Assembly (NCBI GenBank): GCA_002897895.1
Contig: BDSY01000037.1
Location: forward strand, 7,306 to 71,305
Length of the DNA stretch: 64,000 bases
Direction: 5' to 3'
Source: a bacterium BMS3Abin06
GTDB taxonomy: Bacteria; Nitrospirota; Thermodesulfovibrionia; UBA6902
Shown: positions 1 through 64,000 of the stretch, piece after piece
How positions within the stretch are numbered: the first letter of the stretch is position 1
How the letters are laid out: every line of letters begins with the position of its first letter
Notes under the pieces: model-generated
What the model saw: the letters and a program-made list of their open reading frames with translations, nothing else
Database searches by the model: none
Told to the model about the DNA's origin: nothing
Made by a program: the position numbers and the translations under genes

Positions 1-280
1 CTTCTGCCAACGGCTCAGGCACAGAATTCTTTAGCAGTGCACCTGTGCCGGTATATATCTTCAAAAGAAAATCATATTCATTCCTCAACTGTTGCTTTAA
101 ACCATCGTTACGCGAACTCTTTATCACATAATGCGGGAATGTTGATCCGTTTATAAATATAAAATTAATATCAGCATTCCTGCTTGCATACATCAATAAA
201 GAAATTTCTTCCGGCTCCGGTTTCCTGCCCGTTTTGGTTTGATGGATATTTTGTATAATACCGGTAATTTCTTTTTTCAT
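1..280 (-). CDS. hypothetical protein, 5' part only; the gene runs off the window start
   Basis: Minus-strand ATG at 280 opens a frame (MKKEITGIIQNIHQTKTGRKPEPEE...) that stays open to position 1. It overlaps the stop of the upstream methyltransferase by 4 bp (ATGA). Confidence 0.3.
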   Translation of the reverse strand, partial: MKKEITGIIQNIHQTKTGRKPEPEEISLLMYASRNADINFIFINGSTFPHYVIKSSRNDGLKQQLRNEYDFLLKIYTGTGALLKNSVPEPLAE

Positions 281-1344
281 GAGTTCTCTTTTTTTACCGC
301 AATAATGGAAAAATCCGGGACAAAATATTTGGCGATTCCGGCTAAAGGAGTTTTAAACAACAGACGCACCAGAGAAAAAAACAGACGAAATATAGACGGA
401 GCAAAAAGCAGACGTTCCGAAATCAGGTTATTTAACCAGTACACCATTGCCCGCTTCCTGTCCAATGGTATCAAATATTTAAAATTCAAATATCCCGGCA
501 GAGGAGTATAGAAATCGATTTTTGTGAATCCTGCCTTGTCCAATAGATCACGGTATCCGTTTAAAGAATAAATGTACGTTCTGTATTTCTGCTTCTTAAC
601 CAGGCAGGAATAAATATCAGCAGCCCGGCGGGGCATAAGATTTACAAACCGCAATCCGCTGTGAGGATCTTTTTTGCCAAGAAAGTAAAAATATGCAAAA
701 CGATTTTCAATGCCGATATATACAGAACCACCCGGTTTTAAAATTCTCAGAATATCCTTTAATACCCTCTTCTGTACTTCACCTGCCCGGACGCTCATAT
801 CGGATAACCCCAGCCATTCGACTACACCGTTAAGGATGACCAGATCAAACATGTTATCCGGAAACGGCAGATGAAGCAGATCACCGCATACAGGTATAAA
901 ATTTCCGACATCATCCTGCCGGCGGCGAATATCAATAAAACGGATCCGTTCCCATATCGGCTCAAACGCATAGACCTCGGCGCCATCACGCGCTAACGCA
1001 AACGCCAGTGTCCCCCACCCGCTTCCAGCATCAAGAACACGCCCGGCTGTATTTGATTCTACAGTATACTTCCAGTTAATACGTGAATCATCAAGCACAA
1101 AATGCTGCAGCTCTTCAGAGAAAAACTTCTGCATCGCCGCGCGCCAGCCGGTCCTCTCAGCCATCTCATCCAATTGAACCGCCTTTTCACGCGGCAACTC
1201 AGACCAGTACGGCGGAGCCTGTCTTAAAAAAACCGGTATGCCGTCCCTCACATCCCATGCGTGTGAACACTTCGTACAATAATACCGGCTATCTTTCTCC
1301 TCTAAATCATTTTTACATTCCGGACAAACAAAAACACTACTCAC
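277..1344 (-). CDS. class I SAM-dependent methyltransferase with an N-terminal Trm112-like zinc ribbon
   Basis: CPECKN...CTKCSH zinc ribbon. SAM-binding motif I VLDAGSGWGTLAFALARDG. Confidence 0.7.
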   Translation of the reverse strand: MSSVFVCPECKNDLEEKDSRYYCTKCSHAWDVRDGIPVFLRQAPPYWSELPREKAVQLDEMAERTGWRAAMQKFFSEELQHFVLDDSRINWKYTVESNTAGRVLDAGSGWGTLAFALARDGAEVYAFEPIWERIRFIDIRRRQDDVGNFIPVCGDLLHLPFPDNMFDLVILNGVVEWLGLSDMSVRAGEVQKRVLKDILRILKPGGSVYIGIENRFAYFYFLGKKDPHSGLRFVNLMPRRAADIYSCLVKKQKYRTYIYSLNGYRDLLDKAGFTKIDFYTPLPGYLNFKYLIPLDRKRAMVYWLNNLISERLLFAPSIFRLFFSLVRLLFKTPLAGIAKYFVPDFSIIAVKKENS

Positions 1345-2902
1345 TTCCGCGCCCTTCTTTCTTCAGGTCAAATTCTATTGCATGTTGAAAAAATAAAACC
1401 CTGTTATATATAGAAGACAACCGGCGTCTATCCGGCACAAGCATATTCTTTAGAACATGCCATATCAGCCATGGATGCCGGAGCAGTTTGCGGAGAAAGA
1501 GCATAAATAATAATAAAGGCTGTTTCCGCGTCACATATTTTTTCACATCATCCAAAAGATCGGGATCGAATTCCGGGGTTTTTATTATGCCCTTATTCAA
1601 AAAAGCTGCTGAAAGATTATCTATTGCCGGTTCACGGACAAAATAATCATTCTCCTCGCATATATCGTATAGTTGTGTACCATACAACGGCACAGCCATT
1701 CCCAAGCCTCCAAAACATTCATATTTCCACATCGCTTCGAGAATATAATCGGCTGTAGCCTTAATCTCCTCTTTTGTCTCGCCGGGCAGACCAACCATAA
1801 AAAACGCACGGGTATCCACACCCACTTTGCGCGCAAGTTTCATTGTCTCCTCAATTCCGGACAGGGTAATGCCTTTCCGGACAACGTTATTCAGCACACG
1901 CTGAACACCCGACTCTACCCCAAAAATAAGATGCGTGCACCCGGATGCTTTACATTTCTTTAAAAGTTCCTCATTAAACGTATCGGCACGTACACCATTC
2001 GGCGTATCCCAGCGTATATCCCAACCATTCTCAATAATACCGTCCAGTATCCTTGCAAAACGTTTTGAATCAAATGAAATATTATCGTCCTCAAAATGCA
2101 AATATTTTATGCCATACTCTTCCATAAGTAGTTGTATGTGTTTTAATACATACTCCGGAGAATGTGCCCGCCATCTCTTTCCCATATGAATATGGATAGA
2201 ACAAAAAACACAATTAAAAGGGCACCCTCTGCTCGTTATTAAACTCACGCCCCTTTCCCACCCGTCAAAACTATATGCAGTGCGTGAAGAATATTCTTTA
2301 ATCAGCGAGAAATATTTTTTCATATCTATTAAATGATAGGCCGGGAAAGGCAGTGAATCTAAATCATCAATATAAATATTATCCGATACAAATACCTTAT
2401 CCCCTGTTTTATAGGCTATGCCGGGTATCCCCTCAAAAGATGAATTATTATATATCCTCTCAACTAATTGAGGCATAACATATTCCCCTTCAGCCCTCAC
2501 AGCCACGTCCACAGAATCACAACTTCTGATAATATCTTCATACCTTACACTTACATGAGCCCCCCCTATGACTACTTTGCAGTCCGGATTAATTTCCTTG
2601 CATAATTCAGCCATCTTAAGAGCATTCGGCCATTGAAAAGTAAACTGGGCAGAGATACCGACTATATCAAAATCTTTATTCAGGAGACGGTGCTTCATAT
2701 CCTCAAATGTGATGCCGAAGAAATTTTCTCCTCCCTCTTTTACCTCTCTCTCCGGCATTATCCCATCGATAACCTCCACTTGGTATCCCTTTTCAATAAG
2801 GACAGAAGCGATCTGAAGCAAACCCAGAGGCAAATATGTCATCGGTCTGGTTCTATGAGGCAAATATCTTTCAGGTGGTCTTAAAAGAAGTATGCTTTTC
2901 AT
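1337..2902 (-). CDS. B12-binding radical SAM protein
   Basis: N-terminal B12-binding-like domain (EVIDGIMP..., VVIGGAHVS). Radical SAM cysteine motif CPFNCVFCS. Confidence 0.75.
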   Translation of the reverse strand: MKSILLLRPPERYLPHRTRPMTYLPLGLLQIASVLIEKGYQVEVIDGIMPEREVKEGGENFFGITFEDMKHRLLNKDFDIVGISAQFTFQWPNALKMAELCKEINPDCKVVIGGAHVSVRYEDIIRSCDSVDVAVRAEGEYVMPQLVERIYNNSSFEGIPGIAYKTGDKVFVSDNIYIDDLDSLPFPAYHLIDMKKYFSLIKEYSSRTAYSFDGWERGVSLITSRGCPFNCVFCSIHIHMGKRWRAHSPEYVLKHIQLLMEEYGIKYLHFEDDNISFDSKRFARILDGIIENGWDIRWDTPNGVRADTFNEELLKKCKASGCTHLIFGVESGVQRVLNNVVRKGITLSGIEETMKLARKVGVDTRAFFMVGLPGETKEEIKATADYILEAMWKYECFGGLGMAVPLYGTQLYDICEENDYFVREPAIDNLSAAFLNKGIIKTPEFDPDLLDDVKKYVTRKQPLLLFMLFLRKLLRHPWLIWHVLKNMLVPDRRRLSSIYNRVLFFQHAIEFDLKKEGRGSE

Positions 2903-3981
2903 TGAGAAACTGCCATTAGCGAATTATAAAGCTTCTCTATTTCTTTTGTATTCTTTTTTATATCAAAAAAGTGCTCTGCCCGACTTCTCACTTTTTCCCT
3001 CATATCACGAAGAATCTGTCTGTTTTTTATTATCTTTTCTATTATAGATGCCAATTCCAGATCATCGCCTGCAGGAAAAAGAAATTCCTTTAAATCCTCT
3101 CCCAGAGCTTCTTTATTGGCTGATAGATCAGAAGCAATAACAGTTTTACCCATAGCCATGGATTCAATTATTATTCTCGACAATCCTTCCCCTTTAAACG
3201 ATGGCAACACAACAACATCAACAGCAGCAATATCATCCAGAATATCTCTTTTATAATCCTTGAATACCACATTGGTATTAACGGACAGACTCTTAAGCTC
3301 TTCTAAATACTGCCGGTCTCCATCTCCCATGATTATTAATTCCACTTTTTCACTAAGTCTACTGACTGCCCTGACAAGAACCTCTATGCCTTTTCTTTTT
3401 TCTACCCTTCCAAAATAACCAATTCGTAAAAATTCGTTATCTTCGTATTTAGTTAAAGGTCTAAACATATCCAGTTCCACCCCATTATAAACAACACGGA
3501 TTTTATCCTTCTTATCTATCAATTTGAACCTGTTCGCTGCGGATTGAGAAACTGCTATCATAGAATCAGCGATGTTAAATAGAATCCTGTCCAACCACAA
3601 AAATGAATCCGATACCCTTAGATGAAGGATAACAGGCAGACGGCAGAGTTTTCCGGCTAAGGCAGCATAAAAAGTTTCCCTGGGCGATTCTGTATGAATT
3701 AAATCGATTCTTTCTTTTTTTATTATTCTCCATAAATTAATTAGCCTGCTTACTGTAAGAAACAAGTTAAAAGACCTTATTCTGGGAAAGGGAAGAACAA
3801 ATATCTTTACTCCTGATTTTGTGATCTCTTCAGACAATTCATCTCTCCCTGGAACTATCAAAAATGGCGTAAATCTCTCTTTATCAAGATGTTTTATCAG
3901 TAAATACAGACTCCTCTGTCCACCGCCGCGAAGAGAACTAAAACAGCTTGTAAACAGAATATTATATTTTGCTTTCTTCAA
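2899..3981 (-). CDS. glycosyltransferase family 1 (GT4-like)
   Basis: C-terminal GT1 motif EGLSRIIIESMAMGKTVIASD. Overlaps neighbours by 4 bp, operon-style. Confidence 0.75.
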   Translation of the reverse strand: MKKAKYNILFTSCFSSLRGGGQRSLYLLIKHLDKERFTPFLIVPGRDELSEEITKSGVKIFVLPFPRIRSFNLFLTVSRLINLWRIIKKERIDLIHTESPRETFYAALAGKLCRLPVILHLRVSDSFLWLDRILFNIADSMIAVSQSAANRFKLIDKKDKIRVVYNGVELDMFRPLTKYEDNEFLRIGYFGRVEKRKGIEVLVRAVSRLSEKVELIIMGDGDRQYLEELKSLSVNTNVVFKDYKRDILDDIAAVDVVVLPSFKGEGLSRIIIESMAMGKTVIASDLSANKEALGEDLKEFLFPAGDDLELASIIEKIIKNRQILRDMREKVRSRAEHFFDIKKNTKEIEKLYNSLMAVSQ

Positions 3982-5086
3982 ATTTAGCTCTTATCAAGCT
4001 TTGATATAAATTCGCTATTTTCTTTAACATTACCCTGGCAGAAAACTTTTCTTTGACAACCTCTCTGCCTTTCCTGCCCATTTCTTTCGCTTTCTCTCTA
4101 TTTTCTAAAACAGACAACATTGCTTCTGCTAAAGATGAAGAATCCCCTGGCGGTACCAGCAATCCATTTTTTCCATCTTCAATTACCTCCGGGACACCTC
4201 CAATAGAGGTAGCAACCACAGGCTTCCCTGCAGCCATTGCTTCAATTATTGCTAATCCTAACCCTTCTCTTTCCGAGGAAGGCAGCACCATCAGATCAAA
4301 TGAGGATAGCAAATTGGAAATATCCAGAACCGGCTCTTTGAATACAACATATGAGCTAATACCAAGTGTTTCTGCGTATTTCTTCAATTCTTCTTTTAAA
4401 ATGCCTCTTCCTACAAGAATGAATTTTACTCCATTCGGAAAATTATCTATAATGTATCTCGCGGCTTCCAAAAGATACCTGTGTCCTTTATGAGGAAAAA
4501 AAGAAGCTACGCAGCCAATTAAAAACTCCTTCTTATCGGATATTTTATCCGGGTCATTACCCTCAAACTTTTCTACATCTGTCCCATTAAAAATAACGGT
4601 TAGTCTGTCCGGGCTAATTTTTTCCCGGTCAACTGCAAAATCAGCCACTGCCTGAGAACAGCATATTATTTTATCAGTAAAAAAACTTAAAGATTTTTCT
4701 ATAAGGAGTTGTTTGCGTGTATATGTCCAGTATGTACTATGCATATGAGAAAGAATAACCGGGGTTCTTGCAAATATCCCTGCCAATCTCCCCAGTGTGG
4801 TAGCAGTACATCCATGGGTATGAAGGATATGGATTTTATCTTTTCTTAATTTCTTGCATAATCTCAAAAAAAATAATACATCCCTGTGGGAATCCATCCC
4901 TAATATCTCAACATCTACTCCCTTATCTTTTAATTCCTCAAAAATCTCCCCCCCTTTTACCAGACACCAGACTTTTACACTAAATTTATTCTTGTCCAAT
5001 CCTGTGGCAATGGTGGCAATTGCCCTTTCCAATCCTCCAATCTTGAGATTCTCTACAATGTGTAAAACATATATTTTATCTTTCAT
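3962..5086 (-). CDS. glycosyltransferase family 1
   Basis: EREGLGLAIIEAMAAGKPVVATSIGGVPEVIEDGKNGLLV, a canonical GT1 C-terminal motif. Confidence 0.8.
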   Translation of the reverse strand: MKDKIYVLHIVENLKIGGLERAIATIATGLDKNKFSVKVWCLVKGGEIFEELKDKGVDVEILGMDSHRDVLFFLRLCKKLRKDKIHILHTHGCTATTLGRLAGIFARTPVILSHMHSTYWTYTRKQLLIEKSLSFFTDKIICCSQAVADFAVDREKISPDRLTVIFNGTDVEKFEGNDPDKISDKKEFLIGCVASFFPHKGHRYLLEAARYIIDNFPNGVKFILVGRGILKEELKKYAETLGISSYVVFKEPVLDISNLLSSFDLMVLPSSEREGLGLAIIEAMAAGKPVVATSIGGVPEVIEDGKNGLLVPPGDSSSLAEAMLSVLENREKAKEMGRKGREVVKEKFSARVMLKKIANLYQSLIRAKFEESKI

Positions 5087-5095
5087 CTCTTTAGA

Positions 5096-5968
5096 TTACA
5101 AAGGTTTTCGTAGCTTAAATGTGTGCGCCTCAGAGAATTTTTTCATTAAGGAACAGTAATCAGAAATCCTATCTGCGATAAGAGTGAGCGCAAATAAAAT
5201 TGGGTGAATATTACAACGATATCCTCCAAACAACATACTTCCTCGTTTAATATCCTCAATGATAAATCCTTTATCTCGAAAAATGTCTATCCACTCATCC
5301 ATGCTTTTCACAGAAATATGCCCATGCCCAATGTCGAAAAACCGATCTTTTTGCCCACTGCTATAATAGTCAACTTGTTTATTCTCACTATAACTTCGGA
5401 TGGGAATAAGTCTCTTTAGAATTTTCGCAAACTTATTATCTCTATTAGTAGTTGTAACTATCGCTAAACCGCCGGGGTTAAGTAGTCTTATCATCTCGGT
5501 TAAACATTTCTCAGGGTTAACAAGGTGTTCAATAACATCAGTACAGAGAACAATATCAAAGCAACTGTCAGACAAAGCGAGGTTCTCAACATTACCAACT
5601 TCAAAATTTACGTTGCAGGCTTCTATACTTTTTGCAATCTCTGTGGCAGAATAGACATTTAATGAAGAGATATCGATACCTCGAAAATAGATTTTTTCCT
5701 TTGCCTCCTCTTTAAGGGAATTCAGTAAAAATATGTGATATCCATCACCACAACCAAGGTCAAGCACCTCGATTGTTCTATCTCTTTTTCTTTTTAGTTC
5801 ATCTTGAAAGCAGCTTAAAATATTCTCTATCATTTTCCATGTCTCGTAACTTTTTGTATAATTTCCTGCATGCCGACCATAAATAGCATTTTTGGCATTT
5901 ATAATATTTCTTTCAAATATCTTTTTATAAAAAGATATTTCAGACATATCACTATTCATCTTTCTCAT
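5096..5968 (-). CDS. class I SAM-dependent methyltransferase
   Basis: VLDLGCGDGYHIF motif I, plus downstream acidic and hydrophobic motifs. Confidence 0.7.
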   Translation of the reverse strand: MRKMNSDMSEISFYKKIFERNIINAKNAIYGRHAGNYTKSYETWKMIENILSCFQDELKRKRDRTIEVLDLGCGDGYHIFLLNSLKEEAKEKIYFRGIDISSLNVYSATEIAKSIEACNVNFEVGNVENLALSDSCFDIVLCTDVIEHLVNPEKCLTEMIRLLNPGGLAIVTTTNRDNKFAKILKRLIPIRSYSENKQVDYYSSGQKDRFFDIGHGHISVKSMDEWIDIFRDKGFIIEDIKRGSMLFGGYRCNIHPILFALTLIADRISDYCSLMKKFSEAHTFKLRKPL

Positions 5969-6666
5969 TTTTTGGTAACCCCAAGAAGGAGAGATGTTAA
6001 AATTCCGGGAGCGACAAACCCCTGATACCAGAATAACTTACGCAGGAAAAAATGTATTAAACCGACCAATGCCTTTCTTGTAAAACCCATTTTTTGAAAA
6101 GGAAGTATCTGAATATTGCGAAAACCTGCAATCCATAATACCTGGTATAAGCTCTTATCGGTAAATCCTATTGTATGGGTAAAATCCTTATACCTGGAAA
6201 AAATAGCAAATGGATTTCCTAAATTAGGGGTTTTCACGAGAAACACACCGCCATGCTTAGATGCCTTGTTTACTAAGGTTAAAAATTTAACTATCTTATT
6301 CTTAGGTATATGCTCCAATAAATCATTTGCCACAATTACATCATAATAATTATCTTTTCCTTTTAAAAACTCAAAAGCATCCGCAACTTCTACCTGCTGT
6401 GAGATATTTTTTTTACAAAAATCTACCTGTTGAGGTGAAATATCTATTCCTAAGAAATTTTTATACCTCTTCTTTTTTAAAAAATTAAGGAAGTGGCCGG
6501 TTCCACAGCCAATATCCAAAATTCTCACATCCCTATTTGACGGCAAATGCTTACTACAATTTAATTCATACTTCATAAAATCTTGTTTGTATTCTTTCGC
6601 TGTGAAGGTGTTGGAATTTTCAAAAATAGCGTTAAAATATTCTCCAAAGAGTTTTTCTTGTCCCAT
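5965..6666 (-). CDS. class I SAM-dependent methyltransferase
   Basis: ILDIGCGTGHFLNFL motif I and DVIVANDLLEHI motif. Overlaps the previous gene by 4 bp. Confidence 0.7.
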   Translation of the reverse strand: MGQEKLFGEYFNAIFENSNTFTAKEYKQDFMKYELNCSKHLPSNRDVRILDIGCGTGHFLNFLKKKRYKNFLGIDISPQQVDFCKKNISQQVEVADAFEFLKGKDNYYDVIVANDLLEHIPKNKIVKFLTLVNKASKHGGVFLVKTPNLGNPFAIFSRYKDFTHTIGFTDKSLYQVLWIAGFRNIQILPFQKMGFTRKALVGLIHFFLRKLFWYQGFVAPGILTSLLLGVTKK

Positions 6667-6667
6667 A

Positions 6668-7675
6668 TTATCCTCTGTTTTTAATAATCTGTATCATTTT
6701 ATTTATGCGGTGTGAGTAGGTATGTTGTTGGATAACTTCCTTATATCCTTCTTCGGCAATGCTTACTCTTTCCTCAGACCTCTCCAAATAATATTTGATT
6801 TTTTCCCTCAAATCAACAATACTCTCAAAAATTAACAGGTGTTTTCCATCATCAAATAAAGAAATAACGTCTCTTTGATTATCTACTAACAGAAAACATT
6901 TACAGGCCAATACTTCATAAATTTTTGGGCTTGCTTGATAGCACGGCGTATCCTCATCTCTATAGTGAATCGCAATCGCAATTTTACAGCTTGTATATAT
7001 CTTTATCCATTCATCAGATTTAACCCCGCCTGCTCTTCTTATACGTCTTTTTAAAGATGATACGGGAGGAACTTTCTCCCATCCCGGACCCCAAACACCC
7101 AGATCAAAATCACTAATTTCTTCTAAAACCCTCATCCTATTCGGATAATAGGAACCTACAAAAACTATATCGTTTTCATATAAAGCTTTTTCTCCCCCGG
7201 TTATCTTTACCGGCTTATGAAACTCAGGATCACAAGCAAAAGGCAACCAGTAAAGGTTTTTCAGGTTATAATTTTTCAATATCTCAATGGCCTCTGAGCC
7301 TCCTGTGAATACAAAATCATAATAATGGCTGGCCTCAATTATAGACTCAAAGTATTTAGGTACATCAATCGTCCAGAGAACGGTTTTTATCCCCATCTCT
7401 TTTATCTTTTCAATTGTCTGAGGTAAAATCCTGTACCCCCCAGCTTCAAAAAAAATATCTGGTTTAAACTTTTCAGTTAATGAAAGAAGGTTTTTATTTA
7501 TCCTTAATAAATCTAATTTATTTAAAATAGGGAAGTTATCTCTTATCCTTCCCGGTACAATAAAATCTCTATCGTTAAAAAAAGCATACTTGCTTTTTTT
7601 ACTAAGAGCATTTTCAATATATTCCGTGATGGTTATAAAATCAGGATTTTTGTTTGAGGAAAATAAAACTTTCAT
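6668..7675 (-). CDS. putative CgeB-like glycosyltransferase
   Basis: Size, position in the polysaccharide operon, and a loose resemblance to the CgeB/DUF3880 family. Weak call. Confidence 0.45.
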   Translation of the reverse strand: MKVLFSSNKNPDFITITEYIENALSKKSKYAFFNDRDFIVPGRIRDNFPILNKLDLLRINKNLLSLTEKFKPDIFFEAGGYRILPQTIEKIKEMGIKTVLWTIDVPKYFESIIEASHYYDFVFTGGSEAIEILKNYNLKNLYWLPFACDPEFHKPVKITGGEKALYENDIVFVGSYYPNRMRVLEEISDFDLGVWGPGWEKVPPVSSLKRRIRRAGGVKSDEWIKIYTSCKIAIAIHYRDEDTPCYQASPKIYEVLACKCFLLVDNQRDVISLFDDGKHLLIFESIVDLREKIKYYLERSEERVSIAEEGYKEVIQQHTYSHRINKMIQIIKNRG

Positions 7676-7867
7676 ATTAAGATTTTTATCGTGTACTGCC
7701 GCGTTTTAAATTTTCCATATTCCCAGGCAATTATGCATTAACAGTTCTTACTTCTTCATCTCATAAAATATACCAATTCGACTGATTATGTTAACTTTGC
7801 GGCACATCTCTATGGCTTTTATATTTTGTTCCACAGTTATCTTTTCTGCATCAAGTCCAATAGTTTC

Positions 7868-9295
7868 TTAAGTTCGAAACACTATTTTCCTGAAATATTC
7901 CTGATCCTGTCTATCCACGCCCCCAATCAGCACGATGACTGCAAAATATCCTATTGCACTGAAAAAAATAATTGCGGCTAACGGAAGATGGAGAAAAAAA
8001 GCAAAATAGGTAAAGCATCCCATAATACCCGCTGCAATTAGCGGCTTTAATGTTGAGTATGCCAGGGCCTTGCCATAGCTGCGCGTCTTTTTCAGAATGC
8101 AGGACATAGGAACACCTAAACCATAAGAAACAAAAGTAGCAATTGCCGCTCCTACAATGCCATATGGTGGAATTAATAAAAGGTTAAGTATTATGTTAAC
8201 TACCGCACCGGAAGATGTAAAAATAAAATCCAGTTTCTGTAACCCCGTAGAGATTAAAATATTAATATGAACAGCCCCCAAAAAAACAAAAACCTCAGAC
8301 CAGATCAGTATTCTGAGTGCCTGGACAGACCAAATGAATTGTTCACCAAAGAGAATCCTTATAGCAGGTTCAGATAAAATAGAAATTCCAACTGCAATTG
8401 GCATTATCAGTATAGACATATATTTAAAACTGAGAGCATACGCCTTTTCCAATTTTTCCCCTGAGGCTAAAAAATATTCGGAGAAAAGAGGGAAGACAGA
8501 AGTCATAAACGCTGCCGGAATAATGTTAAATGCCTCTGTTAATCTTACTGCAACCGCATAATTGCCAACCGCTTGAGCCCCCTTCATCTGGAAAAGCATT
8601 ATTTGATCGATTCTATTATAAATCATAATAAAAGTTGCTGTCAGGGCTATAGGCCAGGATTCCTTGAAAAGATTCTTCCATATTTTAAAATCAATCTCAA
8701 ACTTTGGCCTGACATATCTCCTCGATAAACGCAGGATAATCAAGAATTCTGAAAAAGCAGCAATAATGCCAGCAATTATGAACCAGAGAAGCGGAGCCTT
8801 CATGAATATAAGATAAAGGAATATGGTCAATTTCAGAACACTGCTAAAGATATTGGCCAGGGTGGGGTATTTCATCTCCAGATCAACCTGGAACATCAAC
8901 CCGTATAAGGAGCCAAAGGATAAAAGAAAGCTTAAAGAGGCGACATAAACCAATAGTTTCGTATCAAAAGGGTATTTCAAAAATGTAATGATGAGACAGG
9001 CCAATAACAGAGCAAATACCGAAAGGACAACCTTCATAATAATGGCATTGCCAAGGAGTTTATCTGCTTTTGATCTATCGCGGGATAGATCTCTCACTAA
9101 GATAGCTCTTATCCCCAAGTCCATTAAAATACCAAAAAACTCTAAGTAGGCAAAGACAAATGAGTAAATCCCGAAGTTGCTCGTCCCCAGATAGCGGGTA
9201 AGGAAAATCAGCATCACCAGACCTATCAACCTACTGACGATTCGGCCGGCAATAATTACTCCGGTGTTCCTTGCTATCCTGCGCACGGTCTCCAT
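7868..9295 (-). CDS. wzx: polysaccharide flippase, Wzx-like (MOP superfamily)
   Basis: 475 aa, about 12 predicted membrane helices, typical oligosaccharide flippase N-terminus. Confidence 0.65.
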   Translation of the reverse strand: METVRRIARNTGVIIAGRIVSRLIGLVMLIFLTRYLGTSNFGIYSFVFAYLEFFGILMDLGIRAILVRDLSRDRSKADKLLGNAIIMKVVLSVFALLLACLIITFLKYPFDTKLLVYVASLSFLLSFGSLYGLMFQVDLEMKYPTLANIFSSVLKLTIFLYLIFMKAPLLWFIIAGIIAAFSEFLIILRLSRRYVRPKFEIDFKIWKNLFKESWPIALTATFIMIYNRIDQIMLFQMKGAQAVGNYAVAVRLTEAFNIIPAAFMTSVFPLFSEYFLASGEKLEKAYALSFKYMSILIMPIAVGISILSEPAIRILFGEQFIWSVQALRILIWSEVFVFLGAVHINILISTGLQKLDFIFTSSGAVVNIILNLLLIPPYGIVGAAIATFVSYGLGVPMSCILKKTRSYGKALAYSTLKPLIAAGIMGCFTYFAFFLHLPLAAIIFFSAIGYFAVIVLIGGVDRQDQEYFRKIVFRT

Positions 9296-9337
9296 AAGAA
9301 TTTCTTTAAAATAAATTACTACTGTTTACCTGTAGAG

Positions 9338-10711
9338 TTACATATCTTTCTGGGAAAACATAGCAATTTTCGGCAGCATTACTACTATTGCCGTCAAAAA
9401 CCAGAATGGCTCCATAATACGGATAATAATAAATGTACTGGCAGAAAAAGCCTGAAATAACAGCCCGATAAAACCGGCCAAAAATCCCAGGGTTAACCCC
9501 CGGGCCCAATCGTCTTTCATAAGGTTGAGAGTCCGTGTCCCCTCCCAGAAAATACTTGCCATCAACCAGACAAATACCAAAAAACCGATCAGACCTGTCT
9601 CTCCCAGGACACGGGCATATTGTGAATCAACAAAACCGACACCTGTAACCCCATATCCTAAAATGGGGCGTTTGTACCATTTCTCTATTACATATTTCCA
9701 TATCTCTATACGCGCTGCGCCGGATTCTGCAAATGTGATCTGTCTGCCGAACACAGTATAGACTTCTCCTCCTTGAGCAAAGGTAGAGGATATCCGGTCA
9801 TAAACTGATTCAGGGAATAAAATTGGCGACAAAACAATAATAATTAACAGACATATCAATAAAATATGCCGTGCCTTTTTTTTAGTTAATATTATCATGG
9901 AAATATACATCGGGATAAAACCCAGCCATGCGCCCCGGGACAGTGTAAATATAAATGGCGGCACCATAAAACAAAGAAGCCCCAAGAGTGCAATTCGCTG
10001 TCTTACCGAGTTAGAATATAAAATAAGCCCCATAACTATCGCTATCATTAAAAGTAAATAACCCGCCAGGGTATTCGCCTCTCCGCTCTCTATCCCGTCA
10101 AAAGGGGCGGCAACCCGTGTAACTCCTGTAAGATGCAGTTGCCACGCATAAGCACTGACTAAAAAACAGGTCAGCAATATAAAAAATGTAAACATCCTCA
10201 CCTGTCTTATATTTTTTATATTGTTGCTTACCATAAAAAAAAGCAGGAAATATTCAAAATATTTCAAGAGGTAAAAAAAACTTTCTTTATAACCGGTGTA
10301 TCCTTGCAATATACCCAGGCCTGTGGCTAACAGACATATTAATATATAGAAGAGGATAGGTCTGTTAAGAGAAGTAACCCTTGACAGGGCAAGCTCTTTG
10401 TTTACAGCCATCTTGGCCAGCCAGCCCAAAAAGACCACGAACAAAAATATATCATCCATCCGCAAAACAACGGCCCTGCCTCTAATCCCTCCCACCGGCA
10501 ACTCGGGCGACAGCAGCATTGAAAAGATCAGGATAACCAGCGCTGCATCGGTATTTGTAAAGGCGATTATAAATATAGTTACTGCAAGGAGAAAAATAAC
10601 GGGAAATTGAGGGGGTATTTTAAAAATGTTCAAGAGTGCTACAGCAACAAGAAAGAGTAAGGCAATTACAATAACAAGGCTTGTCTGTCCATTTTTATTC
10701 ATTTTTATCAC
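9338..10711 (-). CDS. O-antigen ligase / Wzy-like polymerase
   Basis: 457 aa polytopic membrane protein with a large periplasmic loop, as in the O-antigen ligase family. Confidence 0.55.
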   Translation of the reverse strand: MIKMNKNGQTSLVIVIALLFLVAVALLNIFKIPPQFPVIFLLAVTIFIIAFTNTDAALVILIFSMLLSPELPVGGIRGRAVVLRMDDIFLFVVFLGWLAKMAVNKELALSRVTSLNRPILFYILICLLATGLGILQGYTGYKESFFYLLKYFEYFLLFFMVSNNIKNIRQVRMFTFFILLTCFLVSAYAWQLHLTGVTRVAAPFDGIESGEANTLAGYLLLMIAIVMGLILYSNSVRQRIALLGLLCFMVPPFIFTLSRGAWLGFIPMYISMIILTKKKARHILLICLLIIIVLSPILFPESVYDRISSTFAQGGEVYTVFGRQITFAESGAARIEIWKYVIEKWYKRPILGYGVTGVGFVDSQYARVLGETGLIGFLVFVWLMASIFWEGTRTLNLMKDDWARGLTLGFLAGFIGLLFQAFSASTFIIIRIMEPFWFLTAIVVMLPKIAMFSQKDM

Positions 10712-11013
10712 TTCAGCCTGCGTATACTGAAAAATACAGCCAGGGCAGAGGTAGCAATTAACAATATTATTACCACCTGTGCATCGAATCTTTTGTAACT
10801 ATAGGAAAACAGGATTAAGGTGCTGACAACTACTGCAGCAATTGCTGCTATGATAAAAAAGATATTAATATTTTTTGTGAGAGATATTAAGAGATAACTT
10901 CCTGCACAGATAAATAAACAGAGCAAAATTAAAAAAAGTAAGAAGTCCAGGCTAAACCTCCTCCGGCTCCGTCCCTGCTTCCTGTTTCTTGCCCGGCTTA
11001 TCCTCATATCCAT
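10708..11013 (-). CDS. small membrane protein
   Basis: Two hydrophobic helices and an Arg-rich N-terminus. It overlaps the wzc 3' end, so it may be spurious. Confidence 0.25.
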   Translation of the reverse strand: MDMRISRARNRKQGRSRRRFSLDFLLFLILLCLFICAGSYLLISLTKNINIFFIIAAIAAVVVSTLILFSYSYKRFDAQVVIILLIATSALAVFFSIRRLK

Positions 11014-13015
11014 ATTTATAAGTCTGGTAATAAGCGTAAGGCGCTACTGCCCTGGTTTTAAGGTTGATCTGATTCAGAACCACTCCCGAGATATCGGCGC
11101 CCACTGATTCTAACTGGATTTTAGCCCGCAAAAGGGCATTCCTGGAGATCCTGCCAATCTCATAACATAGAACAACACTATCTACCCTGGAAGCTAAAAG
11201 GCTGGCATCAGTTACCGGGAGCACAGGGGGCGAATCAAAGAAAATAATATCAAATCTTTCCTTCAGCTCTTCCATCAAGTCTGTCCACATTTTGGATTCC
11301 AGAATTTCCGCAGGATTAACAGGCAAATCTCCGCTGGGAAGAATCCATATATTTTCAATTCCGGGAGGCTTTTTTGTTATTTCGTCGAGTCCCATATCTC
11401 CCAATATAAAATCCGATATATTCCTGAGGGCATCTTCCAGGCTTACAGATCCTGATATAAGTTCAGTCAGTCCCGGCTTTTTCTTTGTGCCGAATGTCCT
11501 GGCAATTACCGGTCGTCTTAAGTCAGAAGAAACCAGAAGTGTTTTTGCGCCTGTCTGAGCCACAGCTAAACCCAGATTTGTCATAAGTGTGGTCTTGCCC
11601 TCCTCTGGCCCTGCGCTGGTCAGGAGAATTGTCTTTTTAGACGGGCCAAGTTTAAGATTGGTCCGAATATTACGACAGGCTTCAGCTACAGAAGATTTGG
11701 GCTGATGATGGACAATCAATCGCATATATGCCTCCTCAGCCTTTTTCCTGCTGATGTGTGAAATTTTCTCCCTGTATTTAACTTCTTTTTTATTAAGTTC
11801 GCTCCGTGCAGAAGGAACCACTCCCAAAACCGGCAATTTGACTACATTTTCTATATCTTCAATAGTCCCGAGAGAGGTATCCAGTGCTTCAAATACAAAA
11901 GCAAGGGCAATACCCAGCAACAATCCCATTATCCCCCCTATAAACACATTCATTTTCCCCTGTGTATCTATAGGTGAGGCGGGCATAACTGCAGGGTCAA
12001 CTATGGAAATATCTCCAACTTTCTGCGCCTCTGTAATACGCGCCTCCTCAAGTTTTTCCTTAAACATCATGAAGAGTTTTTTGTTGACTTCAACCTCACG
12101 AGCTAATCTGCCATATTCCAGCTTTTGTTCGGAAAGACTTTTCCTTCGCGCCTCTAAATCTTTGCTTTGTTTCTCCTGCTGCGCCTTTAAATCTTTGATC
12201 TGTTTTTCCTGTTTTGCCTCTAAATCCTTAACCTGCTTTTCATGCTTCGTTTCCAGATTTTTTATCTCTTTCTTAAGCCGCACTATCCGGGGATGTTTAT
12301 CAGTATATCTCTGAAGGAGGGCAACTAATTCAAATTTTAAATCTACTAATTTTTTCTGAATCGGTTCGAGCAACCTCATATTCATTACTTCATCTGTTTC
12401 ATTAACTTTTTTAATTTCATCCGCTTTGTCCATTTTTTCTTCAAATTTGCTCAGACGATCTTCTGCCTTTTCCAGCCTGCTTCCTAATATTGATAATTGC
12501 TCTTCAATAAACCGGCGGGCGCTGCGGGCCTGCCTGGTCTTTTCCAATAAGTTTTCTTCCACATAAACAGAAGCTGCAGCCTCGGCTAAATCCCTTGCCT
12601 CTTTGGCGCTGCTTGCAGAGGCAGTGATTCTGATAATATTAGTTCGTTCGATTCTCTCGGTTTCTATGCTGTTCTGTAAGTTATTTACTACTTTGTGAAT
12701 CTCCGGGGTGGGAGTCTTATCATTTATTATTCTCAGACGCAAGGCCACCTTTTTCATAATTGGAAATCCCCTGATTATCCTGGTCTGCGATTCCATTACA
12801 TTGCCGGGACTACTTATAATCCACTCTGTAAGCAATCCGGCTATGGTCTTGCGCTCTTCTATTTTGACTGTAGTGGAAGCTTTGTATATCAGGGGAGGCT
12901 GGGTAGAAAGGAATGCACTGCCAATAGTTACAAGAAGAAAGGTTATAATTATGGTAAATTTCCTCTTGTGAAAAATCCTTAAATAATCCCTTAAATTTAA
13001 TTCATATTGCGGCAA
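10952..13015 (-). CDS. wzc: polysaccharide co-polymerase fused to a BY-kinase (Wzc / GumC-like tyrosine autokinase)
   Basis: N-terminal Wzz domain with a transmembrane segment, then a long coiled coil (repeated KDLEAKQEKQIKDLKAQQEKQSKDLE). Walker A LTSAGPEEGKTT. Tyr-rich C-terminal tail YAYYQTYKYGYEDK. Confidence 0.75.
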   Translation of the reverse strand: MPQYELNLRDYLRIFHKRKFTIIITFLLVTIGSAFLSTQPPLIYKASTTVKIEERKTIAGLLTEWIISSPGNVMESQTRIIRGFPIMKKVALRLRIINDKTPTPEIHKVVNNLQNSIETERIERTNIIRITASASSAKEARDLAEAAASVYVEENLLEKTRQARSARRFIEEQLSILGSRLEKAEDRLSKFEEKMDKADEIKKVNETDEVMNMRLLEPIQKKLVDLKFELVALLQRYTDKHPRIVRLKKEIKNLETKHEKQVKDLEAKQEKQIKDLKAQQEKQSKDLEARRKSLSEQKLEYGRLAREVEVNKKLFMMFKEKLEEARITEAQKVGDISIVDPAVMPASPIDTQGKMNVFIGGIMGLLLGIALAFVFEALDTSLGTIEDIENVVKLPVLGVVPSARSELNKKEVKYREKISHISRKKAEEAYMRLIVHHQPKSSVAEACRNIRTNLKLGPSKKTILLTSAGPEEGKTTLMTNLGLAVAQTGAKTLLVSSDLRRPVIARTFGTKKKPGLTELISGSVSLEDALRNISDFILGDMGLDEITKKPPGIENIWILPSGDLPVNPAEILESKMWTDLMEELKERFDIIFFDSPPVLPVTDASLLASRVDSVVLCYEIGRISRNALLRAKIQLESVGADISGVVLNQINLKTRAVAPYAYYQTYKYGYEDKPGKKQEAGTEPEEV

Positions 13016-13027
13016 TAAGCTCCTCCC

Positions 13028-13861
13028 TTAATCCAGGGTCTCCAACCCATGCAATGTCCAAACCCCCTTGGCTATAGGAGAAAGTATCTGGTCAACATAA
13101 TAATTCACATCTGCAATGAATTTCTTGGGAACGTAAACCATATCCTCTGATTGCAGGGTAATATTTTGACTCATGTCGGTTTTATTTATGGCGCGGCTTA
13201 AGTCAAGCCTCATACCTTCAGGGGTCTGAAGTCCACCCCTGACAAGTATAACGCTGGAGGGAACGGCATGCGGCGTAAAGCCATTTGCCAGGGCAATAGA
13301 CTCTAATACGGTTCTTTTTCCACTAACAGAGTAAACCCCCGGCTCATTTACTTCCCCTAAAACAATGACCTTTTTACCTCCCATCTTTCTAAGTGAGATG
13401 GAAACTATAGGGTACCTGATATATTCGCTGAGTCTCTTGCTGAGTTCCTCCCTCAATTGATCAAAGGTCAAACAGAAAGCAGGCACTTCTCCGGCTAAAG
13501 GAAAAGATATTTTTCCATCAGGACGAACAATTACCTCCTGTCTGAGATCGGCTTCTTCCCACACAGATATATACAGCACATCTCCCATATCAATGGTATA
13601 GTCCGGAAACCCGGATTCCCCCTTGACGATAGTGGCTGTTTTCGCTTTTGCTTCCTCTGCATCACCGGCAAGTGTTTGAGTTACAAATAATGTTGTTATT
13701 AACAAAAAAACGGGAAGGACAATCATTGCCCAATTGGAAGGGAGTCTACATCCAAATCCAATTAGAGATTTATCTCTGAACGGGGCGAACTTCTTAACGG
13801 GGTTTGTAATATTTTCTTTGAAATTTTCCACTTCTCCCCCTACAATTTTGAAGTGATTCAT
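13028..13861 (-). CDS. wza: polysaccharide export protein Wza (Poly_export + SLBB)
   Basis: N-terminal transmembrane/signal segment. DVLYISVWEEADL and GEVNEPGVY motifs typical of Wza/KpsD periplasmic exporters. Confidence 0.7.
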   Translation of the reverse strand: MNHFKIVGGEVENFKENITNPVKKFAPFRDKSLIGFGCRLPSNWAMIVLPVFLLITTLFVTQTLAGDAEEAKAKTATIVKGESGFPDYTIDMGDVLYISVWEEADLRQEVIVRPDGKISFPLAGEVPAFCLTFDQLREELSKRLSEYIRYPIVSISLRKMGGKKVIVLGEVNEPGVYSVSGKRTVLESIALANGFTPHAVPSSVILVRGGLQTPEGMRLDLSRAINKTDMSQNITLQSEDMVYVPKKFIADVNYYVDQILSPIAKGVWTLHGLETLD

Positions 13862-13887
13862 TCTAACCTAAAATTGAGCGATTATTA

Positions 13888-14796
13888 TTGTATAATAGCT
13901 ACTTAAGCTTTTATTTCATGGTATATTATCAAGAAACGGAACAAATTAATCAAGTGAAATATATATTAGAAGTAGATGGACTGAGCAAGGATTTTATCCC
14001 TCCTCTCTCTTTCAGAAAATTGATCGGGCTTGATTTCAGGCACAGAAGGCAGACCAGGGCGCTTGAGGATGTTTCATTTTCCCTTAAGAAGGGAAAGATA
14101 CTTGGTGTTCTCGGGCCTAACGGAGCGGGAAAGACCACCCTTTTAAAGATATTAGCTACCCTCATACTCCCGGATAAAGGCAGCGTGCTTATAAACGGCT
14201 GGAGCGTCGGCATTGATGACAACAAAATCAAATCCCTTATCGGGTTGGTCTCCTCACAGGAGAGGAGCTTTTACTGGCGGCTTACCGGGAGGCAGAATCT
14301 TGAATTTTTCGCGCTTATGTATGATCTGGAAAATCCGGGAAACAAAATTGAAGAATTGTTTGACCTCTTTGAGATAGATTACCAGGACAACCGCTTTGAT
14401 TCTTACTCCACTGGAATGAAACAGAAATTCGCCTTAATGAGAGGGCTGCTCAATGATCCGGGGCTTCTGCTTTTAGATGAACCGACCAGAAGTCTGGATT
14501 ACACAACATCCCTGAATTTCAGGAATTTCATAAAAGAGAACCTGGTCCTGGAAAAAGGAAAGACGGTTGTCTTCACCTCCCACAACATGGATGAGGCCAT
14601 GCATTTTTGTGACATATTTATGATACTGCATAAAGGGAGGCTTTATGCCATGGGGACACTGGATGAACTGCGAAAAAAGATAAATAATCAAACTGCGTCA
14701 CTGGGTGAGATATTTGTAAAATTGACTGAAGGGGAAAGCTTGACAAGAAGTCAGAAGTCAGAAGTCAGGAGTCAGAAGAAAAAGAGAAAAAACTAA
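13888..14796 (+). CDS. ABC transporter ATP-binding protein
   Basis: Walker A GPNGAGKTT, signature YSTGMKQK, Walker B LLLLDEPT. The C-terminal tail is encoded by tandem AGTCAGA heptamers. Confidence 0.8.
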   Translation: MYNSYLSFYFMVYYQETEQINQVKYILEVDGLSKDFIPPLSFRKLIGLDFRHRRQTRALEDVSFSLKKGKILGVLGPNGAGKTTLLKILATLILPDKGSVLINGWSVGIDDNKIKSLIGLVSSQERSFYWRLTGRQNLEFFALMYDLENPGNKIEELFDLFEIDYQDNRFDSYSTGMKQKFALMRGLLNDPGLLLLDEPTRSLDYTTSLNFRNFIKENLVLEKGKTVVFTSHNMDEAMHFCDIFMILHKGRLYAMGTLDELRKKINNQTASLGEIFVKLTEGESLTRSQKSEVRSQKKKRKN

Positions 14797-14930
14797 ACAG
14801 TTTCAAGTTCCAAAGCAATTCTGGATTCTGGATTCTGACTCCTGGCTTCTTTATCGGATATCTTAATAATACCCTGTGAACTATTACAAAATAATTTGGC
14901 CCTTAGTGACTTTATGGCGGAGCAGTTTTT

Positions 14931-15737
14931 ATGTTGAAAAAACCATTGGCTTTTGTAAAAAAAGATTTTCTGGCCGAATCCAGCTATAAGCTCTCTTTTA
15001 TATTCAGGATTTTTTCTGTTCTGACAAGTATCCTGAGTTATTATTTCATTGATAAGCTCTTCGGCAGCAGAATGGTCGGATATCTGGAAGAATTCGGAGT
15101 AAATTACTTCTCATATGTGCTTCTGAGCACGGCCTTTTTCAGTTATGTAGGGGTGGGGTTAGGATCTTTCTCCGGCAGGATCCGCTCTGAACAAGTACAG
15201 GGAACACTCGAAGCCCTGCTCATGACTCCCACAAAGATTTCGACTATTTTATTCTCCATGTCCCTCTGGAATCTGCTCTTTGCAACCCTGAATATGGTCA
15301 TCTATCTTATGGCGGGTAAATATTTATTCAAGATCAGCTTTGACAATATAAATATATTATCCACCTTTGTGATATTGATTCTGACTATTCTCTCTTTCAG
15401 CAGCCTGGGGATACTTTCGGCAAGTTTCATTATAGTATTTAAACGCGGGAATCCTGTGGGCTGGGTAATAAGCAGTCTTGAGGGGCTAATCGGAGGAGTT
15501 TATTTCCCCATTACCGTCCTGCCGGTATGGCTGCAATTTCTGGCGAAATTTTTCCCTATCACTTATGCTATCAGGGCCATTCAGCTGGCGGTTTATAAGA
15601 ATTACTCCCTCACACAACTCACAAAGGAGACAGGATTTCTGCTGCTATTTTCTATCTTACTCCTTCCTTTAAGCCTTTTCTCATTTAAATATGCCCTCAA
15701 AAAAGCCCGCCGGCATGGAAGTCTTGTTCAGTATTAA
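14931..15737 (+). CDS. ABC-2 type transporter permease
   Basis: 268 aa, about 6 membrane helices, immediately after the ATPase. Confidence 0.7.
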   Translation: MLKKPLAFVKKDFLAESSYKLSFIFRIFSVLTSILSYYFIDKLFGSRMVGYLEEFGVNYFSYVLLSTAFFSYVGVGLGSFSGRIRSEQVQGTLEALLMTPTKISTILFSMSLWNLLFATLNMVIYLMAGKYLFKISFDNINILSTFVILILTILSFSSLGILSASFIIVFKRGNPVGWVISSLEGLIGGVYFPITVLPVWLQFLAKFFPITYAIRAIQLAVYKNYSLTQLTKETGFLLLFSILLLPLSLFSFKYALKKARRHGSLVQY

Positions 15738-16873
15738 AAAAAATTTCTGACTATTCTCCGGTAATAATGAAAAGCATTTATGTTAGACAAAGGAAGAGCA
15801 AAATTATGCCCCATTACATAAGGCGAGGGGAAAAGTGTCCTGCCCATAAAACTTAATTTACTGAAGAAACCTTTCTCCATGGAAAGATAAATAAGATAAG
15901 ACAGCCAATAATGTCTTACACCTTTACGCATAAAGAGGGAAAATATCCTGTCTGAAAGGCTGAACCCGGCGGGTTTTAATCTTTCCAGTTCGGGGATTTC
16001 AAAATTCAACAAGTTAGAGGCAAAAGAGAGGGAATAAAACAAGACCGGGGATAAATTAAATCTTTCTGCCTCCCCGACAACTAACTCATAGTCAAGCCTC
16101 TCTTTATAGTGTCTTAAGGTTTCTAAAATGTCGGCAAGTAAAATCAGCCTGTCAAAGGAGTGAGTAAGGCTGTGCTGGGATAAATAAATCAAAAGATGCT
16201 CCGGAGCTAAAGTCAATGCCTCAATTCCACCTATCCTCGTTGCCCGGGCACATGACCAGATTCTTTCCATATCAATTTTATTTACAAGAGAATCCAATGG
16301 CCAGGTGGTATTAATAAGATGCCAGTGAAGATGGACCACAGCGCCGGGGGTTTTTTTTAGATAAACAAGTGAATTTACAGGGGAAGGCGGAGCAATACTC
16401 AGAGCATCCCGGTGGTTTGTGGTTGCAAGAAATCCTGAGCTCTTCAGGATTTTATCGACTTCAGAAAGATCATCTTTCCTTACAAGAATATCAATATCTC
16501 CTATCGGCCTAAAGGCGATATTTTTATAAATATTTTCAGCCAGAAAAATTCCTTTAAGGACAATCGCCTTTATATTTTCTTCATTAAAGATTTTAAGTAT
16601 CTTTTTTGTCTCCCCGCTGATTATCATATTTCTGGCAGAGTTTCTGTGATAGTAATTTCTTAATTGCTCTAAATATTGGGAGGGGACATAGGCCTTGAAT
16701 TCAGAGTTGTTTAAATGATAATAGACCAGACAGGAAACCCCTTCATTCCAGGACTTTTCAAGAATATAATCCCAGTCCGGACGGGTTTTTAATAATTCCT
16801 CTATCCGGCTTATCTCATACTTATCCGGATTAAGCCGGGAAAAAAGAAAAATCAGCCTGTCTTCCTTTCGCAT
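15734..16873 (-). CDS. nucleotidyltransferase-family protein (NTP_transf_5-like), accessory gene of the RiPP cluster
   Basis: Probable start is the internal Met MRKEDRLIFLF, which abuts the upstream stop. DIDILV and HLHWHL motifs fit the uncharacterised nucleotidyltransferases common in RiPP loci. Confidence 0.5.
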   Translation of the reverse strand: MRKEDRLIFLFSRLNPDKYEISRIEELLKTRPDWDYILEKSWNEGVSCLVYYHLNNSEFKAYVPSQYLEQLRNYYHRNSARNMIISGETKKILKIFNEENIKAIVLKGIFLAENIYKNIAFRPIGDIDILVRKDDLSEVDKILKSSGFLATTNHRDALSIAPPSPVNSLVYLKKTPGAVVHLHWHLINTTWPLDSLVNKIDMERIWSCARATRIGGIEALTLAPEHLLIYLSQHSLTHSFDRLILLADILETLRHYKERLDYELVVGEAERFNLSPVLFYSLSFASNLLNFEIPELERLKPAGFSLSDRIFSLFMRKGVRHYWLSYLIYLSMEKGFFSKLSFMGRTLFPSPYVMGHNFALPLSNINAFHYYRRIVRNFF

Positions 16874-16875
16874 AT

Positions 16876-17502
16876 TCACCTGTGGCCTGGTGTCCTGGAG
16901 GCTGAAGGGAGGGATGCCTCGTTTACAAACAACCGGAAAGGCCGTTGGATTGCCCATTGGCTCCTGCCGGGCATCAGCCTGCCGATTACACGCCGTCCCA
17001 TAATCAAATGAAATTCCGTTCCGGCAGGCCGGTCAAAACAAAGAACGCGGGTTTGCATCCATGCGGGAAGCCATCGTCTGAGGACGTGTGTTTGAGCCAG
17101 CCTGTGATAGAGGGGGTGGAGCAAAGAGGATATTTTTAAATCTATCATACGGATGGCCCTGATTCCCGATGAGTATAACCGGCCCCTCACCCCCCCGTAA
17201 ATCAACCGCTGCCTGTTTCCCCGCTGCGCCCGGATAACACGCCCGACAATGCTCTCAGGTCTGAGAATCCACGGGTCAATATATCTACTTCTGTCCCCCT
17301 GGGTTCTGATCCCTGTAGCATCAACAGAGATAACCCGGTGGACAACCATTCGGTTGCTCTCAGGAGAGGGGAAAACAATCACATCTCCACATTGAATTTT
17401 TTTTCCATTGCAAGGTAATACATGGAGTATATCAGAAGCCTTCAGAGCAGGGTTCATGCTTGACCCTACGCAGACTATGGTTTTACAGGTATCACCGCTC
17501 AT
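16876..17502 (-). CDS. S24/S26-family (signal-peptidase-like) serine peptidase, candidate leader peptidase
   Basis: VCVGSSMNPAL matches the GDSMxP catalytic-Ser motif. A beta-rich core is followed by a basic C-terminal extension. Confidence 0.5.
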   Translation of the reverse strand: MSGDTCKTIVCVGSSMNPALKASDILHVLPCNGKKIQCGDVIVFPSPESNRMVVHRVISVDATGIRTQGDRSRYIDPWILRPESIVGRVIRAQRGNRQRLIYGGVRGRLYSSGIRAIRMIDLKISSLLHPLYHRLAQTHVLRRWLPAWMQTRVLCFDRPAGTEFHLIMGRRVIGRLMPGRSQWAIQRPFRLFVNEASLPSASRTPGHR

Positions 17503-17503
17503 A

Positions 17504-18391
17504 CTAAAGAACCTTCTCAATCTCATCCCTGAACCGTCCGTCACGACTTAAGCGAAGGATATATGCAGGAACAGCTCTTGCCAATTTGCAGGCATTGTCA
17601 AAAATTTTCTTCTTAATCTCGCCCTCTTCCTCAGCGTTCAGATTCCTCCAGATAGGACGACACACTTCTGTAGATGAACGATTGATAAATACCGCAGCCT
17701 GTCCCTGACCTATGGGAACTGCTTCCTCGGATTCTGCCTGTTCTATAAAAAATATTGCAGTGAGAGGAGCGCATCGCTCAACATTCCATCTCCGCTCCGA
17801 CTGCTGCCAGAGATAATCACTCCATGTGGGAATGGGATGGGCCAGATAGCCTTTGCGATCATCTCGGACAATGAGGCTCTGATCATCGCTCAGGGCATGC
17901 CACGAACGGGGAAGTCGCCGGCATAAGGTAGATTTCCCGGAACCTCCCGGACCGGCTATTAAAATACCCTTCCCGTCTATCTCAATAAGCGCTGCATGAA
18001 CCGGAAGCCCTCCTGAGTCCATCATTTGTAAATAGATGATATACAGTGATGTCCACATCCTTACGATATCTAATTCGTGACTGCACTCATCCCCGATTTC
18101 ACAGATGATGTCGGACACTGTCCGGTGGGACCAGAACCGGAGTGCCCGGAAATCATGAGACTTCCACCCGCTTTCCGGAAAGTTCTCATCTATCTCCGGA
18201 AACCCGTCTTTTCCCGCCCCCCTCCGGACGAAAAAAATCCCCGGACAATTGCTGCGCCTGTCCCGTCCATTAGCCTTCAGTTCCATAATCGCGGCAAACT
18301 TCTCCACCCACGATATAGTATCAAGGGTGGACTTGATGAGCCGGCCACTGCCGTTGCCCAGTTTTAACATGTAGGCGGGTTTGGTCATCAT
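17504..18391 (-). CDS. HPr-kinase C-terminal-domain-related protein (ScmC-like)
   Basis: P-loop GILIAGPGGSGKST in an HprK-like context. It sits next to two radical SAM/SPASM genes and a PqqD gene, as the SynChlorMet cassette protein ScmC does. Confidence 0.6.
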   Translation of the reverse strand: MMTKPAYMLKLGNGSGRLIKSTLDTISWVEKFAAIMELKANGRDRRSNCPGIFFVRRGAGKDGFPEIDENFPESGWKSHDFRALRFWSHRTVSDIICEIGDECSHELDIVRMWTSLYIIYLQMMDSGGLPVHAALIEIDGKGILIAGPGGSGKSTLCRRLPRSWHALSDDQSLIVRDDRKGYLAHPIPTWSDYLWQQSERRWNVERCAPLTAIFFIEQAESEEAVPIGQGQAAVFINRSSTEVCRPIWRNLNAEEEGEIKKKIFDNACKLARAVPAYILRLSRDGRFRDEIEKVL

Positions 18392-18404
18392 TTATATCTT
18401 AACC

Positions 18405-18794
18405 CTATTTCAATGGAAGCCCGAGGATTTGGCATTCTGCTTCTTTTAGCACCTCTGTCAGAGAGGGCGCTATTGAGTCGTATACTTTGTTTTCTATGTG
18501 TTTATGGTGAGGAAAAGAAGAAACAGATTTGTGATGGGGGGCATTATCGTATCGAAATATCTCCTGATCTTTGGAGTTCATAAATTGATACCTGTACTTT
18601 TCTCTGCTGACTGCCGTATTACTATATCTTAGAAACTCAAAAACAGAAAGTTTAGAGCCGTTTTGAAATAACACGAGAACCTCAATGTAACCTGTTGTTG
18701 AACTGGTCAGGGTTAATTGGAATTGATGGCTGATTACTACAGGGGATTTTGTCAGTGCAAGTTCAATATCCGCGGCGTATCGGCTAACCAACAA
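18405..18794 (-). CDS. hypothetical His-motif protein (HHK...HHKH), possible toxin-like partner of the upstream small gene
   Basis: 129 aa. Overlaps the upstream 83-aa ORF by 11 bp. Flanked by the direct repeat described in the findings. Confidence 0.4.
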   Translation of the reverse strand: MLVSRYAADIELALTKSPVVISHQFQLTLTSSTTGYIEVLVLFQNGSKLSVFEFLRYSNTAVSREKYRYQFMNSKDQEIFRYDNAPHHKSVSSFPHHKHIENKVYDSIAPSLTEVLKEAECQILGLPLK

Positions 18795-19035
18795 GAACCT
18801 CTTCTAATGCCCTTTTTGTGGATTTCCAGTCGGCTAATCCCTGAGCCACGGCATACCATTTAAAAAAAACCTCATCATCCCCTGCCAAACCATTGTCAAA
18901 TCTTTGAAGAAACTCATCAGTTGTCCAGTGATACTGTTCCTCAAACTCTTTACATAAGCTTTCCAGGTGGTCTATGGCAAAGATGCACGTTTCCTTTTCC
19001 CTCTCAAGAGAGCGTATTACCTCTGCTTTTATCAT
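18784..19035 (-). CDS. hypothetical small protein, possible antitoxin-like
   Basis: 83 aa, acidic and helical, translationally coupled to the 129-aa ORF. Confidence 0.35.
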   Translation of the reverse strand: MIKAEVIRSLEREKETCIFAIDHLESLCKEFEEQYHWTTDEFLQRFDNGLAGDDEVFFKWYAVAQGLADWKSTKRALEEVLVG

Positions 19036-19076
19036 CCTTCACCCCCTGTCTGTGATTATCTGATGTACAAAGTATA

Positions 19077-19379
19077 TCATCTGTGATATTTAAAAATAAA
19101 GGAAAAATCTTCTATCTCTTTGCCGGTTAAAAAGGGCGGTTTGCTCAGGAAACTGCGACTTTCTGCACGCCAATAATATCTGTTTTGGAAGATTCTTCGC
19201 CATATATTTTCAGGCAAAGTAGCAGCAAACTTCTCCACCCACGATATAGTATCAGGGGTGGATTTGATAAGCCGGCCACTGCCGTTGCCCAGTTTTAACA
19301 TGTATGCAGTTTTGGTCATTTTGTCTGCTATCCCCGGTTTTTGAGCGCGCCGATCATGTTCAATCATCAAGCAACCCAA
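19077..19379 (-). pseudogene. duplicated 5' fragment of the ScmC-like gene
   Basis: MTKTAYMLKLGNGSGRLIKSTPDTISWVEKFAA is nearly identical to the N-terminus of the 17504..18391 product. The DNA repeat is about 19219..19320 versus 18283..18388, roughly 92% identical. Sequence diverges after the repeat. Confidence 0.55.
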
Positions 19380-19423
19380 GATTTCCCATTACTTGCCACA
19401 GTAACTTGGCTTCCAACGCCTCA

Positions 19424-19627
19424 TTATTCATAACTTGCAGCAGTAATTCCAACAGACTCACACACACCTGCAGTGGCACTCGTGCCGTTTGTTATACAGT
19501 CAGCGCTGGCAGTACCCCCTGCCTGACAGTTATTACTGGCAGCGCTACCGCTCAGACAGTCCGCCCCCTCAGCCGACCATTCCTCTTTGCCTGATAATAC
19601 TACCAAGCAAGGCTTTTCATATTTCAT
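19424..19627 (-). CDS. candidate RiPP precursor peptide
   Basis: 67 aa with a charged leader MKYEKPCLVVLSGKEEW. The core is rich in Cys, Ser, Ala, Gly and Thr, with repeated A-D-C motifs (GADCLSG, SADCITNG, AGVCESVG). Same strand, immediately downstream of the two SPASM maturases. Confidence 0.55.
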   Translation of the reverse strand: MKYEKPCLVVLSGKEEWSAEGADCLSGSAASNNCQAGGTASADCITNGTSATAGVCESVGITAASYE

Positions 19628-19658
19628 ATTATCTCCTCCATATAAGCAAAATCATCCC

Positions 19659-20747
19659 TCAACTTTTCCTTGTCAAACGAGTCTCGGGAAAGAGACCCTT
19701 GCGGTTTATCTCCTCGCAGAACCAGAATGGCGCCCAGAGAGACTTGCTCAGGTAATAATTCTGGGCAACACAACTTCCGAGACAGCGGCTCTTCATAAGA
19801 CATTCCCCGCAAATACCCTCAAGTCGGCCGGGAAGTCCCTCCCGGAGTTCCTTAAGAACAGGGCTGTCGTCCCAGATATCCTTTAGGCGATCTGCTGCCG
19901 CATGACCAAAGACAAGCTCGGGCACTGTCTCTCCAATGCCACACATGGCATAAGAGCCGTCAGCCAGAACCCCGAGAATGCCGCGGATCCCGCAGATACC
20001 ACACCCACCTCCATTATTGCCGAACATCCTGGAAAGGGGGCGGAAGGCGAGCGGATGGGAGTAGTGAAGACGCAGTTTTGTCAAAGGAGAAAGAACCTTT
20101 TCCACCCATTCTCCTAATTCCACAAGCTCTTCAATATCGAGGGTCTGCCCTGCATCATGCATCTTTTCGCCTCGCGCAGTGGGCTGAAGGATATTGAATT
20201 TGACAGAACCGCAGCCAAGCGATTCAGCAAGGTGTACCACTGACTTCATCTGATCTTTATTACGCGACATGATAGTCATAATGACCTGAGGTCTGAAGCC
20301 GGCATTTACCAGATTTCGAATGCCCTCCCCGGCTGCCTCAAAACAACCCGAAACCCCGCGCATCCACTCATGGGTTTCAGCATCCGCTGCATCCAGACTC
20401 ACCGATACAAAGGGATTCTTACACGCAGCCATCTTGAGCGCCAGACCTTCCGTGCAAAGAAGACCATTGGTCTCTACGATGAGCCGGAGGTCATTGGCCC
20501 GAATCTCATCAAGGATTTCATGAATCTGAGGATGCAGAAGCGGTTCACCTCCGGTTAACTTGACCCCGGAAAGCCCCAGGGGCTTTGCCTGCCTGATTAT
20601 GGAGCGGAAAAGCTCCGGAGAAAGAGAAGGGTAAGAACTGCTCCCGCCCTGGTATCCCGGGTCAATCCAGCAATGACGGCAGCGAAGGTTACACCCCTCA
20701 GTCAGATAAAAGTAAATCTGATTCAGAGAAAATTTACGGTCATTCAT
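19659..20747 (-). CDS. radical SAM/SPASM domain peptide maturase (ScmF-like)
   Basis: CNLRCRHC (CxxxCxxC) radical SAM cluster. C-terminal SPASM cysteines (CGICGI..., CGECLMKSRCLGSC). Confidence 0.8.
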   Translation of the reverse strand: MNDRKFSLNQIYFYLTEGCNLRCRHCWIDPGYQGGSSSYPSLSPELFRSIIRQAKPLGLSGVKLTGGEPLLHPQIHEILDEIRANDLRLIVETNGLLCTEGLALKMAACKNPFVSVSLDAADAETHEWMRGVSGCFEAAGEGIRNLVNAGFRPQVIMTIMSRNKDQMKSVVHLAESLGCGSVKFNILQPTARGEKMHDAGQTLDIEELVELGEWVEKVLSPLTKLRLHYSHPLAFRPLSRMFGNNGGGCGICGIRGILGVLADGSYAMCGIGETVPELVFGHAAADRLKDIWDDSPVLKELREGLPGRLEGICGECLMKSRCLGSCVAQNYYLSKSLWAPFWFCEEINRKGLFPETRLTRKS

Positions 20748-20810
20748 TTTTTATTCTTTTATACATGACGACTTATAAAATTTCGCATAATATGAAATTC
20801 TCCCAAAGTC

Positions 20811-20872
20811 TGTCATGCCGGCTTGTCCGGCATCCTTCCTGGAAGAAAGATTCCCGACAAGCGGGAATGACA
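20811..20872. repeat. hairpin MITE (family A), solo copy
   Basis: tgtcatgccggcttgtccggcatc...gattcccgacaagcgggaatgaca, the same inverted-repeat arms as the GIY-YIG element at 41774..42180. Confidence 0.7.
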
Positions 20873-20934
20873 CAACATGCGCAATAATTTATGACGCTCT
20901 GTATAGTTATCCTGATTTATCCTGTTAATCCCGT

Positions 20935-22038
20935 CTAAAAACTCTCCTCAGGAAGCCTCCCGCCATCTTCAAGAAACCTTCTCAGACAGGCATCCGGACT
21001 GGGATGATTCTCCTTGCCCAAAGTCGTGTAAGCCAATGCAGGACAATTGCCCGCACAATAAGGGATGTAATCACACCCCCTGCAAAACTCAAAATCACTC
21101 AGGGGAATACTGCGCCGCTCCCTCAGCCGCTCCAGCTCCGGATGATCCTGCCAGACCTCTCTGAGATTATCATTCCTGATACAACCCAGTTCCATATGGC
21201 CCAACTGAATGCATGGGACCATGGCACCGTCAGCGCGCACCGCCATCTTATTCCCCGGTCCGCCGCAACCGGTGAGATAACCCCTCCCGGGAATGCCTTT
21301 CTTCCCTTCACGACGGGCTTGTTCCATTATCAACCAGTTTTTCGCCTCAGCCAAAGGACCTGCGTTAGCGCTGATGCGTCCCTTGTATTTTTTGTTAAGC
21401 TTCAAAAGGGTCTTCATGGCAAGGGTACGCTCTGAAACAGTAAGCTGGACCTCTTCGGCATTTCTCCGGCAAAGTCCCATAAAAGAGGCAGCGTTGGTCG
21501 AAAAAGACGGGAGGCCGAGAGACTCCAGTAACAACCTTGCTACACCCTCAAGATCATTTACATTCTGTCTATGAATGGTAACACGCACAGACACAGAAAC
21601 ACCGTGCTTTCTCAGATGCTCAATCCCCTCCATGGCCCTGGAGAAATTACCTTTACCCCTGAAGGCATCGTGCGCCATTGGAATTGAGCTGTCGATTGAT
21701 ACCTGCACTGTGTTACATCGTCCGGTGGAAGCCAGAAATGCCGCCATCTCATCAGTAATCAATGTCCCATTGCTCAGGATACTGAATCGCATCCGGTTGT
21801 GAACTATCCCTTTGATGAGCTCACGCAAATCCTTCCGGTAAAAAGGCTCGCCTCCCTGAATACAGACATTCATCACCCCGCAGCGATTTAATTCCTCAAA
21901 GAATTTAAGCCATTCTTCCATAGGAAGATCATGGCCTGTATCCCCGGCGCTTGTAAAATGGCTGCAGTATTTGCAGCGCAGATTACAGCGGTTTGTAATG
22001 TCCAGATCAAGAGACCTCGGGGTACTCATTACCCTCAT
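20935..22038 (-). CDS. radical SAM/SPASM domain peptide maturase (ScmE-like)
   Basis: CNLRCKYC radical SAM motif. SPASM cysteines CRGCDYIPYCAGNCP. Confidence 0.8.
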   Translation of the reverse strand: MRVMSTPRSLDLDITNRCNLRCKYCSHFTSAGDTGHDLPMEEWLKFFEELNRCGVMNVCIQGGEPFYRKDLRELIKGIVHNRMRFSILSNGTLITDEMAAFLASTGRCNTVQVSIDSSIPMAHDAFRGKGNFSRAMEGIEHLRKHGVSVSVRVTIHRQNVNDLEGVARLLLESLGLPSFSTNAASFMGLCRRNAEEVQLTVSERTLAMKTLLKLNKKYKGRISANAGPLAEAKNWLIMEQARREGKKGIPGRGYLTGCGGPGNKMAVRADGAMVPCIQLGHMELGCIRNDNLREVWQDHPELERLRERRSIPLSDFEFCRGCDYIPYCAGNCPALAYTTLGKENHPSPDACLRRFLEDGGRLPEESF

Positions 22039-22044
22039 AAAATG

Positions 22045-22350
22045 TTACCCCTTTTTAACCTCGTAACCGGCCAACCCCCGTTCGGTTAAACTCCGGATAA
22101 AATCCTTAAGATCATCCTCAGCCTCATCGGGTATGTTCTCACAGCTCTCCCGCAGCTTTTCAAAAATGTCTTCCATCGTATGTGATCCGTCAAGCAGCTT
22201 CCAAATGAGTACACCTACAGGATTAAGACCGAAAGCATCCCCGGCATCAGGGTCAAAAAGGATTGCCCAGTCATCAAATTCCTCCCGAAGTACTATTAAC
22301 GGATTGGCTACAGGCATCTCTTTTTCTCCTGTTCCCATCTCTTCCCTCAT
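22045..22350 (-). CDS. PqqD-family RiPP recognition element protein
   Basis: AILFDPDAGDAFGLNPVGVLIWKLLDGSHTMEDIFEKL is a classic PqqD/RRE profile. Confidence 0.75.
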   Translation of the reverse strand: MREEMGTGEKEMPVANPLIVLREEFDDWAILFDPDAGDAFGLNPVGVLIWKLLDGSHTMEDIFEKLRESCENIPDEAEDDLKDFIRSLTERGLAGYEVKKG

Positions 22351-23372
22351 TCCTGTAAAACCTTTTCAATATAAACAGCCTGCTGTTTCCTTAAATCTAC
22401 AACCCTCTTATCTTTCAATTTCCGGTTATCACGGTCATACATTATATTAATTACAGGACGCGTAGGAAACCCCCGGTTAATTTTGGCAACCCTGCCTCTC
22501 TCTTTAGTGTTTAACCTGACAAGGCTTCCCATAGGGTAAGCGCCTATTACTTCCAGCAAAATCTTTATCAATTTATATTCAAAAGCCTTCTTTGCCTTTG
22601 ATAATTCCCGTATCGCGTCCATGGACATATACTTGTCACGATACGGCCGTGAATGGGTCATGGCTTCATAGCTGTCTGCCAGGCCCACTATTGCGGCATA
22701 TTTATGAACGGCTTCTCCCTTTAGCCCGTGAGGATAACCTGAACCATCCATGCGTTCATGTTCCTGAAGCGCAACCCGGACAGCTATTTCAGGCAGTTCC
22801 CTTGCTCTTTCCAGAATATCCGAACCGGTTTCCGGATGATTTTTGATTTCATTAAATTCTTCGGCGGTTAATTTCCCCGGCCGGTTGGCTAAATCCATAT
22901 ATTTTATCATTCCCATATCATGCAAAATAGCCGAGCTCCCTAACTCCATTAATTCAGCTTTATCATACCCAAGCCCTATACCTGTTTTTATAGATAAGAT
23001 ACAGACATTTACTTCATGGCTGTAGAAATCATGCTGTATTGAGCCTGTAGTTAATTCCAGCAAAGACTCATTATCCATGATCAATTGTTCAACTAACCTG
23101 TCTACACAGGATATGATCGACTTACATTCAAGTACATCATTATTTAATGCCTTTTCTTTTATCTCTTTCAGCAGAGATATTGCCTCTCTGTAAATTTCTG
23201 CGCATTCTTCCTTATTTAATACCCTGCCTCTCTCCATTACTACCGGAGCAATCCTGACTCCGGATCTGCCCGGTTCCCCGGGGACTTCCTGTTTTTTAAC
23301 TTTCGCCGGCCGGCGCTGTTGGAGGGACTCCTCTTTCTTAACTCCTTTTAAGATATCTGATATATTGACCAC
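22347..23372 (-). CDS. HD-GYP domain phosphodiesterase (c-di-GMP)
   Basis: HDMGMIKY and HHERMDGSGYP motifs. Confidence 0.75.
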   Translation of the reverse strand: MVNISDILKGVKKEESLQQRRPAKVKKQEVPGEPGRSGVRIAPVVMERGRVLNKEECAEIYREAISLLKEIKEKALNNDVLECKSIISCVDRLVEQLIMDNESLLELTTGSIQHDFYSHEVNVCILSIKTGIGLGYDKAELMELGSSAILHDMGMIKYMDLANRPGKLTAEEFNEIKNHPETGSDILERARELPEIAVRVALQEHERMDGSGYPHGLKGEAVHKYAAIVGLADSYEAMTHSRPYRDKYMSMDAIRELSKAKKAFEYKLIKILLEVIGAYPMGSLVRLNTKERGRVAKINRGFPTRPVINIMYDRDNRKLKDKRVVDLRKQQAVYIEKVLQE

Positions 23373-23385
23373 TCGCTATCTTCCC

Positions 23386-24216
23386 CTATCCTCTTATTTG
23401 GGCAGACCCAACAGGGATCTCTTCGAGGTCTTCAGCAACTTCCCTTATTACACCCCTGTTAACTTTATCCAGGCCTTCTGCAGAACCTACCAGCAGGGCC
23501 ATATCACATATATTGTTTATCCTTCGCGGTGTGCCTGCGGAATAACGGTAAATCTCCATATGTACATCTTCTGAAAATATCTCCTGCTGCGAGCCTGCCA
23601 TCTTTAAACGGTGCCGGATATAGCGCCCTGTCTCATCCTCCGTAAGAGCGCCGAGATGATACCTTACGGCAAACCTCTGTTTAAACTGAGGCAAATTATC
23701 TATTTTCTCTTTCAGCTCGGGTTGGCCCAGCAGTATAAGGGTAAGGAGGAAATCATCATTTAACTGAAAATTCAAAAGGAGCCTCAGTTCTTCAAAACTG
23801 TTTTTATGGCCTATGGTCTGGGCTTCATCTATAACTATAACCGTACCTTTATTATTATTTCTGTTTGCGTATAGAATCTCATTGAAATAATGCAGGAGAT
23901 TGATTTTGGATGAAGATGATATCCTGCTGTCCAATTGATAGACAATCTCTTTCATAAGGTTCAGAGGCGACAGCCTGGGATTAAAAATAAAGGCCAGTTG
24001 GTATTGTTCAGTGTTGAGCTCTTTCAGAAGAACCCTGCTTAAAAGGGTTTTTCCACAACCGGGTTCACCGGTTAAGATTGCCGCCCCTTTTCTTTCCCTG
24101 ATAGCATAAAGCATTCTTGAGAGCGCTTCTTCGTGTTTCCGTGAGTAGTAGAAAAAATGCGGGTCCGGTGTATTCTCAAATGGCTTCTGCTGTAATCTCC
24201 AGTATTCTTCATACAT
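23386..24216 (-). CDS. ExeA/GspA-like AAA+ ATPase
   Basis: Walker A GEPGCGKT, Walker B VIVIDEAQ, and the ExeA-type overall layout. Confidence 0.6.
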   Translation of the reverse strand: MYEEYWRLQQKPFENTPDPHFFYYSRKHEEALSRMLYAIRERKGAAILTGEPGCGKTLLSRVLLKELNTEQYQLAFIFNPRLSPLNLMKEIVYQLDSRISSSSKINLLHYFNEILYANRNNNKGTVIVIDEAQTIGHKNSFEELRLLLNFQLNDDFLLTLILLGQPELKEKIDNLPQFKQRFAVRYHLGALTEDETGRYIRHRLKMAGSQQEIFSEDVHMEIYRYSAGTPRRINNICDMALLVGSAEGLDKVNRGVIREVAEDLEEIPVGSAQIRG

Positions 24217-24406
24217 ATTATTATTGCCCGTTAATTATTCATAATAATATGCGCTATAAAACAAGATTGTCAAATTTTCGGGTCACTACTCAGGTCTATA
24301 ATTCCCCCCTTGATCGCCCTTTTCCAAAGGAGAGTCCTGAGCAGTTAGATTTTTGCAATTGATTTGATACAAAAGAGGGATAAAAAGTTTGTGCAATAAG
24401 GGGGGG

Positions 24407-25237
24407 CTAAAACGCATATGTCAGATTAACGACCCCAACCATAACCAGGGTCTTGCTCCAGGGGAAAACAGTATCTATTATTTTGCCGCTTTGTGTCATA
24501 TCCGGCTTTATTTCACTCTCATCAAGCTTAACAAGTTTATAACTGCCGCCTAAAGAAAGATTGATATTTCTTGTAATTTCACGCGCTACGCCGACACCTA
24601 TATCCAGACAGGTGCCGTTAGTGTCAAACCACATTCCTTCGTTATTGCTGTTTCTCACATCACCGTCAAAATAATAAGCAAAAGCAGCCCTTCCATCAAT
24701 GGCCCATTTGCCGGGCTTATACCCGAGACCAAGACCTCCGGCGGTTTTCCACAAACTGAAATCCTCGGTAATTGTAGCAGTAGACAGAGCAACGCCGTTT
24801 ACGACAAAATTTTTTCTCCTGAAATGCAGACCGTCCCATCCTCCTGATACATAAAGCCTGTAGTAAAAATTATTAAGACTGTTTCTGTAACCCAGACTGA
24901 TGTCGTAGAATTGACCAAAAATACTTATATCATTTGTTTGCTTCTCTATGTTATCTTCTCTCCATTTCTCTACATCCTTTAATCCAAGCGCCCAGTCGGT
25001 CGTGAATGCGGCAAAAAAGTTTTTCAGCCCGGCAAAAGAATACTCCCCCGAGACACCTAAGAGAATTGTGTCAAGAGATGTTTCCGACTCAATTTCGGTT
25101 CCAAAGGCATCGGTATCCTCCTCATATTTGATAACGCCGTAACCGCTGTGCACCCCAACTTCAAAACTGTCTGCATCAACATCACCTCCGATAAGAAAAA
25201 CAATTAAGGCAACAATCAGAAGAGCGATTTTTTTCAA
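24407..25237 (-). CDS. outer-membrane beta-barrel protein
   Basis: Signal peptide MKKIALLIVALIVFLIGGDVDA. Alternating beta-strand pattern and a C-terminal aromatic residue (LTYAF). Confidence 0.5.
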   Translation of the reverse strand: MKKIALLIVALIVFLIGGDVDADSFEVGVHSGYGVIKYEEDTDAFGTEIESETSLDTILLGVSGEYSFAGLKNFFAAFTTDWALGLKDVEKWREDNIEKQTNDISIFGQFYDISLGYRNSLNNFYYRLYVSGGWDGLHFRRKNFVVNGVALSTATITEDFSLWKTAGGLGLGYKPGKWAIDGRAAFAYYFDGDVRNSNNEGMWFDTNGTCLDIGVGVAREITRNINLSLGGSYKLVKLDESEIKPDMTQSGKIIDTVFPWSKTLVMVGVVNLTYAF

Positions 25238-25380
25238 ATGTTTATTCCTCCATTATTTATTTTTGTCATGCCCGAAGTCTTTAATCGGGTATCCAGAACT
25301 CATTGAAAAAACTGGATTCCCGCCCAACAGATCGCGGGAATGACGGCTCTATTGTTGAGTTTATACACAGACTCCAATTA

Positions 25381-26463
25381 TCAACGATTTTCCTGAAACG
25401 AATCAGCAACTGCACTATGCATTATTTTACCTTTATACGTATTCAGTGCAGTTTTTAAAGGAGTGTTCTCTGCAACATTCTTTATGCCGATTTTTGCGAG
25501 CATCTTAATATATTCAATCGTCCTGTTTGTAAGCGCCAATGTGGAAGTTCTCGGATATGCACCCGGCATGTTAGCAACAGTATAATGTATAACACCGTCA
25601 ACTGAATATACAGGATTAGTGTGAGTAGTCGGCTTTGTAGTCTCTACACATCCTCCCTGGTCAACAGAAACATCAACAATTACAGAGCCTTTTTTCATTC
25701 CTGATACGAGCTCTCTCGAGACCAGTTTCGGCGCCCTGGCTCCGGTTATTAAGACAGCGCCTATCAGCACATCTGCGTTCACTGCCTCTGCCTCTATATT
25801 TTCCGGAGTTGAGATTACGGTTTTTACCTTCCCCTCATATATTTTGTCTATTTGGCGGAGTTTCTCTTCTCCCCTGTTTATGACAGTAACGTCTGCACCC
25901 ATGCCGCAGGCAACCTGTAAAGCGCTCATACCTACAGTGCCTGCCCCTAAAATAAGTACCCGTGCAGGAGAAACACCGCCTGCGCCGGTTACAAGTATCC
26001 CCTCTCCCCCATGTATTTTCTGCAAATAATATGCAGCCATAACAGGCGCCATTTTACCTGCAATCTCGCTCATAGGTCTGAGGAGCGGGAGAGCTCCGTT
26101 TAATTCAAGAGTCTCATAAGCAAGGCCTGTGATATTTCTTTTCAATAACATTTTTACAAGTTCAGGGGCGGAAGCAAGGTGAAGAAAAGTAAATACTGCC
26201 TGTCCTTCCTGAAACAGGCCGTATTCCGGGGGAAGGGGCTCTTTTACTTTTACAATCAATTCAGAGTCCCTGAATAACCGGACTTTATCCGCTATCCCTG
26301 CCCCGGCCTGTTGATAATCCTCATCAGAAAAACCGCTTCCGCTGCCGGCTGATCTCTCAACTATTATCCGGTGCCCCTCTTTAACAAGTTCTCTTACACC
26401 GGCCGGCGCCATCCCGACCCTGTATTCATGTTCTTTTATCTCTTTTGGTATGCCGATTATCAT
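25381..26463 (-). CDS. ald: alanine dehydrogenase
   Basis: MIIGIPKEIKEHEYRVGMAPAGVRELVKEGH N-terminus. Rossmann motif LILGAGTVGM. Start is taken at the internal Met. Confidence 0.8.
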   Translation of the reverse strand: MIIGIPKEIKEHEYRVGMAPAGVRELVKEGHRIIVERSAGSGSGFSDEDYQQAGAGIADKVRLFRDSELIVKVKEPLPPEYGLFQEGQAVFTFLHLASAPELVKMLLKRNITGLAYETLELNGALPLLRPMSEIAGKMAPVMAAYYLQKIHGGEGILVTGAGGVSPARVLILGAGTVGMSALQVACGMGADVTVINRGEEKLRQIDKIYEGKVKTVISTPENIEAEAVNADVLIGAVLITGARAPKLVSRELVSGMKKGSVIVDVSVDQGGCVETTKPTTHTNPVYSVDGVIHYTVANMPGAYPRTSTLALTNRTIEYIKMLAKIGIKNVAENTPLKTALNTYKGKIMHSAVADSFQENR

Positions 26464-26479
26464 CAGGAATTTATTATGC

Positions 26480-26815
26480 TCAATCAAAATCCGGGAATAC
26501 TTTAACTTCAACAGGATTGCCGTTTTGAAGGGTATGGACCGCTGTTAATATCCCTCCCTCTACATATGAAAGACTGAAACTGCCGAATCCTTCTCTTACA
26601 AGGCGCTGGGCATCAGCAGGACATCCGCCTTCACAGCCTGCAACTCCCCTGATCATTCTTGGAATAAGTTTTTCCATATCGAGCGGGGCAAGATCAACGC
26701 CAAACTTTTTACCGAAGCCGATAATATCTTCTGTTACCCGGGCCACATCAAACCTGTGCGGATTTTCAATATTCAGAGATAAAGATTCTCCATTGATGCT
26801 GATATCAATATCCAT
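26480..26815 (-). CDS. hypothetical protein
   Basis: 111 aa, Cys pair GCEGGC, no confident family assignment. Confidence 0.3.
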   Translation of the reverse strand: MDIDISINGESLSLNIENPHRFDVARVTEDIIGFGKKFGVDLAPLDMEKLIPRMIRGVAGCEGGCPADAQRLVREGFGSFSLSYVEGGILTAVHTLQNGNPVEVKVFPDFD

Positions 26816-27439
26816 TCATTGACCTCCCTTATTCAATTTCTCCGATAGATATTCCTGCAGTTTTCTTAATGCCTTGCCTCTATGGCTTAAGGCATTCTTT
26901 TCGTCATCACTCATCTCTGCAAATGTTCTGTCATAACCCTCTGGATAAAAAACAGGATCATATCCAAAGCCTTTTTTACCTTTGGGGGCCATGCCGATGC
27001 TGCCCTCTACGGATCCGAAAAAAGTCTTAACATCATCGCCGGACGCCAGGGCTATACAGCAGACAAACCTTGCGCTCCTTTTTTCAGGCGGAACACCTTT
27101 CATTTCATTTAAGAGTTTTTCAAGATTGGCGATGTCATCCGCGGATTCTCCTGCATACCTCGCAGACAAAACTCCGGGAGCTCCATTCAGCGCATCTACC
27201 TCAAGCCCTGAATCATCGGCAATAGCTGTCATACCGGTACACTTTGATGTATATACTGCTTTTTTCAGGGCATTTGCCTCAAATGTGTCGCCATCCTCTT
27301 CCACCTCCTCACATTCCGGAAAATTATCAGGCGTAAGGATATTAACAGAGAGCCCTGTTCCCGGGAGTACATCCGTCTCCATTATCTTCCTCAACTCCTC
27401 AACCTTCTTTTTATTTCTTGACGCCAGAACTATATTCAT
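26816..27439 (-). CDS. rdgB: non-canonical purine NTP pyrophosphatase (RdgB/HAM1)
   Basis: MNIVLASRNKKKVEEL, FGYDPVF and SHRGKAL motifs. Confidence 0.8.
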   Translation of the reverse strand: MNIVLASRNKKKVEELRKIMETDVLPGTGLSVNILTPDNFPECEEVEEDGDTFEANALKKAVYTSKCTGMTAIADDSGLEVDALNGAPGVLSARYAGESADDIANLEKLLNEMKGVPPEKRSARFVCCIALASGDDVKTFFGSVEGSIGMAPKGKKGFGYDPVFYPEGYDRTFAEMSDDEKNALSHRGKALRKLQEYLSEKLNKGGQ

Positions 27440-28449
27440 AACTCATAACTCTTAACTCTTAACTCTAATTGTGATGCAAGTTTTATTGCTTCAAGCATGC
27501 TTGAGGGATTTGCCATATTTTTCCATGCAATGTCAAACGCCGTACCGTGGTCCGGCGAAGTTCTGATTACCGGCAGTCCGACTGTAACATTTACCCCTGT
27601 ATCAAACGCAAGCATTTTAAAGGGGATCAAACCCTGGTCGTGATACATGCAGACAATTATATCAAATTCACCGTTATACGCCTTATGAAAAACAACATCC
27701 GGCGGAAACGGTCCCGAAACATTAATACCTTCTTTTTTAGCCTTTTCAACCGCAGGCGCTATGGCGCTGAGTTCCTCTTTACCCATAATCCCTGATTCTC
27801 CGGCATGGGGATTCAGTCCTGCTGCAGCAATTCGCGGATTTTCGATTCCGAGCATATCAGTTCCCATTCTTGCAAGCCTGATTGTTTCTAAGACAAGTTT
27901 CTCGTTAATTTTTCCCGGAACATCTTTTAATGCCATATGAATCGTACAAAGAATTATCTTCAGCCTCTCACTGGTAAACATCATTGCAAAGTCTTTTGTA
28001 TTTGTCAGCTCTGCCAATAACTCGGTATGCCCCGGCCAGGAATAACCCGCCAGCTTAAGCGACTCCTTTGATATTGGAGCAGTAACAATTGCATCTATCT
28101 CATTTCTTTTGGCCAGCTCCACTGCTTTTTTAATATAATCAACCAATGCCTTGCCCGCTTTTCCGGAAGGGATACCTCTTTTAAAAGGCGGGCTGGATTT
28201 AATATTAAATACTTCAATAATTCCAGGTGCCGGCTTTGAATTGGATATGCTGGAAATTGATCTGATTTCAAGTGGAAGACCTGAAAGCTTGACAGCCTGA
28301 TTCAAAACCCCGGCATCACCTATAACAACGGGTCTGCAATAGTCCCGTACTTCAGCGTAAGACAGCGCCTTAACAATTACCTCAGGCCCGATCCCGCCGG
28401 GCTCTCCCATTGTTACTGCCACTCTTTTAACGCTGCCCGATGATATCAT
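27436..28449 (-). CDS. pdxA: 4-hydroxythreonine-4-phosphate dehydrogenase
   Basis: MGEPGGIGPEV and HGTAFDIA motifs. The C-terminal residues are encoded by a TAACTCT heptamer repeat at 27440..27470. Confidence 0.85.
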   Translation of the reverse strand: MISSGSVKRVAVTMGEPGGIGPEVIVKALSYAEVRDYCRPVVIGDAGVLNQAVKLSGLPLEIRSISSISNSKPAPGIIEVFNIKSSPPFKRGIPSGKAGKALVDYIKKAVELAKRNEIDAIVTAPISKESLKLAGYSWPGHTELLAELTNTKDFAMMFTSERLKIILCTIHMALKDVPGKINEKLVLETIRLARMGTDMLGIENPRIAAAGLNPHAGESGIMGKEELSAIAPAVEKAKKEGINVSGPFPPDVVFHKAYNGEFDIIVCMYHDQGLIPFKMLAFDTGVNVTVGLPVIRTSPDHGTAFDIAWKNMANPSSMLEAIKLASQLELRVKSYEL

Positions 28450-28469
28450 TATTTAAATACAACGCAATA

Positions 28470-28916
28470 TTACCTGTTTTTGCCCTGCGGCCGCCGGTTT
28501 TCCTGATTCCGCGAATATTTTTGTCTTTTTACCGGAAGGGCAACTATTGCATCCATTTCAATCTGAACATCCAGGGGGAGTTTTCCTGCCTGAATTGTGC
28601 TTCTTGCCGGCGGAAAATACTGGAAAAATTTTTCATATACGCTATTAACTCTCGGAAAATCATCAATATCAGCGAGATAACAGGTGACCTTTAACACACG
28701 ATCCATATTTGCGCCCGCTTCTTCTACAATGATTTTTATATTGTTAAGAACCGTCTCGGTTTCCTCTTCAATAGTCGCCCTGAGGAGTTCCCCTGATTCA
28801 GGATCTACCGGTATCTGTCCTGATATATACAGCAATCCGCTATGAATTACAGCCTGGGAGTACGGGCCTTTGGGTTCCGGAGCCTTTTTTGTGTAGAAGA
28901 CTTTTTTACGGGCCAT
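28470..28916 (-). CDS. ridA: RidA family reactive enamine/imine deaminase
   Basis: APEPKGPYSQAVIHSGLLYISGQIP, a YjgF/RidA signature. Carries a basic C-terminal extension. Confidence 0.8.
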   Translation of the reverse strand: MARKKVFYTKKAPEPKGPYSQAVIHSGLLYISGQIPVDPESGELLRATIEEETETVLNNIKIIVEEAGANMDRVLKVTCYLADIDDFPRVNSVYEKFFQYFPPARSTIQAGKLPLDVQIEMDAIVALPVKRQKYSRNQENRRPQGKNR

Positions 28917-29571
28917 AACTTGAACTCCTTCTGATTTTTACGTAGTTATTTAGAGTACTACATCGGGAAAAACTTGACAACATGTACATAAAAACATGCA
29001 CATGAAAAAGCTGAATCAAAACACCTTGACAGTCCTGTCTCTGATAAAACCGGAGGGCATATGCTTCAGGCCGGAAAACAAGGGCCGGCCTTTTAAGCCG
29101 GCCCTTCTCAGCACTAATTACTTCTTTGACTTGGCAGGCTTTTTTGTTTTCTTGGGAGCACATTTAGAAGGCTTTTTAGTTTTTTTAGGAGCGCATGTTC
29201 CACAACCCATAGTCCATCCTCCTTTCATAAATAAGGGGAACCATTCACTGTTGCCGGTTCTCGGTTAACGGTTGAAGGAAATATATAAAAATATGGCTAT
29301 CCGTTTTACTAAAACAATTTGGTAATTACGTTAATTTCTATAATTCGTTAAGAAACTGTGAACCGTGAACTGATAACTGTGCACCCGATCAGCTTCTTTT
29401 TTTAAAACTTTGTGCCTATGTGCCTTTGCCACTCTGCACCTGAACAGTTATTATTGATTTAAATTAATTTTAACATTTGATAGAATAATGTCAACTTAAA
29501 AACACGACTATGCCAACAGGCATTAAACAACAGTTAAGAACGCAGGATAAATATTCGGACAGGAGGTTAAA

Positions 29572-30150
29572 ATGACAAAATCCATCAGGGGAACAAAAAC
29601 CGAACAAAACCTTTTAAAGGCATTTGCCGGCGAGTCACAGGCGCGAAACAGGTATACCTATTCTGCGAGTGCTGCAAAAAAGGAAGGATATGAACAGATT
29701 GCAGCCTTTTTTCTTGAGACAGCGGAAAACGAAAAAGAACATGCAAAGGTTTTCTTTAAATATCTTGAAGGCGGGGATCTGGAAATCACAGCAGCTTATC
29801 CGGCCGGCATAACCGGAAGCACAAAGGAAAATCTGGACCACGCTGCTGCCGGTGAAAACCTTGAATGGACAACCCTCTATGCTGATTTTGAAAAAACCGC
29901 AAGGGATGAAGGTTTTCCGGAAATCGCAGAATCCTTCAAACAAATCGCCAGGGTTGAAAAATTTCACGAGTCAAGATACAGAAAACTGTCATCTAATATT
30001 CAGGACGGAACAGTTTTCAAAAAAGAGGCAGGCACAAAGTGGCACTGCAGAAACTGCGGTTATGTCCATGAAGGCATCAAGGCTCCGGACATGTGCCCTG
30101 CATGCAAACACCCTCAGGCTTATTACGAGGTGTTGGCAGATAATTATTAA
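29572..30150 (+). CDS. rbr: rubrerythrin
   Basis: N-terminal ferritin-like diiron domain with repeated E..EH pairs. C-terminal rubredoxin domain CRNCGY...CPACKHP. Confidence 0.9.
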
Positions 30151-30157
30151 AAGCGTT

Positions 30158-30264
30158 CACAGGGTGCAGGGAGCAGTTGTCAGGGGGCAGAATGAAATTT
30201 AAAAGATTTAGATGTGTGGAAAAGCCATGCTGGTTGGTTTTTGCTGCACCCTGCACCCTGACAA
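30158..30264. repeat. dispersed repeat family B (CAGGGTG core), copy 1
   Basis: cagggtgcagggagcagttgtcagggggcagaatgaaa...ctgcaccctgcaccctgaca. Its reverse complement recurs at 48662..48792. Confidence 0.75.
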
Positions 30265-30275
30265 AGGAGAGTTAT

Positions 30276-30533
30276 TTATGAAATTTCCTCACCGGGTCTC
30301 TCCTGCTTGAAGAGTTCATTCAGGACTGTTTCTATTTGTTTGGGAGTCATCCACCCTTTTTCTAAAAAAATTCTTCCTATGAGTCTGTGGGGTTTGTTGG
30401 CAAGGTTATCATCCAACTGTTCAGCTAATGCCTCTTTTGCCTGTTCAACCGTTATAAATCCCTTTTCAACCGAGATCATGCCGAAACGGGGGCAGTACTT
30501 CTTTGATAGTTCTTTGTCAATATCATTTACCAT
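30276..30533 (-). CDS. hypothetical small protein
   Basis: 85 aa ORF with a plausible compositional profile. No family assigned. Confidence 0.3.
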   Translation of the reverse strand: MVNDIDKELSKKYCPRFGMISVEKGFITVEQAKEALAEQLDDNLANKPHRLIGRIFLEKGWMTPKQIETVLNELFKQERPGEEIS

Positions 30534-30585
30534 TTTACTTTCCTCCCAGGCAGTATAGAATCATTATGGAAAAATATACCATAAA

Positions 30586-31650
30586 TTACCCTGCCGGTAA
30601 AGCTCCGACCAATTCATAATCCAGGCTTCCCAACCCTATTTCCCAGGCATATTTAAACTGATGCAGATGGGTAGTGATTTTACCTCCCCTTGCAAATTTA
30701 TCTTTTGTCTCCGACAAGAGATCATAGCAGGCCTTATCTACAGCCAGGATATCTCCGGAAGCAAAAATCCCTTTGTCCCCGATTATCACGGGATCATCCC
30801 CTGAGATACAGTCACATTCTTCAGTAATATCAAATGCCACATTGATAAAAACCTTTCTCTTTATTTGCGAAAGAATGCCGCAGGCATACTCAGCCATTCG
30901 CTCGGCAAAAATATTTGTATCTTCCTGCCAGTTAATCTTGACGGCATTAAACTTGCAACATGCAATACACTCGCCGCATCCGATGCAGATTCCTGAATTA
31001 ATGAATGCCTTCCGGCCGTGTTCCGATATTGCAGAGACAGGACATGTTTCAATACAGCATCCGCAGAGAGTACAGTTTGCAGCATTGATAGCCGGCTTAA
31101 GCGAGGAATGCTGAACCTGCTTCCCTGCGCGGGAAGCCATACCCATAGCCACATTCTTGATAGATCCCGCATAGCCTGACATGATATGCCCTGTAATATG
31201 GGATAAGACTATTAAATCATCCAGAACTTTTACAAGAGAGGGCACCCTGATCTCCCTGATATTTTTAAAATCCACTTTTATCGTCCGGGAGTCGGTTCCA
31301 AATACGCTGTCGGCAATAATATAAGGACACCCGATATTGCCCGGCGTAAAGCCCTTGCGGTATGCAAGATTTAAATGATCTACCGCATTTTGCCTCCGGC
31401 CTTTGTAAATCACGTTTGTATCAAAAACAAAGGGCTTGACACCGCGCCTTTTGAGATTATTCACTAAAATCTTCACTAATTCGGGCTTAATATAACCCGT
31501 GCTTTTTTCGTCTCCCACAGTCATCTTGATACCCACAAAAGCGCCTTTGCGAAATTGGGAGAGTAAGGGGTCGATTTCCCTTAAAGACTTCTTCAAACAT
31601 TCAGTCTGTCTTCCTTCATTTATACTTCTGAAAAAAACCTCTGATTTCAT
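30586..31650 (-). CDS. DUF362 domain Fe-S protein with 2x[4Fe-4S] ferredoxin insert
   Basis: CTLCGCCIETCP and CIGCGECIACC motifs within the DUF362 architecture. Confidence 0.7.
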   Translation of the reverse strand: MKSEVFFRSINEGRQTECLKKSLREIDPLLSQFRKGAFVGIKMTVGDEKSTGYIKPELVKILVNNLKRRGVKPFVFDTNVIYKGRRQNAVDHLNLAYRKGFTPGNIGCPYIIADSVFGTDSRTIKVDFKNIREIRVPSLVKVLDDLIVLSHITGHIMSGYAGSIKNVAMGMASRAGKQVQHSSLKPAINAANCTLCGCCIETCPVSAISEHGRKAFINSGICIGCGECIACCKFNAVKINWQEDTNIFAERMAEYACGILSQIKRKVFINVAFDITEECDCISGDDPVIIGDKGIFASGDILAVDKACYDLLSETKDKFARGGKITTHLHQFKYAWEIGLGSLDYELVGALPAG

Positions 31651-31677
31651 TCAGACACCTCTTTATTTAACTGCTCA

Positions 31678-31786
31678 GGCGCAAAGTGGCAAAGGCACAC
31701 AGGCACAAAGTTTAAAAGAAACATAAGAAAAGTCCCTGTCCTTTTCTTTCACTTTGTGCCTTTGCCACTTTGCGCCTTTGTGCCTG
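31678..31786. repeat. long palindrome (family C, GGCACAA/AAGGCAC heptamers) in a divergent promoter region
   Basis: Arm ggcgcaaagtggcaaaggcacacaggcacaaagt and its reverse complement flank a roughly 40 nt loop. A related single arm lies at 29407..29435, upstream of rbr. Confidence 0.7.
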
Positions 31787-31877
31787 CCTCATACTATACA
31801 ATTATATATGAAATAAGATTAAAGTGTGCCGTATTCCTTACCCATTGCCTTAACCTCTTATTTCTGATACGATACCT

Positions 31878-32663
31878 TTGTTCCTGAAAGAAACTTTTTA
31901 TCCGGAGGATTTAAAAATGCCTGATCTTACCCTCGAAAAACTTAAGCCTGTTGCAGCAAAAAAGATAAAACCCTTCCTGGAAGAGATACTTGTCAAATAT
32001 CAGGAGAAAATACATTCTATCCATGTTACCGGCACTGCTGTCACGGATGATTTTAACGAAAAGATATCCGATGTAAATTCCATCTTCGTATTGAAAAAAA
32101 TGGATCTAAAGTTTCTTGAATTAATTGCGCCGCTTGGTAAAAAATACGGCAAACATAAGGTGGCCGCGCCGCTGATTATGACGCCTGATTATATAAAAAC
32201 ATCACTTGATGTATTCCCGATCGAATTCCTGAATTTCAGGCTCATCCATTTGACTGTATTCGGGGAGGATATTCTCGAAAACCTGGAGATTAACAGGATG
32301 GACCTGAGACACCAGTGTGAAAGGGAATTAAAGGCTAAACTCATCCAGCTGCGTCAGGGATACATATCCTCACAGGGCAACAGGAAAATATTGACTGAGG
32401 GATTTGTAAGTTCAATTGCAGGTTATATTCCTCTCTTCCGGGGGATTATTTCCCTGTTCGGCAAAGAACCGCCTGTAAGACAGAGCGAAGTCATAACAGC
32501 ATTATCTGAAGCAGTAAATACAGACACCGGGGTCTTTACGAAAATCCTTAAAGTAAAGCATGGAAAGATCAGTCTCTCGATTGAAGAGCTGAATACAATA
32601 TTTGAAGATTACTATACAGCTACCGAAAAGATAGGAAAGATAATAGATGAGATTAAAGAATAA
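31878..32663 (+). CDS. hypothetical protein
   Basis: 261 aa, no confident family. Confidence 0.35.
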   Translation: MFLKETFYPEDLKMPDLTLEKLKPVAAKKIKPFLEEILVKYQEKIHSIHVTGTAVTDDFNEKISDVNSIFVLKKMDLKFLELIAPLGKKYGKHKVAAPLIMTPDYIKTSLDVFPIEFLNFRLIHLTVFGEDILENLEINRMDLRHQCERELKAKLIQLRQGYISSQGNRKILTEGFVSSIAGYIPLFRGIISLFGKEPPVRQSEVITALSEAVNTDTGVFTKILKVKHGKISLSIEELNTIFEDYYTATEKIGKIIDEIKE

Positions 32664-33444
32664 ATCTTTTGTTTTATTTCTCCTTTTAATTTTCTGCTTT
32701 ATAGCATTCAGCGCTTCCGCTGAAATTGCGATTCCCGATAAACCATACAATCATGTAGTCGACCTTGCCGGGATTATAGACGCTAATGTTGAGGCAGGCC
32801 TCAACAGGTATCTGCTGGAGCTCGAACAAAAAACCACGGCCCAGATGGTCATCCTTACCATCAAAAGCCTGGAGGGCGATTCAATTCAGGACCTGTCAAT
32901 CAGGATAGCTAATGATAAGTGGAAGCTGGGACAAAAAGGCAAAGACAACGGCGTACTGCTGCTTGTCTCAATTCAGGACAGAAAATACAGGTTCGAGATA
33001 GGCTATGGTTTAGAGGGCATTCTCCCTGACAGTCTCGTTGGAAGCATCGGAAGACAATATCTTGTGCCCTATTTCAAAAAAGGCGACTACTCTAAAGGAA
33101 TAACAGCAGCTACATTAGTTGTTATAAACAAAATTGCCGCTGAGTCCGGAGTAGAAATATCCGGGATGCCGAAGTTGGGAACCCGTTCCGCTTATCCTTA
33201 TAATAGAACGAAGCGCAGAAAACCGACCCTGCTCGGCACTGTTTTTACTATACTCTTCTTTGTCGGGCTGATTTACCTGTTTATTAAGCATCCCCGCCTC
33301 TTATTGTTTTTATTGATGATGAACATGCTGGGCGGCGGCAGAAGAAGCGGCTGGGGCAGTGGCGGAGGCTTCGGCGGGGGCGGCAGTTTCGGGGGCGGTG
33401 GCGGAGGAGGCTTCGGCGGGGGCGGCGCTGGTGGAGGATGGTGA
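32647..33444 (+). CDS. TPM-domain (YgcG-like) protein with Gly-rich C-terminus
   Basis: Signal peptide, LTIKSLEGDSIQDLSIRIANDKWKLGQKGKDNGVLLLVS TPM signature, a transmembrane segment, and a (GGGF)n tail. Confidence 0.7.
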   Translation: MRLKNKSFVLFLLLIFCFIAFSASAEIAIPDKPYNHVVDLAGIIDANVEAGLNRYLLELEQKTTAQMVILTIKSLEGDSIQDLSIRIANDKWKLGQKGKDNGVLLLVSIQDRKYRFEIGYGLEGILPDSLVGSIGRQYLVPYFKKGDYSKGITAATLVVINKIAAESGVEISGMPKLGTRSAYPYNRTKRRKPTLLGTVFTILFFVGLIYLFIKHPRLLLFLLMMNMLGGGRRSGWGSGGGFGGGGSFGGGGGGGFGGGGAGGGW

Positions 33445-33537
33445 AAAAGCAGCAATCAGCCGTCAGCTTTCAGCGATCAGCATTAATTTAATTGTTTTAC
33501 GATTAACTTATAACGATCTTTAAGAGGAGGAAATTTC

Positions 33538-34113
33538 ATGTCAAAAGGTTTAAAAATCGCTCTGATAGTCGTTGGAATTATTCTGCTGATCGGCTTTATG
33601 ACTTTCAGCTGGTTTCGCAGCGGATATGACAGGGTTATTGCAATGGACGAGAATGTTAAGGCCAGTTGGGCGCAGGTGGAAAACCAGTTAAAGAGAAGGT
33701 ACGATCTGATACCGAATCTCGTTGAAACCGTTAAAGGATATGCCGGACACGAAAAAGAACTTTTTGAAAACATAGCTAATGCAAGAACACAATATTTCCA
33801 GGCAAAATCACCGAAAGATAAAATACAGGCATCCAACCGGCTTGAAGGGTTCCTGTCGAGACTGCTTGTGTTACGGGAGGCATATCCCCAGCTTAAGGCA
33901 AATGAATCATTCCTGAAACTCCAGGACAGTCTTGAGGGAACGGAGAACAGGATTGCAGTGGAAAGAAAGAGATACAATGAAGCCGTCCAGTTATTGAATA
34001 CATACATAAGAACCTTCTTCGGCAGATTCTTTGCCACACTTGCAGGTGTATCAAGCGCTGAATACTATGAAATCCCGGAGGCTGAAAAAGAAGCTCCGAA
34101 GGTGAAGTTTTAG
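33538..34113 (+). CDS. lemA: LemA family protein
   Basis: N-terminal transmembrane segment. WAQVENQLKRRYDLIPNLVETVKGYAGHEKELFE is a LemA signature. Paired with the TPM gene, as is common. Confidence 0.8.
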   Translation: MSKGLKIALIVVGIILLIGFMTFSWFRSGYDRVIAMDENVKASWAQVENQLKRRYDLIPNLVETVKGYAGHEKELFENIANARTQYFQAKSPKDKIQASNRLEGFLSRLLVLREAYPQLKANESFLKLQDSLEGTENRIAVERKRYNEAVQLLNTYIRTFFGRFFATLAGVSSAEYYEIPEAEKEAPKVKF

Positions 34114-34589
34114 GTTGAATCAAGGATTGCATGGAATGGCCACATTGAGCCTGACCGGCTGCTTATTTACCGCATAGAAGGAAGCGGGCTTTGTCTTGTA
34201 AGAACAGGGACTCATTCCGACCTGTATTGATTAGCCGGCAGGTGGCGGATCTATCTACTAAAGTGGAATAATTGATTGAATAACTCCCCCTACCCCTCTT
34301 ATCCTGAGAGGTGAGGTATGGTTTCCCCATTGGGTTAAGGGGGATTAAGGGGGGTTACTTCAATAACCCTAAACCACTGAACCCTGAACCCTCTTTTCCC
34401 CAGCTATTGTCAAATCGGACTTTTAGTAGTAGAATAACGGACATACATGGTTGGGCAGCAGGAATTTGTTTCAGGGAAAGACAGGGCCGGGCTTCAGCCC
34501 TGTGCATCATGATCAATTCCCTGAAGGGCTTTTCCAGCCAGCACTAAATCATAGCCTCAACCTCAAAGATTGAAAAAAATTAAAAGAAG

Positions 34590-35249
34590 ATGATTAAAGA
34601 AATGGAAAAAAAGATAATATCCCGGCATATATTTATGTTTCCTTTCAGGATTAGACTTAAAAATGGAAATAAAGATCGGTCCCCTGATATTAGAGATGTG
34701 CACAGGGCGTTTTCCAAGGCTGGATGGCGTTGTAAAACCTTTGAAGATGAATTTAATCCGGCGAAGTATAGCGAATATTTTTATTTTCATCAATATGTCC
34801 GTGATGCAATATTCGGACAGAACTGTGCCGAAGATTCAGATGATGTCGTCTCTTATTATTTAGATCGGGATGTTACGCGGGACGCATCAATGACAATTCA
34901 TGTCAGAAGCAAAGATGAGCCTCAAAAATTCATGATGAATATAGCACATCTGTCCATCAGACTTTTTGAGACGGGGATCGGTATTTCTACAATAGAATTA
35001 ATGAATTACCATTATCCTGAAATGCATGACATCCACTTGATAAACGACTTTGGCAGAAGGATATATCCGCAGTTTTTGCCTGATGATGAAAAAATTGATG
35101 TGGTAAAGGACAAATTTCTTGCTGACAGGATAGAGTTCAAGTGTGGAGATATTGATTCTATAGAAAATTTTGAATATAAAGATTTCTTTAAAAAACTTAA
35201 GAGCACCGAGTTCTCTTTTAACAGGTTGATTCTAAAGAAAACGTCATGA
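34590..35249 (+). CDS. hypothetical protein; possibly the 5' half of a gene split by a MITE insertion
   Basis: 219 aa ORF that ends 9 bp before MITE copy 35259..35327. Confidence 0.35.
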   Translation: MIKEMEKKIISRHIFMFPFRIRLKNGNKDRSPDIRDVHRAFSKAGWRCKTFEDEFNPAKYSEYFYFHQYVRDAIFGQNCAEDSDDVVSYYLDRDVTRDASMTIHVRSKDEPQKFMMNIAHLSIRLFETGIGISTIELMNYHYPEMHDIHLINDFGRRIYPQFLPDDEKIDVVKDKFLADRIEFKCGDIDSIENFEYKDFFKKLKSTEFSFNRLILKKTS

Positions 35250-35258
35250 CCACGCAGT

Positions 35259-35327
35259 TGTCATTCCCGCTTGTCGGGAATCCGGGAAAATCAAAGGGTT
35301 ATAGATTCCGGGCAAGCCGGAATGACA
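35259..35327. repeat. hairpin MITE (family A)
   Basis: tgtcattcccgcttgtcgggaatc...gattccgggcaagccggaatgaca. Confidence 0.7.
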
Positions 35328-35355
35328 GAACTCGCTACTGTCGAGTAAAAAAGAT

Positions 35356-35973
35356 ATGATAGTTGCAGACTACATTAATAAATTACTTGGAAAAGAGTTC
35401 ACAAAAAGATTTAGCCCAATCCCGGTTATAGATGACAGGATGTTTGTTGTCTGCTGGTTTGGCAGTGATTCCAGTAGCAACAGGCTGAAAGAAAAGAAGA
35501 AAACAGATGGCGCCGAAGAGATGGCATATAACTCTTCTAATGAATGGTATAAATTTATATTTGTTGATGGAAAAGACATTGGCTGTGCAAGTGAGCGGAT
35601 GAAGAGAGAGTTGATAAAAAGCCATACATATGACAGATGGGTTGAATCCGGGACATTCTTCGGGATCACAAGATACAGCCTGATGTGCATAACCAACGCA
35701 ATAAACCCTGAAAACTCCTTTCCTGAAATCCTTAGAAGACATATGGAGAGGATGTACTACCAGATAGCAATTATACTGTTTGCACAAAGGGCGTCAATAT
35801 TAAAGTTTTCGGATGATGTGGCATCCTTAAGCAGCAGGATAAGGGCGTTTATTCAGAAAAATGAAAGTGGCAAAAATAAAAAAACAGAAGATTTTGAGAA
35901 CATCGCACAAGATGTAAAAGAACTGCATGCCTCCTATATTCGTTTTGTCAACAGGTATGGTTTACTGAGGTAA
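35356..35973 (+). CDS. hypothetical protein; possibly the 3' half of the MITE-split gene
   Basis: 205 aa ORF that starts 29 bp after the MITE. Confidence 0.35.
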   Translation: MIVADYINKLLGKEFTKRFSPIPVIDDRMFVVCWFGSDSSSNRLKEKKKTDGAEEMAYNSSNEWYKFIFVDGKDIGCASERMKRELIKSHTYDRWVESGTFFGITRYSLMCITNAINPENSFPEILRRHMERMYYQIAIILFAQRASILKFSDDVASLSSRIRAFIQKNESGKNKKTEDFENIAQDVKELHASYIRFVNRYGLLR

Positions 35974-35992
35974 CACCCCAGGAGCAGGGCAA

Positions 35993-36618
35993 TTGAAATG
36001 TATGACATGGCTCTGGAGAGCCATACCCGGTACAGAGTCTTTTTCTCTCACAACAATCTATCCCGGCCTGATTACAGGCTCCGGTTACAATCATCCTGCA
36101 GGTGAAAGAGAGTCGGACAGTTCATCTGACTTTCAGATGGGATTCTACTTTGACCATACCACCGGTATGCCTGTTATCCCCGGTTCAACAGTAAAAGGTA
36201 TTTTAAAGAGCGTATTTCCTAAAAATGAAGACAAGGAGATAATTCAGGAAAAGATAAAATATATAAACGGCTTACTTGACAATAAGTTTGAAATTACAAT
36301 TGACAATTGGCAGAACCTCTTTGAAAAAGGCAACATCTTCTACGATGCATTTATATCTTCCGTGCCACAGGACGGCAGGATTTTCGCCGAGGACTATATA
36401 ACACCCCACAAAAATATATTAAAAATCCCATACCTATCCGTTTTCTGAAGATTGCCCCCGGCGTTGCCTTTACATTCCAGTTCAGACTGAAAGATTCCGT
36501 GCTCTATAACGAGCTGAAAATATCGGTCAGTGAGAAAAAAGAGCTTTTCAAACGGATATTGCTTGATTTCGGTATCGGAGCAAAAAGGAATGTGGGGTAT
36601 GGTAATTTTATAGAGTGA
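35993..36618 (+). pseudogene. type III CRISPR RAMP protein (Cmr6/Cas7-like), frameshifted
   Basis: N-terminus has FSLTTIYPGLITGSGY and IPGSTVKGILKS, the RAMP G-loop that matches the IPGSS(L/I)KG hallmark. After a -1 shift in the A5 run at 36421..36425 the frame continues as NPIPIRFLKIAPGVAFTFQFRL...DFGIGAKRNVGYGNFIE, a C-terminal Gly-rich loop. Confidence 0.6.
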
Positions 36619-36828
36619 AAGGCACGGAAATTAATATACCGCAGTCCTGTTGCCGGGGATGTGGTGATTTTTGATCACAGTCCCTATTGAATATCCGGGA
36701 GGTTGTTATAAATCATACATTATCGGTTAATCATATTAAAATCCGCCTGACAAGTGAGAGGTGGGGTCATATTGTGGAAAACCATAATGAAATGGCAGGA
36801 TATTACTATTGTCATGTCAAGTATAAGA

Positions 36829-36897
36829 TGTCATTCCGGCTTGTCCGGAATCTTTCTTCATAAAGGATTCCCGACGCGCTTCGCTTGCGGGAATGAC
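36829..36897. repeat. hairpin MITE (family A)
   Basis: tgtcattccggcttgtccggaatc...gattcccgacgcgcttcgcttgcgggaatgac. Confidence 0.7.
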
Positions 36898-36971
36898 TAT
36901 TTAAACAACCCGTCAATTTACGGTTGACGTGACACTATGATGTTTTAGAAACTGTTGCTGATCCTGCATGA

Positions 36972-37135
36972 GTATTTGAAGGCGATGAAGATGAACTCTG
37001 GGCCGTGAAACTTATAACAAAAAGAAAAGCCTTGCTCGTAATTTACAAAGAATCAAAAAAACATAATGATGGCTTTATCATAACGGCATTTTTTACTGCG
37101 AAGATCAGGAAACTTTTAAAAAGGAGAATCATATG
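36972..37135 (+). pseudogene. 3' remnant of a DUF4258/BrnT-like toxin gene
   Basis: No start codon; the frame opens after a stop. It encodes ...EDELWAVKLITKRKALLVIYKESKKHNDGFIITAFFTAKIRKLL, resembling the C-terminal half of small RNase toxins. It sits directly upstream of the DUF2283 gene. Confidence 0.3.
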
Positions 37136-37375
37136 GCAACAGCCGCAACAACAATAAAGGAAATTTTTAAAGCGTTGCCTCATATCAGAAAAACAGGAGC
37201 GAAACACCTGTGGTTTGATTTTGACAAAGAAGCGGATGTTCTTTATGTAAGCCTGGAGAGACCCCAGAATGCAACTGATACGGATATCCTGGAAAAGGGT
37301 GTGTTCCTCAGATTACGGAACAGGAAAATAGTCGGAATAACAATAACTAATGTAAGCAAAAGATTCAAAGAATAA
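37133..37375 (+). CDS. DUF2283 family small protein, antitoxin-like partner of DUF4258 toxins
   Basis: 80 aa. LWFDFDKEADVLYVSL and the general DUF2283 pattern. Confidence 0.5.
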   Translation: MATAATTIKEIFKALPHIRKTGAKHLWFDFDKEADVLYVSLERPQNATDTDILEKGVFLRLRNRKIVGITITNVSKRFKE

Positions 37376-37744
37376 ATTCCCGGTTTACATGCCGGCATTT
37401 TCGGAATAATCGACCCAAAAGTCCTGCTGGTTTTCTTTCCCCTTGCGCTTCTTATCGGGATATTCGTTCAGATAATCCGGGAAGACAAGCCGATTACGGA
37501 GTCTTTTATGGAGGTAGCCTATGAAGACAGTAGCAGTAGCTAAATCCCTGGAAGAAGTCTGGATTTGGAAGGAGAGATGTTATGAGGAGTCAAAGGGACT
37601 GAGCGTTAAAGACTATTTGGGCAAAGTTCATAAAAATGCCGAACAGGCCTTAAAGGAGACCGGATTTATAGAGAAGGATGGCAAGCTGAAAAAAATAGAA
37701 TGACATATTTCAAAGACCACTTATCAGAACCTGTCATTCTGTCA

Positions 37745-38165
37745 AATATCCTTTCCCGGTGAGCTATCACGATTTGCGTACTTTTTGAAAAAACAGACAA
37801 ATCGCATAACCCATTGATAAATAAGCAAAACAGTGGACTTGAGGGGATTTGGAGGGAAAAACAGGTGTCAAAAAAAGTACGCAAATGCCGGATTGCAGGG
37901 GTTGCAAAAAGAGGTTTGCGTACTTTTCGTGATATGCACAGTTTTTGGGCAAAAAATATTGTTTAAAAACAGGGGGGTAGAGAGGCGGTTTTTGGACAAG
38001 TACGCAAATCCCCGGAAGTGAAGGGATGAGGAAAACGTTTGCGTACTTTTTGAAAGAAGGAAATGTAATATTTTCAGGGAGTTAGAGAAGATGAGAGTCC
38101 GGGAATGCAGTTTTTCAGGTATTCAGAAAGGGGGATTTGCGTACTTTTTGATGCAATCCGGGGAA
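37745..38165. repeat. array of six copies of a 16 bp motif (CAAAAAGTACGCAAAT) in alternating orientation
   Basis: Copies lie near 37753 (reverse), 37869 (forward), 37913 (reverse), 37995 (forward), 38037 (reverse) and 38143 (reverse). Spacings are irregular, 44 to 125 bp. Confidence 0.7.
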
Positions 38166-38403
38166 ATGTTGAAAATCAGGGGGTTGTCTGCGATAGTGAA
38201 ATTTTGCTTGACTAAGTCAGGGAAGAAAATGTATAAATATTACAGTGTTCTATGACCCGAACAGTTTGAAGGGGATTGAGACTTGTTAAAAAAAGGTTCC
38301 GGGTTTTGAACTGAAGGGTGAACAGATCAGATTTCAACTCCCAAACTCCCAAACTCTCCAACTCTGAACCCCGAACCCATTAACCTCACAACCTGAATCG
38401 TTT

Positions 38404-38458
38404 GAACCTTGAACCCTGAACCCTGAACCCTGAACCCTGAACCCTGAACCTTGAACCT
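38404..38458. repeat. tandem heptamer microsatellite (GAACCCT)x5 perfect, with degenerate flanking units
   Basis: gaaccttgaaccctgaaccctgaaccctgaaccctgaaccctgaaccttgaacc, about 60 bp upstream of the cas6 start. Confidence 0.85.
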
Positions 38459-38515
38459 GTCTTTTCACCCCCCTTGTCTTTTTAATCCCCTGCTGCTATT
38501 CTGTCATTTAAAACA

Positions 38516-39493
38516 ATGCACACTCAATCAAACGAGCTCAGATACCTGACATTCGCCAGATTCATATTCAGGGCAAGGGCGGAAACCGTACTCAGACTGC
38601 CTCCCTACAAGGGCTCCACATTCAGGGGCGGTTTCGGCTTCAACCTCAGGAAGACCATCTGCATTAACAGGGCGGATGACTGCAACAGGTGTGTTCTGGC
38701 ATCAAGATGCATTTACACCTATATTTTTGAGACAAAGCCCCCGGAGGACCCGGGGATTAAACACAGTTTCTCGGAAGTGCCCCACCCCTATGTGCTGAAT
38801 CCCCCGCATACAACAAAAGAGACCTTTGAGCCCGGTGAGACTTTTACATTCGAGCTGGTCCTTTTCGGAAAGGCCATTGATTACTTTCCCTACTTCCTGT
38901 TTGTATTTCAGCAAATGGGTGAGAACGGGATAGGCAGGGAAAAAGGCAGGTTTGAGATTGAGACGGTAATGAACGAAAGATTTGACGGTGAAGCCGGGAT
39001 ATACAGCTCCGCGGATAAATGTTTAAAAGGCAATATCCAGGTATACTCCTCCGAGAACTTTTTCCGGGTTTATACGGATATTATAAAGATGAATCCCGGG
39101 CAGATAACAGTGCGCCTGCTTACACCGTTCAGGTTCAAAAAAGACGGGCATTTCAGGGATGACTTTGACTTTTTCGACCTGTTCAGGAACCTGCTGAACA
39201 GGCTGTACCTGCTGACATACTTTCACTGCGGCAACAGGTTCGACCGCGACCACAGGGACCTGCTTGAAAAGAGCAAGGCTGTTGAGATAAAGGACAAGGA
39301 TATCAGGTGGCATGACTGGACCAGGTACAGCAACCGGCAAAAAGCGAAGATGAAAATAGGCGGAGTGAGCGGGGAGTTCCGTATACAGGGTGATCTTGCG
39401 CCGTTCCTCCCGTTTCTGAAGATCGGGGAATACACCAACATAGGCAAGGCAACAAGCATGGGACTGGGAAAATACGAGATTGTGTGCCTGTAA
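38516..39493 (+). CDS. cas6: CRISPR-associated endoribonuclease Cas6 (orphan)
   Basis: N-terminus RLPPYKGSTFRGGFGFNL. C-terminal Gly-rich loop GKATSMGLGKYEI. About 325 aa. No adjacent CRISPR array. Confidence 0.65.
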   Translation: MHTQSNELRYLTFARFIFRARAETVLRLPPYKGSTFRGGFGFNLRKTICINRADDCNRCVLASRCIYTYIFETKPPEDPGIKHSFSEVPHPYVLNPPHTTKETFEPGETFTFELVLFGKAIDYFPYFLFVFQQMGENGIGREKGRFEIETVMNERFDGEAGIYSSADKCLKGNIQVYSSENFFRVYTDIIKMNPGQITVRLLTPFRFKKDGHFRDDFDFFDLFRNLLNRLYLLTYFHCGNRFDRDHRDLLEKSKAVEIKDKDIRWHDWTRYSNRQKAKMKIGGVSGEFRIQGDLAPFLPFLKIGEYTNIGKATSMGLGKYEIVCL

Positions 39494-39572
39494 TATGCTG
39501 CTGCCCGTTGAATAATTGCTCGTTTTTTTAAGGCTTACTGATATTCCGTGATTATACGGTCCAGGAGGAGCG

Positions 39573-41678
39573 ATGAAAAAAATTCTCTCAATAACTGCAA
39601 TTGTAATAACAATAATCGTCATTGCCCTTATAGCATTAATAAAAATATACATTACCCCTGAAAGAGTCAAGGCATTTCTTGTTCCCGAAGTTGAAAAGGC
39701 TTTAAATAGAAAAGTAGAGATCGGAGAAATAAATATAAGCCTGTTAAAAGGCATAGGACTGAAAGACTTTGCAATCAAGGAGGCTGACCAGGAAAACGAT
39801 TTTGTCAGATGCAAGGATTTTGTGCTCAAATTCAAACTGCTTCCACTTCTTTCCAGAAAAGTGATTATCGACGAACTGAAATTAGTGTCTCCCGAGATAA
39901 GGATTAAACGGAGCAAAGACGGTAAATTTAACTTTGAAGACATTGGGAAAAAGAAAGAAACAGGAGAAGTAAAAGAGAAAAAATCCGCTGATGAACCTGC
40001 GGGCCTTCCTGTTTCATTACTGGTAAACAAAATATCAATCCAGGATGCAAAGTTCTCATTTATTGACATGATGAATGACCTGCCTGATATAAAGAGTTCT
40101 GCTGATATCGATATCAGCATTGAAAGTGTTGACGGTTCGGAAGTGGTCAGTAAGGGGAGCGTAGACCTCAAACTTGACGAAGTTGTGATAAAAAAACCTG
40201 CTGAAAAAAAGATTAAAAATATATTTGCCGGGCTCATATATGCAGTCCGGATAAACCTTGAGTCAATGGATGTTCGCATAGACAGGGCGGATCTGGAAAT
40301 TCAAAAAATCCCGGTTTCAATAACAGGTAAGATCAAGGGCATTAAAACCAGGCCTGAAATAAATATCGCACTCTCTTTGCCGAAAACAAAAACTGCGGAC
40401 ATACAAAAAATGATTGCCCCTTTTATGGATTTAAAAGTTCCCGGCCTTTCCGGCAGTGTTGCAGCAGATGTGAAGCTTAAAGGCAGGCTTCAAAAGCCTG
40501 AATCAATGAAGGCAAACGGAGATATCACGCTCGAAAAAGTCGGCATAAAATATCAGGACATGGACGCCTTACTTGACGGCAACATAAAATTTAATGAAAA
40601 ATTAATGGATTTTAAACTTAAAAGCACTGTCAATAAAAACTCAGCAGAATTAAAAGGCTCAGTCAGTAATTACTTTGAAAACCCGGAAATCAAGCTCGAT
40701 ATATATTCCAGAAAACTCTTTTTAGACGAGCTTATACCGGTTGGCAAGGCTGGGGATAAGCCTCCTGCCGGGAGTGCCGGACCTGTTGTTCCCCAAAAAG
40801 CCTCCAAAGAGGCTGAACCACTTGATCTCAAACTTACTGCAACCGGCAAGATCAGGGTGGACTCGGCAGTATACAAAAACCTGACTATGAATGATTTTTA
40901 TATGCAATATAAGTTTAAAGATAACAAACTGCAAATTTCAAAGTTATCTGCCAGGGCCGGAAAAGGCAGATTAAATTTAAGCAGCTTTATTGATCTTTCA
41001 AAACCGGGGTATACCTACAGGCTTTCAGCCAATATCGATTCCCTTCATGCAGATGCGATTGTTAATTCTTTCTTCCCAAAGGCAAAAGATACGGTTTTCG
41101 GTATTGTCTCCCTTAACCTTAAAATGAAAGGGGCAGGCACATTGCCTGAGAGCATAAAGAAGAATCTTGCAGCTGATGGAGATTTCAATATTAAGGATGG
41201 AAGGATAACCGGCGCACAAATCACAAGGAATCTTTCGCTGTTTCTTGATGTCGATGAGCTAAAGACAATTAAATTGAAACAGGCAAGCGGAAGAGTAAAA
41301 ATAAGAAACAGCAATGCAAGACTTGACAGCGTCTTTTCCTCTGATGATATTTCAATGAATCCCTCCGGTAACATAGGCCTTGACGAAACACTTGATCTTG
41401 CCTTTGATCTGAAGCTCTCCCCCCGTCTTGCGGATAAGGCAATGAGTTCAGAGATTTCAAAATATATAAAGAACGAAGAAGGCTGGGGCACAATCCCCCT
41501 GATGGTTTCAGGAACATTCTCAAACCCCGTGTATACTGTTGATATTCAAAAGGCCGGCAAGCAGGCCGTCAAAAAAGAGGCGGACAAATTTATAGACAAA
41601 TTATTTGATAAGCAGGACGACAAAATAAAGAAACAGCTGGAACCTGTCAGGGAACTGTTAAAAGGGATATTCAGGTAG
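39573..41678 (+). CDS. AsmA-family outer-membrane assembly protein
   Basis: N-terminal transmembrane anchor and about 700 aa of repetitive beta-rich AsmA-like sequence (DGRITGAQITRNLS...). Confidence 0.65.
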   Translation: MKKILSITAIVITIIVIALIALIKIYITPERVKAFLVPEVEKALNRKVEIGEINISLLKGIGLKDFAIKEADQENDFVRCKDFVLKFKLLPLLSRKVIIDELKLVSPEIRIKRSKDGKFNFEDIGKKKETGEVKEKKSADEPAGLPVSLLVNKISIQDAKFSFIDMMNDLPDIKSSADIDISIESVDGSEVVSKGSVDLKLDEVVIKKPAEKKIKNIFAGLIYAVRINLESMDVRIDRADLEIQKIPVSITGKIKGIKTRPEINIALSLPKTKTADIQKMIAPFMDLKVPGLSGSVAADVKLKGRLQKPESMKANGDITLEKVGIKYQDMDALLDGNIKFNEKLMDFKLKSTVNKNSAELKGSVSNYFENPEIKLDIYSRKLFLDELIPVGKAGDKPPAGSAGPVVPQKASKEAEPLDLKLTATGKIRVDSAVYKNLTMNDFYMQYKFKDNKLQISKLSARAGKGRLNLSSFIDLSKPGYTYRLSANIDSLHADAIVNSFFPKAKDTVFGIVSLNLKMKGAGTLPESIKKNLAADGDFNIKDGRITGAQITRNLSLFLDVDELKTIKLKQASGRVKIRNSNARLDSVFSSDDISMNPSGNIGLDETLDLAFDLKLSPRLADKAMSSEISKYIKNEEGWGTIPLMVSGTFSNPVYTVDIQKAGKQAVKKEADKFIDKLFDKQDDKIKKQLEPVRELLKGIFR

Positions 41679-41773
41679 AAAAAAATATTTTCTTAACCCG
41701 TCCCCTTCAAACTTTGGTTCTTTCGTGTTTTAGTTGAAGATAGGCTTAAAATTCAACTTAACACAACGCACAA

Positions 41774-42180
41774 TGTCATTGTGGCTTGTCCGGCTTGTCA
41801 TTCCGGCTTGTCCGGCTTGTCATTCCGGCTTGTCCGGAATCTTTCTTACAAGGTGCTTCCATGCAGAATAAACGCTTTGCAGTGTATATTATGGCTAATG
41901 CCAGGCCAACTCTTTATGTAGGGATAACAAACAACCTCATAAGAAGAGTCTATGAACATAAAAACAATCTTAACCCACGCAGTTTTACAGCAAAATATTA
42001 TCTTCACAGACTTGTATATTACGAGTTGTGTGAGAATAGCTTCAGTGCTATCATCAGGGAAAAACAGATAAAAAATATGAGTAGACAGGGGAAGATAGAA
42101 CTTATTAGACAAAGCAACCCGACATTTAGGGATTTATACGAAGATATTGTAGAAAAGATTCCGGACAAGCCGGAATGACA
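41774..42180 (+). mobile_element. small GIY-YIG nuclease element bounded by perfect inverted repeats; source of MITE family A
   Basis: Left end tgtcattgtggcttgtccggc(ttgtcattccggcttgtccggc)x2..aatc. Right end gattccggacaagccggaatgaca. The right repeat supplies the stop codon of the internal gene. Confidence 0.7.
41861..42178 (+). CDS. GIY-YIG domain nuclease (UPF0213-like)
   Basis: [29 protein letters not shown] contains the GIY...YIG motifs. 105 aa. Confidence 0.7.
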
Positions 42181-42240
42181 GAAATATGGAACTGCGGCAG
42201 AGATTGCGGTGCGTTTGAAAATTGTATGTTTATTCTTGGT

Positions 42241-42315
42241 TGTCATTCCCGCTTGTCGGGAATCCCTCGACTTGTCTGGATCACAAGAAAAGATTCCGGA
42301 CAAGCCGGAATGACA
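42241..42315. repeat. hairpin MITE (family A), tandem to the GIY-YIG element
   Basis: tgtcattcccgcttgtcgggaatc...gattccggacaagccggaatgaca. Confidence 0.7.
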
Positions 42316-42376
42316 GACTGATCATGTGTTTTCAACTTTTTTACGAATGAACCCAAACTTTTAACAAACATATTTT

Positions 42377-42407
42377 AAAAAAAAAGGGTGGGGTTTTCAC
42401 CCCACCC
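42377..42407 (-). terminator. rho-independent terminator for the large surface-protein gene
   Basis: On the minus strand: GGGTGGGGTGAAAACCCCACCC hairpin followed by T9. Confidence 0.65.
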
Positions 42408-42580
42408 TCGTAACTCATCCTCTTAAAGACAACTACTTACGTCTTCTTTGTCTTCTAATCACAACCACTCCGCCGATCACTATCATACCCACTAATACAA
42501 AAGGATATTTAACGGAATAGACAATTGGTGTAAGGGCTATTCTCGTAATTGTCCTTTTATGTGCTTTTATTACAAAAATA

Positions 42581-45269
42581 CTATTGCAAATTAAAGTCCA
42601 TTATTGTTACTGTGCCGTCGTTAATTGTCATATTACCGTTAATTGTTGTCTCTCCTGTAATAGTTGTATAATCGCAATTATAACCGCCTTCCAGGGTCAC
42701 TGATATGTTGCTATTAATATTCAAGTCTTCGGTAAATACTACAGCCTGGCTCTGAATGGTATCCCCCTCCACTGCTGCATCATAGGCTGCCTGAAGCGTG
42801 TCGTAATAGACAGGGGAAATCCTTACAGGAGATAAGCATGCATCTACTGTTATGTAATCTGTCCTTGTTAATGAGTCAGTGCTTCCATCGGAATCTGTGA
42901 CTTTTAGTTTCACTGTGTATGTGCCTGCTGTAGTGTATATATATGATGGATTCTGGCCGGTTGAATCTATAACTCCGTCATTGTCAAAGTCCCATTCATG
43001 GCTTAATGGCTGGTCATAGCCTGTTGAGCTGTCAGTGAAGTTCACTGTAAGCGGCGCTAATCCGCTTGCCGGTAAGCCAGTGAAGTTTGCTGTCGGCGAT
43101 GTGTCTGAGATAGTGGCTGTTGTCGTTGCCTCACCCGTTGCTCCAAGGTCGTCTGTAACTCTCAATCTTATGGTGTACGTGCCCTGCTGGGCATAGATGT
43201 GACACACGGTTGGTGATGAGGAGCTGTAGTCAAATACTCCGTCATTGTCTATATCCCATTCATAAAGTACAATAATTCCATCTGGATCGTATGAGGCTGA
43301 ACCATCGAAGCATTTTGCCTGCCCTTCAGTGCCCGGATATGGACCATTAGGATCAGAAATAGGTAGATAGTTGGGATTGCAAGTGCCAGAGAGGCACTCT
43401 ACATAAAGGTCATAACTTCCGCCTATCTCGTCCCCATTATTCTCAGACGCAATAATGGTGTACACTCCGCTGCCGCCGGTAAGGATACAACTCAGAATCT
43501 CCGCAGGGTCATTGGAACTGCTGTTAGTACGACTGTCATCACATCCGGCCAATGCAGTACCATCCGGGGCATATGTCCTTATCTGAGGGTCAGGCCCGCT
43601 GGCAACAAACTGCATTCTCACCAGTACAGTGTCATCAGCACTTGCGTAAAAAGCATGCACATTACTGTCTGATGTTACTGTCAGTACACCGGGCTCAGTA
43701 TCTCCATAAACCATGGTCGCTGATGTATTGTTTAACCTCTCAAGTGTAAGGCTGTAATCACCGCCTATTTCATCGCCATTACGTTCAGATGCGATAATGG
43801 TATAGGTTCCGTCATCCGGAAGTTGACAATCGCTAATATCTGCGGAGTCTCCGCTTGCTGTTTCACTGCCTGCACACCCTGTCAGTTCAGTACCGTCCGG
43901 ACCGTATAACCTGATTTCAGGGTCAGCATTACCCGTAGCAAATCCCATCCTCACCATGACCCTGTCATTGGCAACAGCATTAAATGTATGGGCATTGAGG
44001 TCTGCAGTAACCGTCAGCGTGTCTGCGACAGTATCGCCATAAGACATCGTGGCAGCCGTATTATTTAATCTCTCAAGTGTCAGATTATAATCCCCTCCTA
44101 TTTCATCACCCCCATACTCTGATGCGATAATGGTATAGGTTCCGTCATCCGGAAGTTGACAATCGCTAATATCTGCGGAGTCTCCGCTTGCTGTTTCACT
44201 GCCTGCACACTCTGCCAGTTCGCTCCCGTCGGGCCTGAATATCCTGAATTCAGGGTCTGCACTGCCTGTGACAAAGCCCATACGCACCCTTACTACATCA
44301 TTCGCTGTTGCAGTAAATGTACATGAGTTTGAATCATCAGGAGCCGACAAATACCCGGTTTTTGTTTCTCCGAATTGTATGCACTCGTCTGAATCAAGCC
44401 ATGGTTCATAATCCACATAGTCAGTGACCTTGTCACCAGTTCCATCCGGGTTATACCAGCCTCCCGAGTCCCTGTCATCAGATGGGTCATAAGGGCCGCT
44501 CGGGTCGCCCCAGTAGTTATTTTCTGCTACGACAATTACTGAACTGGTAGCATTATATATTCCGTATTCCACATTGCCGCTTATAGTGTTTCCTGTAATC
44601 GTTGTGCCGGATGAATCACGAAGGTAAATTCCCCGTCTGTTATTGTTCTTGATTATACTTTCTGTTATGGAAGGCGAGGCGCCATTTATATAAATACCTG
44701 TTTTCAACAGTGCTCTTGCTGATAGTTAAAGACGATGTCCTTATATAGATATTTCTATAGGTTGAAGTAGGCCCGCCTCCGAACCTCACTATCACATTAT
44801 CTAAAAGGCTATTAATACCGGTGGATGTAAAGTCGAGATAGTCCCAGTCACCGCGTAAAGGACTGCTGCTATTGCCGTCCCCGTTCGTATCCCCTCCATA
44901 TTCATCATCTTTGATCGAGGTGAATATTATCTGCTGCGCTGGAGTCCCATCGGCAGTAAGCGTCCCATCGATGTTCAGCCTGTCACCTGCTTCAAACTTC
45001 ACTACTACTCCGGGCTGTATGGTTAACGCAACTCCTACATCTACCGTTAAACTGCAACTGATCACATATGGGCTATCAGCAGTTGTCCATGTAGTATCTA
45101 CAACTATCGGACTTCCTGCAATGCAGGGATAAGTAGCAGCATGAGCCTGCCCCGCTATTGCTAAAACAATTAAAAAGATCGGCAATACAGCTATGGTCTT
45201 CAAAAACTTCATAATAATTCCCCCCCTACTATTTTTAATACTGCTTTTCCTATTTTTCATCAGAGGCAT
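42581..45269 (-). pseudogene. large secreted beta-helix / PPC x3 / PKD x2 surface protein, in two frames
   Basis: Signal peptide MKFLKTIAVLPIFLIVLAIAGQAHA. Beta-helix repeats continue across the junction of ORFs 44640..45269 and 42581..44707. A frameshift lies near 44700, next to a T4/A4 run. Three PPC domain repeats (GDSADISDCQLPDDGTYTIIASE) and two PKD domains. Confidence 0.55.
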
Positions 45270-45531
45270 AATTGACTTCTTTGTTCAGTCATTTTTAAAA
45301 TAAAACAAGCCACTTAAAGTAATGGATTGGCGTCTGTCACTTTTTCCGGGCTGCCCCTCCCCTGCACGGGAGAGGTTTTTTTTCTGTTACAATTTTTCAC
45401 GATCTATCAGCTTTTTTAGAAAAAAATAAAAATTGGAGTGTAATACATACTAAGTCAGTAAATTCATAAACATCAAGGAAATTGTGATTAACGGTTGATT
45501 ATCTGCCATAAACGGCCTAAAAATCGCAAAT

Positions 45532-46257
45532 TTACTGTACATGACCTTTAATTACTTTTAGGGTTTTATTGAGATCGTTTGACCTTCGTCTTGCGACCGG
45601 CACTAAAGGAATATCTTTTTTATTAAAGTCAATAATATTTTGGCCTTTTACATTTTGTATTATTCTATGAACATTATCCAGGTTGACTAAAAAACTCCTG
45701 TGAACCTTAAAAAGTTTTTCACCGGTATATTTTTTCTCTATCTCACTTAATGTCACTCGCAGATAGTACTGCTCACTCTCCGTAAATACCCTGCAATAAT
45801 TTCCTTCGCTTTTTATCAGGTAGATAGAGGGAATATTGAGAAACAGATATGAACTGCCGTTATAGACAGGAATCTTCCTTATTTCGGCAGTTTCGATTTT
45901 TTTATTAATCTCAGCGTCCTTTTGCCCGGTAACGTCAATAAAGGTCATGATTAAAAAATGCCTTAAGGAAGCATCTCCTGACTCTATCCGGCATATATTA
46001 ACTGCTAAAACCCTGTTCAATACATTCATTATAATAGGAGAAGAAAAATCGTCCGCTGGTCTGCACGCCTTTTTCAGGAGACCCTTTAGCCTGGAATGGA
46101 CTTTGGGAGGATGATATTCATAAACGCTTTTTCCGATTTGAGAAGGATTGATCTGTAATACCCGGGAAGCGTATTCATTAATGCCGATTACCCGGTGCCC
46201 AAGTGACAAAATCACCACACCGATACTAAGATGACCGTTTAAACCATCATTTTTCAT
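45532..46257 (-). CDS. PAS-domain / LytTR DNA-binding regulator
   Basis: C-terminal LytTR signature YYLRVTLSEIEKKYTGEKLFKVHRSFLVNLDNVHRI. PAS-like N-terminus. Confidence 0.6.
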   Translation of the reverse strand: MKNDGLNGHLSIGVVILSLGHRVIGINEYASRVLQINPSQIGKSVYEYHPPKVHSRLKGLLKKACRPADDFSSPIIMNVLNRVLAVNICRIESGDASLRHFLIMTFIDVTGQKDAEINKKIETAEIRKIPVYNGSSYLFLNIPSIYLIKSEGNYCRVFTESEQYYLRVTLSEIEKKYTGEKLFKVHRSFLVNLDNVHRIIQNVKGQNIIDFNKKDIPLVPVARRRSNDLNKTLKVIKGHVQ

Positions 46258-46309
46258 CTTGTAATCCCGCTCCTGCCCGGACTTTACCCCAGCCTGTCCC
46301 CTGAATCAT

Positions 46310-46994
46310 TTATCCCCTGAACAGGGTTACTGCCTCTAAGAGGGAGTTTACCTGGAGCTTTCTGTATATGTTCTTCTGGTGACTGCGAACTGTTTCGTAA
46401 CTTATGTGAAGGGCATCCGCCGTTTTCCTTGTGTTATAACCTTTTGAGAGATATTCGAGCACCTCTGTCTCTCTCTGTAAGCGCTTTAATCTCCGGCTTC
46501 TTCAATTTTTTTGGGATCTCCCTGAACTCATTGAGTACCCGCCGGGCCATGTCCATGGACATGGGGGCGCCGCCTTTGACTGCTTCATCTATTGCGCTAA
46601 CAATCTCTGAAAGGGATGCCTCGTTTTTTACTATGTAGCCTATTGCCCCTGCTTTAAGGGCTGAGAACAGATGTTCGTCATCGTTATAGACTGTAAGGAC
46701 GAGCAATTCCGTATTGCAGCCCTTTTCTGAAATTTCCTTTATAATTTCTACACCTGAGATGTCGGGCAGCCCAAGGTCTATGAGGGCTACATCAGGACGT
46801 TTTTCGATTATCCCTTTAATTGCATCCTTACCTGTGGTATATGAGCCCGCTACTTCGATTGAAGGTGTGTCCACAAAGAGAAGCCTTACACTTTCAAGAA
46901 ATCTGGGATCATCCTCAACTATTACTATCCGTACCGGCTTCTTTGCATCCATGCAAGATTTTAAACTTATATTGCCCCTTTGTAAATCCCTCAA
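46310..46994 (-). pseudogene. NarL/FixJ-family response regulator (REC + LuxR HTH) with a frameshift in a (TC)4 tract
   Basis: REC domain VRIVIVEDDP...ALIDLGLPDISG. The LuxR HTH (RETEVLEYLSKGYNTRKTADALHISYETVRSHQKNIYRKL) lies in the +1 frame beyond 46468..46476. One extra GA unit would restore LTERETEVLEYL. Confidence 0.6.
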
Positions 46995-47086
46995 TTGCGG
47001 TATTTTTTATAATTATTCAGCCGCAGATATAAACAGACTATAAAATTTGACTGGTCATTCTTAATGGTCAATGTTATAATATTTAT

Positions 47087-47305
47087 ATGAAAACGATTGG
47101 AGCTGCAAAATTTAAAGAACAATGTCTGTCAATTCTTGAAAAGGTTGATAAGGAGGGTATTATTATAACCAAGCACGGCAAACCCATGGCAAAGCTCATT
47201 CCGGTTGAAATCCGGTCCTCGGACCTCATAGGGAAGATGAAGGGAAAGATTAAAATCAAAGGGGATATTATGTCAACAGGATTAAAATGGAATGCTCAAT
47301 CTTGA
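47087..47305 (+). CDS. Phd/YefM-family type II antitoxin
   Basis: MKTIGAAKFKEQCLSILEKVDKEGIIITKHGKPMAKLIP. Confidence 0.65.
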   Translation: MKTIGAAKFKEQCLSILEKVDKEGIIITKHGKPMAKLIPVEIRSSDLIGKMKGKIKIKGDIMSTGLKWNAQS

Positions 47306-47651
47306 TACTCATATCCTCATATTTGCCTTGTGTGATAACCTGACCAAAAAAGAAAAGACCATTCTTGCAAAAGAACCGTGGAGTATATCATCGATTGTAA
47401 TCTGGGAGATAACCAAGCTATCACAGCTTAACAGGATTGAATTAGACATAGATGCTCCGGAGCTCTCACTGATACTGTCTAATATTCATATCTGGCCATT
47501 GAGCCTGGATATTTGCCGGGTTATTAAAAGACTTGATTTTACCGGTGATCCTGCGGATGAAATAATTGCAGCTACAAGCCTTGTTCATAATGTCCCCCTG
47601 GTCACAAGAGACCGTCAAATACTAAAGTCAAAGATAGTTCCCCTTATTTGA
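47292..47651 (+). CDS. vapC: PIN-domain toxin (VapC-like)
   Basis: MLNLDTHILIF..., about 119 aa with PIN acidic residues. Overlaps the antitoxin by 14 bp. Confidence 0.65.
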   Translation: MLNLDTHILIFALCDNLTKKEKTILAKEPWSISSIVIWEITKLSQLNRIELDIDAPELSLILSNIHIWPLSLDICRVIKRLDFTGDPADEIIAATSLVHNVPLVTRDRQILKSKIVPLI

Positions 47652-47780
47652 GATATTTTCTTTGTTTGCCAGTTTTTTTATCTCAAAGGAAGATGAATTT
47701 TTATATGTGTGGCGTAAACAGGGCTGGTTTTGATGGATTGTATCATTACCCGATGACAGATAGAAAGGGCAGTGCAGTTT

Positions 47781-48590
47781 TCAGAGGTTGTGTAAAAACA
47801 AGTCTATTCCTGTAATAAACACGTCCTGCGAAATGATAAATGCGTCATTGTGCCCGCCTTGTAGCTCGACAAACTCTTTCGGCTCCAGGGCATTATCAAA
47901 GAGTTTTTTGCCAAGCTCAAAAGGCACAATCTCATCACTGATACTATGGAAATGCAGTTTTGGAGATTTGATATTTTTTATCTTTTCAAACGAATCAAAT
48001 GAGGTTCTGTAAACAAATGCAGGGATAAACGGGAAATACTTTTTTGCCATATCTCTTATAGAAGTAAAACTGCCTTCTATAATTATTCCGCCTAATTCAC
48101 GTTTACTTGCCAGGTCAATGATAACAGCGCCGCCCAGAGATTCCCCGTAACCAACGATTTTTCGGGCAGGTATTTTTTTCTCGTTAACTAAGTAATCATA
48201 AACAGCTTCTGCATCAAGATACAGACCTTCCTCCGAGGGATTGCCTTTGCTCATGCCATAGCCCCGGTAATCGAAGATAAATATATCCAGATCAAGATCA
48301 TTTAATATTTTCATCTTCTCCAGGCGATGGCTGATGTTCCCCCCGTTTCCGTGACTGAATAATATCGTTGCCCGCGAAGATTCAGATGGAATAAACCAGG
48401 CCGATATTTCAATCCCGTCTTTTGTTGTTACAAATACCTCCTCATAATCCAGACCTGTATCCCGAGGGACAGATTCAATCTTTCGCACAGGGAAATAGAG
48501 GCTTTTCTTTTCAAGAAACCTGATGGAAAAAAACAACAGAAAAATTGCAACAGCAACAAAAAGAACGATCTTCATAAGATAATTTCCCAT
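47781..48590 (-). CDS. alpha/beta hydrolase
   Basis: N-terminal transmembrane segment. Nucleophile elbow GYGESLGG, HGNGGN oxyanion region, and C-terminal His. Confidence 0.7.
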   Translation of the reverse strand: MGNYLMKIVLFVAVAIFLLFFSIRFLEKKSLYFPVRKIESVPRDTGLDYEEVFVTTKDGIEISAWFIPSESSRATILFSHGNGGNISHRLEKMKILNDLDLDIFIFDYRGYGMSKGNPSEEGLYLDAEAVYDYLVNEKKIPARKIVGYGESLGGAVIIDLASKRELGGIIIEGSFTSIRDMAKKYFPFIPAFVYRTSFDSFEKIKNIKSPKLHFHSISDEIVPFELGKKLFDNALEPKEFVELQGGHNDAFIISQDVFITGIDLFLHNL

Positions 48591-48661
48591 TCTTATCCGG
48601 TATAATTTACTATTGTCTCAGTATATCATTCAATAAACCTTAATGTAACTGTGCAAAGGGA

Positions 48662-48792
48662 ACAGTTGTCAGGGTGCAGGGTGCAGAAAAAACAGATTAA
48701 ACCAACCAGCATGGCTGACAGCTCTCTGGTTTCTCTAATCCACTGCTTTCATTCTGCCCCCCCCTGACAACTGCTCCCTGCATCTTGCCGCA
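48662..48792. repeat. dispersed repeat family B, copy 2 (inverted relative to 30158..30264)
   Basis: ttgtcagggtgcagggtgcag...ccagcatggctgacagc...tttcattctgccccccctgacaactgctccctgcat. Confidence 0.75.
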
Positions 48793-48857
48793 AAACCTTT
48801 ACAATACGATAAGATATTGTTAACATTATTCTATAAGGAATTACGAATTTCGTTAAT

Positions 48858-49148
48858 TTGGAGGTTAAAATGTCTACGGCAACCAAAATTCAAAGGAATT
48901 ACCAAATAACTATTCCTGCCAGGATACGAAAAAAAGCTCATCTCCGAGTTGGTGATCTGGTAGATTTTGAAGTCACAGAAGAAGGAATACTTATAAAACC
49001 GCAGGAAACAATTGATCGCACTCAGGCATGGTTCTGGTCGAAAGAGTGGCAGGAAGAAGAAAAAAAAGTTCAAGAAGATTTTCGCAAGGGGAAAATCAAG
49101 ACAAACAGGAATATTGATGAATTCATAAAGGAACTTGATAAGAAGTGA
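48858..49148 (+). CDS. AbrB/MazE/SpoVT-family antitoxin
   Basis: ITIPARIRKKAHLRVGDLVDFEVTEEGILIKPQ swapped-hairpin motif. Confidence 0.6.
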   Translation: MEVKMSTATKIQRNYQITIPARIRKKAHLRVGDLVDFEVTEEGILIKPQETIDRTQAWFWSKEWQEEEKKVQEDFRKGKIKTNRNIDEFIKELDKK

Positions 49149-49405
49149 GGGTTGAACGATCTCCGAGGTTCGATAGAGCGTATAAAAAACTGCCCTTAGA
49201 AGTAAGGGAGCGTTTCAAGGAAAAACTCAGGCTTCTTGCAGAGTCGAAATTTACTCATCCATCTCTAAGAGTCAAAAGGATAAAAGGCACAACTGCTATA
49301 TGGGAAGCAAGTATTGATATGAACCACAGGTTTACATTTGAGAAGATTACCGGTGGTATCCGGTTACGCGTAATCGGCCCGCATAAGGTAATTAATACGC
49401 CTTAA
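49145..49405 (+). CDS. RelE/ParE-family toxin-like protein
   Basis: 86 aa, with a pattern resembling RelE/ParE proteins. 4 bp overlap with the antitoxin. Confidence 0.45.
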   Translation: MRVERSPRFDRAYKKLPLEVRERFKEKLRLLAESKFTHPSLRVKRIKGTTAIWEASIDMNHRFTFEKITGGIRLRVIGPHKVINTP

Positions 49406-49435
49406 GTATTTAGCCATTGATCTGCTGTTAATGTA

Positions 49436-50311
49436 TCACGGAATTACTTTATTCAGCTGATATTCGATAATCCCTTCTGCGCCGACAGATTTAAGCCTGG
49501 GGATAATGTCCCGGACAGTCCTCTCATCAATTACAACCTCAAGTGCAAACCATCCCGTGTCTGAAAGCTGTGAGATAGTGGGCGAGTGCAGGGAAGAAAG
49601 CAGTGTCATTACCCTCTTGAGCGATTTTTCGGGAACGTTCATTTTCAGGCCGACTTTTTCTTCTGCTGCAAGCGCTCCCCGCAGAAGGAGCACTATATTT
49701 TCCATCTTCTGTCTTTTCCATTTATCCTTCCATGATTTTTTATTTGCAATAAATCTCGTGCTTGATTCAAGTATGGTTTCAATTATTCTCAGATTATTCG
49801 CCTTTAAAGACGACCCTGTTTCCGTCAACTCAACAATTGCATCGGCAAGATAAGGGGGCTTTACCTCTGTTGCTCCCCAGGAAAAATCGACCTCAGACTT
49901 AATGCCTTTTGATTTGAGATATTTCTTTGTAAATCCGACAAGCTCTGTGGCTATACGCTTCCCCTGTAAATCCTTTACGTGTTTTATCTTTGAATCATTT
50001 GGAACAGCGATCACCCATTTTACCGGCCTCAGCCCGCCCTTTGCATAATTAAGCTCAGCAACTTCACGCACATCCGCTCCCTGTTCAAGTATCCAGTCTT
50101 TACCCGTCAATCCGGCATCAAGCACTCCGTCATCAACATATTTCGCCATCTCCTGGGCCCTGATTAACATGGCCTGTATTTCAACATCATCAAAGTCAGG
50201 ATAGTACGACCGGGATCCGACAGTGACATTGTATCCGGCTTTTTTAAATAACTTCAGCGTTGACTCCTGCAGGCTCCCTTTGGGAAGCCCGAGCCTTAAA
50301 ACTTTCTTCAT
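49436..50311 (-). CDS. hisG: ATP phosphoribosyltransferase (long form)
   Basis: [28 protein letters not shown]-terminus. 291 aa with a C-terminal regulatory domain. Confidence 0.8.
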
Positions 50312-50459
50312 TCCTTAACTTTTTCTCCTTTTATATTTAGCTCGATTTGAGTCATTATAATACAAACAGGCCGGTAATTATTCAAATATCGTAACTAGCA
50401 GAAAGTTTCAGCAAAACCTTTACAATAAGCATATAAAGTGTTAAAGTCACCTAAAACAT

Positions 50460-51611
50460 ATGGAGGTGGCGATGGCAAGAAAAACAAAACGCGCAAAATT
50501 GAATTTAACCGAAAACGAACACAACAAACTTGAACTATTAAGCAACTCACGTACAGCCCCATTAAGGGAAATACAAAGAGCTCGGATATTGCTGCACTAT
50601 GCCGATGAGTTGCCGATCATCGAAATACAGAAAATGGTTAATATAAGCCGGCCAAGCATCTACAAATGCATTGATAAGGCATTGGCTGCCGGTACTGAAG
50701 CTGGTTTGAAAGATTATTATCACAGACCATTTGATCCAGTCATTACAGATGAAGCAAGAGCTTGGGTTATCAACCTTGCATGTACGAAGCCAAAAGATCA
50801 TGGAATGGCTGCCGAGCTTTGGACCCACAATGAACTTGCCAAATATACACGTAAACATGCCCCGGAGCAAGGGCATGAATGCTTGTCCAGAGCAGCGAAA
50901 GCAACTATCTGGAGAATATTATCTGCTAACGCCGTGCGACCTCACAAGATTAAATATTATCTTGAGAGAAGAGATCCTGATTTTAAACAAAAGATGCAGG
51001 AAGTCCTCATGGTCTACCAGGAAGTCAACATTCAAAACGAACAAAATATAGCTAACGGTGAGCATCCAATGTTTATCACCGTTTCAGTCGATGAAAAACC
51101 TGGCGTACAGGCCATTAAAAATATTGCTCCCGACTTACCACCCAAGCCAGGGGTACACAAAACAGTGAGCAGGGACTATGAATACAAGCGACTTGGCACT
51201 GTTTCGATACTTGCCGCCCTGGACTTGCACAATGGTAATATCTTAGCACAGGTACACGACCGGCACCGCAGCAGAGAATTTATTTCGCTACTGAAAGAAC
51301 TTGATGAATATTATCCACCTGAGAGCACAATTCGCATTGTGCTTGACAATCATTCGTCTCATATTTCAAAAGAAACAATGAAGTATCTTGAGTCGCGACC
51401 AAGTAGATTTATCTATGTGCATACGCCTAAACATGGGTCATGGTTGAATTTGGTTGAATCTGTATTTTCTAAGATGGCTCGAACATTTTTAAGGCATATA
51501 AGAGTCAACTCAAAAGACGAACTTAAAGATCGTATTCTTCAGGGCATCAATGAAATCAACTCTTCCCCTGTAGTTCATAGGTGGGAAAAGTTCGATCTTG
51601 CTGTTGTTTAA
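50460..51611 (+). mobile_element. IS630-family transposase (DDE_3)
   Basis: N-terminal HTH, and a DDE_3 core (VSVDEKPGVQA...IVLDNHSSH...LNLVESVFSKM). Confidence 0.8.
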
Positions 51612-51622
51612 ATGTAAGCATT

Positions 51623-52087
51623 TTAATGAATCGAAATAGTAGATTTAAAATGCGATTCATAATGATCTAACCCTTGCCATTCGTCAATGCTACTAATACC
51701 ACCGTGTACCAGTTCTGATCTTAAATCGAATAATTTACCTATCTTCCTTCTTATCTCTATATCCTCCAAACGCATTCCCCCTGCCAGTATGTTATAGGCT
51801 ATATTCAATACATGATCCGATTCATGATACGGTATATGTACTTTTAATAACTTCAGATTTGCATCAATCTCTTTTATCAATCCTGTCTTTTTTGCCATCT
51901 GGTGAAACACTCCTATTCCCCCGCAATTAATTGCCTTATTCTTCTCGCTCATCTCGTAATGTATGTTGCTCCCCTTCATTATCGGCTCCGATTGATTCTC
52001 CCATTGCTTCCTTCTCAATCGACGCTCTATTCTCTGTTTACGATTCCTGATTATTTTGCTATACTTACGTTTAATTATTCGGCTCAC
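51623..52087 (-). pseudogene. 5' fragment of an IS1380-family transposase, truncated by the IS630 insertion
   Basis: N-terminal 154 aa with the IS1380-type layout (NCGGIGVFHQMAKKTGLIKEIDANL...), cf. ISEcp1 NAGLFLLLENAKSNGIFDFIEN. It ends 12 bp from the IS630 ORF. Confidence 0.45.
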
Positions 52088-52255
52088 TTGAAATGCCCCT
52101 TTCTTTGGTTAGTCTGTTTTTTCGTGCTTCTATTTTAACCGATAGATTCGGGCATTTCTACTCTTTTCTGTTATTTTACTTAGTAAATCACGCTTGCTTA
52201 AGGACTAAAAGTAGCTGCCTCGACTCAAAATCAGGCTTTTAGCTGCGGACTCCGG

Positions 52256-52615
52256 TTGTTTGAATGCATGAATCTACGTATACATAATTTTAATTTTGAT
52301 AATTCTGTTTTAACTGTACATGACGGCAAAGGGAAAAAAGACAGGACAGTTCCTCTGCCGGAAAAGATAATCCCGGAATTAAAAGCCCATCTTGAACGTG
52401 TTATAAATTTACATCAGAAAGACCTGGACGCGGGTTATACCGGAGCTTTTATGTTTGGTTTATTGGAGAAGAAATATAAAAATTGCGCAAAAGAGTTAAT
52501 CTGGCAGTGGTATTTTCCGGCAAAACAATTAACTTTAGTTCCTGGAACAAAGGAAATCAGAAGATACCATTTTCACGAAGCTCAGGTGCAAAGGGCGATT
52601 AAAATTGCGGAATGA
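52256..52615 (+). pseudogene. intI: internal fragment of an integron integrase (IntI)
   Basis: LTVHDGKGKKDRTVPLPEKI matches IntI1 IVREGKGSKDRALMLPESL. FMFGLLEKKYKNCAKELIWQWYFPAK...RRYHFHEAQVQRAIKIA matches the IntI-specific insertion ([24 protein letters not shown]...RRHHMYDQTFQRAFKRA). It lacks the N-terminal domain and the C-terminal RHY catalytic region. Confidence 0.6.
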
Positions 52616-52624
52616 CGGAAAGAT

Positions 52625-53104
52625 TTAACTTGCAAAAGCAGTGTTGCCCTCTGAAACAACGACTAACGGACACTTCAGGTTTTTCCATGCATTTGCTATG
52701 ATTTTATCCGCCTTCTTATTATGAATATCAACGCCTTCTGAAACCTCTGCAACAACAAAAAGTATATCACCTTTTGCGTCGGTATAATTACGTATCTCTT
52801 GTTCCAGAGAGCCGCTTTTTTGAATAATTCCGTAATCTATCCCTTCCTTTCTGAGTTGTGATCTGAATTCCTTAAGCAGCCCTGCTGCAATTTCAGAGAC
52901 ATAAAGGATCTCCATGCCTGCGCCTATGCGTTTACATGTATTCAGCGCATACCTGAAGGCATTCCTGTCTCCTTCCCCGCCTCTCAGGGCAAGTAGTATA
53001 GTACGCTCTTCCTTTAAGCTTTCTTTTGCTGTTTCAAACTCTCCTGCCTCTGCAAATGCAACGGCAGCCATTGCGTTTTCAAATTTCCTGAGCCATCTTT
53101 TCAT
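52625..53104 (-). CDS. USP-like domain protein with N-terminal AFAEAGEFETA motif
   Basis: C-terminal DILFVVAEV...CPLVVV resembles universal stress proteins. The N-terminal motif is shared with the next gene. Confidence 0.4.
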   Translation of the reverse strand: MKRWLRKFENAMAAVAFAEAGEFETAKESLKEERTILLALRGGEGDRNAFRYALNTCKRIGAGMEILYVSEIAAGLLKEFRSQLRKEGIDYGIIQKSGSLEQEIRNYTDAKGDILFVVAEVSEGVDIHNKKADKIIANAWKNLKCPLVVVSEGNTAFAS

Positions 53105-53242
53105 TATTTGTCACCTCTCTCATTTCTCATCAGTTGCATAAAATCAAACACTACCTGCAGCTTATGCAACATTCAAATTTTTGCAGCGGCAGGGTCTGTT
53201 CCAATTCGCCCCGCCTGCAAAAATTTATTGCCGCCTGAGGTT

Positions 53243-53524
53243 TTACCTCTTAATGCCCGGAGCCCGTAACTGCTTCCTGGTTCCCGGTGTAGTACGGTCC
53301 CTCTTTTGAGGCCTTTTTTCCTGCCTCATGATATCCCTTGCGGTCTCATGTTCACCGGCTTCCGCAAATGTAACAGCCGTCATTACTCTTTCGAACCAGT
53401 TGAGGCGCTCTCTCCTTTCAGGCCTGATTTCTCCTGCAATCTGTCTTGCAGTCTCAAACTCTCCTGCCTCTGCAAATGCTGCGGCAGCATAAACATCTTC
53501 CAGTTTTTTCATTCCCTTTTTCAT
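53243..53524 (-). CDS. small protein with 2x AFAEAGE(F/H)ETA repeat
   Basis: YAAAAFAEAGEFETARQIAGE and MTAVTFAEAGEHETARDIMRQ. The DNA repeat ctcctgcctctgcaaatgc is shared with 52625..53104. Confidence 0.3.
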   Translation of the reverse strand: MKKGMKKLEDVYAAAAFAEAGEFETARQIAGEIRPERRERLNWFERVMTAVTFAEAGEHETARDIMRQEKRPQKRDRTTPGTRKQLRAPGIKR

Positions 53525-54011
53525 GATTCTTTCCTCCTTTATTATTATTGATTTATTCTCTCTTTATACTCTTTTACTATCAATTTCCATGCCAGCTCAT
53601 CTAAAGTAAGATAACTTGCTGTATTTACAATAAAAAAATGATTTATATTGCGCCAGCCTATTTTTTGCAATATGTTGCTATTCGCAACGGCATATATGCC
53701 GGGAGGGAAAAAATCAAATCAGATGAAGGGTTCCGGCGATGTAACATTAATAAATGCAATTGATTCAATATGCAACAGGCATACTGAAAAAGGTAAAATA
53801 AAATGGTACGGCTAAACTCTTACAAAAAAAAATCAGTCCTTTGTGTAAAATAAGTTTACCGGGGAAATTCAGTTAACCGTAAGAGTCTTCCTGTTATCAA
53901 CCCGAACGAAGAGGGATGCTATAAGTCAAAAGATTTCTCACTTCACTCGAAATAACAGAATCTCAGGGTGTTTGCGAATTCGTCAATATTAAAAAAAGCG
54001 GGATATAAGGT

Positions 54012-56015
54012 TTGGGCATATTCAGAAAATCAGAAGAAGACATTCAAGCCGCCACAGTAGAAGAGTTGCAGGAGATGATTGACTCGGCCAACCTGCCCTC
54101 CCGTGCCCGTCAAGTCGCAGATAAAGAACTCGCTATGTTATCGAAGATAAGTCCAAGTACTGCCGAATATACAATAGGACTTACCTATATTGATTATCTT
54201 CTCGGACTGCCGTGGAATAAAAAAACAAAAGACAACCTCGATCTTCAGATGGCCGGGAAAATACTTGACGAGAGACACTATGGCCTGCAGCAGATCAAGG
54301 AGAGAATACTGGAACACCTGGCTGTAAAGATACTGGTGAATCACAAAAAGCCGCGCATACTGGTGGTAGATGATGAAAAGATTGCCCTCGAAAACCTGGA
54401 GCCTGTCCTGAAAAAAGAAGGATATGCGGTCTCTACTGCAGACAGCGGCGCAGGGGCTTTAAGAAAAATAGATACAAATGATTTCGATGTGGTTATAACA
54501 GACCTTAAGATGAAAGGGATTAACGGGATTGATGTGCTCGAAAAGGCCAGGAGCAAATGCCCTGATACACAGGTGATTATGTTTACGGGTTATGCCACGA
54601 TAGACTCTGCTGTAGAGGCGATAAAAAAAGGGGCATTCAATTATATTACAAAGCCCCTTAAACTTGACAATGTGCGGGCCGTGGTCAAAGAAGCCCTTGA
54701 GAAAAAATATTACAGGAGGGCATCAGGGGGGTCTCTCCTCTGCTTTGCAGGGCCTCCCGGAACGGGCAAGACTTCTCTGGGCAGGGCGGTTGCAGATGCG
54801 CTTGGAAGAAAATTTGCGAGGATATCACTCGGCGGCATAAAGGATGAGGCGGAAATTATGGGGCACAGGAGGACATATGCCGGGGCAATGCCGGGGCGGA
54901 TCATAGATGAAATCTATCGCAGCGGAGTTTCAAATCCCCTTCTTATGCTGGATGAGCTGGATAAGATACCCCAGGATTTTAAAGGCGATCCTTCATCGGC
55001 TTTGCTGGAAGCGCTTGATCCTGAGCAGAATCATGAATTCATCGACCATTACATAGATATGCCTTTTGATCTCTCCGGTGTGATGTTTATAGCAACCGCA
55101 AATATTGCCGACAATATCCAGGATGCCCTCAGAGACAGGCTGGAGGTCATTGAGTTTTCAGGATATACGGAGGATGAAAAAAAAGAGATTGCATTGCGCT
55201 ATCTTGTGCCAAAGCAAATTAATGAAAAGGGCTTATCGGACAGTCCCCCTGAATTCAGTGCTAAGGCTGTAACTAAAATTATCCAGGAACATACACGGGA
55301 GGCCGGTATAAGGAATCTTGAAAGGCAGATCGCCGCTGTCTGCCGGAAGATAGCCAGCGGTTACGTACACAATGAAGAAACAGATAAGACTATCAGGGTG
55401 ACACCGGAGCTGATTGAAAGGTATCTCGGTCCGAGAAAGTATTATTTTGAAGTTGCTGATGAAAAAAACCGCATCGGGGTTACAACGGGACTTGTATGGA
55501 CAGAGACGGGAGGCGCTATTATTTTTGTAGAGGCAGCGAAAATGAAAGGAAGCGGGGAACTCATTCTGACCGGGTCACTCGGTGATGTAATGCGCGAATC
55601 CGCACAGGCGGCCCTGAGCTATATAAGGAGCAATGCGGCATCCCTGAATATAGCCGAAGATTTCTTTGAAACACAGGATATTCATGTCCATGTTCCTGCA
55701 GGAGCCATACCAAAAGACGGCCCCTCTGCAGGGACGACAATCGCCATAGCGCTTATTTCACTCCTGACCGGCAGGCCTGCAAAAAGAGAAGTGGCAATAT
55801 CAGGTGAAATGACCTTGAGTGGAAGAATTCTTCCTGTCGGGGGGATTAAAGAAAAATTACTTGCTGCGCGTCAGGCCGGCGTAAAAGTAATAGTTATGCC
55901 GATTAAAAATAAGGTCGACCTAGAGAGCCTTCCCCGGGATGTCAAAACAGGACTGGAAGTTATTCATGTGGATAATGTAGATGAAATTATTGACCTGGTA
56001 TTAATGAAACAATAG
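54012..56015 (+). CDS. lon: Lon-family ATP-dependent protease with embedded response-regulator receiver (REC) domain
   Basis: A short Lon N-terminal fragment ending HYGLQQIKERILEHLAV is followed by a REC domain of about 125 aa (ILVVDDE...VITDLKMKG...MFTGYA...ITKPLK). Then a Lon AAA+ module (GPPGTGKTSLG) and a protease domain (PKDGPSAGTT, Ser-Lys dyad). Confidence 0.8.
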   Translation: MGIFRKSEEDIQAATVEELQEMIDSANLPSRARQVADKELAMLSKISPSTAEYTIGLTYIDYLLGLPWNKKTKDNLDLQMAGKILDERHYGLQQIKERILEHLAVKILVNHKKPRILVVDDEKIALENLEPVLKKEGYAVSTADSGAGALRKIDTNDFDVVITDLKMKGINGIDVLEKARSKCPDTQVIMFTGYATIDSAVEAIKKGAFNYITKPLKLDNVRAVVKEALEKKYYRRASGGSLLCFAGPPGTGKTSLGRAVADALGRKFARISLGGIKDEAEIMGHRRTYAGAMPGRIIDEIYRSGVSNPLLMLDELDKIPQDFKGDPSSALLEALDPEQNHEFIDHYIDMPFDLSGVMFIATANIADNIQDALRDRLEVIEFSGYTEDEKKEIALRYLVPKQINEKGLSDSPPEFSAKAVTKIIQEHTREAGIRNLERQIAAVCRKIASGYVHNEETDKTIRVTPELIERYLGPRKYYFEVADEKNRIGVTTGLVWTETGGAIIFVEAAKMKGSGELILTGSLGDVMRESAQAALSYIRSNAASLNIAEDFFETQDIHVHVPAGAIPKDGPSAGTTIAIALISLLTGRPAKREVAISGEMTLSGRILPVGGIKEKLLAARQAGVKVIVMPIKNKVDLESLPRDVKTGLEVIHVDNVDEIIDLVLMKQ

Positions 56016-56060
56016 GCCGCAATATTGCATACATAGTGCAACTGCAATATATTGTTCAAA

Positions 56061-56090
56061 AAAAACCCTTTGATATCAAAGGGTTTTTTT
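56061..56090 (+). terminator. rho-independent terminator after lon
   Basis: AACCCTTTGATATCAAAGGGTT hairpin followed by T7. Confidence 0.7.
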
Positions 56091-56211
56091 AATGATTGTT
56101 GCATATTAATCGTTGAAAGTTGCATTTTGCAATGATTATTGGTAAACTTTAATATATCAACCCGCCGGGATGGCAAAATTGTTTACAAAAACAAATTAAA
56201 GGATAAATGCA

Positions 56212-57564
56212 ATGGGGAGATTACTGATTGTAGACGACGAAGAACTTACCCTGGAAAACCTGGAATATGCGATGAAAAAAGAGGGGTATGAAGTTGTCTG
56301 CGCAAACAACGGCTCAATAGCCCTCAAAAAATTAGAAAAACAGGAATTTGATGTTGTAATGACGGATTTGCGCATGGACAAGGTAGACGGCATACAGGTG
56401 CTTACAAGATGCCGCTCACTCTATCCTGACTCAGAGGTAATCATGATTACGGCCTATGCCTCGCTGCCCTCAGCTATTGAGACAATGAAAAAAGGCGCCT
56501 ATTACTATATAGCAAAACCCTTCAAGCTCGATGAAGTAAGAAAGGTCGTGAAGGAGGCATTTGAGAAGGTAAAGCTGAAAAGAGAAAATGCACAGTTGAG
56601 GGAGCAGTTGGAAAGCTTTAAAGGAAAAGTGAAAATCATAAGCCAGGATCCGAAAATGGAGAGTCTGCTCAGCACTGCCCGGCAAATAGGACCAACTGAC
56701 TGTAATGTCATTCTCAGCGGAGAAAGCGGAACCGGCAAGGAGTTGTTTGCCCGGTATATCCACGCATACAGTAAAAGGGCTGATAAACCTTTCTTTGCAA
56801 TTAACTGCGGCGCCTTTGCGGAGAGTATTCTGACAAGCGAGCTTTTCGGACATGAAAAGGGGGCCTTTACCGGGGCATCGGGAATGAAGCAGGGCTTGAT
56901 TGAAATGGCTTCAGGGGGAACCCTTTTTTTAGATGAAATAACTGAAATGGAGCCGTCAATGCAGGTAAAGCTCCTGAGAGTTATCCAGGAAAAAGAGGTG
57001 TTAAGGCTGGGCGCCACAAAGCCGGTGAAAATTGATGTCAGATTTATTGCAGCAACAAACCGTGACATTAAAGAGTCAATCAAGACCGGCCGGTTCAGGG
57101 AGGATCTCTTTTTCAGATTAAACGTTGTCGCCTTTTATATCCCCCCCCTTGCTGAACGCAGGGATGATATACCGCTGCTGAGCTATTACTTCCTGAAAAA
57201 ATTTTCAACCCTCATGGGCAAGGATGTCACAGAGATTAAAGAGGATGTTATGCCGATCCTTATGAGCTATGATTTCCCCGGCAATGTACGGGAGCTGGAA
57301 AATGTGATTGAAAGAGGTGTTGCGCTTGCCAATGGAAATGCAATTGAAATTTTTCACCTCCCTGAAGACCTTAGAGACCTGAGCATTAAAACCTTCAGAA
57401 AAAAGGGGGGCAGAATCCCGTCTCTTGAAGATCAGGAGCTGGCTTATATTCAATGGGTGCTGGAGCAAGTCGGCGGCAACAAGACACTGGCTGCCGAAAC
57501 TCTCGGAATAGACAGGGTATCACTCTGGAGAAAACTGAAAAAATACGAACTGGAAAAAACGTAA
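56212..57564 (+). CDS. sigma-54-dependent response regulator (NtrC family: REC + AAA + Fis-HTH)
   Basis: REC LLIVDDE...VMTDLRM. Sigma-54 activator motifs GESGTGKE and GAFTGA. C-terminal HTH. Confidence 0.85.
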   Translation: MGRLLIVDDEELTLENLEYAMKKEGYEVVCANNGSIALKKLEKQEFDVVMTDLRMDKVDGIQVLTRCRSLYPDSEVIMITAYASLPSAIETMKKGAYYYIAKPFKLDEVRKVVKEAFEKVKLKRENAQLREQLESFKGKVKIISQDPKMESLLSTARQIGPTDCNVILSGESGTGKELFARYIHAYSKRADKPFFAINCGAFAESILTSELFGHEKGAFTGASGMKQGLIEMASGGTLFLDEITEMEPSMQVKLLRVIQEKEVLRLGATKPVKIDVRFIAATNRDIKESIKTGRFREDLFFRLNVVAFYIPPLAERRDDIPLLSYYFLKKFSTLMGKDVTEIKEDVMPILMSYDFPGNVRELENVIERGVALANGNAIEIFHLPEDLRDLSIKTFRKKGGRIPSLEDQELAYIQWVLEQVGGNKTLAAETLGIDRVSLWRKLKKYELEKT

Positions 57565-57721
57565 ATATTTTGTAATAGTTCAGCCATCAGCTATCGCTAA
57601 AATAATATTATCGGGGAAAAAACAGTAAGGTTTCAGAATCATCTATGCTTATAGCCACTTTGGGGCGCTGATTATTTATTTTAAAGCTGAGAGCTGACCG
57701 CTGATGGCTGATAGCTAACTA

Positions 57722-58057
57722 TTAACATACCGGAACCTTTTGAATGTCCATATAGTTGAGTATCCCTTCAGGATCGCATTTTATACACATATCAATTCCC
57801 TGAATTATTTGCTTGTCCTGACAAAGCAGATAGGCTCTCTTGAGTTCATTATCAGTAATTCTTTCTATTACTAATTTTTTGTTTCTGATATAAACTGTTC
57901 CACAGCCCATGCAAATCCATATAAAATTATGTTTTGCAGCTTCCAGGCAATTATCACAAACATAAACTTTGACGCCGGGTATGACCTCGGTATGAATAGA
58001 TGTATATTCATGCTTGCATACATTGCATTTCTGAAGTTTGTTATCAAAATCCAACAA
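57722..58057 (-). CDS. Cys-rich zinc-ribbon protein, hypothetical
   Basis: CNVCKH...CDNC...CMGCG...CIKC pairs. Confidence 0.35.
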   Translation of the reverse strand: MLDFDNKLQKCNVCKHEYTSIHTEVIPGVKVYVCDNCLEAAKHNFIWICMGCGTVYIRNKKLVIERITDNELKRAYLLCQDKQIIQGIDMCIKCDPEGILNYMDIQKVPVC

Positions 58058-58290
58058 TCTTTATACCTCTCTTTACTAATGGTTTAAAGGAATTTATTCC
58101 TTGTTTTTATTTTACTATAAAAAAGCTTTATAGCGCAATATATTGTATTTAAATTAATTGGAAGCGCTATATGAAGTATGCTGATGATAGGCCGTGGATC
58201 TGAAATAAAGAATTATATCCCCCTGATAAAAGGCCTGAAGAACCGGATTTATCCGACTGTTCCGGGGGCTTTTGTTAGCAAAAAGCGACA

Positions 58291-58377
58291 GGGAATGATA
58301 AAGGGAATGATAAAGGGAATGATAAAGGGAATGATAAAGGGAATGATAAAGGGAATGATAAAGGGAATGATAAAAGG
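58291..58377. repeat. perfect 12-mer tandem repeat (GGGAATGATAAA)x7
   Basis: Read directly from the sequence. It lies between convergent or unrelated ORFs. The overlapping ORFs (MIKG)n and (YHSL)n are translation artefacts. Confidence 0.9.
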
Positions 58378-58734
58378 AAGTTTGCAGTATTAAAACGAAA
58401 GAATGGATGCTGACCGGTTTAGGGGACATGGCTGAAGTTAAAGGTTGGGCTCTTAGCGTAGGCAGGGAAATAACCTTTTACTCAGTGGTCAGCATCCATT
58501 TTTTCGCATTATCTGGATAATGCGGTTTATGTCTGATGTTTAATTCTTCCTGATATTCTCCTTCGTCATAATGTGTATACTCTACATTGTACAAAAACTA
58601 TATTTATTTGTCAAAGTCCGTCTCGACTCACATAAGATTTATCCCGGGCTGAATCGCTGCCTCATTCAAAATCCATTTTTAGAATAGCAAATTTGCCTCT
58701 CAAAGTTCAAGCAAAGAAAGACAGATTGTAATGA

Positions 58735-59277
58735 CTATTTCAAATAAACCCAGCCTCCATACTGCCACTTGTAAAATTCATTGCGATTGAAGTAGGCAAA
58801 GTTCTCTGCTTTCCAGAAGCGCCTGTCATCCCCAATCCACTCAACCGGTGTCATTACTTCGTTCCCCGGCTTGCCTGTTCCGAACCCGGTAACCTTGACC
58901 ATTAACCCTACTCCACCCGAGTCACCTCTAAACAGCACGGGCTTGCTCACAACTACTGCTTTAACACCCGGCAGAATGGTTTGCACGCTTTCTTTCTGAA
59001 AGTATCCCTTAATGAATATTATTCCCTCTTCAATAAATTCCCGGGCCCCGGGCGCTAAAAGTTCATCTCTTTCAATTCCTACATAATCAATACTCAATAA
59101 TGCCACGCCGGAAACGTCTGCCGGGTAATCCATCCCGTGAAATTGAAAATATTCTTTTACAACATTCCCCTGCGTGCACGAGATAATTAATGTAAGCGCG
59201 CATAAGATAAAAAAACGGATTAAAGTTGCGCTGGATATGAAACAAGCCGGAATTGAAAACCAGTATTTAAAATTCAT
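58735..59277 (-). CDS. hypothetical lipoprotein/secreted protein
   Basis: N-terminal hydrophobic segment ending LIISCTQG, a lipobox-like site. Confidence 0.35.
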   Translation of the reverse strand: MNFKYWFSIPACFISSATLIRFFILCALTLIISCTQGNVVKEYFQFHGMDYPADVSGVALLSIDYVGIERDELLAPGAREFIEEGIIFIKGYFQKESVQTILPGVKAVVVSKPVLFRGDSGGVGLMVKVTGFGTGKPGNEVMTPVEWIGDDRRFWKAENFAYFNRNEFYKWQYGGWVYLK

Positions 59278-59488
59278 TTAATCTCCCAAATCCTTCCTTT
59301 GCCGGTTTGAAATACCGTGTGGTCGGTTATTAATCTTCTTTATTTTACCCTGTTATAATTTTTTTTCAAGTATCCGGCTGCAGGCTTATAAAGGATTAAT
59401 GTGTCAGTGTAAGCAATTCAGTCTCAGCCCGGAAATTCCTGCTGAGAGAGACCAATAACCGACATTGGTTTTTTGTTATAATTTTCAT

Positions 59489-60691
59489 ATGAAAATAAAT
59501 CCGTTCTTTGAATGCCTTGTAAAATGCCTCGTATCTCTCTGTCTGTTCTTTGTTTTGGCTACCTGTACTTTATTTGTAAAACCTCCTGCTGAACCGGGCC
59601 TTGAACAAATGTCCATCAAAAAAGTGAAACACCACGACTGGGAAGATGACCTGAGCTTTAAAGGGCTTGAAGCGGCTGTAGAGCAATCAATCCGCTACTA
59701 TGAAAAGCTTCCCCCCGGCAAAACTTTTCAGTACAACGGTTTGAACTATTCGCCGGAAGAAATGCTGGCATCCCTGAAGCTCTTCACGAAGATTATTAAG
59801 AACTCCGGCAGCAAGGAACCGATACAGCAATTGAGGGAAAAATTTCTCTTCTTTGAAAGCAGGAACAGAGAAGGGGAAGCCTTTTTTACGGGTTACTATG
59901 AGCCCCTCGTGGAAGGCAGTCTGTCTCCCACGGAAAAATTTACCGTACCTGTTTACAGGACGCCGGGTGATCTGATTGAAGTTGATCTGGGGCAGTTTGC
60001 CGGAAAGTGGAAAAATGAAAAAATTGTCGGACGTCTCAAAGGAGGGCAATTAGTCCCTTACGATTCCAGGGAAGAAATTGTATATGAACAATCTCTGGAA
60101 GGACGTGCCGAAGCAATCGCATATGTTAATGAGATTGAATTATTCTTCCTCCAGATTCAGGGATCGGGATTAGTCAGACTCCCTGATGGAAAGGTAAAGC
60201 GAATCAACTATGACGAAAAGAACGGACACCCTTACAGGTCCATAGGGAAAATATTAAAAGAGAGGATAGCGCCTGATGAAGTATCTCTCCAGTCAATCAA
60301 GGCGTACTTATATGAGAACCCTGATGAAGTACGTGAAATCCTGACTCATAATCAAAGCTATGTTTTTTTCCGTGAAGTGGAAGAAGGCCCTCTTGGTTAT
60401 ATCGAAGTCCCCCTTACCCCGAACCGTTCGATTGCAATGGACAGGAAAGTCATTCCACGGGGCGGACTGGCATTTATTGAAACAGATATCCCGGTATTTA
60501 AAAACAGGAAGGTCACGGGATGGAAACCTCTTAAACGGTTTGTTTTAGTGCAGGATACAGGCGGGGCAATCCGCGGCCATGGACGGGTTGACATATTTTT
60601 TGGACACGAAGAAAATGCCGAACTGCTTGCAGGACACTTAAAACAGAGAGGTCGTGTATTTCTTATCGTGGCGCGCAAAGAATTTTTATAA
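59489..60691 (+). CDS. mltA: membrane-bound lytic murein transglycosylase A
   Basis: MltA-specific domain (FFTGYYEP...) and C-terminal 3D domain (VQDTGGAIRGHGRVDIFFG). Start is taken at the internal Met, before the signal peptide. Confidence 0.75.
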   Translation: MKINPFFECLVKCLVSLCLFFVLATCTLFVKPPAEPGLEQMSIKKVKHHDWEDDLSFKGLEAAVEQSIRYYEKLPPGKTFQYNGLNYSPEEMLASLKLFTKIIKNSGSKEPIQQLREKFLFFESRNREGEAFFTGYYEPLVEGSLSPTEKFTVPVYRTPGDLIEVDLGQFAGKWKNEKIVGRLKGGQLVPYDSREEIVYEQSLEGRAEAIAYVNEIELFFLQIQGSGLVRLPDGKVKRINYDEKNGHPYRSIGKILKERIAPDEVSLQSIKAYLYENPDEVREILTHNQSYVFFREVEEGPLGYIEVPLTPNRSIAMDRKVIPRGGLAFIETDIPVFKNRKVTGWKPLKRFVLVQDTGGAIRGHGRVDIFFGHEENAELLAGHLKQRGRVFLIVARKEFL

Positions 60692-60953
60692 AAGCACCGC
60701 AGCGCCACTGTTTAACAGTTGAAGTCCTGGATATCCTTTTTGATTTCCGATCCCTTAAACCCTCTCGCCACCATAGCAAAATTTACATTTCCTTTACAAA
60801 CATTAACATCACATTTACAAACCGGTCTGCTATTCTTTAATCAGAACATGCTGAATGCTACCGGATACAGGGGAGCATCCCCTCTGAAATCTTAACAGGG
60901 TAAGGGATTGACTCTGAATAAATAATCTGGTATTGGAAAGAGAGGGCTATTAA

Positions 60954-61199
60954 ATGGTTGTTTCAGGGCTACTGGTAAATACACTTCCGGAAAAATTGGA
61001 GCAGGTAAAAAAAGAGCTCGGCACGATAAAGGGTGTGGAGATCAACAGTGTTGTTGATGATTACAAGATTATTGTGATTATTGAGTCAAAAACTGTTGAA
61101 GAAGAGGTTGCTGTTTCAAAGGAGATAGCTGCGATGGACGGTGTTCTGGGCATTAACCTGGCATACCACCATTTTGAAGAGAATGAGGCGGATGATTAG
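60954..61199 (+). CDS. napD: NapD-like chaperone
   Basis: 81 aa immediately upstream of napA. VVSGLLVNTLPEKLEQVKKEL...GVEI fits the NapD pattern. Confidence 0.55.
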   Translation: MVVSGLLVNTLPEKLEQVKKELGTIKGVEINSVVDDYKIIVIIESKTVEEEVAVSKEIAAMDGVLGINLAYHHFEENEADD

Positions 61200-61254
61200 C
61201 CTGTTGATTATAAATGAGATACTTAATTTAACCTTTTACTAAAAGGAGGGAAAA

Positions 61255-63609
61255 ATGAAACTAAGCAGGAGAAAATTTTTAAAGGCATCAGCGGCTGCTG
61301 CTGCTATGACGGCTGCCGGGGTTTCAGTGATTGACCCATTAGGTCTTTCAGAGGCATCAGCCGCCGGCGGTATTAAATGGACCAAAGCGCCGTGCCGGTT
61401 TTGCGGTACCGGCTGCGGAATCATGGTGGGAGTCAAAAACGGTAAGATCATTGCCACCAAAGGCGACCCTCATGCACCTGTAAACAGGGGACTGAATTGT
61501 ATAAAGGGTTATTTCCTGGCAAAGATTCTTTACGGTAAAGACAGGCTTACAAAACCCCTGATCAGGAATAACGGGAGGATGCTGGAGGCTTCCTGGGATG
61601 AGGCATTAGACCTCATTGCCTCAAAATATAAAACGACCCTTGATAAGTATGGCCCCACTTCAATCGGGATGTTCGGTTCAGGACAGTGGACAATATGGGA
61701 AGGTTATGCAGCCTCAAAATTCGTCAAGGCCGGTATGCGCAGCAACAATCTTGATCCTAATGCAAGATTCTGCATGGCAAGCGCTGTCGGGGCATTTATG
61801 AGAACATTCGGCAAGGATGAGCCCATGGGGTGCTATGACGATCTGGAATATGCGGATACGTTTTTCACATGGGGCGCAAATATGGCGGAGATGCATCCGA
61901 TACTCTATTCGAGACTGACCGACCGCAAGCTCAAATTCACTCATGTCAAGCATGTGGACATGGGGACCCAGATCACAAGGACATCTTCAACTGCTGATAT
62001 TATGATTTTATTCAAACCACAGACTGACCTTGCTATTGCCAATGCAATGGCGAATATTCTCATTAAAGAAGGTTATGTAAATGAGGATTTTGTCTCAAAA
62101 CACGTAACGTTCAAGAGGGGCCTGCATAACCTGCCTTACGGACGCGAGATAAACGGCAGGAATGACGGAGGCGCAACCTTTAAGGATAAAGCAAAAGGCG
62201 TCTCTTATGAAGAATACAAAAAATTCGTCTCAATCTATACACCTGCATATGCCTCAAAGCTGAGCAATGTGCCGGCTGACAAGATTGTAGAGATCGCAAG
62301 GCTTTTCGGCGACCCGAAGAGAAAGACGGTATCATACTGGACCATGGGGATGAACCAGCATACAAGAGGTGTCTGGATAAACCACCTGGTTTATAATCTG
62401 CATCTCCTGACCGGAAAGATAAGCGAACCCGGCAACGGTCCGTTTTCACTGACCGGCCAGCCGAGCGCCTGCGGAACGGCAAGAGAGGTCGGCACATTTG
62501 CACACAAGCTTCCAAGGGGAGTTGTTATGAACCCCAAACACCGTGCGTTTGCCGAAAAGATATGGAAGCTTCCACCCGGAACAATCAACCCGAAACCCGG
62601 TTATCATTCCGTTGAAATGGCAAGGGCCTTTGACAGGGGCGACCTGAAATGCCTCTGGGTAATGTGCAACAACTATTTCCAGGCCCTGCCCAATGTAACG
62701 CGTTACAGAAAGGGCGCTCAGAAAGAAGGCCGCTTTCTGGTTGTCTCGGATCCGTATCCCACAAGATCAACAGAGCTTGCGGATGTAGTGCTTCCGACAG
62801 CCATGTGGGTTGAGAAGGAGGGGGCGTACGGCAATGCCGAGAGGAGGACTCAGTTCTGGGAGCAGGCGGTTGAGCCGCCCGGAGAGTCGAAATCCGATCT
62901 GTGGCAGATAGTTGAAGTTGCAAGAAGAATGGGTTATGGCCATTTGTTCGACTATGACCTGTCCAGATATGACGGAAAGATTGAAAAGGCGCTCTTTGAA
63001 GAGTACAGGAATTTCGGCAGGGGGTTTGGCAAAGACCTGGCTCCTTTTGATGTCTATCACAAGGTGAGGGGATTGAGATGGCCTGTTATAGACGGCAAGG
63101 AGACACTCTGGCGGTACAAAGAGGGTTATGACCCTTACGTGAAGGCTGGTGAGGAATACAATTTTTACGGCAATAAAAAGAAGACCGGCGGCAGGGCGAA
63201 TATCTGGCTCTGTCCATATGAACCCGCACCTGAAGAGCCCGACAGCCAATATCCTTTATGGCTCTGCACAGGCAGGGTCCTGGAGCACTGGCACTCAGGC
63301 ACAATGACCCAGAGAGTGCCTGAGCTGCACAGGGCCGTGCCTGAGGCATTTGTCTCAATACACCCCGAAGATGCAAGCAGCCTGGGCATTAAAAACGGCA
63401 GCAGGGTACGGGTAAGTACCAGAAGGGGCGAGATAATTGTGAGAGCTGAAATCGAGGGCAGGAATAAGCCGCAAAAAGGTCTTGTTTTTGTGCCGTGGTT
63501 TGATGAAGACCTGACGAGAATGGTCAATAACCTCACACTGGATGTTTATGATCCGATATCGAAACAGGCGGACTTTAAAAAATGTGCATGCAAGGTTGAG
63601 AAGGTTTAA
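61255..63609 (+). CDS. napA: periplasmic nitrate reductase catalytic subunit
   Basis: Tat signal [19 protein letters not shown]. [4Fe-4S] motif CRFCGTGCG. Molybdopterin oxidoreductase domains. 784 aa. Confidence 0.9.
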
Positions 63610-63615
63610 GAATCA

Positions 63616-64000
63616 ATGAGTGACGCAGAAAAGATCGATTCCGAAGAAAGAGTTTCAAGGAGAAGCATTTTACGGTCGGCAACAGGGACTGTCTCCGGCG
63701 GCCTCCTGATGTACATACTGTTCGGGATGCTGGGCAGAGGGAAGAATTTTCTCAAGCCGCCCGGAGCCGCAGAAGATGAGGTTTTCAACAGTCTCTGTAT
63801 CAGGTGCGGCAAGTGCGCAAAGAGTTGTCCGTATGACGCTGTTAAAATAGCGGACATTGATGAGGGCACGGCAATTGGAACTCCGTATATAATTGCACGG
63901 GAAATACCCTGCTACCTCTGCGAGGATTTCCCGTGCATTTCCTCATGCCCGACAAATGCATTGGACCATACGGTTATTCTGAGAGAACAGGTAAAGATGG
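63616..64000 (+). CDS. napG: NapG-like ferredoxin (partial, runs off window)
   Basis: Tat-like SRRSILRS. CIRCGKCAKSCP and CYLCEDFPCISSCP 4Fe-4S motifs. Confidence 0.6.
   Translation, partial: MSDAEKIDSEERVSRRSILRSATGTVSGGLLMYILFGMLGRGKNFLKPPGAAEDEVFNSLCIRCGKCAKSCPYDAVKIADIDEGTAIGTPYIIAREIPCYLCEDFPCISSCPTNALDHTVILREQVKM

Follow-up and report, generated by a model that had tools for sequence, protein, structure and literature searches.

Six reiterated 16-mers upstream of cas6 in BMS3Abin06 lie in the leader of a one-repeat CRISPR array from an RT-Cas1-linked family associated with type III

The window, by which we mean the whole 64-kb stretch of DNA that was analysed, belongs to BMS3Abin06, a marine MAG that is labelled Nitrospirae in TPA records. 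A preliminary description of this DNA had singled out a non-coding region with six copies of a 16-mer, placed between RAMP and toxin-antitoxin (TA) remnants and cas6. Both the non-coding character and the location were verified: the interval contains short overlapping ORFs only, none of them credible, and it is bordered by a Cmr6 fragment (35993-36448) and small TA-like genes on one side, and by cas6 on the other. A DUF2283 gene and a 60-aa ORF are also present upstream. The cas6 gene (38516..39493, + strand) encodes a protein of 325 aa (GBD96038.1) recognised by both Pfam CRISPR_Cas6 and TIGR01877, and an AsmA-like gene lies 3' of it. Further upstream, a pseudogene remnant (37385..37501, + strand) corresponds to the last 39 codons of a 455-aa gene that precedes one of the related leaders described below (Magnetocorallium leader A). 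This stump shares 87% amino acid identity with residues 415-453 of the 455-aa protein (detected by tblastn, and also by blastn). The other Magnetocorallium cas and RT proteins had no tblastn match in the window, and no cas1, cas2, RT or csm gene was found within it.

A pattern scan with CAAAAAGTACGCAAAT, allowing up to 3 mismatches, returned six matches over the 64 kb, all in one cluster (37772-38150), and no further copy beyond this cluster. Only 0.94 match was expected by chance, and six were reached in none of 100 shuffles, so that the six copies initially reported are confirmed. With positions of site centres counted from the first base of the repeat described below, S1 (37772..37787, - strand, reading ATTTGCGTACTTTTTG on the + strand) is centred at -468. 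It is followed by S2 (37871..37886, + strand, centre -368) and S3 (37914..37929, - strand, centre -326), the left and right arms of a first convergent pair, then by S4 (37994..38009, + strand, centre -245) and S5 (38037..38052, - strand, centre -203), which form a second pair in the same way, and finally by the single site S6 (38135..38150, - strand, centre -105). The order is therefore - + - + - -, with start-to-start gaps of 99, 43, 80, 43 and 98 bp. The alternating orientation mentioned in the preliminary description applies to the first five sites, but it is not strict, because S5 and S6 are direct. Likewise, the intervals measure 43-99 bp rather than the 44 to 125 bp given there. The invariant portion of the 16-mer is (G)ATTTGCGTACTTTT, and all six 11-nt cores of the window are intact. 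The GCGTAC core had been called near-palindromic; the palindrome is limited to GTAC. With 16-nt units, mixed orientations and gaps of 43-99 bp, the cluster is indeed not a canonical CRISPR array. TRF did not detect any tandem array at the locus, and a scan of the window at Rfam gathering thresholds gave nothing there.

A lone CRISPR repeat, overlooked until now, begins 96 nt past S6. It is 36 nt long (GTTCTATGACCCGAACAGTTTGAAGGGGATTGAGAC, 38247..38282, + strand), is present in one copy only in the window, and has no spacer. It has the hallmarks of a type I/III CRISPR repeat, with GT at its start and the ATTGAGAC handle at its end, and belongs to the same family as the repeats of arrays from related loci (L220, L223, L228 and Magnetocorallium). 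Searches of viral and metagenome collections with the 36-nt repeat gave no match. Reading the sequence by eye, a promoter-like TTGACT-N18-TATAAA is apparent at 38208..38237 (+ strand), ending 9 nt 5' of the repeat, which suggests a sigma-70-like promoter in front of repeat 1. A consensus promoter scanner run on the window did not list it, because TATAAA lacks the T at position 6. The segment of about 540 bp lying between the 60-aa ORF and the repeat (37704..38246, + strand) is collinear with both Magnetocorallium leaders, and constitutes the CRISPR leader of this one-repeat array. Its GC content is 0.40, versus 0.42 for the window. In five contigs of the same species recovered from other samples, the region is identical, including the cores, the promoter-like hexamers and the repeat.

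The Magnetocorallium leaders were found with the paired pattern AGTACGCAAAN{20,40}TTTGCGTACT, scanned against one genome per species. Among the 85 stretches returned, two (L153 and L179) proved to be relatives of the leader, both from Ca. Magnetocorallium; the others were mostly unrelated long hairpins of GCAAAG 9-mers, or ordinary terminator-like hairpins. Ca. Magnetocorallium paracelense is a magnetotactic marine Nitrospirota (PMC10278575). Its contig JAREWP010000085.1 contains two six-site clusters, both ordered - + - + - - as in the window. Cluster A is located between a csm3-csm4-csm5-CARF-455aa operon and an array of 11 repeats, and cluster B is flanked by RT-cas1/cas2 on one side and by an array of 4 repeats on the other. 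The last site is separated from the first repeat by 98 nt in both clusters, against 96 nt in the window. As they abut intact arrays at this distance, the two clusters are CRISPR leaders, and the alignment of the window with both of them is colinear end to end. Elsewhere in the Magnetocorallium genome, the paired pattern has no match. A degenerate terminal repeat is found at the far end of array A, which fits growth of the array from its leader-proximal side.

Other loci completed the family. Relatives of the Magnetocorallium RT-Cas1 share a module composed of cas6, a 166-aa gene, a 370-aa gene, RT-cas1 and cas2. For the 166-aa and 370-aa proteins, profile searches found nothing in Pfam or PDB. 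The window Cas6 is the orthologue of the Cas6 that heads this module, and is 68% identical to that of L223. In L223, cas2 is followed by five sites and by an array of 10 repeats. The L220 contig begins within the leader, and shows S5, S6, a perfect TTGACA-N17-TATAAT at the very place of the promoter-like hexamers of the window, and then 7 repeats. In L224, S1 comes directly after cas2, and the contig ends there. Across the two Magnetocorallium clusters, L220 and L223, whose arrays count 11, 4, 7 and 10 repeats, the distance from S6 to repeat 1 is 98-111 nt, the arrays being read on the strand where the repeat has the 8-nt ...ATTGAxAC handle as its 3' end. The repeats of the relatives are 36-37 nt long and differ in sequence from the 16-mer, and the upstream neighbour of the cluster is cas2 or a gene of an effector operon. 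Metagenomes provided a close relative of the window, L219, which has three sites, a single repeat, and promoter-like hexamers identical to TTGACT-N18-TATAAA, but has lost the S3-S5 module. They also provided a leader fragment at a contig end (L217) and a contig of 1.3 kb with five sites and no array (L218). Two more metagenome matches (L215, L216) were discarded, being eukaryote-like 79-bp tandem repeats and not leaders. The leader family occurs in marine Nitrospirota-like bacteria.

The sites are much better conserved than the DNA that separates them. Between the window and Magnetocorallium, identity reaches 96% in the motif columns, versus 49% in the other columns. Their positions are also maintained: relative to repeat 1, the Magnetocorallium centres are at -470, -368, -326, -236, -194 and -107 for S1 to S6. 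S1, S2, S3 and S6 therefore differ by at most 2 bp from those of the window, and the S4/S5 pair is displaced by 9 bp, about one helical turn. The corresponding values are -461 (S1), -246 (S4), -204 (S5) and -105 (S6) in L223, with no values for S2/S3, and -203 (S5) and -105 (S6) in L220. In the convergent pairs, the core offset is 40 in every locus, i.e. about 42 bp or four helical turns from centre to centre, and the loops differ. No mismatch was found in the 11-nt core across the 28 sites collected, an invariance that is in part an ascertainment effect, because only sites with at most 1 mismatch were collected. Departures do occur in L223, which has TTTGCGTATTT plus one degenerate site. Over some 178 kb of related loci, all 22 exact cores fall within leaders, compared to 0.09 expected.

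The most distant member of the set is L226, whose RT-Cas1 is only 41% identical. Its leader, about 470 bp long, follows cas2 and ends in a single repeat. The motif has diverged to ATTTKCG, of which seven of the eight occurrences in 11.5 kb fall in the leader. The sites are at comparable positions, and the convergent pair keeps an identical heptamer offset of 34 nt. At the S1 and S2 positions, the sites are perfect or near-perfect 12-bp palindromes (ATTTTCGAAAAT, ATTTTCGCAAAT). The reiterated motif diverges together with RT-Cas1 (L226 versus the others), and since L226 keeps the layout with a diverged motif, the architecture is older than the exact motif.

A second kind of site is interleaved with the 16-mers. 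Searching for the IHF consensus WATCAANNNNTTR, and taking the expectation from dinucleotide shuffles, we found eight perfect matches in four independent leaders, versus 0.20 expected; none of 2000 shuffles reached eight. The positions recur at approximately -68, -170, -275 and -435, the last one on the opposite strand, across the window, Magnetocorallium, L220, L223 and L226 (-277 and -172 for the latter). In the window, the distal site is perfect (TATCAATGGGTTA, 37807..37819, - strand, centre -434); at the same offset after S1, it is also perfect in L219, and has 1 mismatch in each of Magnetocorallium leader A and L223. The proximal site (AATCAGGGGGTTG, 38174..38186, + strand, centre -67) has 1 mismatch, as in L223, and its Magnetocorallium counterpart is perfect. 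The two intermediate ones are more degenerate. The block AAACAGGGGGGTA (37967..37979, + strand), with 3 mismatches counted by hand, stands where Magnetocorallium has its perfect -275 site, and TTTCAGGGAGTTA (38072..38084, + strand), with 2 mismatches counted by hand, corresponds to the -170 position, where Magnetocorallium and L223 are perfect and L220 has 1 mismatch. The first of these is the G-rich AAAACAGG block that the preliminary description had noticed between the 16-mers; such blocks are real, and they align with IHF-consensus sites of the related leaders. Their degeneracy at -275 and -170 in the window may reflect relaxed selection. The window and the 16-kb Magnetocorallium stretch contain neither ihfA nor ihfB.

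In the reading that we favour, with a probability of about 0.8, the region is a CRISPR leader whose array belongs to a type III-associated and RT-Cas1-linked family; the 16-mers are putative protein-binding sites, and IHF-type bends would fold the leader. A sequence-specific protein would bind the six 16-mers at fixed distances from repeat 1. The IHF-like bends would then fold some 470 bp of the leader, and carry the 16-mer-bound protein to the leader-repeat junction. Either RT-Cas1/Cas2, the integrase, or some accessory factor could be the binder. The folded leader would steer incoming spacers to repeat 1, and might in addition set the transcription of the array. When the candidate regulators and the other Magnetocorallium proteins were compared to the window and to L006, a paralogous locus of BMS3Abin06, the 39-codon stump was the only match, and no candidate binder is encoded in either.

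Alternatively, the 16-mers could be transcription factor operators acting on the pre-crRNA promoter and, via read-through, on cas6, and play no part in spacer integration; a Csa3-like CARF-HTH protein or an Xre-type HTH factor would be the regulator. The 12-bp palindromes of L226 are typical of operators bound by dimeric HTH proteins, the promoter-like hexamers lie just 3' of the cluster, two genes upstream of Magnetocorallium leader A lies the gene of a CARF protein whose N-terminal part gives a weak HTH match, and L220 and L228 share a conserved HTH_3 protein in the vicinity of cas2. Moreover, CRISPR transcription in Sulfolobus is activated by Csa3a, which attaches to a motif in the distal part of the leader (PMC9456107). 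Against this, the sites extend some 470 bp upstream of a sigma-70-type promoter, a long way for simple operators. Their interleaving with IHF-like sites and their constant distance from repeat 1 agree with integration leaders, and neither the window nor L006 encodes a regulator of this type. We consider a purely regulatory function unlikely, though it deserves to be kept in mind. As Csa3a of Sulfolobus also acts on integration, the two roles are not exclusive. Among the three readings proposed initially, a cluster of operator sites was the nearest: the sites do have the conservation expected of binding sites (96% versus 49%, fixed spacing), but the cluster belongs to the leader, and travels with arrays rather than with cas6.

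Structure, instead of sequence, could be what is recognised. The convergent pairs S2/S3 and S4/S5 fold as stems of 14-18 bp, with z-scores of -3 to -7.5, T-runs follow the arms, and Cas1 of Sulfolobus shows a preference for a leader-proximal end that forms a stem-loop (PMC9456107). The pairs would then be hairpins or cruciforms, acting as terminators or insulators between cas genes and array, or as DNA recognised by its shape. However, S1 and S6 are unpaired yet equally conserved, and the primary sequence is invariant, with no co-variation. The C-to-T changes of the (-) sites in L223, including that of the unpaired S6, are uncompensated in the (+) arm, and the L226 pair carries an uncompensated mismatch. 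In addition, loops are 27-29 nt long and the scanner found no terminator-like site. Because unpaired sites are equally conserved, changes are uncompensated and no terminator-like site is predicted, we regard a hairpin role as quite improbable. The remaining two initial proposals, an eroded CRISPR array or a satellite, to which a dispersed repeat or a MITE may be added, fare worse still and can be given hardly any credence. They had for them a repeated motif, an irregular spacing and a CRISPR-cas neighbourhood, and the eroded-array proposal was in fact close, because a collapsed one-repeat array sits directly downstream. But the units are of 16 nt, in flipping orientation, and the same sites precede intact arrays made of a different, 36-37-nt repeat. 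As to a satellite, the 178 kb of related loci contain no copy outside leaders, and the Magnetocorallium pairs are found at its two leaders only. No copy was seen at unrelated loci, as a REP/BIME, a MITE or an IS end would have, whether in the window, in L006, in the 178 kb of related DNA or, by the paired pattern, in the Magnetocorallium genome. Viral collections gave chance matches only: single ones for the 15-mer, among the matches listed, and a unique one for the paired pattern, in an RNA-virus-like contig. Sigma-54, LexA, NtcA and integron attC sites were dismissed by eye, because the consensus spacing does not fit.

Within the favoured reading of a folded CRISPR leader, the state of the window copy has to be considered separately. 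This copy is orphaned: it retains one repeat and a 39-codon upstream stump, has no cas1, cas2 or RT nearby, and its sites are intact. It might be a dead relic, that is, an ancestral leader once functional and now decaying between gene remnants and cas6. The reduction of the array to one repeat, the truncation of the upstream gene to 39 codons, the lack of cas1, cas2, RT and csm in the window, the two degenerate IHF-like positions and the loss of the S3-S5 module in the close relative L219 all point in this direction. Furthermore, among the RT-Cas1 homologues found, none is from BMS3Abin06. On the other side, none of the six 11-nt cores is damaged, the five contigs of the species show no change in the promoter-like hexamers or in the repeat, and L219 has the same hexamers too. 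In L226, a full leader and a single repeat stand beside intact RT-cas1/cas2, and a single repeat therefore need not mean decay. A leader and one repeat suffice in principle as a substrate for acquisition, according to work in E. coli. All in all, a relic is a serious possibility, to which we give a little less than even odds.

The repeat of the window has an identical copy in the same genome. It is found in L006, whose Cas6 is the nearest to that of the window (88% identity). This second locus is a complete type III system, comprising cas6, a lone repeat just 3' of it, relBE, CARF, cas10, RAMPs and csx19. The repeat copy of L006 is an intragenomic duplicate, and the 16-mer is absent from that locus. 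In other genomes, the short gaps upstream of orthologous cas6 genes (L007, L008) contain neither the motif nor the repeat.

Leaders that combine IHF sites with motifs for the integrase or an accessory factor are a known kind. The odd repeats of the window are the footprint of a leader and not a new kind of repeat element; what stands out is that the context is type III/RT-Cas1, that there are six invariant copies, and that they span about 470 bp. Multiple IHF sites and subtype-specific motifs are described in type I-F, type I-C and some type I-E leaders, up to 100-200 bp upstream (10.1101/2023.05.26.542337). In type I-F, Cas2 binds two inverted-repeat motifs within a folded complex of 150 bp, and the authors liken this complex to lambda attP (10.1101/2023.05.26.542337). 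The Pseudomonas aeruginosa I-F leader, with two IHF sites and two motifs bound by Cas1-2/3, resembles the present one by a motif in both orientations, by IHF sites interleaved at fixed distances, and by the presumed folding of the leader and docking of the integrase at the leader-repeat junction (10.1101/2023.05.26.542337). It differs in that the context is here type III with RT-Cas1, the motif sequence is unrelated, binding is putative, and six sites of 14-16 bp plus about four IHF-like sites are spread over some 470 bp, instead of two plus two over some 150 bp. The I-E leader of E. coli also has an IHF-consensus site and an upstream motif which, as summarised in the same work, positions Cas1-Cas2; unlike the window leader, it makes do with one bend and one motif within 50-60 bp or so, and lacks reiterated inverted sites.

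By analogy, the leader would work as type I-E and I-F leaders do, but on a larger scale. Its six sites span about 470 bp, which exceeds about 2.5-5-fold the 100-200 bp reported for leader motifs, and the analogy may therefore fail in detail. The adaptation module associated with the arrays is type III, with csm or cmr genes, whereas the class of IHF-dependent leaders is defined in part by type I. More tentatively, and we would sooner bet against it than for it, RT-Cas1-linked type III arrays of Thermodesulfovibrionia-like bacteria may use an undescribed, very large leader 'integrasome'. It would comprise six invariant sites and about four IHF-type bends, at set distances from repeat 1 across some 470 bp. 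The sites would be recognised by multiple integrase complexes, or else by a leader-binding factor dedicated to them. The motif would co-diverge with the Cas1 lineage, and single-repeat 'empty arrays' such as that of the window would be kept as landing pads.

Other systems offer partial likenesses. Sulfolobus islandicus type I-A leaders have a distal motif, through which the CARF-HTH protein Csa3a activates transcription and modulates Cas1 (PMC9456107). As in Sulfolobus, a Csa3-like CARF gene is present near Magnetocorallium leader A; the window has no such gene. The I-A system differs by being archaeal, by having no IHF, and by its one distal motif, versus six here. The lambda attP intasome also assembles on recombinase sites in mixed orientation (the arm-type Int sites), together with IHF, Xis and Fis sites, over a few hundred bp. 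Unlike attP, the leader has no associated tyrosine integrase or att core, and the catalytic target would be the CRISPR repeat. The motif string itself, in the searchable literature, retrieved primers and unrelated sequences only. Studies of RT-Cas1 used a leader of 20-163 bp, and upstream motifs are not described there.

How the leader end of an array is found is poorly defined for type III/RT-Cas1 adaptation. The six invariant sites and the phased IHF-like sites are concrete elements that can be mutated, and the 'folded leader' principle, described for types I-E, I-F and I-C, would be extended to type III/RT-Cas1 at a much larger scale. The lone repeat of the window, with its identical genomic copy and its place beside cas6 or TA genes, also recalls stand-alone repeats and mini-arrays (SRUs, CreTA/CreR-type elements). 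These are thought to be devoid of an acquisition leader, whereas the window has its leader in full. Arrays of one repeat preceded by a complete leader thus exist; to our knowledge, standard array finders require at least two repeats, and such arrays would go unreported.

An identical 36-nt lone CRISPR repeat adjoins both cas6 paralogues of BMS3Abin06. In the window it is located upstream of cas6 (38247–38282), and in the paralogous type III locus of the same genome (L006) it lies between cas6 and relBE, directly after the former (10995–11030). No terminator was predicted between the repeat and cas6 in the window. Therefore, any transcript starting from a leader promoter would carry a Cas6 site in the 5'-UTR of cas6, and self-processing or autoregulation could result.

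Full leaders with only one repeat behind them, called hereafter “empty arrays”, were found to be recurrent. One is present in a metagenome contig closely related to the window (L219, ~274–308), and another in a locus whose RT-Cas1 is only 41% identical (L226), where the array (single repeat at 10056–10091) comes directly after intact RT-cas1/cas2. To our knowledge, such arrays go unreported by array finders that require at least two repeats.

Inspection of the 16-mer sites of the leader revealed that some are preceded by GGGG, giving GGGGATTTGCGTAC (window 38131–38146 and 37998–38013), a sequence similar to the 3' end of the CRISPR repeat, GGGGATTGAGAC; the corresponding 3' end is GGGGATTGCGAC in the repeats of L223, the locus of another RT-Cas1 relative. 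This likeness may be due to chance, because only ~5 of 28 sites show it. A cluster of five motif copies, together with IHF-consensus sites, was also observed on a 1279-bp metagenome contig (L218, from ERZ795048). Direct repeats of ~100 bp flank this contig, and no CRISPR repeat was visible on it. The cluster may belong to a leader with its array beyond the contig end, or it may reflect a different use of the motif.

Intergenic DNA of the window's lineage often contains tandemly repeated heptamers and octamers, such as TGAACCC, AACTCCCA and AACCCTG; in the window itself they occupy 38336–38457, 34365–34392, 14746–14837 and 27439–27466. A conserved promoter-like module, CCCCTTGTCTTTTTAATCCCCTGCTGMTATTCTGTCATT (38468–38508 in the window), comes after the TGAACCC run before cas6, and likewise after similar runs in L219 and near the orthologous cas6 of another genome (L007).

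Three conserved uncharacterised genes, of 455, 166 and 370 aa, accompany these systems (6283–7650 in L179 and 2278–3884 in L153, both from Ca. Magnetocorallium, with orthologues in L220–L228). The first directly precedes leader A and its product has a hydrophobic C-terminus; the other two are always immediately upstream of RT-cas1, and downstream of cas6 where it is present. No Pfam or PDB match was found for the three proteins, and the 370-aa one has a weak PIN similarity. Compared to Magnetocorallium, the window has a ~200-bp insertion between the stump of the 455-aa gene and the first 16-mer (S1), containing a 60-aa ORF (37521–37703) without family match.

Elsewhere in the window, a long hairpin (~31681–31795) is composed of GGCRCAAAG 9-mers (…GCGCAAAGTGGCAAAGGCACACAGGCACAAAG … CTTTGTGCCTTTGCCACTTTGCGCCTTTGTGCC), and similarly built elements (CACCGCAAAGTACGCAAAGTGCGCAAA…) occur in multiple copies in Saprospiraceae, one Desulfobacteraceae MAG and other genomes. 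Tandem GTCATTCCGGCTTGTCCGG units (41774–41837) have a small GIY-YIG gene directly downstream (gene and Pfam match taken from the L001 gene calls, ATG read at about 41862), and a similar sequence, GTCATTCCGGCTTGTCCGGAATC, is present in the RT-Cas1 relative locus L227 at about 5262.

Follow-up and report, generated by a model that had tools for sequence, protein, structure and literature searches.

A putative Ssn-type GIY-YIG nuclease gene and its hairpins as probable cargo of an ISL3-like miniature transposon in Nitrospirota

The 64,000-nt stretch of DNA analysed here in full (the window) contains a small GIY-YIG gene bracketed by inverted hairpins. We consider it probable, with roughly two chances in three, that the gene and hairpins form an Ssn-type module in which the hairpins serve as the sites of the enzyme, that this module is the cargo of an ISL3-like non-autonomous transposon mobilised in trans, and that the hairpins remodel its copies. 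The assignment of the locus to a mobile, multi-copy element holds up, judging from its homologues in related genomes. The element spans positions 41716–42353 (638 bp), and its parts and borders are as follows:
41708–41715, left 8-bp target-site duplication CAAACTTT, abutting the left terminal inverted repeat
41716–41738, forward strand, ISL3-like left terminal inverted repeat GGTTCTTTCGTGTTTTAGTTGAA of 23 bp, beginning GGTTCTTTCGTG
41739–41773, forward strand, leader from the inverted repeat to the hairpin array, homologous to the leaders found in the unrelated gene surroundings of L041, L089, and L170
41774–41817, forward strand, two truncated tandem hairpin copies with a period of 22 nt, missing the 3' half of the stem, the first copy mutated
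41818–41844, forward strand, left complete hairpin unit (SRM) with tag TGTC, stem ATTCCGG, loop CTTGT, stem CCGGAAT, and tail CTTT
41861–42178, forward strand, ssn-like gene for a single-domain GIY-YIG protein of 105 aa
42154–42180, reverse strand, right complete hairpin unit (SRM), inverted, a perfect 27-nt repeat of 41818–41844 supplying the final 8 codons and the stop codon
42181–42285, internal insert or duplication, absent from L085, which includes the extra doublet's left unit
42241–42315, gene-less hairpin doublet within the transposon (units 42241–42263 on the forward and 42293–42315 on the reverse strand)
42316–42330, forward strand, trailer common to the paralogues (GACTGATCATGTGTTT...), conserved in L085 and L041
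42331–42353, reverse strand, right terminal inverted repeat of 23 bp, reading GGTTCATTCGTAAAAAAGTTGAA on that strand and beginning GGTTCATTCGTA
42354–42361, right 8-bp target-site duplication CAAACTTT, abutting the right terminal inverted repeat

The predicted 105-aa GIY-YIG product was confirmed by a match to Pfam PF01541 (E=3e-12, residues 7–76), the sole domain of the protein. Among 41 homologues, Y9, R29, H33, and E67 were invariant and Y19 was conserved in at least 90%; a natural Y19C variant (P0002) exists. All five residues are present in the window protein, and the Y9/Y19/E67 spacing resembles that of the residues mutated in Neisseria SsnA (Y6, Y17, and E64). As modelled by AlphaFold2 (pLDDT 86), the protein has a GIY-YIG core and C-terminal helices. 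It is 54–55% identical (E about 5e-30) to L068 and L070, two homologues flanked by a repeat, TGTCATTCCCGCGAAAGCGGGAATCCA, that fits the Neisseria NTS consensus in all but the first base; no Neisseria or Wolbachia protein was among the homologues retrieved with L070 as seed. The values of dN/dS were 0.05–0.25 wherever dS was unsaturated, and by this measure the ssn-like gene is under strong purifying selection. No sigma-70-like promoter above background was found 5' of the gene.

Several other assignments of the protein were considered and set aside. The comparison with UPF0213/YhbQ suggested in the original prediction gave a phmmer E-value of only 0.47 to BH0048 (1zg2), so that membership was rejected at the sequence level, and the likeness is confined to the fold (TM 0.54–0.59). 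The NCBIfam search gave no match above cut-offs, and a search of the plasmid collection gave no match. A homing endonuclease of the I-TevI type was rejected, the protein being single-domain, without an extra DNA-binding domain, and its gene intergenic, with a TIGR01453 score of 15.9 bits versus a cutoff of 56; a RAYT/REPIN-type HUH/Y1 (IS200/IS605-type) enzyme was rejected on the ground that GIY-YIG is the only domain.

The hairpin unit of 23–27 nt (TGTC-ATTCCGG-CTTGT-CCGGAAT-C) occurs in inverted copies on both sides of the gene. The arms 41818–41851 and 42147–42180 (34 nt) are complementary at 94% of positions and share a perfect 27-nt core. The right arm codes for the last residues KIPDKPE and, as had been predicted, for the stop codon (TGA), while the claim that the reading frame lies entirely between the repeats does not hold, since the frame overlaps the right repeat. 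The left repeat had been described as triplicated; Tandem Repeats Finder did report 2.9 copies at 41774–41837 (period 22, 95% matches), but the third copy alone is a complete hairpin. A single unit as ssDNA forms a 7-bp stem and a 5-nt loop at -6.4 kcal/mol (z about -5 to -6), and 10 matches to the unit within 3 mismatches were observed versus 0.00 expected. Across the window, the units form five inverted pairs, including the pair around ssn, and a singleton. The tag is TGTC, the loop is CTTGT or CTTGC in 9 of the 11 units, and the stems are ATTCCGG, ATTCCCG, and ATGCCGG, with a length of 7 bp in 10/11 units and tails of CTT, CCT, CCG, or CCC. At 42 of 72 homologue loci the tag-plus-hairpin was present on both sides with the tag outward (wrong orientation, 6/72), and the flanking units had 16 different stems, every one of them self-complementary. 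Close homologues nearly all terminate in IPDKPE-stop, but across homologues the 3' ends read the hairpin in differing frames (IPDKPE-stop, EGFQTSWND, GFPLSRE-stop), and therefore it is the DNA, not the peptide, that is conserved.

Ssn enzymes are single-domain GIY-YIG proteins of ~94 aa (Chenal et al., Nat Commun 2025; PMC11893778; CDD cd10448), and 42% of their homologues have hairpin SRMs on both sides (PMC11893778). The features used for comparison with this family were a single domain of <150 aa, the catalytic residues, and oriented hairpins within 500 bp on both sides, which the window gene has at 41818–41844 (forward) and 42154–42180 (reverse). Placed by its domain, catalytic residues, and hairpin layout, the locus looks like a new example of Ssn. 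The architecture, taken at first for an uncommon transposon design, is not new: it is the standard layout of the Ssn/SRM family (PMC11893778), and the transposon wrapper is the variant.

The perfect 27-nt hairpin repeats had been read as the termini of an element of about 400 bp. The core stands, but the hairpins are not the transposon ends, as judged from paralogue homology, which runs outward to the 23-bp inverted repeats and the 8-bp duplication; the repeated unit therefore extends past the hairpins on both sides, beyond what the original prediction described. The left end of the element recurs at other sites, in the paralogues L041, L089, and L170. The terminal inverted repeats pair at 17 of 23 positions and are the sole two matches of this kind within the 64-kb window, which contained no further copy. 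The proposed search for a target-site duplication succeeded at these outer repeats, where the CAAACTTT 8-mer is identical at both element edges, but no duplication was seen at the outer hairpin edges, either of the window element or of the doublets. The same structure, each time with a different perfect 8-bp duplication, was also found in relatives (L041 AAAGATTT, L009 ATACTTTA, L012 TAAAGATA, L019 AAATTTCT), those of L042 and L046 had one mismatch each, and the control with a shifted duplication position gave 0–1 loci. The combination of 23-bp inverted repeats and an 8-bp duplication is a signature typical of ISL3-family miniature elements, which suggests such an origin here. The inverted-repeat ends of relatives read GGCTCTTACGTG and GGTTCTTCAGGC, and the repeats vary by lineage (GGTTCTTTCGTG, GGTTCTTCAGGC, GGCGCATCCGG), which points to either an old association or more than one capture. 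The element-end strings for matching to ISL3 elements are GGYTCTTWCGTG and GGYTCTTCWGRC, and the expected empty-site junction of the window element is ...GTCCCCTTCAAACTTTTAACAAACAT.... An ISL3 transposase with matching ends was not found within the 64-kb window, and an inverted-repeat scan of viral contigs gave no match. An inverted-repeat-like site at 58229–58244 looks like a chance match and was discarded.

The right part of the element carries a 32-nt direct repeat (42151–42182 and 42286–42317, start-to-start distance 135 nt), so that 42181–42285 together with the second repeat copy (42286–42317) makes up a 135-bp repeat period; in L085, the right hairpin unit is followed by a 17-nt partial duplication and then the trailer. 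The doublet at 42241–42315, which as ssDNA forms a single long hairpin (-22.8 kcal/mol), had been predicted to be a solo MITE following the element; it is present, but lies inside the transposon and is not separate. The remaining hairpin units of the window are located as follows:
20811–20872, hairpin doublet (stems ATGCCGG and ATTCCCG) in the middle of a TA-flanked ~140-bp miniature element (about 20762–20903)
25316–25345, reverse strand, single hairpin unit of canonical type and other subtype, CGTCATTCCCGCG...GGCGGGAATCCAG
35259–35327, hairpin doublet in an intergenic spacer
36829–36898, hairpin doublet, the second unit with a long loop of 14 nt

The singleton at 25316–25345 has a 9-bp stem and a CCA tail, and this unit is also present, together with its leader, in L170. 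The SRM search string HGTCWYN(0-2)YYVSBRHN(0-5)WNVSBRGN(0-2)RNCYNB, a heuristic from 29 genomes and not a definition (PMC11893778), had its sole match in the window at 25312–25345 and left the ATTCCGG-CTTGT-CCGGAAT units unmatched. The stretch at 20811–20872 including its flanks has 88% mean column identity to the insertion interrupting ssn in L041. An IS630-like transposase at ~50472–51611 was considered as a partner of the TA-flanked miniature elements and dropped, no matching inverted repeats having been found.

The ends of the element had been said to match four other loci. Hairpin doublets do occur at four places, but the three distant ones (20811, 35259, 36829) are not deletion derivatives: they have nothing in common with the element beyond the hairpin units, and no flank sequence is common to the three. 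These observations bear on the possibility that the ~400-bp hairpin-bounded unit is itself a self-mobilising transposon, with the GIY-YIG protein as its transposase and the doublets as deletion-derived miniatures. Such a reading would account for the perfect inverted repeat around a single open reading frame, for the same hairpin bracketing across phyla, and for the multiple copies of the gene in some genomes. We nevertheless regard it as very unlikely, because the outer hairpin edges show neither a duplication nor a conserved target, paralogue homology extends past the hairpins, and some of the doublets, which match the element in hairpin units only, lie inside other TA-duplicating miniature elements. 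GIY-YIG nucleases hydrolyse DNA, and to our knowledge no strand-transfer chemistry has been described for them. The authors of the Ssn study did remark on an insertion-sequence-like layout, but the reverse hairpin strand was uncut by SsnA, and therefore one strand could not be cut at both ends (PMC11893778).

The copies in relatives argue for mobility, in agreement with the original prediction. Protein copies of 91–93% identity occupy three other gene contexts (four contexts counting 91–100% identity), and several related Nitrospirota MAGs contain 2–6 copies each; one MAG has six, with 93–99% nucleotide identity. An AsmA or PKD neighbour was found at 0 of the 80 homologue loci scanned, and therefore synteny is not conserved. 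A single-copy gene in conserved synteny, the outcome named in advance as speaking against mobility, is thus not what was found. An alternative is that a host nuclease was domesticated in the manner of RAYTs and is inherited vertically, that it uses the genome hairpins, for example to restrict incoming ssDNA as in Neisseria, and that the wrapper is an immobile fossil. The strong purifying selection is consistent with this, as is the occurrence of the exact window protein in one syntenic context only, on 7 contigs of its species; the Neisseria enzyme modulates transformation, and domestication was proposed by the Ssn authors (PMC11893778). Against it stand copies in one MAG that are nearly identical and have intact target duplications (L019 is 97–99.6% identical to L037, L046, L058, and L064), which argue for recent transposition, as well as the several contexts of the 91–93% identical copies and the existence of frameshifted and interrupted ssn copies among the homologues. 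We judge an immobile fossil unlikely, while a domesticated function and residual mobility can coexist.

The comparison of L085 with sister strain L090 showed the absence of ssn at one site. The flanking genes are 95–97% identical, and in the spacer between a histidine kinase and a response regulator, where L085 has the gene, L090 has only a partly decayed hairpin doublet. The left inverted repeat and a portion of the right one are missing from L085. The two strains differ by a replacement, with additional unique sequence on either side, instead of by a clean fill-in; this pattern agrees with recombination at the level of the hairpins and not with clean transposition. Many homing systems have GIY-YIG enzymes as their nucleases, and the module could likewise spread by a homing-like process, in which Ssn nicks doublets, the gene is copied from an occupied into an empty doublet via hairpin homology arms, and the ISL3-like wrapper is incidental. 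The position of the L085 hairpin-ssn-hairpin unit exactly where L090 has its doublet, without the outer left repeat, would be explained in this way, as would a deletion between two hairpin units in L058 and the window duplication bounded by two identical right units. However, the homology arms are only about 25 nt long, the L085/L090 replacement lacks a clean fill-in, and homing does not yield an inverted repeat with an 8-bp duplication, both of which are present in at least five copies; characterised Ssn enzymes, moreover, cleave only ssDNA (PMC11893778). Homing-like spread is therefore improbable as the main route. An empty allele of the window's own site was not found: the nearest non-identical AsmA is 68% identical, and its locus has no ssn and is not alignable at the DNA level.

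Target duplications, presence/absence polymorphism, recent multi-copy amplification, and strong purifying selection together support mobility of the module in Nitrospirota, and the sequence comparisons indicate that it moves inside a conventional inverted-repeat/target-duplication wrapper and not by its hairpins. In the preferred reading, that of a transposon-borne Ssn module, the enzyme would bind its cognate hairpin only as ssDNA and in one orientation, and would cut a few nt 5' of the TGTC tag, by analogy with the characterised family, whose members bind the cognate hairpin as ssDNA and cut just upstream (PMC11893778). The dispersed doublets in the genome would be further target sites. The module would be the only cargo of the 638-bp element, most likely mobilised in trans by a DDE transposase, putatively of the ISL3 family, encoded elsewhere, with the hairpins not driving movement. 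Recombination and slippage at the hairpins would remodel the copies, giving the truncated tandem units, the 135-bp duplication, and the gene-versus-doublet polymorphism. The broader proposal, that ISL3-type miniature transposons (425–640 bp, 8-bp duplications) spread Ssn/SRM modules as their sole cargo in Nitrospirota, is more tentative, and we give it slightly less than an even chance. If true, it would be the first concrete route for genome invasion by hairpin-nuclease systems, and the nuclease may help its carrier, for example by ssDNA cuts at hairpins near donor or target sites, by analogy with TnpB of IS200/IS605; in the most radical version, Ssn itself would replace the transposase. Mobility of the hairpin-ssn-hairpin unit was left as a hypothesis in the Ssn paper (PMC11893778), and the window with its relatives provides sequence-level evidence on it. 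In addition, a very abundant variant of the hairpin escapes the published SRM search string, a GIY-YIG partner is once more linked to the "orphan" CGTC/TGTC-tagged REPs, and the thermophile-derived enzyme with its putative site TGTCATTCCGGCTTGTCCGGAATC is a candidate ssDNA-cutting tool.

Like the Ssn/SRM systems, the module comprises a single-domain GIY-YIG protein of ~100 aa bracketed by inverted oriented hairpins, and its genome-dispersed repeat combines a (C/T)GTC tag with an AT-initial stem that is followed by C; the hairpin stem also co-varies between lineages. In contrast to the published SRMs, the window hairpin, with its 7-bp stem and CTTGT loop, is missed by the search string. The ISL3-like inverted repeats with the 8-bp duplication and the multiple copies in relatives are not mentioned in the Ssn paper, and the host, a thermophilic Nitrospirota (Thermodesulfovibrionia-like) MAG, differs from earlier Ssn hosts.

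The hairpins also resemble the CGTC/TGTC-tagged REPs, which include Neisseria dRS3 and Rickettsia RPE-4/6 (Di Nocera et al., BMC Genomics 2013; PMC3733652), in their unpaired TGTC tag, AT-opening stem, 5-nt loop, and short tail, and in occurring mostly as inverted dimers, often heterodimers, in intergenic spacers. The tagged REPs have an 8–9-bp stem and a CCA tail, whereas the window units have a stem of 7 bp and a CTT, CCT, or CCG tail; no dedicated enzyme was found for the REPs (PMC3733652), whereas the window and the Ssn paper point to a GIY-YIG gene as partner. Both ISL3 elements and the miniatures derived from them end in GGCTCTTCG... and duplicate 8 bp of target (PMC6305408 Table 3; PMC11448079), exemplified by the ISArsp7 end GGCTCTTCGCGG (PMC6305408) and the Microcystis MITE end GGCTCTTCG (PMC11448079). 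The window element shares with the miniatures the GG(C/T)TCTT ends, imperfect inverted repeats of about 16–24 bp, the 8-bp duplication (PMC6305408, PMC11448079), and a small size without a transposase inside, but carries the passenger gene ssn and its putative target repeats. As in REPIN/RAYT systems, a small nuclease gene is framed by the genome's own hairpin repeat in inverted copies, the doublets fold into long ssDNA hairpins, and recognition, by analogy with the characterised Ssn enzymes, is probably of ssDNA. Unlike RAYTs, the protein has a GIY-YIG fold and not HUH/Y1, without covalent-intermediate chemistry, and the tag is TGTC versus GTAG; RAYTs are single-copy and vertically inherited, whereas the window gene is multi-copy and transposon-borne.

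The window encodes a small ssn-like nuclease whose single Pfam GIY-YIG domain (PF01541, E=3e-12) spans residues 7-76; its gene is surrounded by hairpin units consisting of a TGTC tag and a small hairpin. Doublets, i.e., two inverted units without a gene between them, occur next to the gene and at three distant sites.

Features of the ssn-like locus and gene-less hairpin doublets in the window
41716-41738: left terminal inverted repeat, GGTTCTTTCGTGTTTTAGTTGAA
41861-42178, + strand: ssn-like ORF, 105 aa
42241-42315: gene-less hairpin doublet downstream of the ORF
42331-42353, other strand: right terminal inverted repeat, GGTTCATTCGTAAAAAAGTTGAA
20811-20872; 35259-35327; 36829-36898: further hairpin doublets

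Residues Y9, R29, H33, and E67 were invariant among homologues, and Y19 was nearly invariant. The dN/dS ratio of the ssn gene was 0.05-0.25 wherever dS was unsaturated, and the sequences indicate strong purifying selection. The AlphaFold2 model of the protein (pLDDT 86) was closest to the solved folds of UPF0213 BH0048, Slx1, HIGLE, UvrC-N, and I-TevI. Comparison with UPF0213/YhbQ-type genes, proposed in the original prediction, revealed no match at the sequence level (E=0.47), and this identity was ruled out. In the homologous copy at locus L085 (3001-3318, protein P0002, 93% identical), the second catalytic Tyr is replaced by Cys (Y19C, ...PTLCVGIT...); this variant was found on five contigs from four assemblies. 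The equivalent Y17A substitution in Neisseria SsnA abolished cutting while binding was kept (PMC11893778).

The ORF lies between inverted arms of 34 nt (41818-41851 and 42147-42180), which are 94% complementary and contain a perfect 27-nt core. Both the final residues (…KIPDKPE) and the TGA stop come from the right arm, while the left one follows a 22-nt tandem array (41774-41837, 2.9 copies, 95% matches) whose third copy is the sole full unit. The ORF, inverted repeats, left array, and doublets are present as originally described. Each unit comprises the TGTC tag, stem ATTCCGG, loop CTTGT, stem CCGGAAT, and a final C. The 23-nt core had 10 matches in the window at up to 3 mismatches versus 0.00 expected, and a generic tag-plus-hairpin scan gave 11 units and 3 chance-like hits, compared with a mean of 2.9 hits in shuffled sequence. 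A single unit folded as ssDNA reached -6.4 kcal/mol (z -5 to -6), and three of the four doublets formed a single long hairpin (-16 to -23 kcal/mol). Compensatory changes separate the stems ATTCCGG, ATTCCCG, and ATGCCGG. A canonical-type unit (CGTCATTCCCGCG..GGCGGGAATCCAG) was found at 25316-25345, with flank to ~25375. Ahead of it stands a conserved leader, AGAGTCTGTGTRTAAAGTCRAACA, which recurs beside hairpin units at L170 2935-3000 and L085 2926-2960 and could represent a repeat module of its own.

The exact protein, whose source is the Nitrospirae MAG GCA_011040195.1, was present on 7 contigs with identical neighbours throughout (AsmA-family gene upstream, PKD/NosD downstream). The best 120 of at least 8000 homologue candidates were 74-94% identical, and nearly all ended in IPDKPE*, i.e., within the hairpin. 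Since homologues read the hairpin in differing frames (also EGFQTSWND and, among more distant ones, GFPLSRE*), it is the DNA and not the peptide that is conserved. A one-genome-per-species scan confirmed at least 507 relatives among candidate stretches and returned 80 loci, 72 of them with sufficient flank for counting units. A + unit was located within 200 nt upstream in 51/72 and a - unit at or after the stop in 52/72, with both in 42/72; wrong-orientation counts were 14, 15, and 6, respectively. Sixteen different stems were found among homologue loci, every one self-complementary, and bracketed genes belonged to Nitrospirota, Patescibacteria, Chloroflexota, Bacillota, Planctomycetota, Ignavibacteriota, and Pseudomonadota.

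Three further gene contexts hold copies whose proteins are 91-93% identical: the spacer separating a histidine kinase from its sigma-54 response regulator (L085-L088), the region after He_PIG/PilY1 genes (L089, L041), and the interval from comF-like to pilMNO genes (L170). The hairpins had been taken for the transposon ends, but alignment of the copies showed that homology runs past them. On the left, ~100 nt more (the hairpin array and a 35-nt leader) is common to the window, L041/L089, and L170, and on the right, a ~30-nt trailer is common to the window, L085, and L041. This homology extends to the terminal inverted repeats, which agree at 17/23 positions and have no further match within the window. 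The target-site duplication looked for is a perfect 8-mer, CAAACTTT, lying directly outside these 23-bp repeats (41708-41715 and 42354-42361). At L041, the ends are the same, and the perfect 8-mer, AAAGATTT, differs from that of the window.

A blind scan for 8-bp duplications adjoining an inverted repeat identified three compact elements, of 425 bp (L012, TAAAGATA), 456 bp (L009, ATACTTTA), and 498 bp (L019, AAATTTCT), versus 0-1 loci in controls with a shifted duplication position. MAG JAMCWJ01 carried six copies with 93-99% nucleotide identity and common ends GGCGCATCCGG…; their 8-bp duplications were perfect in L019 and had one mismatch in L042 and L046. The combination of ends starting with GGCTCTTCG and an 8-bp duplication is the hallmark of the ISL3 family, miniature derivatives included (PMC6305408 Table 3; PMC11448079). 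Therefore, the transposable unit is 41716-42353 (638 bp), and its sole cargo is ssn with its hairpins. The expected mobility was borne out by multiple near-identical copies in one MAG, several gene contexts, and presence/absence polymorphism, and judging from its sequence, the element is mobile via the ISL3-like wrapper. The end signature suggests that it would be mobilised by an ISL3 transposase encoded elsewhere in the genome; a transposase role for the GIY-YIG protein was not supported.

The doublets had been considered derivatives of the element. The "solo MITE" at 42241-42315 results from an internal 135-bp duplication in the element, bounded by identical 32-nt copies of the right unit. 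The three distant doublets share nothing with the element or one another beyond hairpin units and thus are not its deletion derivatives. In sister strain L090 (histidine kinase 95% and response regulator 97% identical to L085), the kinase/regulator spacer lacks ssn and contains a partly decayed doublet alone, while more distant orthologous operons have neither. Two JAMCWJ01 ssn copies (L037 282-395, L042 5097-5210) are each broken by the same ~115-bp miniature element with a central hairpin doublet, ends CTAA...TTAG, and TA duplication, inserted at different TA sites in opposite orientations. A third copy, L058, appears to have undergone deletion between two hairpin units, and another TA-flanked element truncates the L041/L089 ssn at the 3' end. 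A ~140-bp TA-flanked miniature element with a central doublet (ends TATACA...TGTATA) occupies window 20762-20903 and resembles this truncating insertion, with 88% mean column identity over the aligned stretch (window 20740-20920 against L041 5280-5450). An IS630-type (DDE_3) transposase at ~50472-51611 was considered as a partner of TA-duplicating elements, but matching terminal repeats were not found. At L170 2264-3200, the transposon is enlarged to ~930 bp by at least four further hairpin units with differing stem types, a mosaic resembling Neisseria NTS clusters.

The AsmA gene is directly preceded by a Cas6-family gene (~38516-39493), and further upstream there is an ORF that gave a weak RAMP hit (~35993-36448); the doublets at 35259 and 36829 neighbour these genes. 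Pfam calls for the matching contig revealed toxin-antitoxin pairs downstream of the locus, PhdYeFM/PIN (~47087-47651) and MazE with a partner (48870-49405). The closest AsmA orthologue (L171, 68% identical) lacks ssn downstream; a single tag-plus-hairpin unit, its stem again different (TGTCATTGCAAGCGAAGCGAAGCAATC), is present there (5674-5700).

A full-text literature search found nothing relevant on GIY-YIG together with REP, REPIN, or MITE. CGTC-tagged REPs, including Neisseria dRS3 and Rickettsia RPE-4/6, were defined by Di Nocera et al. 2013 by a CGTC/TGTC tag, AT-initial stem, 4-5-nt loop, and short tail; they are mostly inverted dimers and, as the authors stressed, "lack a dedicated transposase" (PMC3733652). 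Chenal et al. 2025 showed that SsnA, a 94-aa single-domain GIY-YIG protein (CDD cd10448), binds the oriented dRS3 form (NTS, CGTCATTCCCGCGMAVGCGGGAATCYRG) solely as ssDNA and cuts a few nt upstream of the hairpin. It has thousands of homologues; one or more Ssn-related motifs (SRMs) lie near 71% of homologues, with 42% flanked on both sides, and cutting of the own SRM was demonstrated for four enzymes. The authors considered NTS-ssnA-NTS insertion-sequence-like and raised RAYT-like domestication, leaving mobility without test (PMC11893778).

By analogy with this family, the window protein would bind the hairpin in ssDNA and cut 5' of the TGTC tag, and the dispersed doublets would be its genomic targets. 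The published degenerate SRM string did not match the ATTCCGG units, whose stem is 7 bp, and its only match in the window was the canonical-type singleton (25312-25345); we ascribe this to the limits of the string itself. The window protein shares 54-55% identity with those of L068 and L070; the repeat flanking these two genes, TGTCATTCCCGCGAAAGCGGGAATCCA, agrees with the NTS consensus save the first base. The ISL3-like wrapper goes unmentioned in the Ssn paper. The locus agrees point by point with the published description, its protein being of the same size and single-domain with equal catalytic-residue spacing, and on good indirect evidence it belongs to the kind described in 2025 (PMC11893778).

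What the first reader, a model, noticed from the sequence alone, without database searches (positions are those of the whole stretch)
54012..56015. Lon protease with a response-regulator receiver domain in place of most of the N-domain; the REC is a paralog of the adjacent NtrC-type regulator's REC
Only about 105 residues of the Lon N-domain remain, ending in the conserved HYGL..KERILE..LAV segment. A complete REC domain follows (DD pair, phospho-acceptor Asp in VITDLKM, Thr in MFTGYA, Lys in ITKPLK), then the AAA+ and Ser-Lys protease modules. The REC is roughly 50% identical to the REC of the sigma-54 activator encoded 200 bp downstream. Its sequence RILVVDDEKIALENLEPVLKKEGYAVS...FDVVITDLKMKGINGIDVL compares with RLLIVDDEELTLENLEYAMKKEGYEVV...FDVVMTDLRMDKVDGIQVL. 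This implies domain duplication and fusion. It also implies that one histidine kinase may coordinately control transcription via NtrC and proteolysis via Lon, making a phosphorylation-gated Lon.
Basis: partly seen in the sequence, partly recalled or inferred. Interest (0 to 1): 0.7.

Follow-up and report, generated by a model that had tools for sequence, protein, structure and literature searches.

The report
Lon protease carrying a receiver domain
This gene encodes an ATP-dependent Lon protease with a two-component "receiver" switch spliced in just before its ATPase motor; it belongs to a conserved family already noted in sulfate reducers (DVU3303 type) whose biochemistry nobody has tested.

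Summary
ORF 54012..56015 (+, 667 aa) is a LonA-type protease. It lacks the globular N-domain and carries a complete receiver (REC) domain, 57% identical to the REC of the sigma-54 activator 196 bp downstream.

The REC does not sit where the lost N-domain was. It is a clean ~125-residue insertion between the HYGL...LAV helix and strand beta1/Walker A of the AAA+ module.

This is not a misassembly or a pseudogene. Hundreds of ~666-aa homologues in Nitrospirota and Desulfobacterota share the architecture, with the phospho-acceptor residues and the Lon catalytic residues invariant. dN/dS against a 92% relative is 0.17.

The system is already published. In Desulfovibrio vulgaris, DVU3303 (Lon response regulator), DVU3304 (kinase) and DVU3305 (sigma-54 activator) were called a "three-component system", with phosphorylation-dependent proteolysis proposed in 2011 and cofitness >0.9 reported in 2023. 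I found no biochemistry.

Lon-REC and activator-REC are sister clades in every genome checked, so the duplication is ancient rather than local.

This window is atypical. No histidine kinase lies anywhere in its 64 kb, whereas 13 of 16 related loci have one. The divergent operon ends at mobile-element debris.

Verdict: a new member of a known, uncharacterised kind.

The parts
54012..56015 (+). REC-Lon gene (667 aa, TTG start): a DVU3303-type Lon response regulator
   Evidence: ORF. Pfam and NCBIfam domains. 100% identical to P0001, 'lon protease [bacterium BMS3Abin06]'. dN/dS 0.165 against L003.
54012..54344 (+). Retained N-terminal helical segment (residues 1-111), ending in HYGL..KERILEHLAV. 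It is equivalent to E. coli Lon ~251-350.
   Evidence: phmmer alignment to 3m6a and 6u5z. AF2 predicts helices 8-25, 30-45, 51-65, 78-88 and 93-111.
54345..54725 (+). Inserted receiver domain with short linkers (residues 112-238). D120/D121, phospho-acceptor D164 (54501-54503), T192 and K214. A long alpha5 helix (218-237) runs straight into AAA+ beta1.
   Evidence: Pfam Response_reg 116-225, E 4e-29. Invariant residues in 79 sequences. AF2 secondary structure. dN/dS 0.24.
54726..55391 (+). AAA+ module: Walker A G247-T254, pore-loop Y289, Walker B D314/E315, Arg finger R376, sensor-2 R434, Lon lid.
   Evidence: Pfam AAA and Lon_lid. Invariant columns. Foldseek to LonA structures, TM up to 0.82.
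55392..56012 (+). S16 protease domain with the Ser572 (55725-55727) / Lys615 (55854-55856) dyad.
   Evidence: Pfam Lon_C E 5e-84. S572 and K615 invariant. Codons checked.
56212..57564 (+). Partner sigma-54 enhancer-binding response regulator (REC, Sigma54_activat with GAFTGA, HTH_8); a DVU3305-type protein.
   Evidence: Pfam. 72% identical to the L001 EBP that follows the kinase. Its REC is sister to the Lon REC.
53674..53688 (.). Exact GTTGC-N5-GCAAC palindrome in the divergent intergenic region. It matches the EMSA-validated DVU3305 site type.
   Evidence: Motif from Rajeev 2011 supplement. Equivalent sites upstream of Lon in L001, L003, L005, L066, L068 and L069.
56119..56133 (.). GTTGCATTTTGCAAT: a one-mismatch EBP-type site upstream of the EBP gene.
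53579..53594 (-). Sigma-54-like -24/-12 element TGGCATGGAAATTGAT, 55 nt upstream of the 93-aa gene.
   Evidence: not significant alone. The same element sits at the same place in L003, L066, L001, L068 and L069.
53243..53524 (-). 93-aa protein with two copies of the 'AFAEAGExETAR' motif; first gene of the divergent operon.
   Evidence: No Pfam or NCBIfam family.
52625..53104 (-). 159-aa protein with one N-terminal FAEAGE motif; orthologue of the L001 164-aa and L066 158-aa proteins.
56059..56090 (+). Terminator-like hairpin between the Lon and EBP genes. It lies within a 64-nt stretch that is absent from L003.
50460..52615 (.). Mobile-element debris (IS630-type DDE_3 transposase 50460..51611, an unassigned ORF with no Pfam match 51623..52087, phage-integrase fragment 52256..52615). 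It occupies the place where relatives carry the transporter, Usp and (in L066) the kinase.
   Evidence: Pfam. Colinearity with L003 ends at ~52599. Contexts of relatives.

Best explanation
The gene encodes a response regulator whose output is a Lon protease, a member of the DVU3303 family.

It is a LonA that starts at the helical segment preceding the AAA+ module and has no globular substrate-binding N-domain. A CheY-like receiver is spliced between the alpha0 helix (HYGL..LAV) and strand beta1/P-loop.

In the typical system, one membrane histidine kinase (DVU3304 type) is encoded with two paralogous receivers. One is fused to a sigma-54 activator. That activator binds GTTGC-N5-GCAAC sites and drives a divergent operon of FAEAGE-motif small proteins, Usp proteins and an anion transporter. 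The other receiver is embedded in Lon.

The most likely mechanism (inferred) is that phosphorylation of D164 rearranges the alpha4-beta5-alpha5 face. Only 3-4 linker residues connect the receiver on each side, so this would reposition the alpha0 helix relative to the P-loop, or change ring assembly. ATP-dependent proteolysis would then be switched (probably on) in parallel with transcription.

In this window the kinase and transporter part of the cluster is missing. Both receivers are still under purifying selection, so the phospho-donor is presumably encoded elsewhere or is a small molecule.
For: Shown here:
- Domain order and a clean insertion point.
- A confident model with alpha5 (218-237) leading into beta1 (242-246) and the P-loop, and LonA fold matches.
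- All REC phosphorylation residues and all Lon ATPase and protease catalytic residues invariant in 79 homologues at 56-92% identity.
- The same architecture in every one of the 360 best-scoring clusters across three searches, from Nitrospirota, Desulfobacterales, Desulfobulbaceae and Magnetomorum.
- Only ~20 clusters at 50% identity, all with the same architecture, which indicates a compact family.
- Purifying selection in this lineage: omega 0.165 for the gene and 0.24 for the REC.
- A kinase within 10 kb in 13 of 16 related loci and the orthologous EBP in 13.
- Lon-REC and EBP-REC as sister clades, 48-61% identical, against 20-47% to other RECs in the same loci.
- EBP-type palindromes and a sigma-54-like promoter at conserved positions.

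From the literature:
- The association is conserved in Thermodesulfovibrio, Dechloromonas and Thioalkalivibrio (PMC3333781).
- The three genes have cofitness >0.9 (PMC10102598).
Against: - No biochemical or structural study of any family member was found. Phosphorylation, its direction of effect and the substrates are all inferred.
- The D. vulgaris cofitness could reflect polar effects, because DVU3303 is the first gene of the operon.
- I could not obtain the DVU3303 sequence. Its equivalence to this protein rests on the published description and matching gene neighbourhood and binding motif, not on an alignment.
- This window has no kinase in 64 kb.
- The alpha1 position that usually contacts the kinase is Pro here instead of the family's His. 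It is also changed in the partner EBP.
- The AF2 monomer gives no information on the hexamer or on REC-AAA+ contacts.
Confidence: 0.6

Rival explanations
1. Phosphate sink. The Lon-borne receiver competes with the activator's receiver for the kinase's phosphoryl groups and tunes transcription. Protease activity itself does not depend on phosphorylation.
For: Two highly similar receivers (57%) encoded with one kinase form the classic layout of sink or branched pathways. The alpha1 specificity positions are nearly identical between Lon and EBP in L001 (alignment).
Against: A sink needs only a ~120-aa receiver. Here a full ATPase and protease with invariant catalytic residues is conserved with it. 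Deleting a sink should give the opposite phenotype to deleting the activator, yet cofitness in D. vulgaris is >0.9 (caveat: polarity). The rigid 3-4-residue linkers on both sides suggest mechanical coupling rather than a passive appendage.
Confidence: 0.12
2. Substrate-capture module. The receiver pairs through its alpha4-beta5-alpha5 face with the paralogous receiver of the activator (or docks the kinase) and delivers that partner to Lon for degradation, giving negative feedback.
For: The alpha4-beta5-alpha5 region and alpha5 are about as conserved between the two paralogues as the rest of the domain (alignment). The protein lacks the normal substrate-binding N-domain, so some other recognition element is needed.
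Against: Degrading the activator predicts opposite mutant phenotypes, but cofitness is strongly positive (with the polarity caveat). L067 has REC-Lon with a kinase and a single-domain receiver but no EBP. There is no direct evidence of heterodimers.
Confidence: 0.12
3. In this particular genome the receiver is an orphan that no longer signals. It serves only as a structural N-terminal cap, and the protease is constitutive or controlled by acetyl phosphate.
For: No kinase in the 64-kb window or in the 92% relative L003. The divergent operon is truncated at mobile-element debris. The family-conserved alpha1 His is replaced by Pro in Lon (3 of 79 sequences) and by Tyr in the EBP.
Against: D120/D121, D164, T192 and K214 are all retained. 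The REC is under purifying selection in exactly this lineage (omega 0.24). The EBP (omega 0.09) also keeps its receiver. Only 64 kb of the genome is visible, so a kinase may lie elsewhere. L066 shows that Lon-EBP adjacency with a distant kinase is a normal arrangement.
Confidence: 0.1
4. Artefact: a misassembled chimera of an NtrC-type gene and a Lon gene, or a truncated Lon pseudogene (TIGR annotated DVU3303 as 'ATP-dependent protease La, truncation').
For: The TIGR name. IS elements lie nearby.
Against: The identical architecture and length (~665 aa) occur in hundreds of independent assemblies, including contigs of 3.6 Mb, 3.85 Mb and 5.1 Mb. The N-terminus is conserved. There are no frameshifts. 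dN/dS is 0.17.
Confidence: 0.01

Closest known systems
DVU3303-DVU3304-DVU3305 'three-component system' of Desulfovibrio vulgaris Hildenborough (Rajeev et al. 2011, PMC3333781; Trotter et al. 2023, PMC10102598)
   Same: - A response regulator containing a Lon protease, encoded with a sigma-54 response-regulator activator.
- A divergent operon of hypothetical, membrane and Usp proteins.
- An activator site of the form GTTGC-N5-GCAAC.
- An association reported also in Thermodesulfovibrio, the same class as this window's organism.
   Different: This window has no kinase gene between or near the two regulators. It also lacks the transporter and Usp genes, and the divergent operon ends in IS and integrase debris. 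I could not align the DVU3303 sequence itself.
Canonical LonA (E. coli Lon, B. subtilis LonA, Meiothermus MtaLonA)
   Same: An AAA+ module and S16 Ser-Lys protease with all catalytic residues. It scores above the TIGR00763 cutoff. The fold matches LonA structures (TM up to 0.82). The helical segment preceding the AAA+ module is retained.
   Different: There is no globular N-terminal (PF02190) substrate-binding domain. The protein begins where N-truncated crystallisation constructs begin (3m6a). It has a 125-residue receiver inserted between alpha0 and beta1 of the AAA+ domain.
NtrC1/DctD/AtoC-type sigma-54 activators (REC-AAA+)
   Same: The receiver is most similar in sequence to these (1zy2, 1ny5, 4l4u, 3dzd; AtoC and NtrC NCBIfam hits). 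A receiver sits immediately N-terminal to an AAA+ ring ATPase through an extended alpha5 helix. In those proteins the receiver controls ring assembly.
   Different: The AAA+ module here is of the Lon clade with a protease attached, not a sigma-54 remodeller. The linker is much shorter (about 33 residues from the KP motif to Walker A, against about 68 in the neighbouring EBP). There is additional Lon sequence N-terminal to the receiver.
RssB (ClpXP) and CpdR (ClpXP): response regulators that control AAA+ proteolysis in trans
   Same: Two-component phosphorylation is coupled to regulated proteolysis by an AAA+ protease.
   Different: Those are separate adaptor proteins acting on ClpXP. Here the receiver is covalently built into the protease subunit itself, six per hexamer.
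CheB-type receiver-enzyme response regulators
   Same: A receiver fused to a hydrolytic enzyme whose activity is expected to depend on Asp phosphorylation.
   Different: In CheB the receiver is N-terminal and occludes the active site. Here it is an internal insertion next to the ATPase P-loop, far in sequence from the protease site.

Membership tests
LonA / endopeptidase La (TIGR00763) | Whole-protein score above the curated cutoff | tested here: met
   716.2 bits against a cutoff of 608.05, in two stretches split by the REC.
LonA / endopeptidase La (TIGR00763) | AAA+ module with Walker A/B, pore-loop Tyr, Arg finger and sensor-2 | tested here: met
   G247-T254, Y289, D314/E315, R376 and R434 are present and invariant in 79 homologues.
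LonA / endopeptidase La (TIGR00763) | S16 protease domain with a Ser-Lys dyad | tested here: met
   Lon_C E 5e-84. S572 and K615 invariant.
LonA / endopeptidase La (TIGR00763) | N-terminal globular LON substrate-binding domain (PF02190) | tested here: not met
   No PF02190 hit. The alignment to E. coli Lon begins at ~residue 251. The family N-terminus is conserved at this point.
Response regulators (CheY-like receiver) | Acidic pocket, phospho-acceptor Asp, and conserved Thr/Ser and Lys | tested here: met
   D120/D121, D164, T192 and K214. D121, D164 and K214 are invariant; T192 is T in 74 and S in 5 sequences.
Response regulators (CheY-like receiver) | (beta/alpha)5 fold | tested here: met
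   AF2 gives beta1-alpha1 through beta5-alpha5 at residues 115-237, with pLDDT mostly 84-89.
Response regulators (CheY-like receiver) | Phosphotransfer from a cognate histidine kinase | not testable with these tools
   Needs in vitro phosphotransfer. A kinase is linked in 13 of 16 related loci but absent from this window.
DVU3303-type three-component system | REC-Lon encoded next to a sigma-54 REC activator whose REC is its closest paralogue | tested here: met
   The EBP lies 196 nt downstream. The RECs are 57% identical and form sister clades.
DVU3303-type three-component system | Histidine kinase in the same cluster | tested here: not met
   No hit with tblastn or with a kinase HMM that does find kinases in a held-out locus. 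Pfam of nearby ORFs shows none.
DVU3303-type three-component system | Activator binding site GTTGC-N5-GCAAC in the promoter regions | tested here: met
   An exact site at 53674-53688 and a one-mismatch site at 56119-56133. These are 3 matches in 64 kb against 1.3 expected, so position rather than count carries the weight. The sites are conserved in relatives.
DVU3303-type three-component system | Divergent operon with hypothetical, Usp and transporter genes | tested here: inconclusive
   The first two genes (93 aa, 159 aa) are present and orthologous. The transporter and Usp genes are absent, replaced by IS and integrase debris.
DVU3303-type three-component system | Sequence orthology to DVU3303 itself | not tested
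   The DVU3303 sequence could not be obtained with these tools. The link rests on the published description, neighbourhood and motif.

The most novel reading that the evidence does not exclude
REC-Lon is a self-contained, phosphorylation-gated protease with its own dedicated clients. The 'AFAEAGExxTAR' motif marks the products of the co-regulated sigma-54 operon (small 58-93-aa proteins and Usp-like proteins). It would be a degron or docking tag read by the receiver-capped Lon ring in place of the missing N-domain. One signal would then both induce and time-limit these proteins. Separately, a receiver inserted in the AAA+ N-linker would be the first case of direct cis control of an AAA+ protease motor by Asp phosphorylation.
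Probability: 0.15. Interest if true: 0.7.

Novelty: new member of a known kind. Interest (0 to 1): 0.4.

Why it matters
Regulated proteolysis by AAA+ proteases is normally controlled through adaptors or substrate availability. A receiver built into each Lon subunit, right next to the P-loop, would be a direct phospho-switch on the motor.

The family is large in anaerobic sulfate-reducing and Nitrospirota lineages. It has genetic handles in D. vulgaris and exists in at least one cultured organism (Desulfobulbus propionicus DSM 2032), so the 2011 hypothesis is directly testable.

For this scan the result is mainly a calibration.

Tried and rejected
- **Misassembly or pseudogene.** Rejected by cross-assembly conservation and dN/dS.
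- **Recent local duplication of the neighbour's REC.** Rejected by the REC tree.
- **Other REC-Lon fusion types.** High-scoring multi-stretch representatives turned out to be tandem-AAA Lons or multi-REC kinases, not alternative REC-Lon layouts.
- **A kinase in the window.** tblastn, a custom HMM and Pfam of neighbouring ORFs all found none.
- **A kinase remnant in the Lon-EBP spacer.** There is none; the spacer holds only a hairpin and EBP-type sites.
- **A sigma-54 promoter in front of the Lon or EBP gene on the + strand.** No convincing match was found. The only good one drives the divergent 93-aa gene.
- **GTTGC-N4-GCAAC spacing.** No relevant hit. The N5 spacing is the correct one.
- **The genome-contig scan with the full protein.** It mostly returned canonical Lons, because the patterns fell in shared Lon regions.
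- **Searching with P0244 to reach Desulfovibrio.** It led to Desulfobulbaceae instead.
- **Family assignment for the FAEAGE proteins.** No Pfam or NCBIfam family matched.
- **Model coordinates.** They were not available, so I could not measure REC-AAA+ contacts.
Full report
**1. The observation**

The + strand ORF 54012..56015 encodes 667 residues from a TTG start. A 450-residue ORF follows at 56212..57564.

Pfam places four domains in the first protein: Response_reg at 116-225 (E 4e-29), AAA at 243-383, Lon_lid at 405-458 and Lon_C at 463-665 (E 5e-84). It finds no LON substrate-binding N-domain. The second protein is a standard REC / Sigma54_activat / HTH_8 activator.

NCBIfam's endopeptidase La model scores 716 bits against a cutoff of 608, in two stretches. 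The remaining hits are receiver domains of AtoC, NtrC and ZraR type.

The two receivers align without gaps at 57% identity over 117 residues (E 9e-50).

**2. Anatomy**

Alignment to solved Lon sequences shows where the receiver sits:
- B. subtilis Lon (3m6a) positions 7-104 match query 13-110, and positions 106-530 match query 238-664.
- E. coli Lon 251-350 and 349-772 match query 16-115 and 240-665.

So no Lon residue is missing at the junction. About 125 residues (receiver plus short linkers) are inserted between the helix carrying HYGL..KERILEHLAV and strand beta1, which leads into Walker A. Separately, everything equivalent to E. coli Lon 1-~250, the globular N-domain, is absent.

An AlphaFold2 model built on 79 homologues has mean pLDDT 80 and pTM 0.62. 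It shows helix 93-111, a three-residue linker, then a regular (beta/alpha)5 receiver. The receiver's alpha5 is a 20-residue helix (218-237), ending four residues before AAA+ beta1 (242-246) and the P-loop. The model superposes on LonA structures with TM up to 0.82 on the target.

It follows from the known CheY fold that beta1's start and alpha5's end lie on the same face, opposite the phosphorylation site. This makes such an insertion geometrically easy. The alpha0-beta1 junction is the 'N-linker' of AAA+ proteins. That it transmits the signal here is my inference.

**3. Is it real and functional?**

The protein is 100% identical to a database entry from 'bacterium BMS3Abin06' (Nitrospirae). 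The 120 best clusters (69-100% identity) are all ~666 aa with a receiver, mostly from Nitrospirota/Thermodesulfovibrionia MAGs, some on contigs of 0.9-3.6 Mb.

A Desulfonema homologue (58% identity, L005) leads to a second large set in Desulfobacterales, Desulfobulbaceae and Magnetomorum. A third set includes Desulfobulbus propionicus DSM 2032.

An exhaustive search of 1.84 billion representatives with residues 1-330 finds only about twenty 50%-identity clusters that match in one piece. The rest are ordinary Lons matching in two pieces, or unrelated multi-REC or tandem-AAA proteins. The family is therefore compact, with a single architecture.

In 79 aligned members the following are invariant:
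- receiver residues D121, D164 and K214, with T192 as T or S;
- Walker A, Y289, D314/E315, R376 and R434;
- the S572/K615 dyad.

Against the 92%-identical relative L003, dN/dS is 0.165 for the gene, 0.24 for the receiver and 0.09 for the activator. Misassembly and pseudogene explanations are excluded.

**4. Neighbourhood**

Related loci carry the same set of genes in varying order:
- REC-Lon;
- a HAMP-HisKA kinase;
- the orthologous sigma-54 activator;
- divergently from Lon, a small protein, a ~160-aa protein, a TauE or CitMHS transporter and Usp proteins.

This pattern appears in L001, L004, L005, L066, L067, L068 and L069. It also appears in the metagenomic loci L071-L074, L076 and L081.

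Of 16 loci with usable flanks, 13 have a kinase within 10 kb and 13 have the partner activator. The window and L003 lack the kinase. L077 has only 1 kb of downstream sequence, so it is uninformative.

In the window:
- tblastn with two linked kinases finds nothing.
- An HMM built from nine linked kinases finds nothing, although it does recover the kinases of L004.
- Pfam of the surrounding ORFs shows no kinase.

Beyond the 159-aa gene the window carries an integrase fragment, an unassigned ORF with no Pfam match, and an IS630-type transposase, followed by hisG. Colinearity with L003 stops 26 nt past that gene.

L066 shows that direct Lon-activator adjacency, with the kinase on the far side of the divergent operon, is a natural arrangement. 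The window looks like that arrangement with the distal part lost. This is an inference.

**5. Receiver phylogeny**

I built a neighbour-joining tree and identity matrix from 23 receivers drawn from the window and eight related loci, plus E. coli CheY as outgroup. Lon receivers and partner-activator receivers form two sister clades.

Cross-clade identity is 48-61% in every genome, in both Nitrospirota and Desulfobacterota. Identity to other receivers in the same loci is only 20-47%.

It was not a duplication in this genome.

In L001 the alpha1 positions that contact kinases in studied systems (established knowledge from Spo0F/OmpR work) are almost identical between the two paralogues. That would fit a shared kinase. 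In the window lineage, the family's conserved His (70 of 79 sequences) is Pro in Lon and Tyr in the activator.

**6. Literature**

Rajeev et al. 2011 (PMC3333781) described a 'three-component system' in D. vulgaris:
[quoted passage not shown] - They report that the association and the binding site are conserved in other Desulfovibrio, Thermodesulfovibrio yellowstonii, Dechloromonas and Thioalkalivibrio.
- Their EMSA-validated site contains GTTGCGATATGCAAC.

Trotter et al. 2023 (PMC10102598) report pairwise cofitness >0.9 for the three genes.

The window has an exact GTTGC-N5-GCAAC at 53674-53688 and a one-mismatch copy at 56119-56133. Related loci have such sites at equivalent positions. They also share a sigma-54-like TGGCAT-N5-TTGAT element in front of the divergent small gene.

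Six literature searches found no biochemical or structural work on any REC-Lon.

**7. Mechanism**

Shown:
- a catalytically complete Lon with a phosphorylation-competent receiver rigidly inserted next to the P-loop;
- conserved linkage to one kinase and a paralogous receiver-activator;
- a conserved cis-regulatory layout.

Inferred:
- the kinase phosphorylates both receivers;
- phosphorylation of D164 changes Lon's ATPase cycle or ring assembly, by analogy with NtrC1/DctD-type activators, its closest receiver relatives;
- the change is activating. This is consistent with the same-direction phenotypes in D. vulgaris, with the caveat that insertions in the first gene may be polar.

Substrates are unknown. 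The rivals are a phosphate sink, capture of the activator for degradation, and an orphan non-signalling receiver in this genome. They are weighed in the rival explanations above.

**8. Verdict**

The finding is real and correctly described, apart from the position of the receiver and the age of the duplication. It is an instance of a published but biochemically untested system, here in a kinase-less and partly eroded locus.

Interest is moderate. The mechanism would be notable if demonstrated, but the idea and the architecture are not new.

Noticed in passing
window 53243..53524(-) and 52625..53104(-); L001 12071..12247(-), 9136..9630(-), 2580..3146(-); L004 9663..9854(+); L066 7203..7679(-); L068 and L069 divergent operons: A short motif, hhxxhhAFAEAGExxTAR, sits near the N-terminus of several proteins of the divergent sigma-54 operon: small 58-93-aa proteins ending in LRAPGI(K/G)R, and ~104-185-aa Usp-like proteins. 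The strict pattern FAE[AE][GN][ED] hits 17 times in 7 of 9 REC-Lon loci and 0 times in 1.08 Mb of control loci. It matches no Pfam or NCBIfam family. It may be a degron, an adaptor or a regulator for REC-Lon.
   Followed up: partly
window residues P131 of REC-Lon (54402-54404) and Y19 of the EBP (56266-56268): The alpha1 position that is His in 70 of 79 REC-Lons and in all other partner EBPs examined is Pro in the window and L003 Lon, and Tyr in their EBP. Both paralogous receivers therefore changed the same kinase-facing position in the kinase-less lineage.
   Followed up: partly
window ~52599 and 50460..52615: Colinearity with the 92% relative L003 ends 26 nt beyond the 159-aa gene. The window continues into an integrase fragment, an unassigned ORF with no Pfam match, and an IS630-type DDE_3 transposase, where relatives carry the transporter, Usp and kinase genes.
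   Followed up: partly
window 56054-56117: A 64-nt stretch containing the perfect 14-bp-stem hairpin AAAAAAACCCTTTGATATCAAAGGGTTTTTTT is present between the Lon and EBP genes here but absent from L003. It may be a small inserted terminator or MITE-like element.
   Followed up: no
L003 488-544 and 618-690 versus window 48641-48697 and 30151-30224: Short ~91% identical DNA matches scattered at unrelated window positions. They suggest a small dispersed repeat in these genomes.
   Followed up: no
window 58290-58379: A 12-nt tandem repeat, AGGGAATGATAA, in 7.5 copies at 98% match. It generates the spurious 'YHSLYHSL...' ORF 58154..58429(-).
   Followed up: no
P0250, P0253, P0254, P0257 (representative proteins): Lon proteases of 890-1170 aa with two tandem AAA+/Lon_lid modules before a single Lon_C domain. 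This is a different unusual Lon architecture that surfaced in the representative search.
   Followed up: no
P0255 and P0258: REC-Lon-like fragments (377-382 aa) in which the Walker A motif is degenerate (CFEGPSYEAHLSLGK and CFTSGSDDRKAAVGK). They may be pseudo-ATPase offshoots of the family.
   Followed up: no
P0241: A 568-aa representative in which a REC-Lon sequence breaks off inside the protease domain and continues in frame into a FAEAGEFDTAR-type tail. It is either an assembly chimera or a natural deletion fusing Lon to the neighbouring small protein.
   Followed up: no
window 46434..46994(-) and 45532..46257(-): A stand-alone receiver protein (186 aa) and a LytTR DNA-binding protein with a weak, sub-threshold PAS match lie 7-8 kb upstream, also without any kinase nearby.
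   Followed up: no
window 54001-56000: G+C is 0.467 across the Lon gene, against 0.40-0.42 in the flanking 2-kb bins. Together with the patchy cross-phylum distribution, this may reflect cassette transfer.
   Followed up: no
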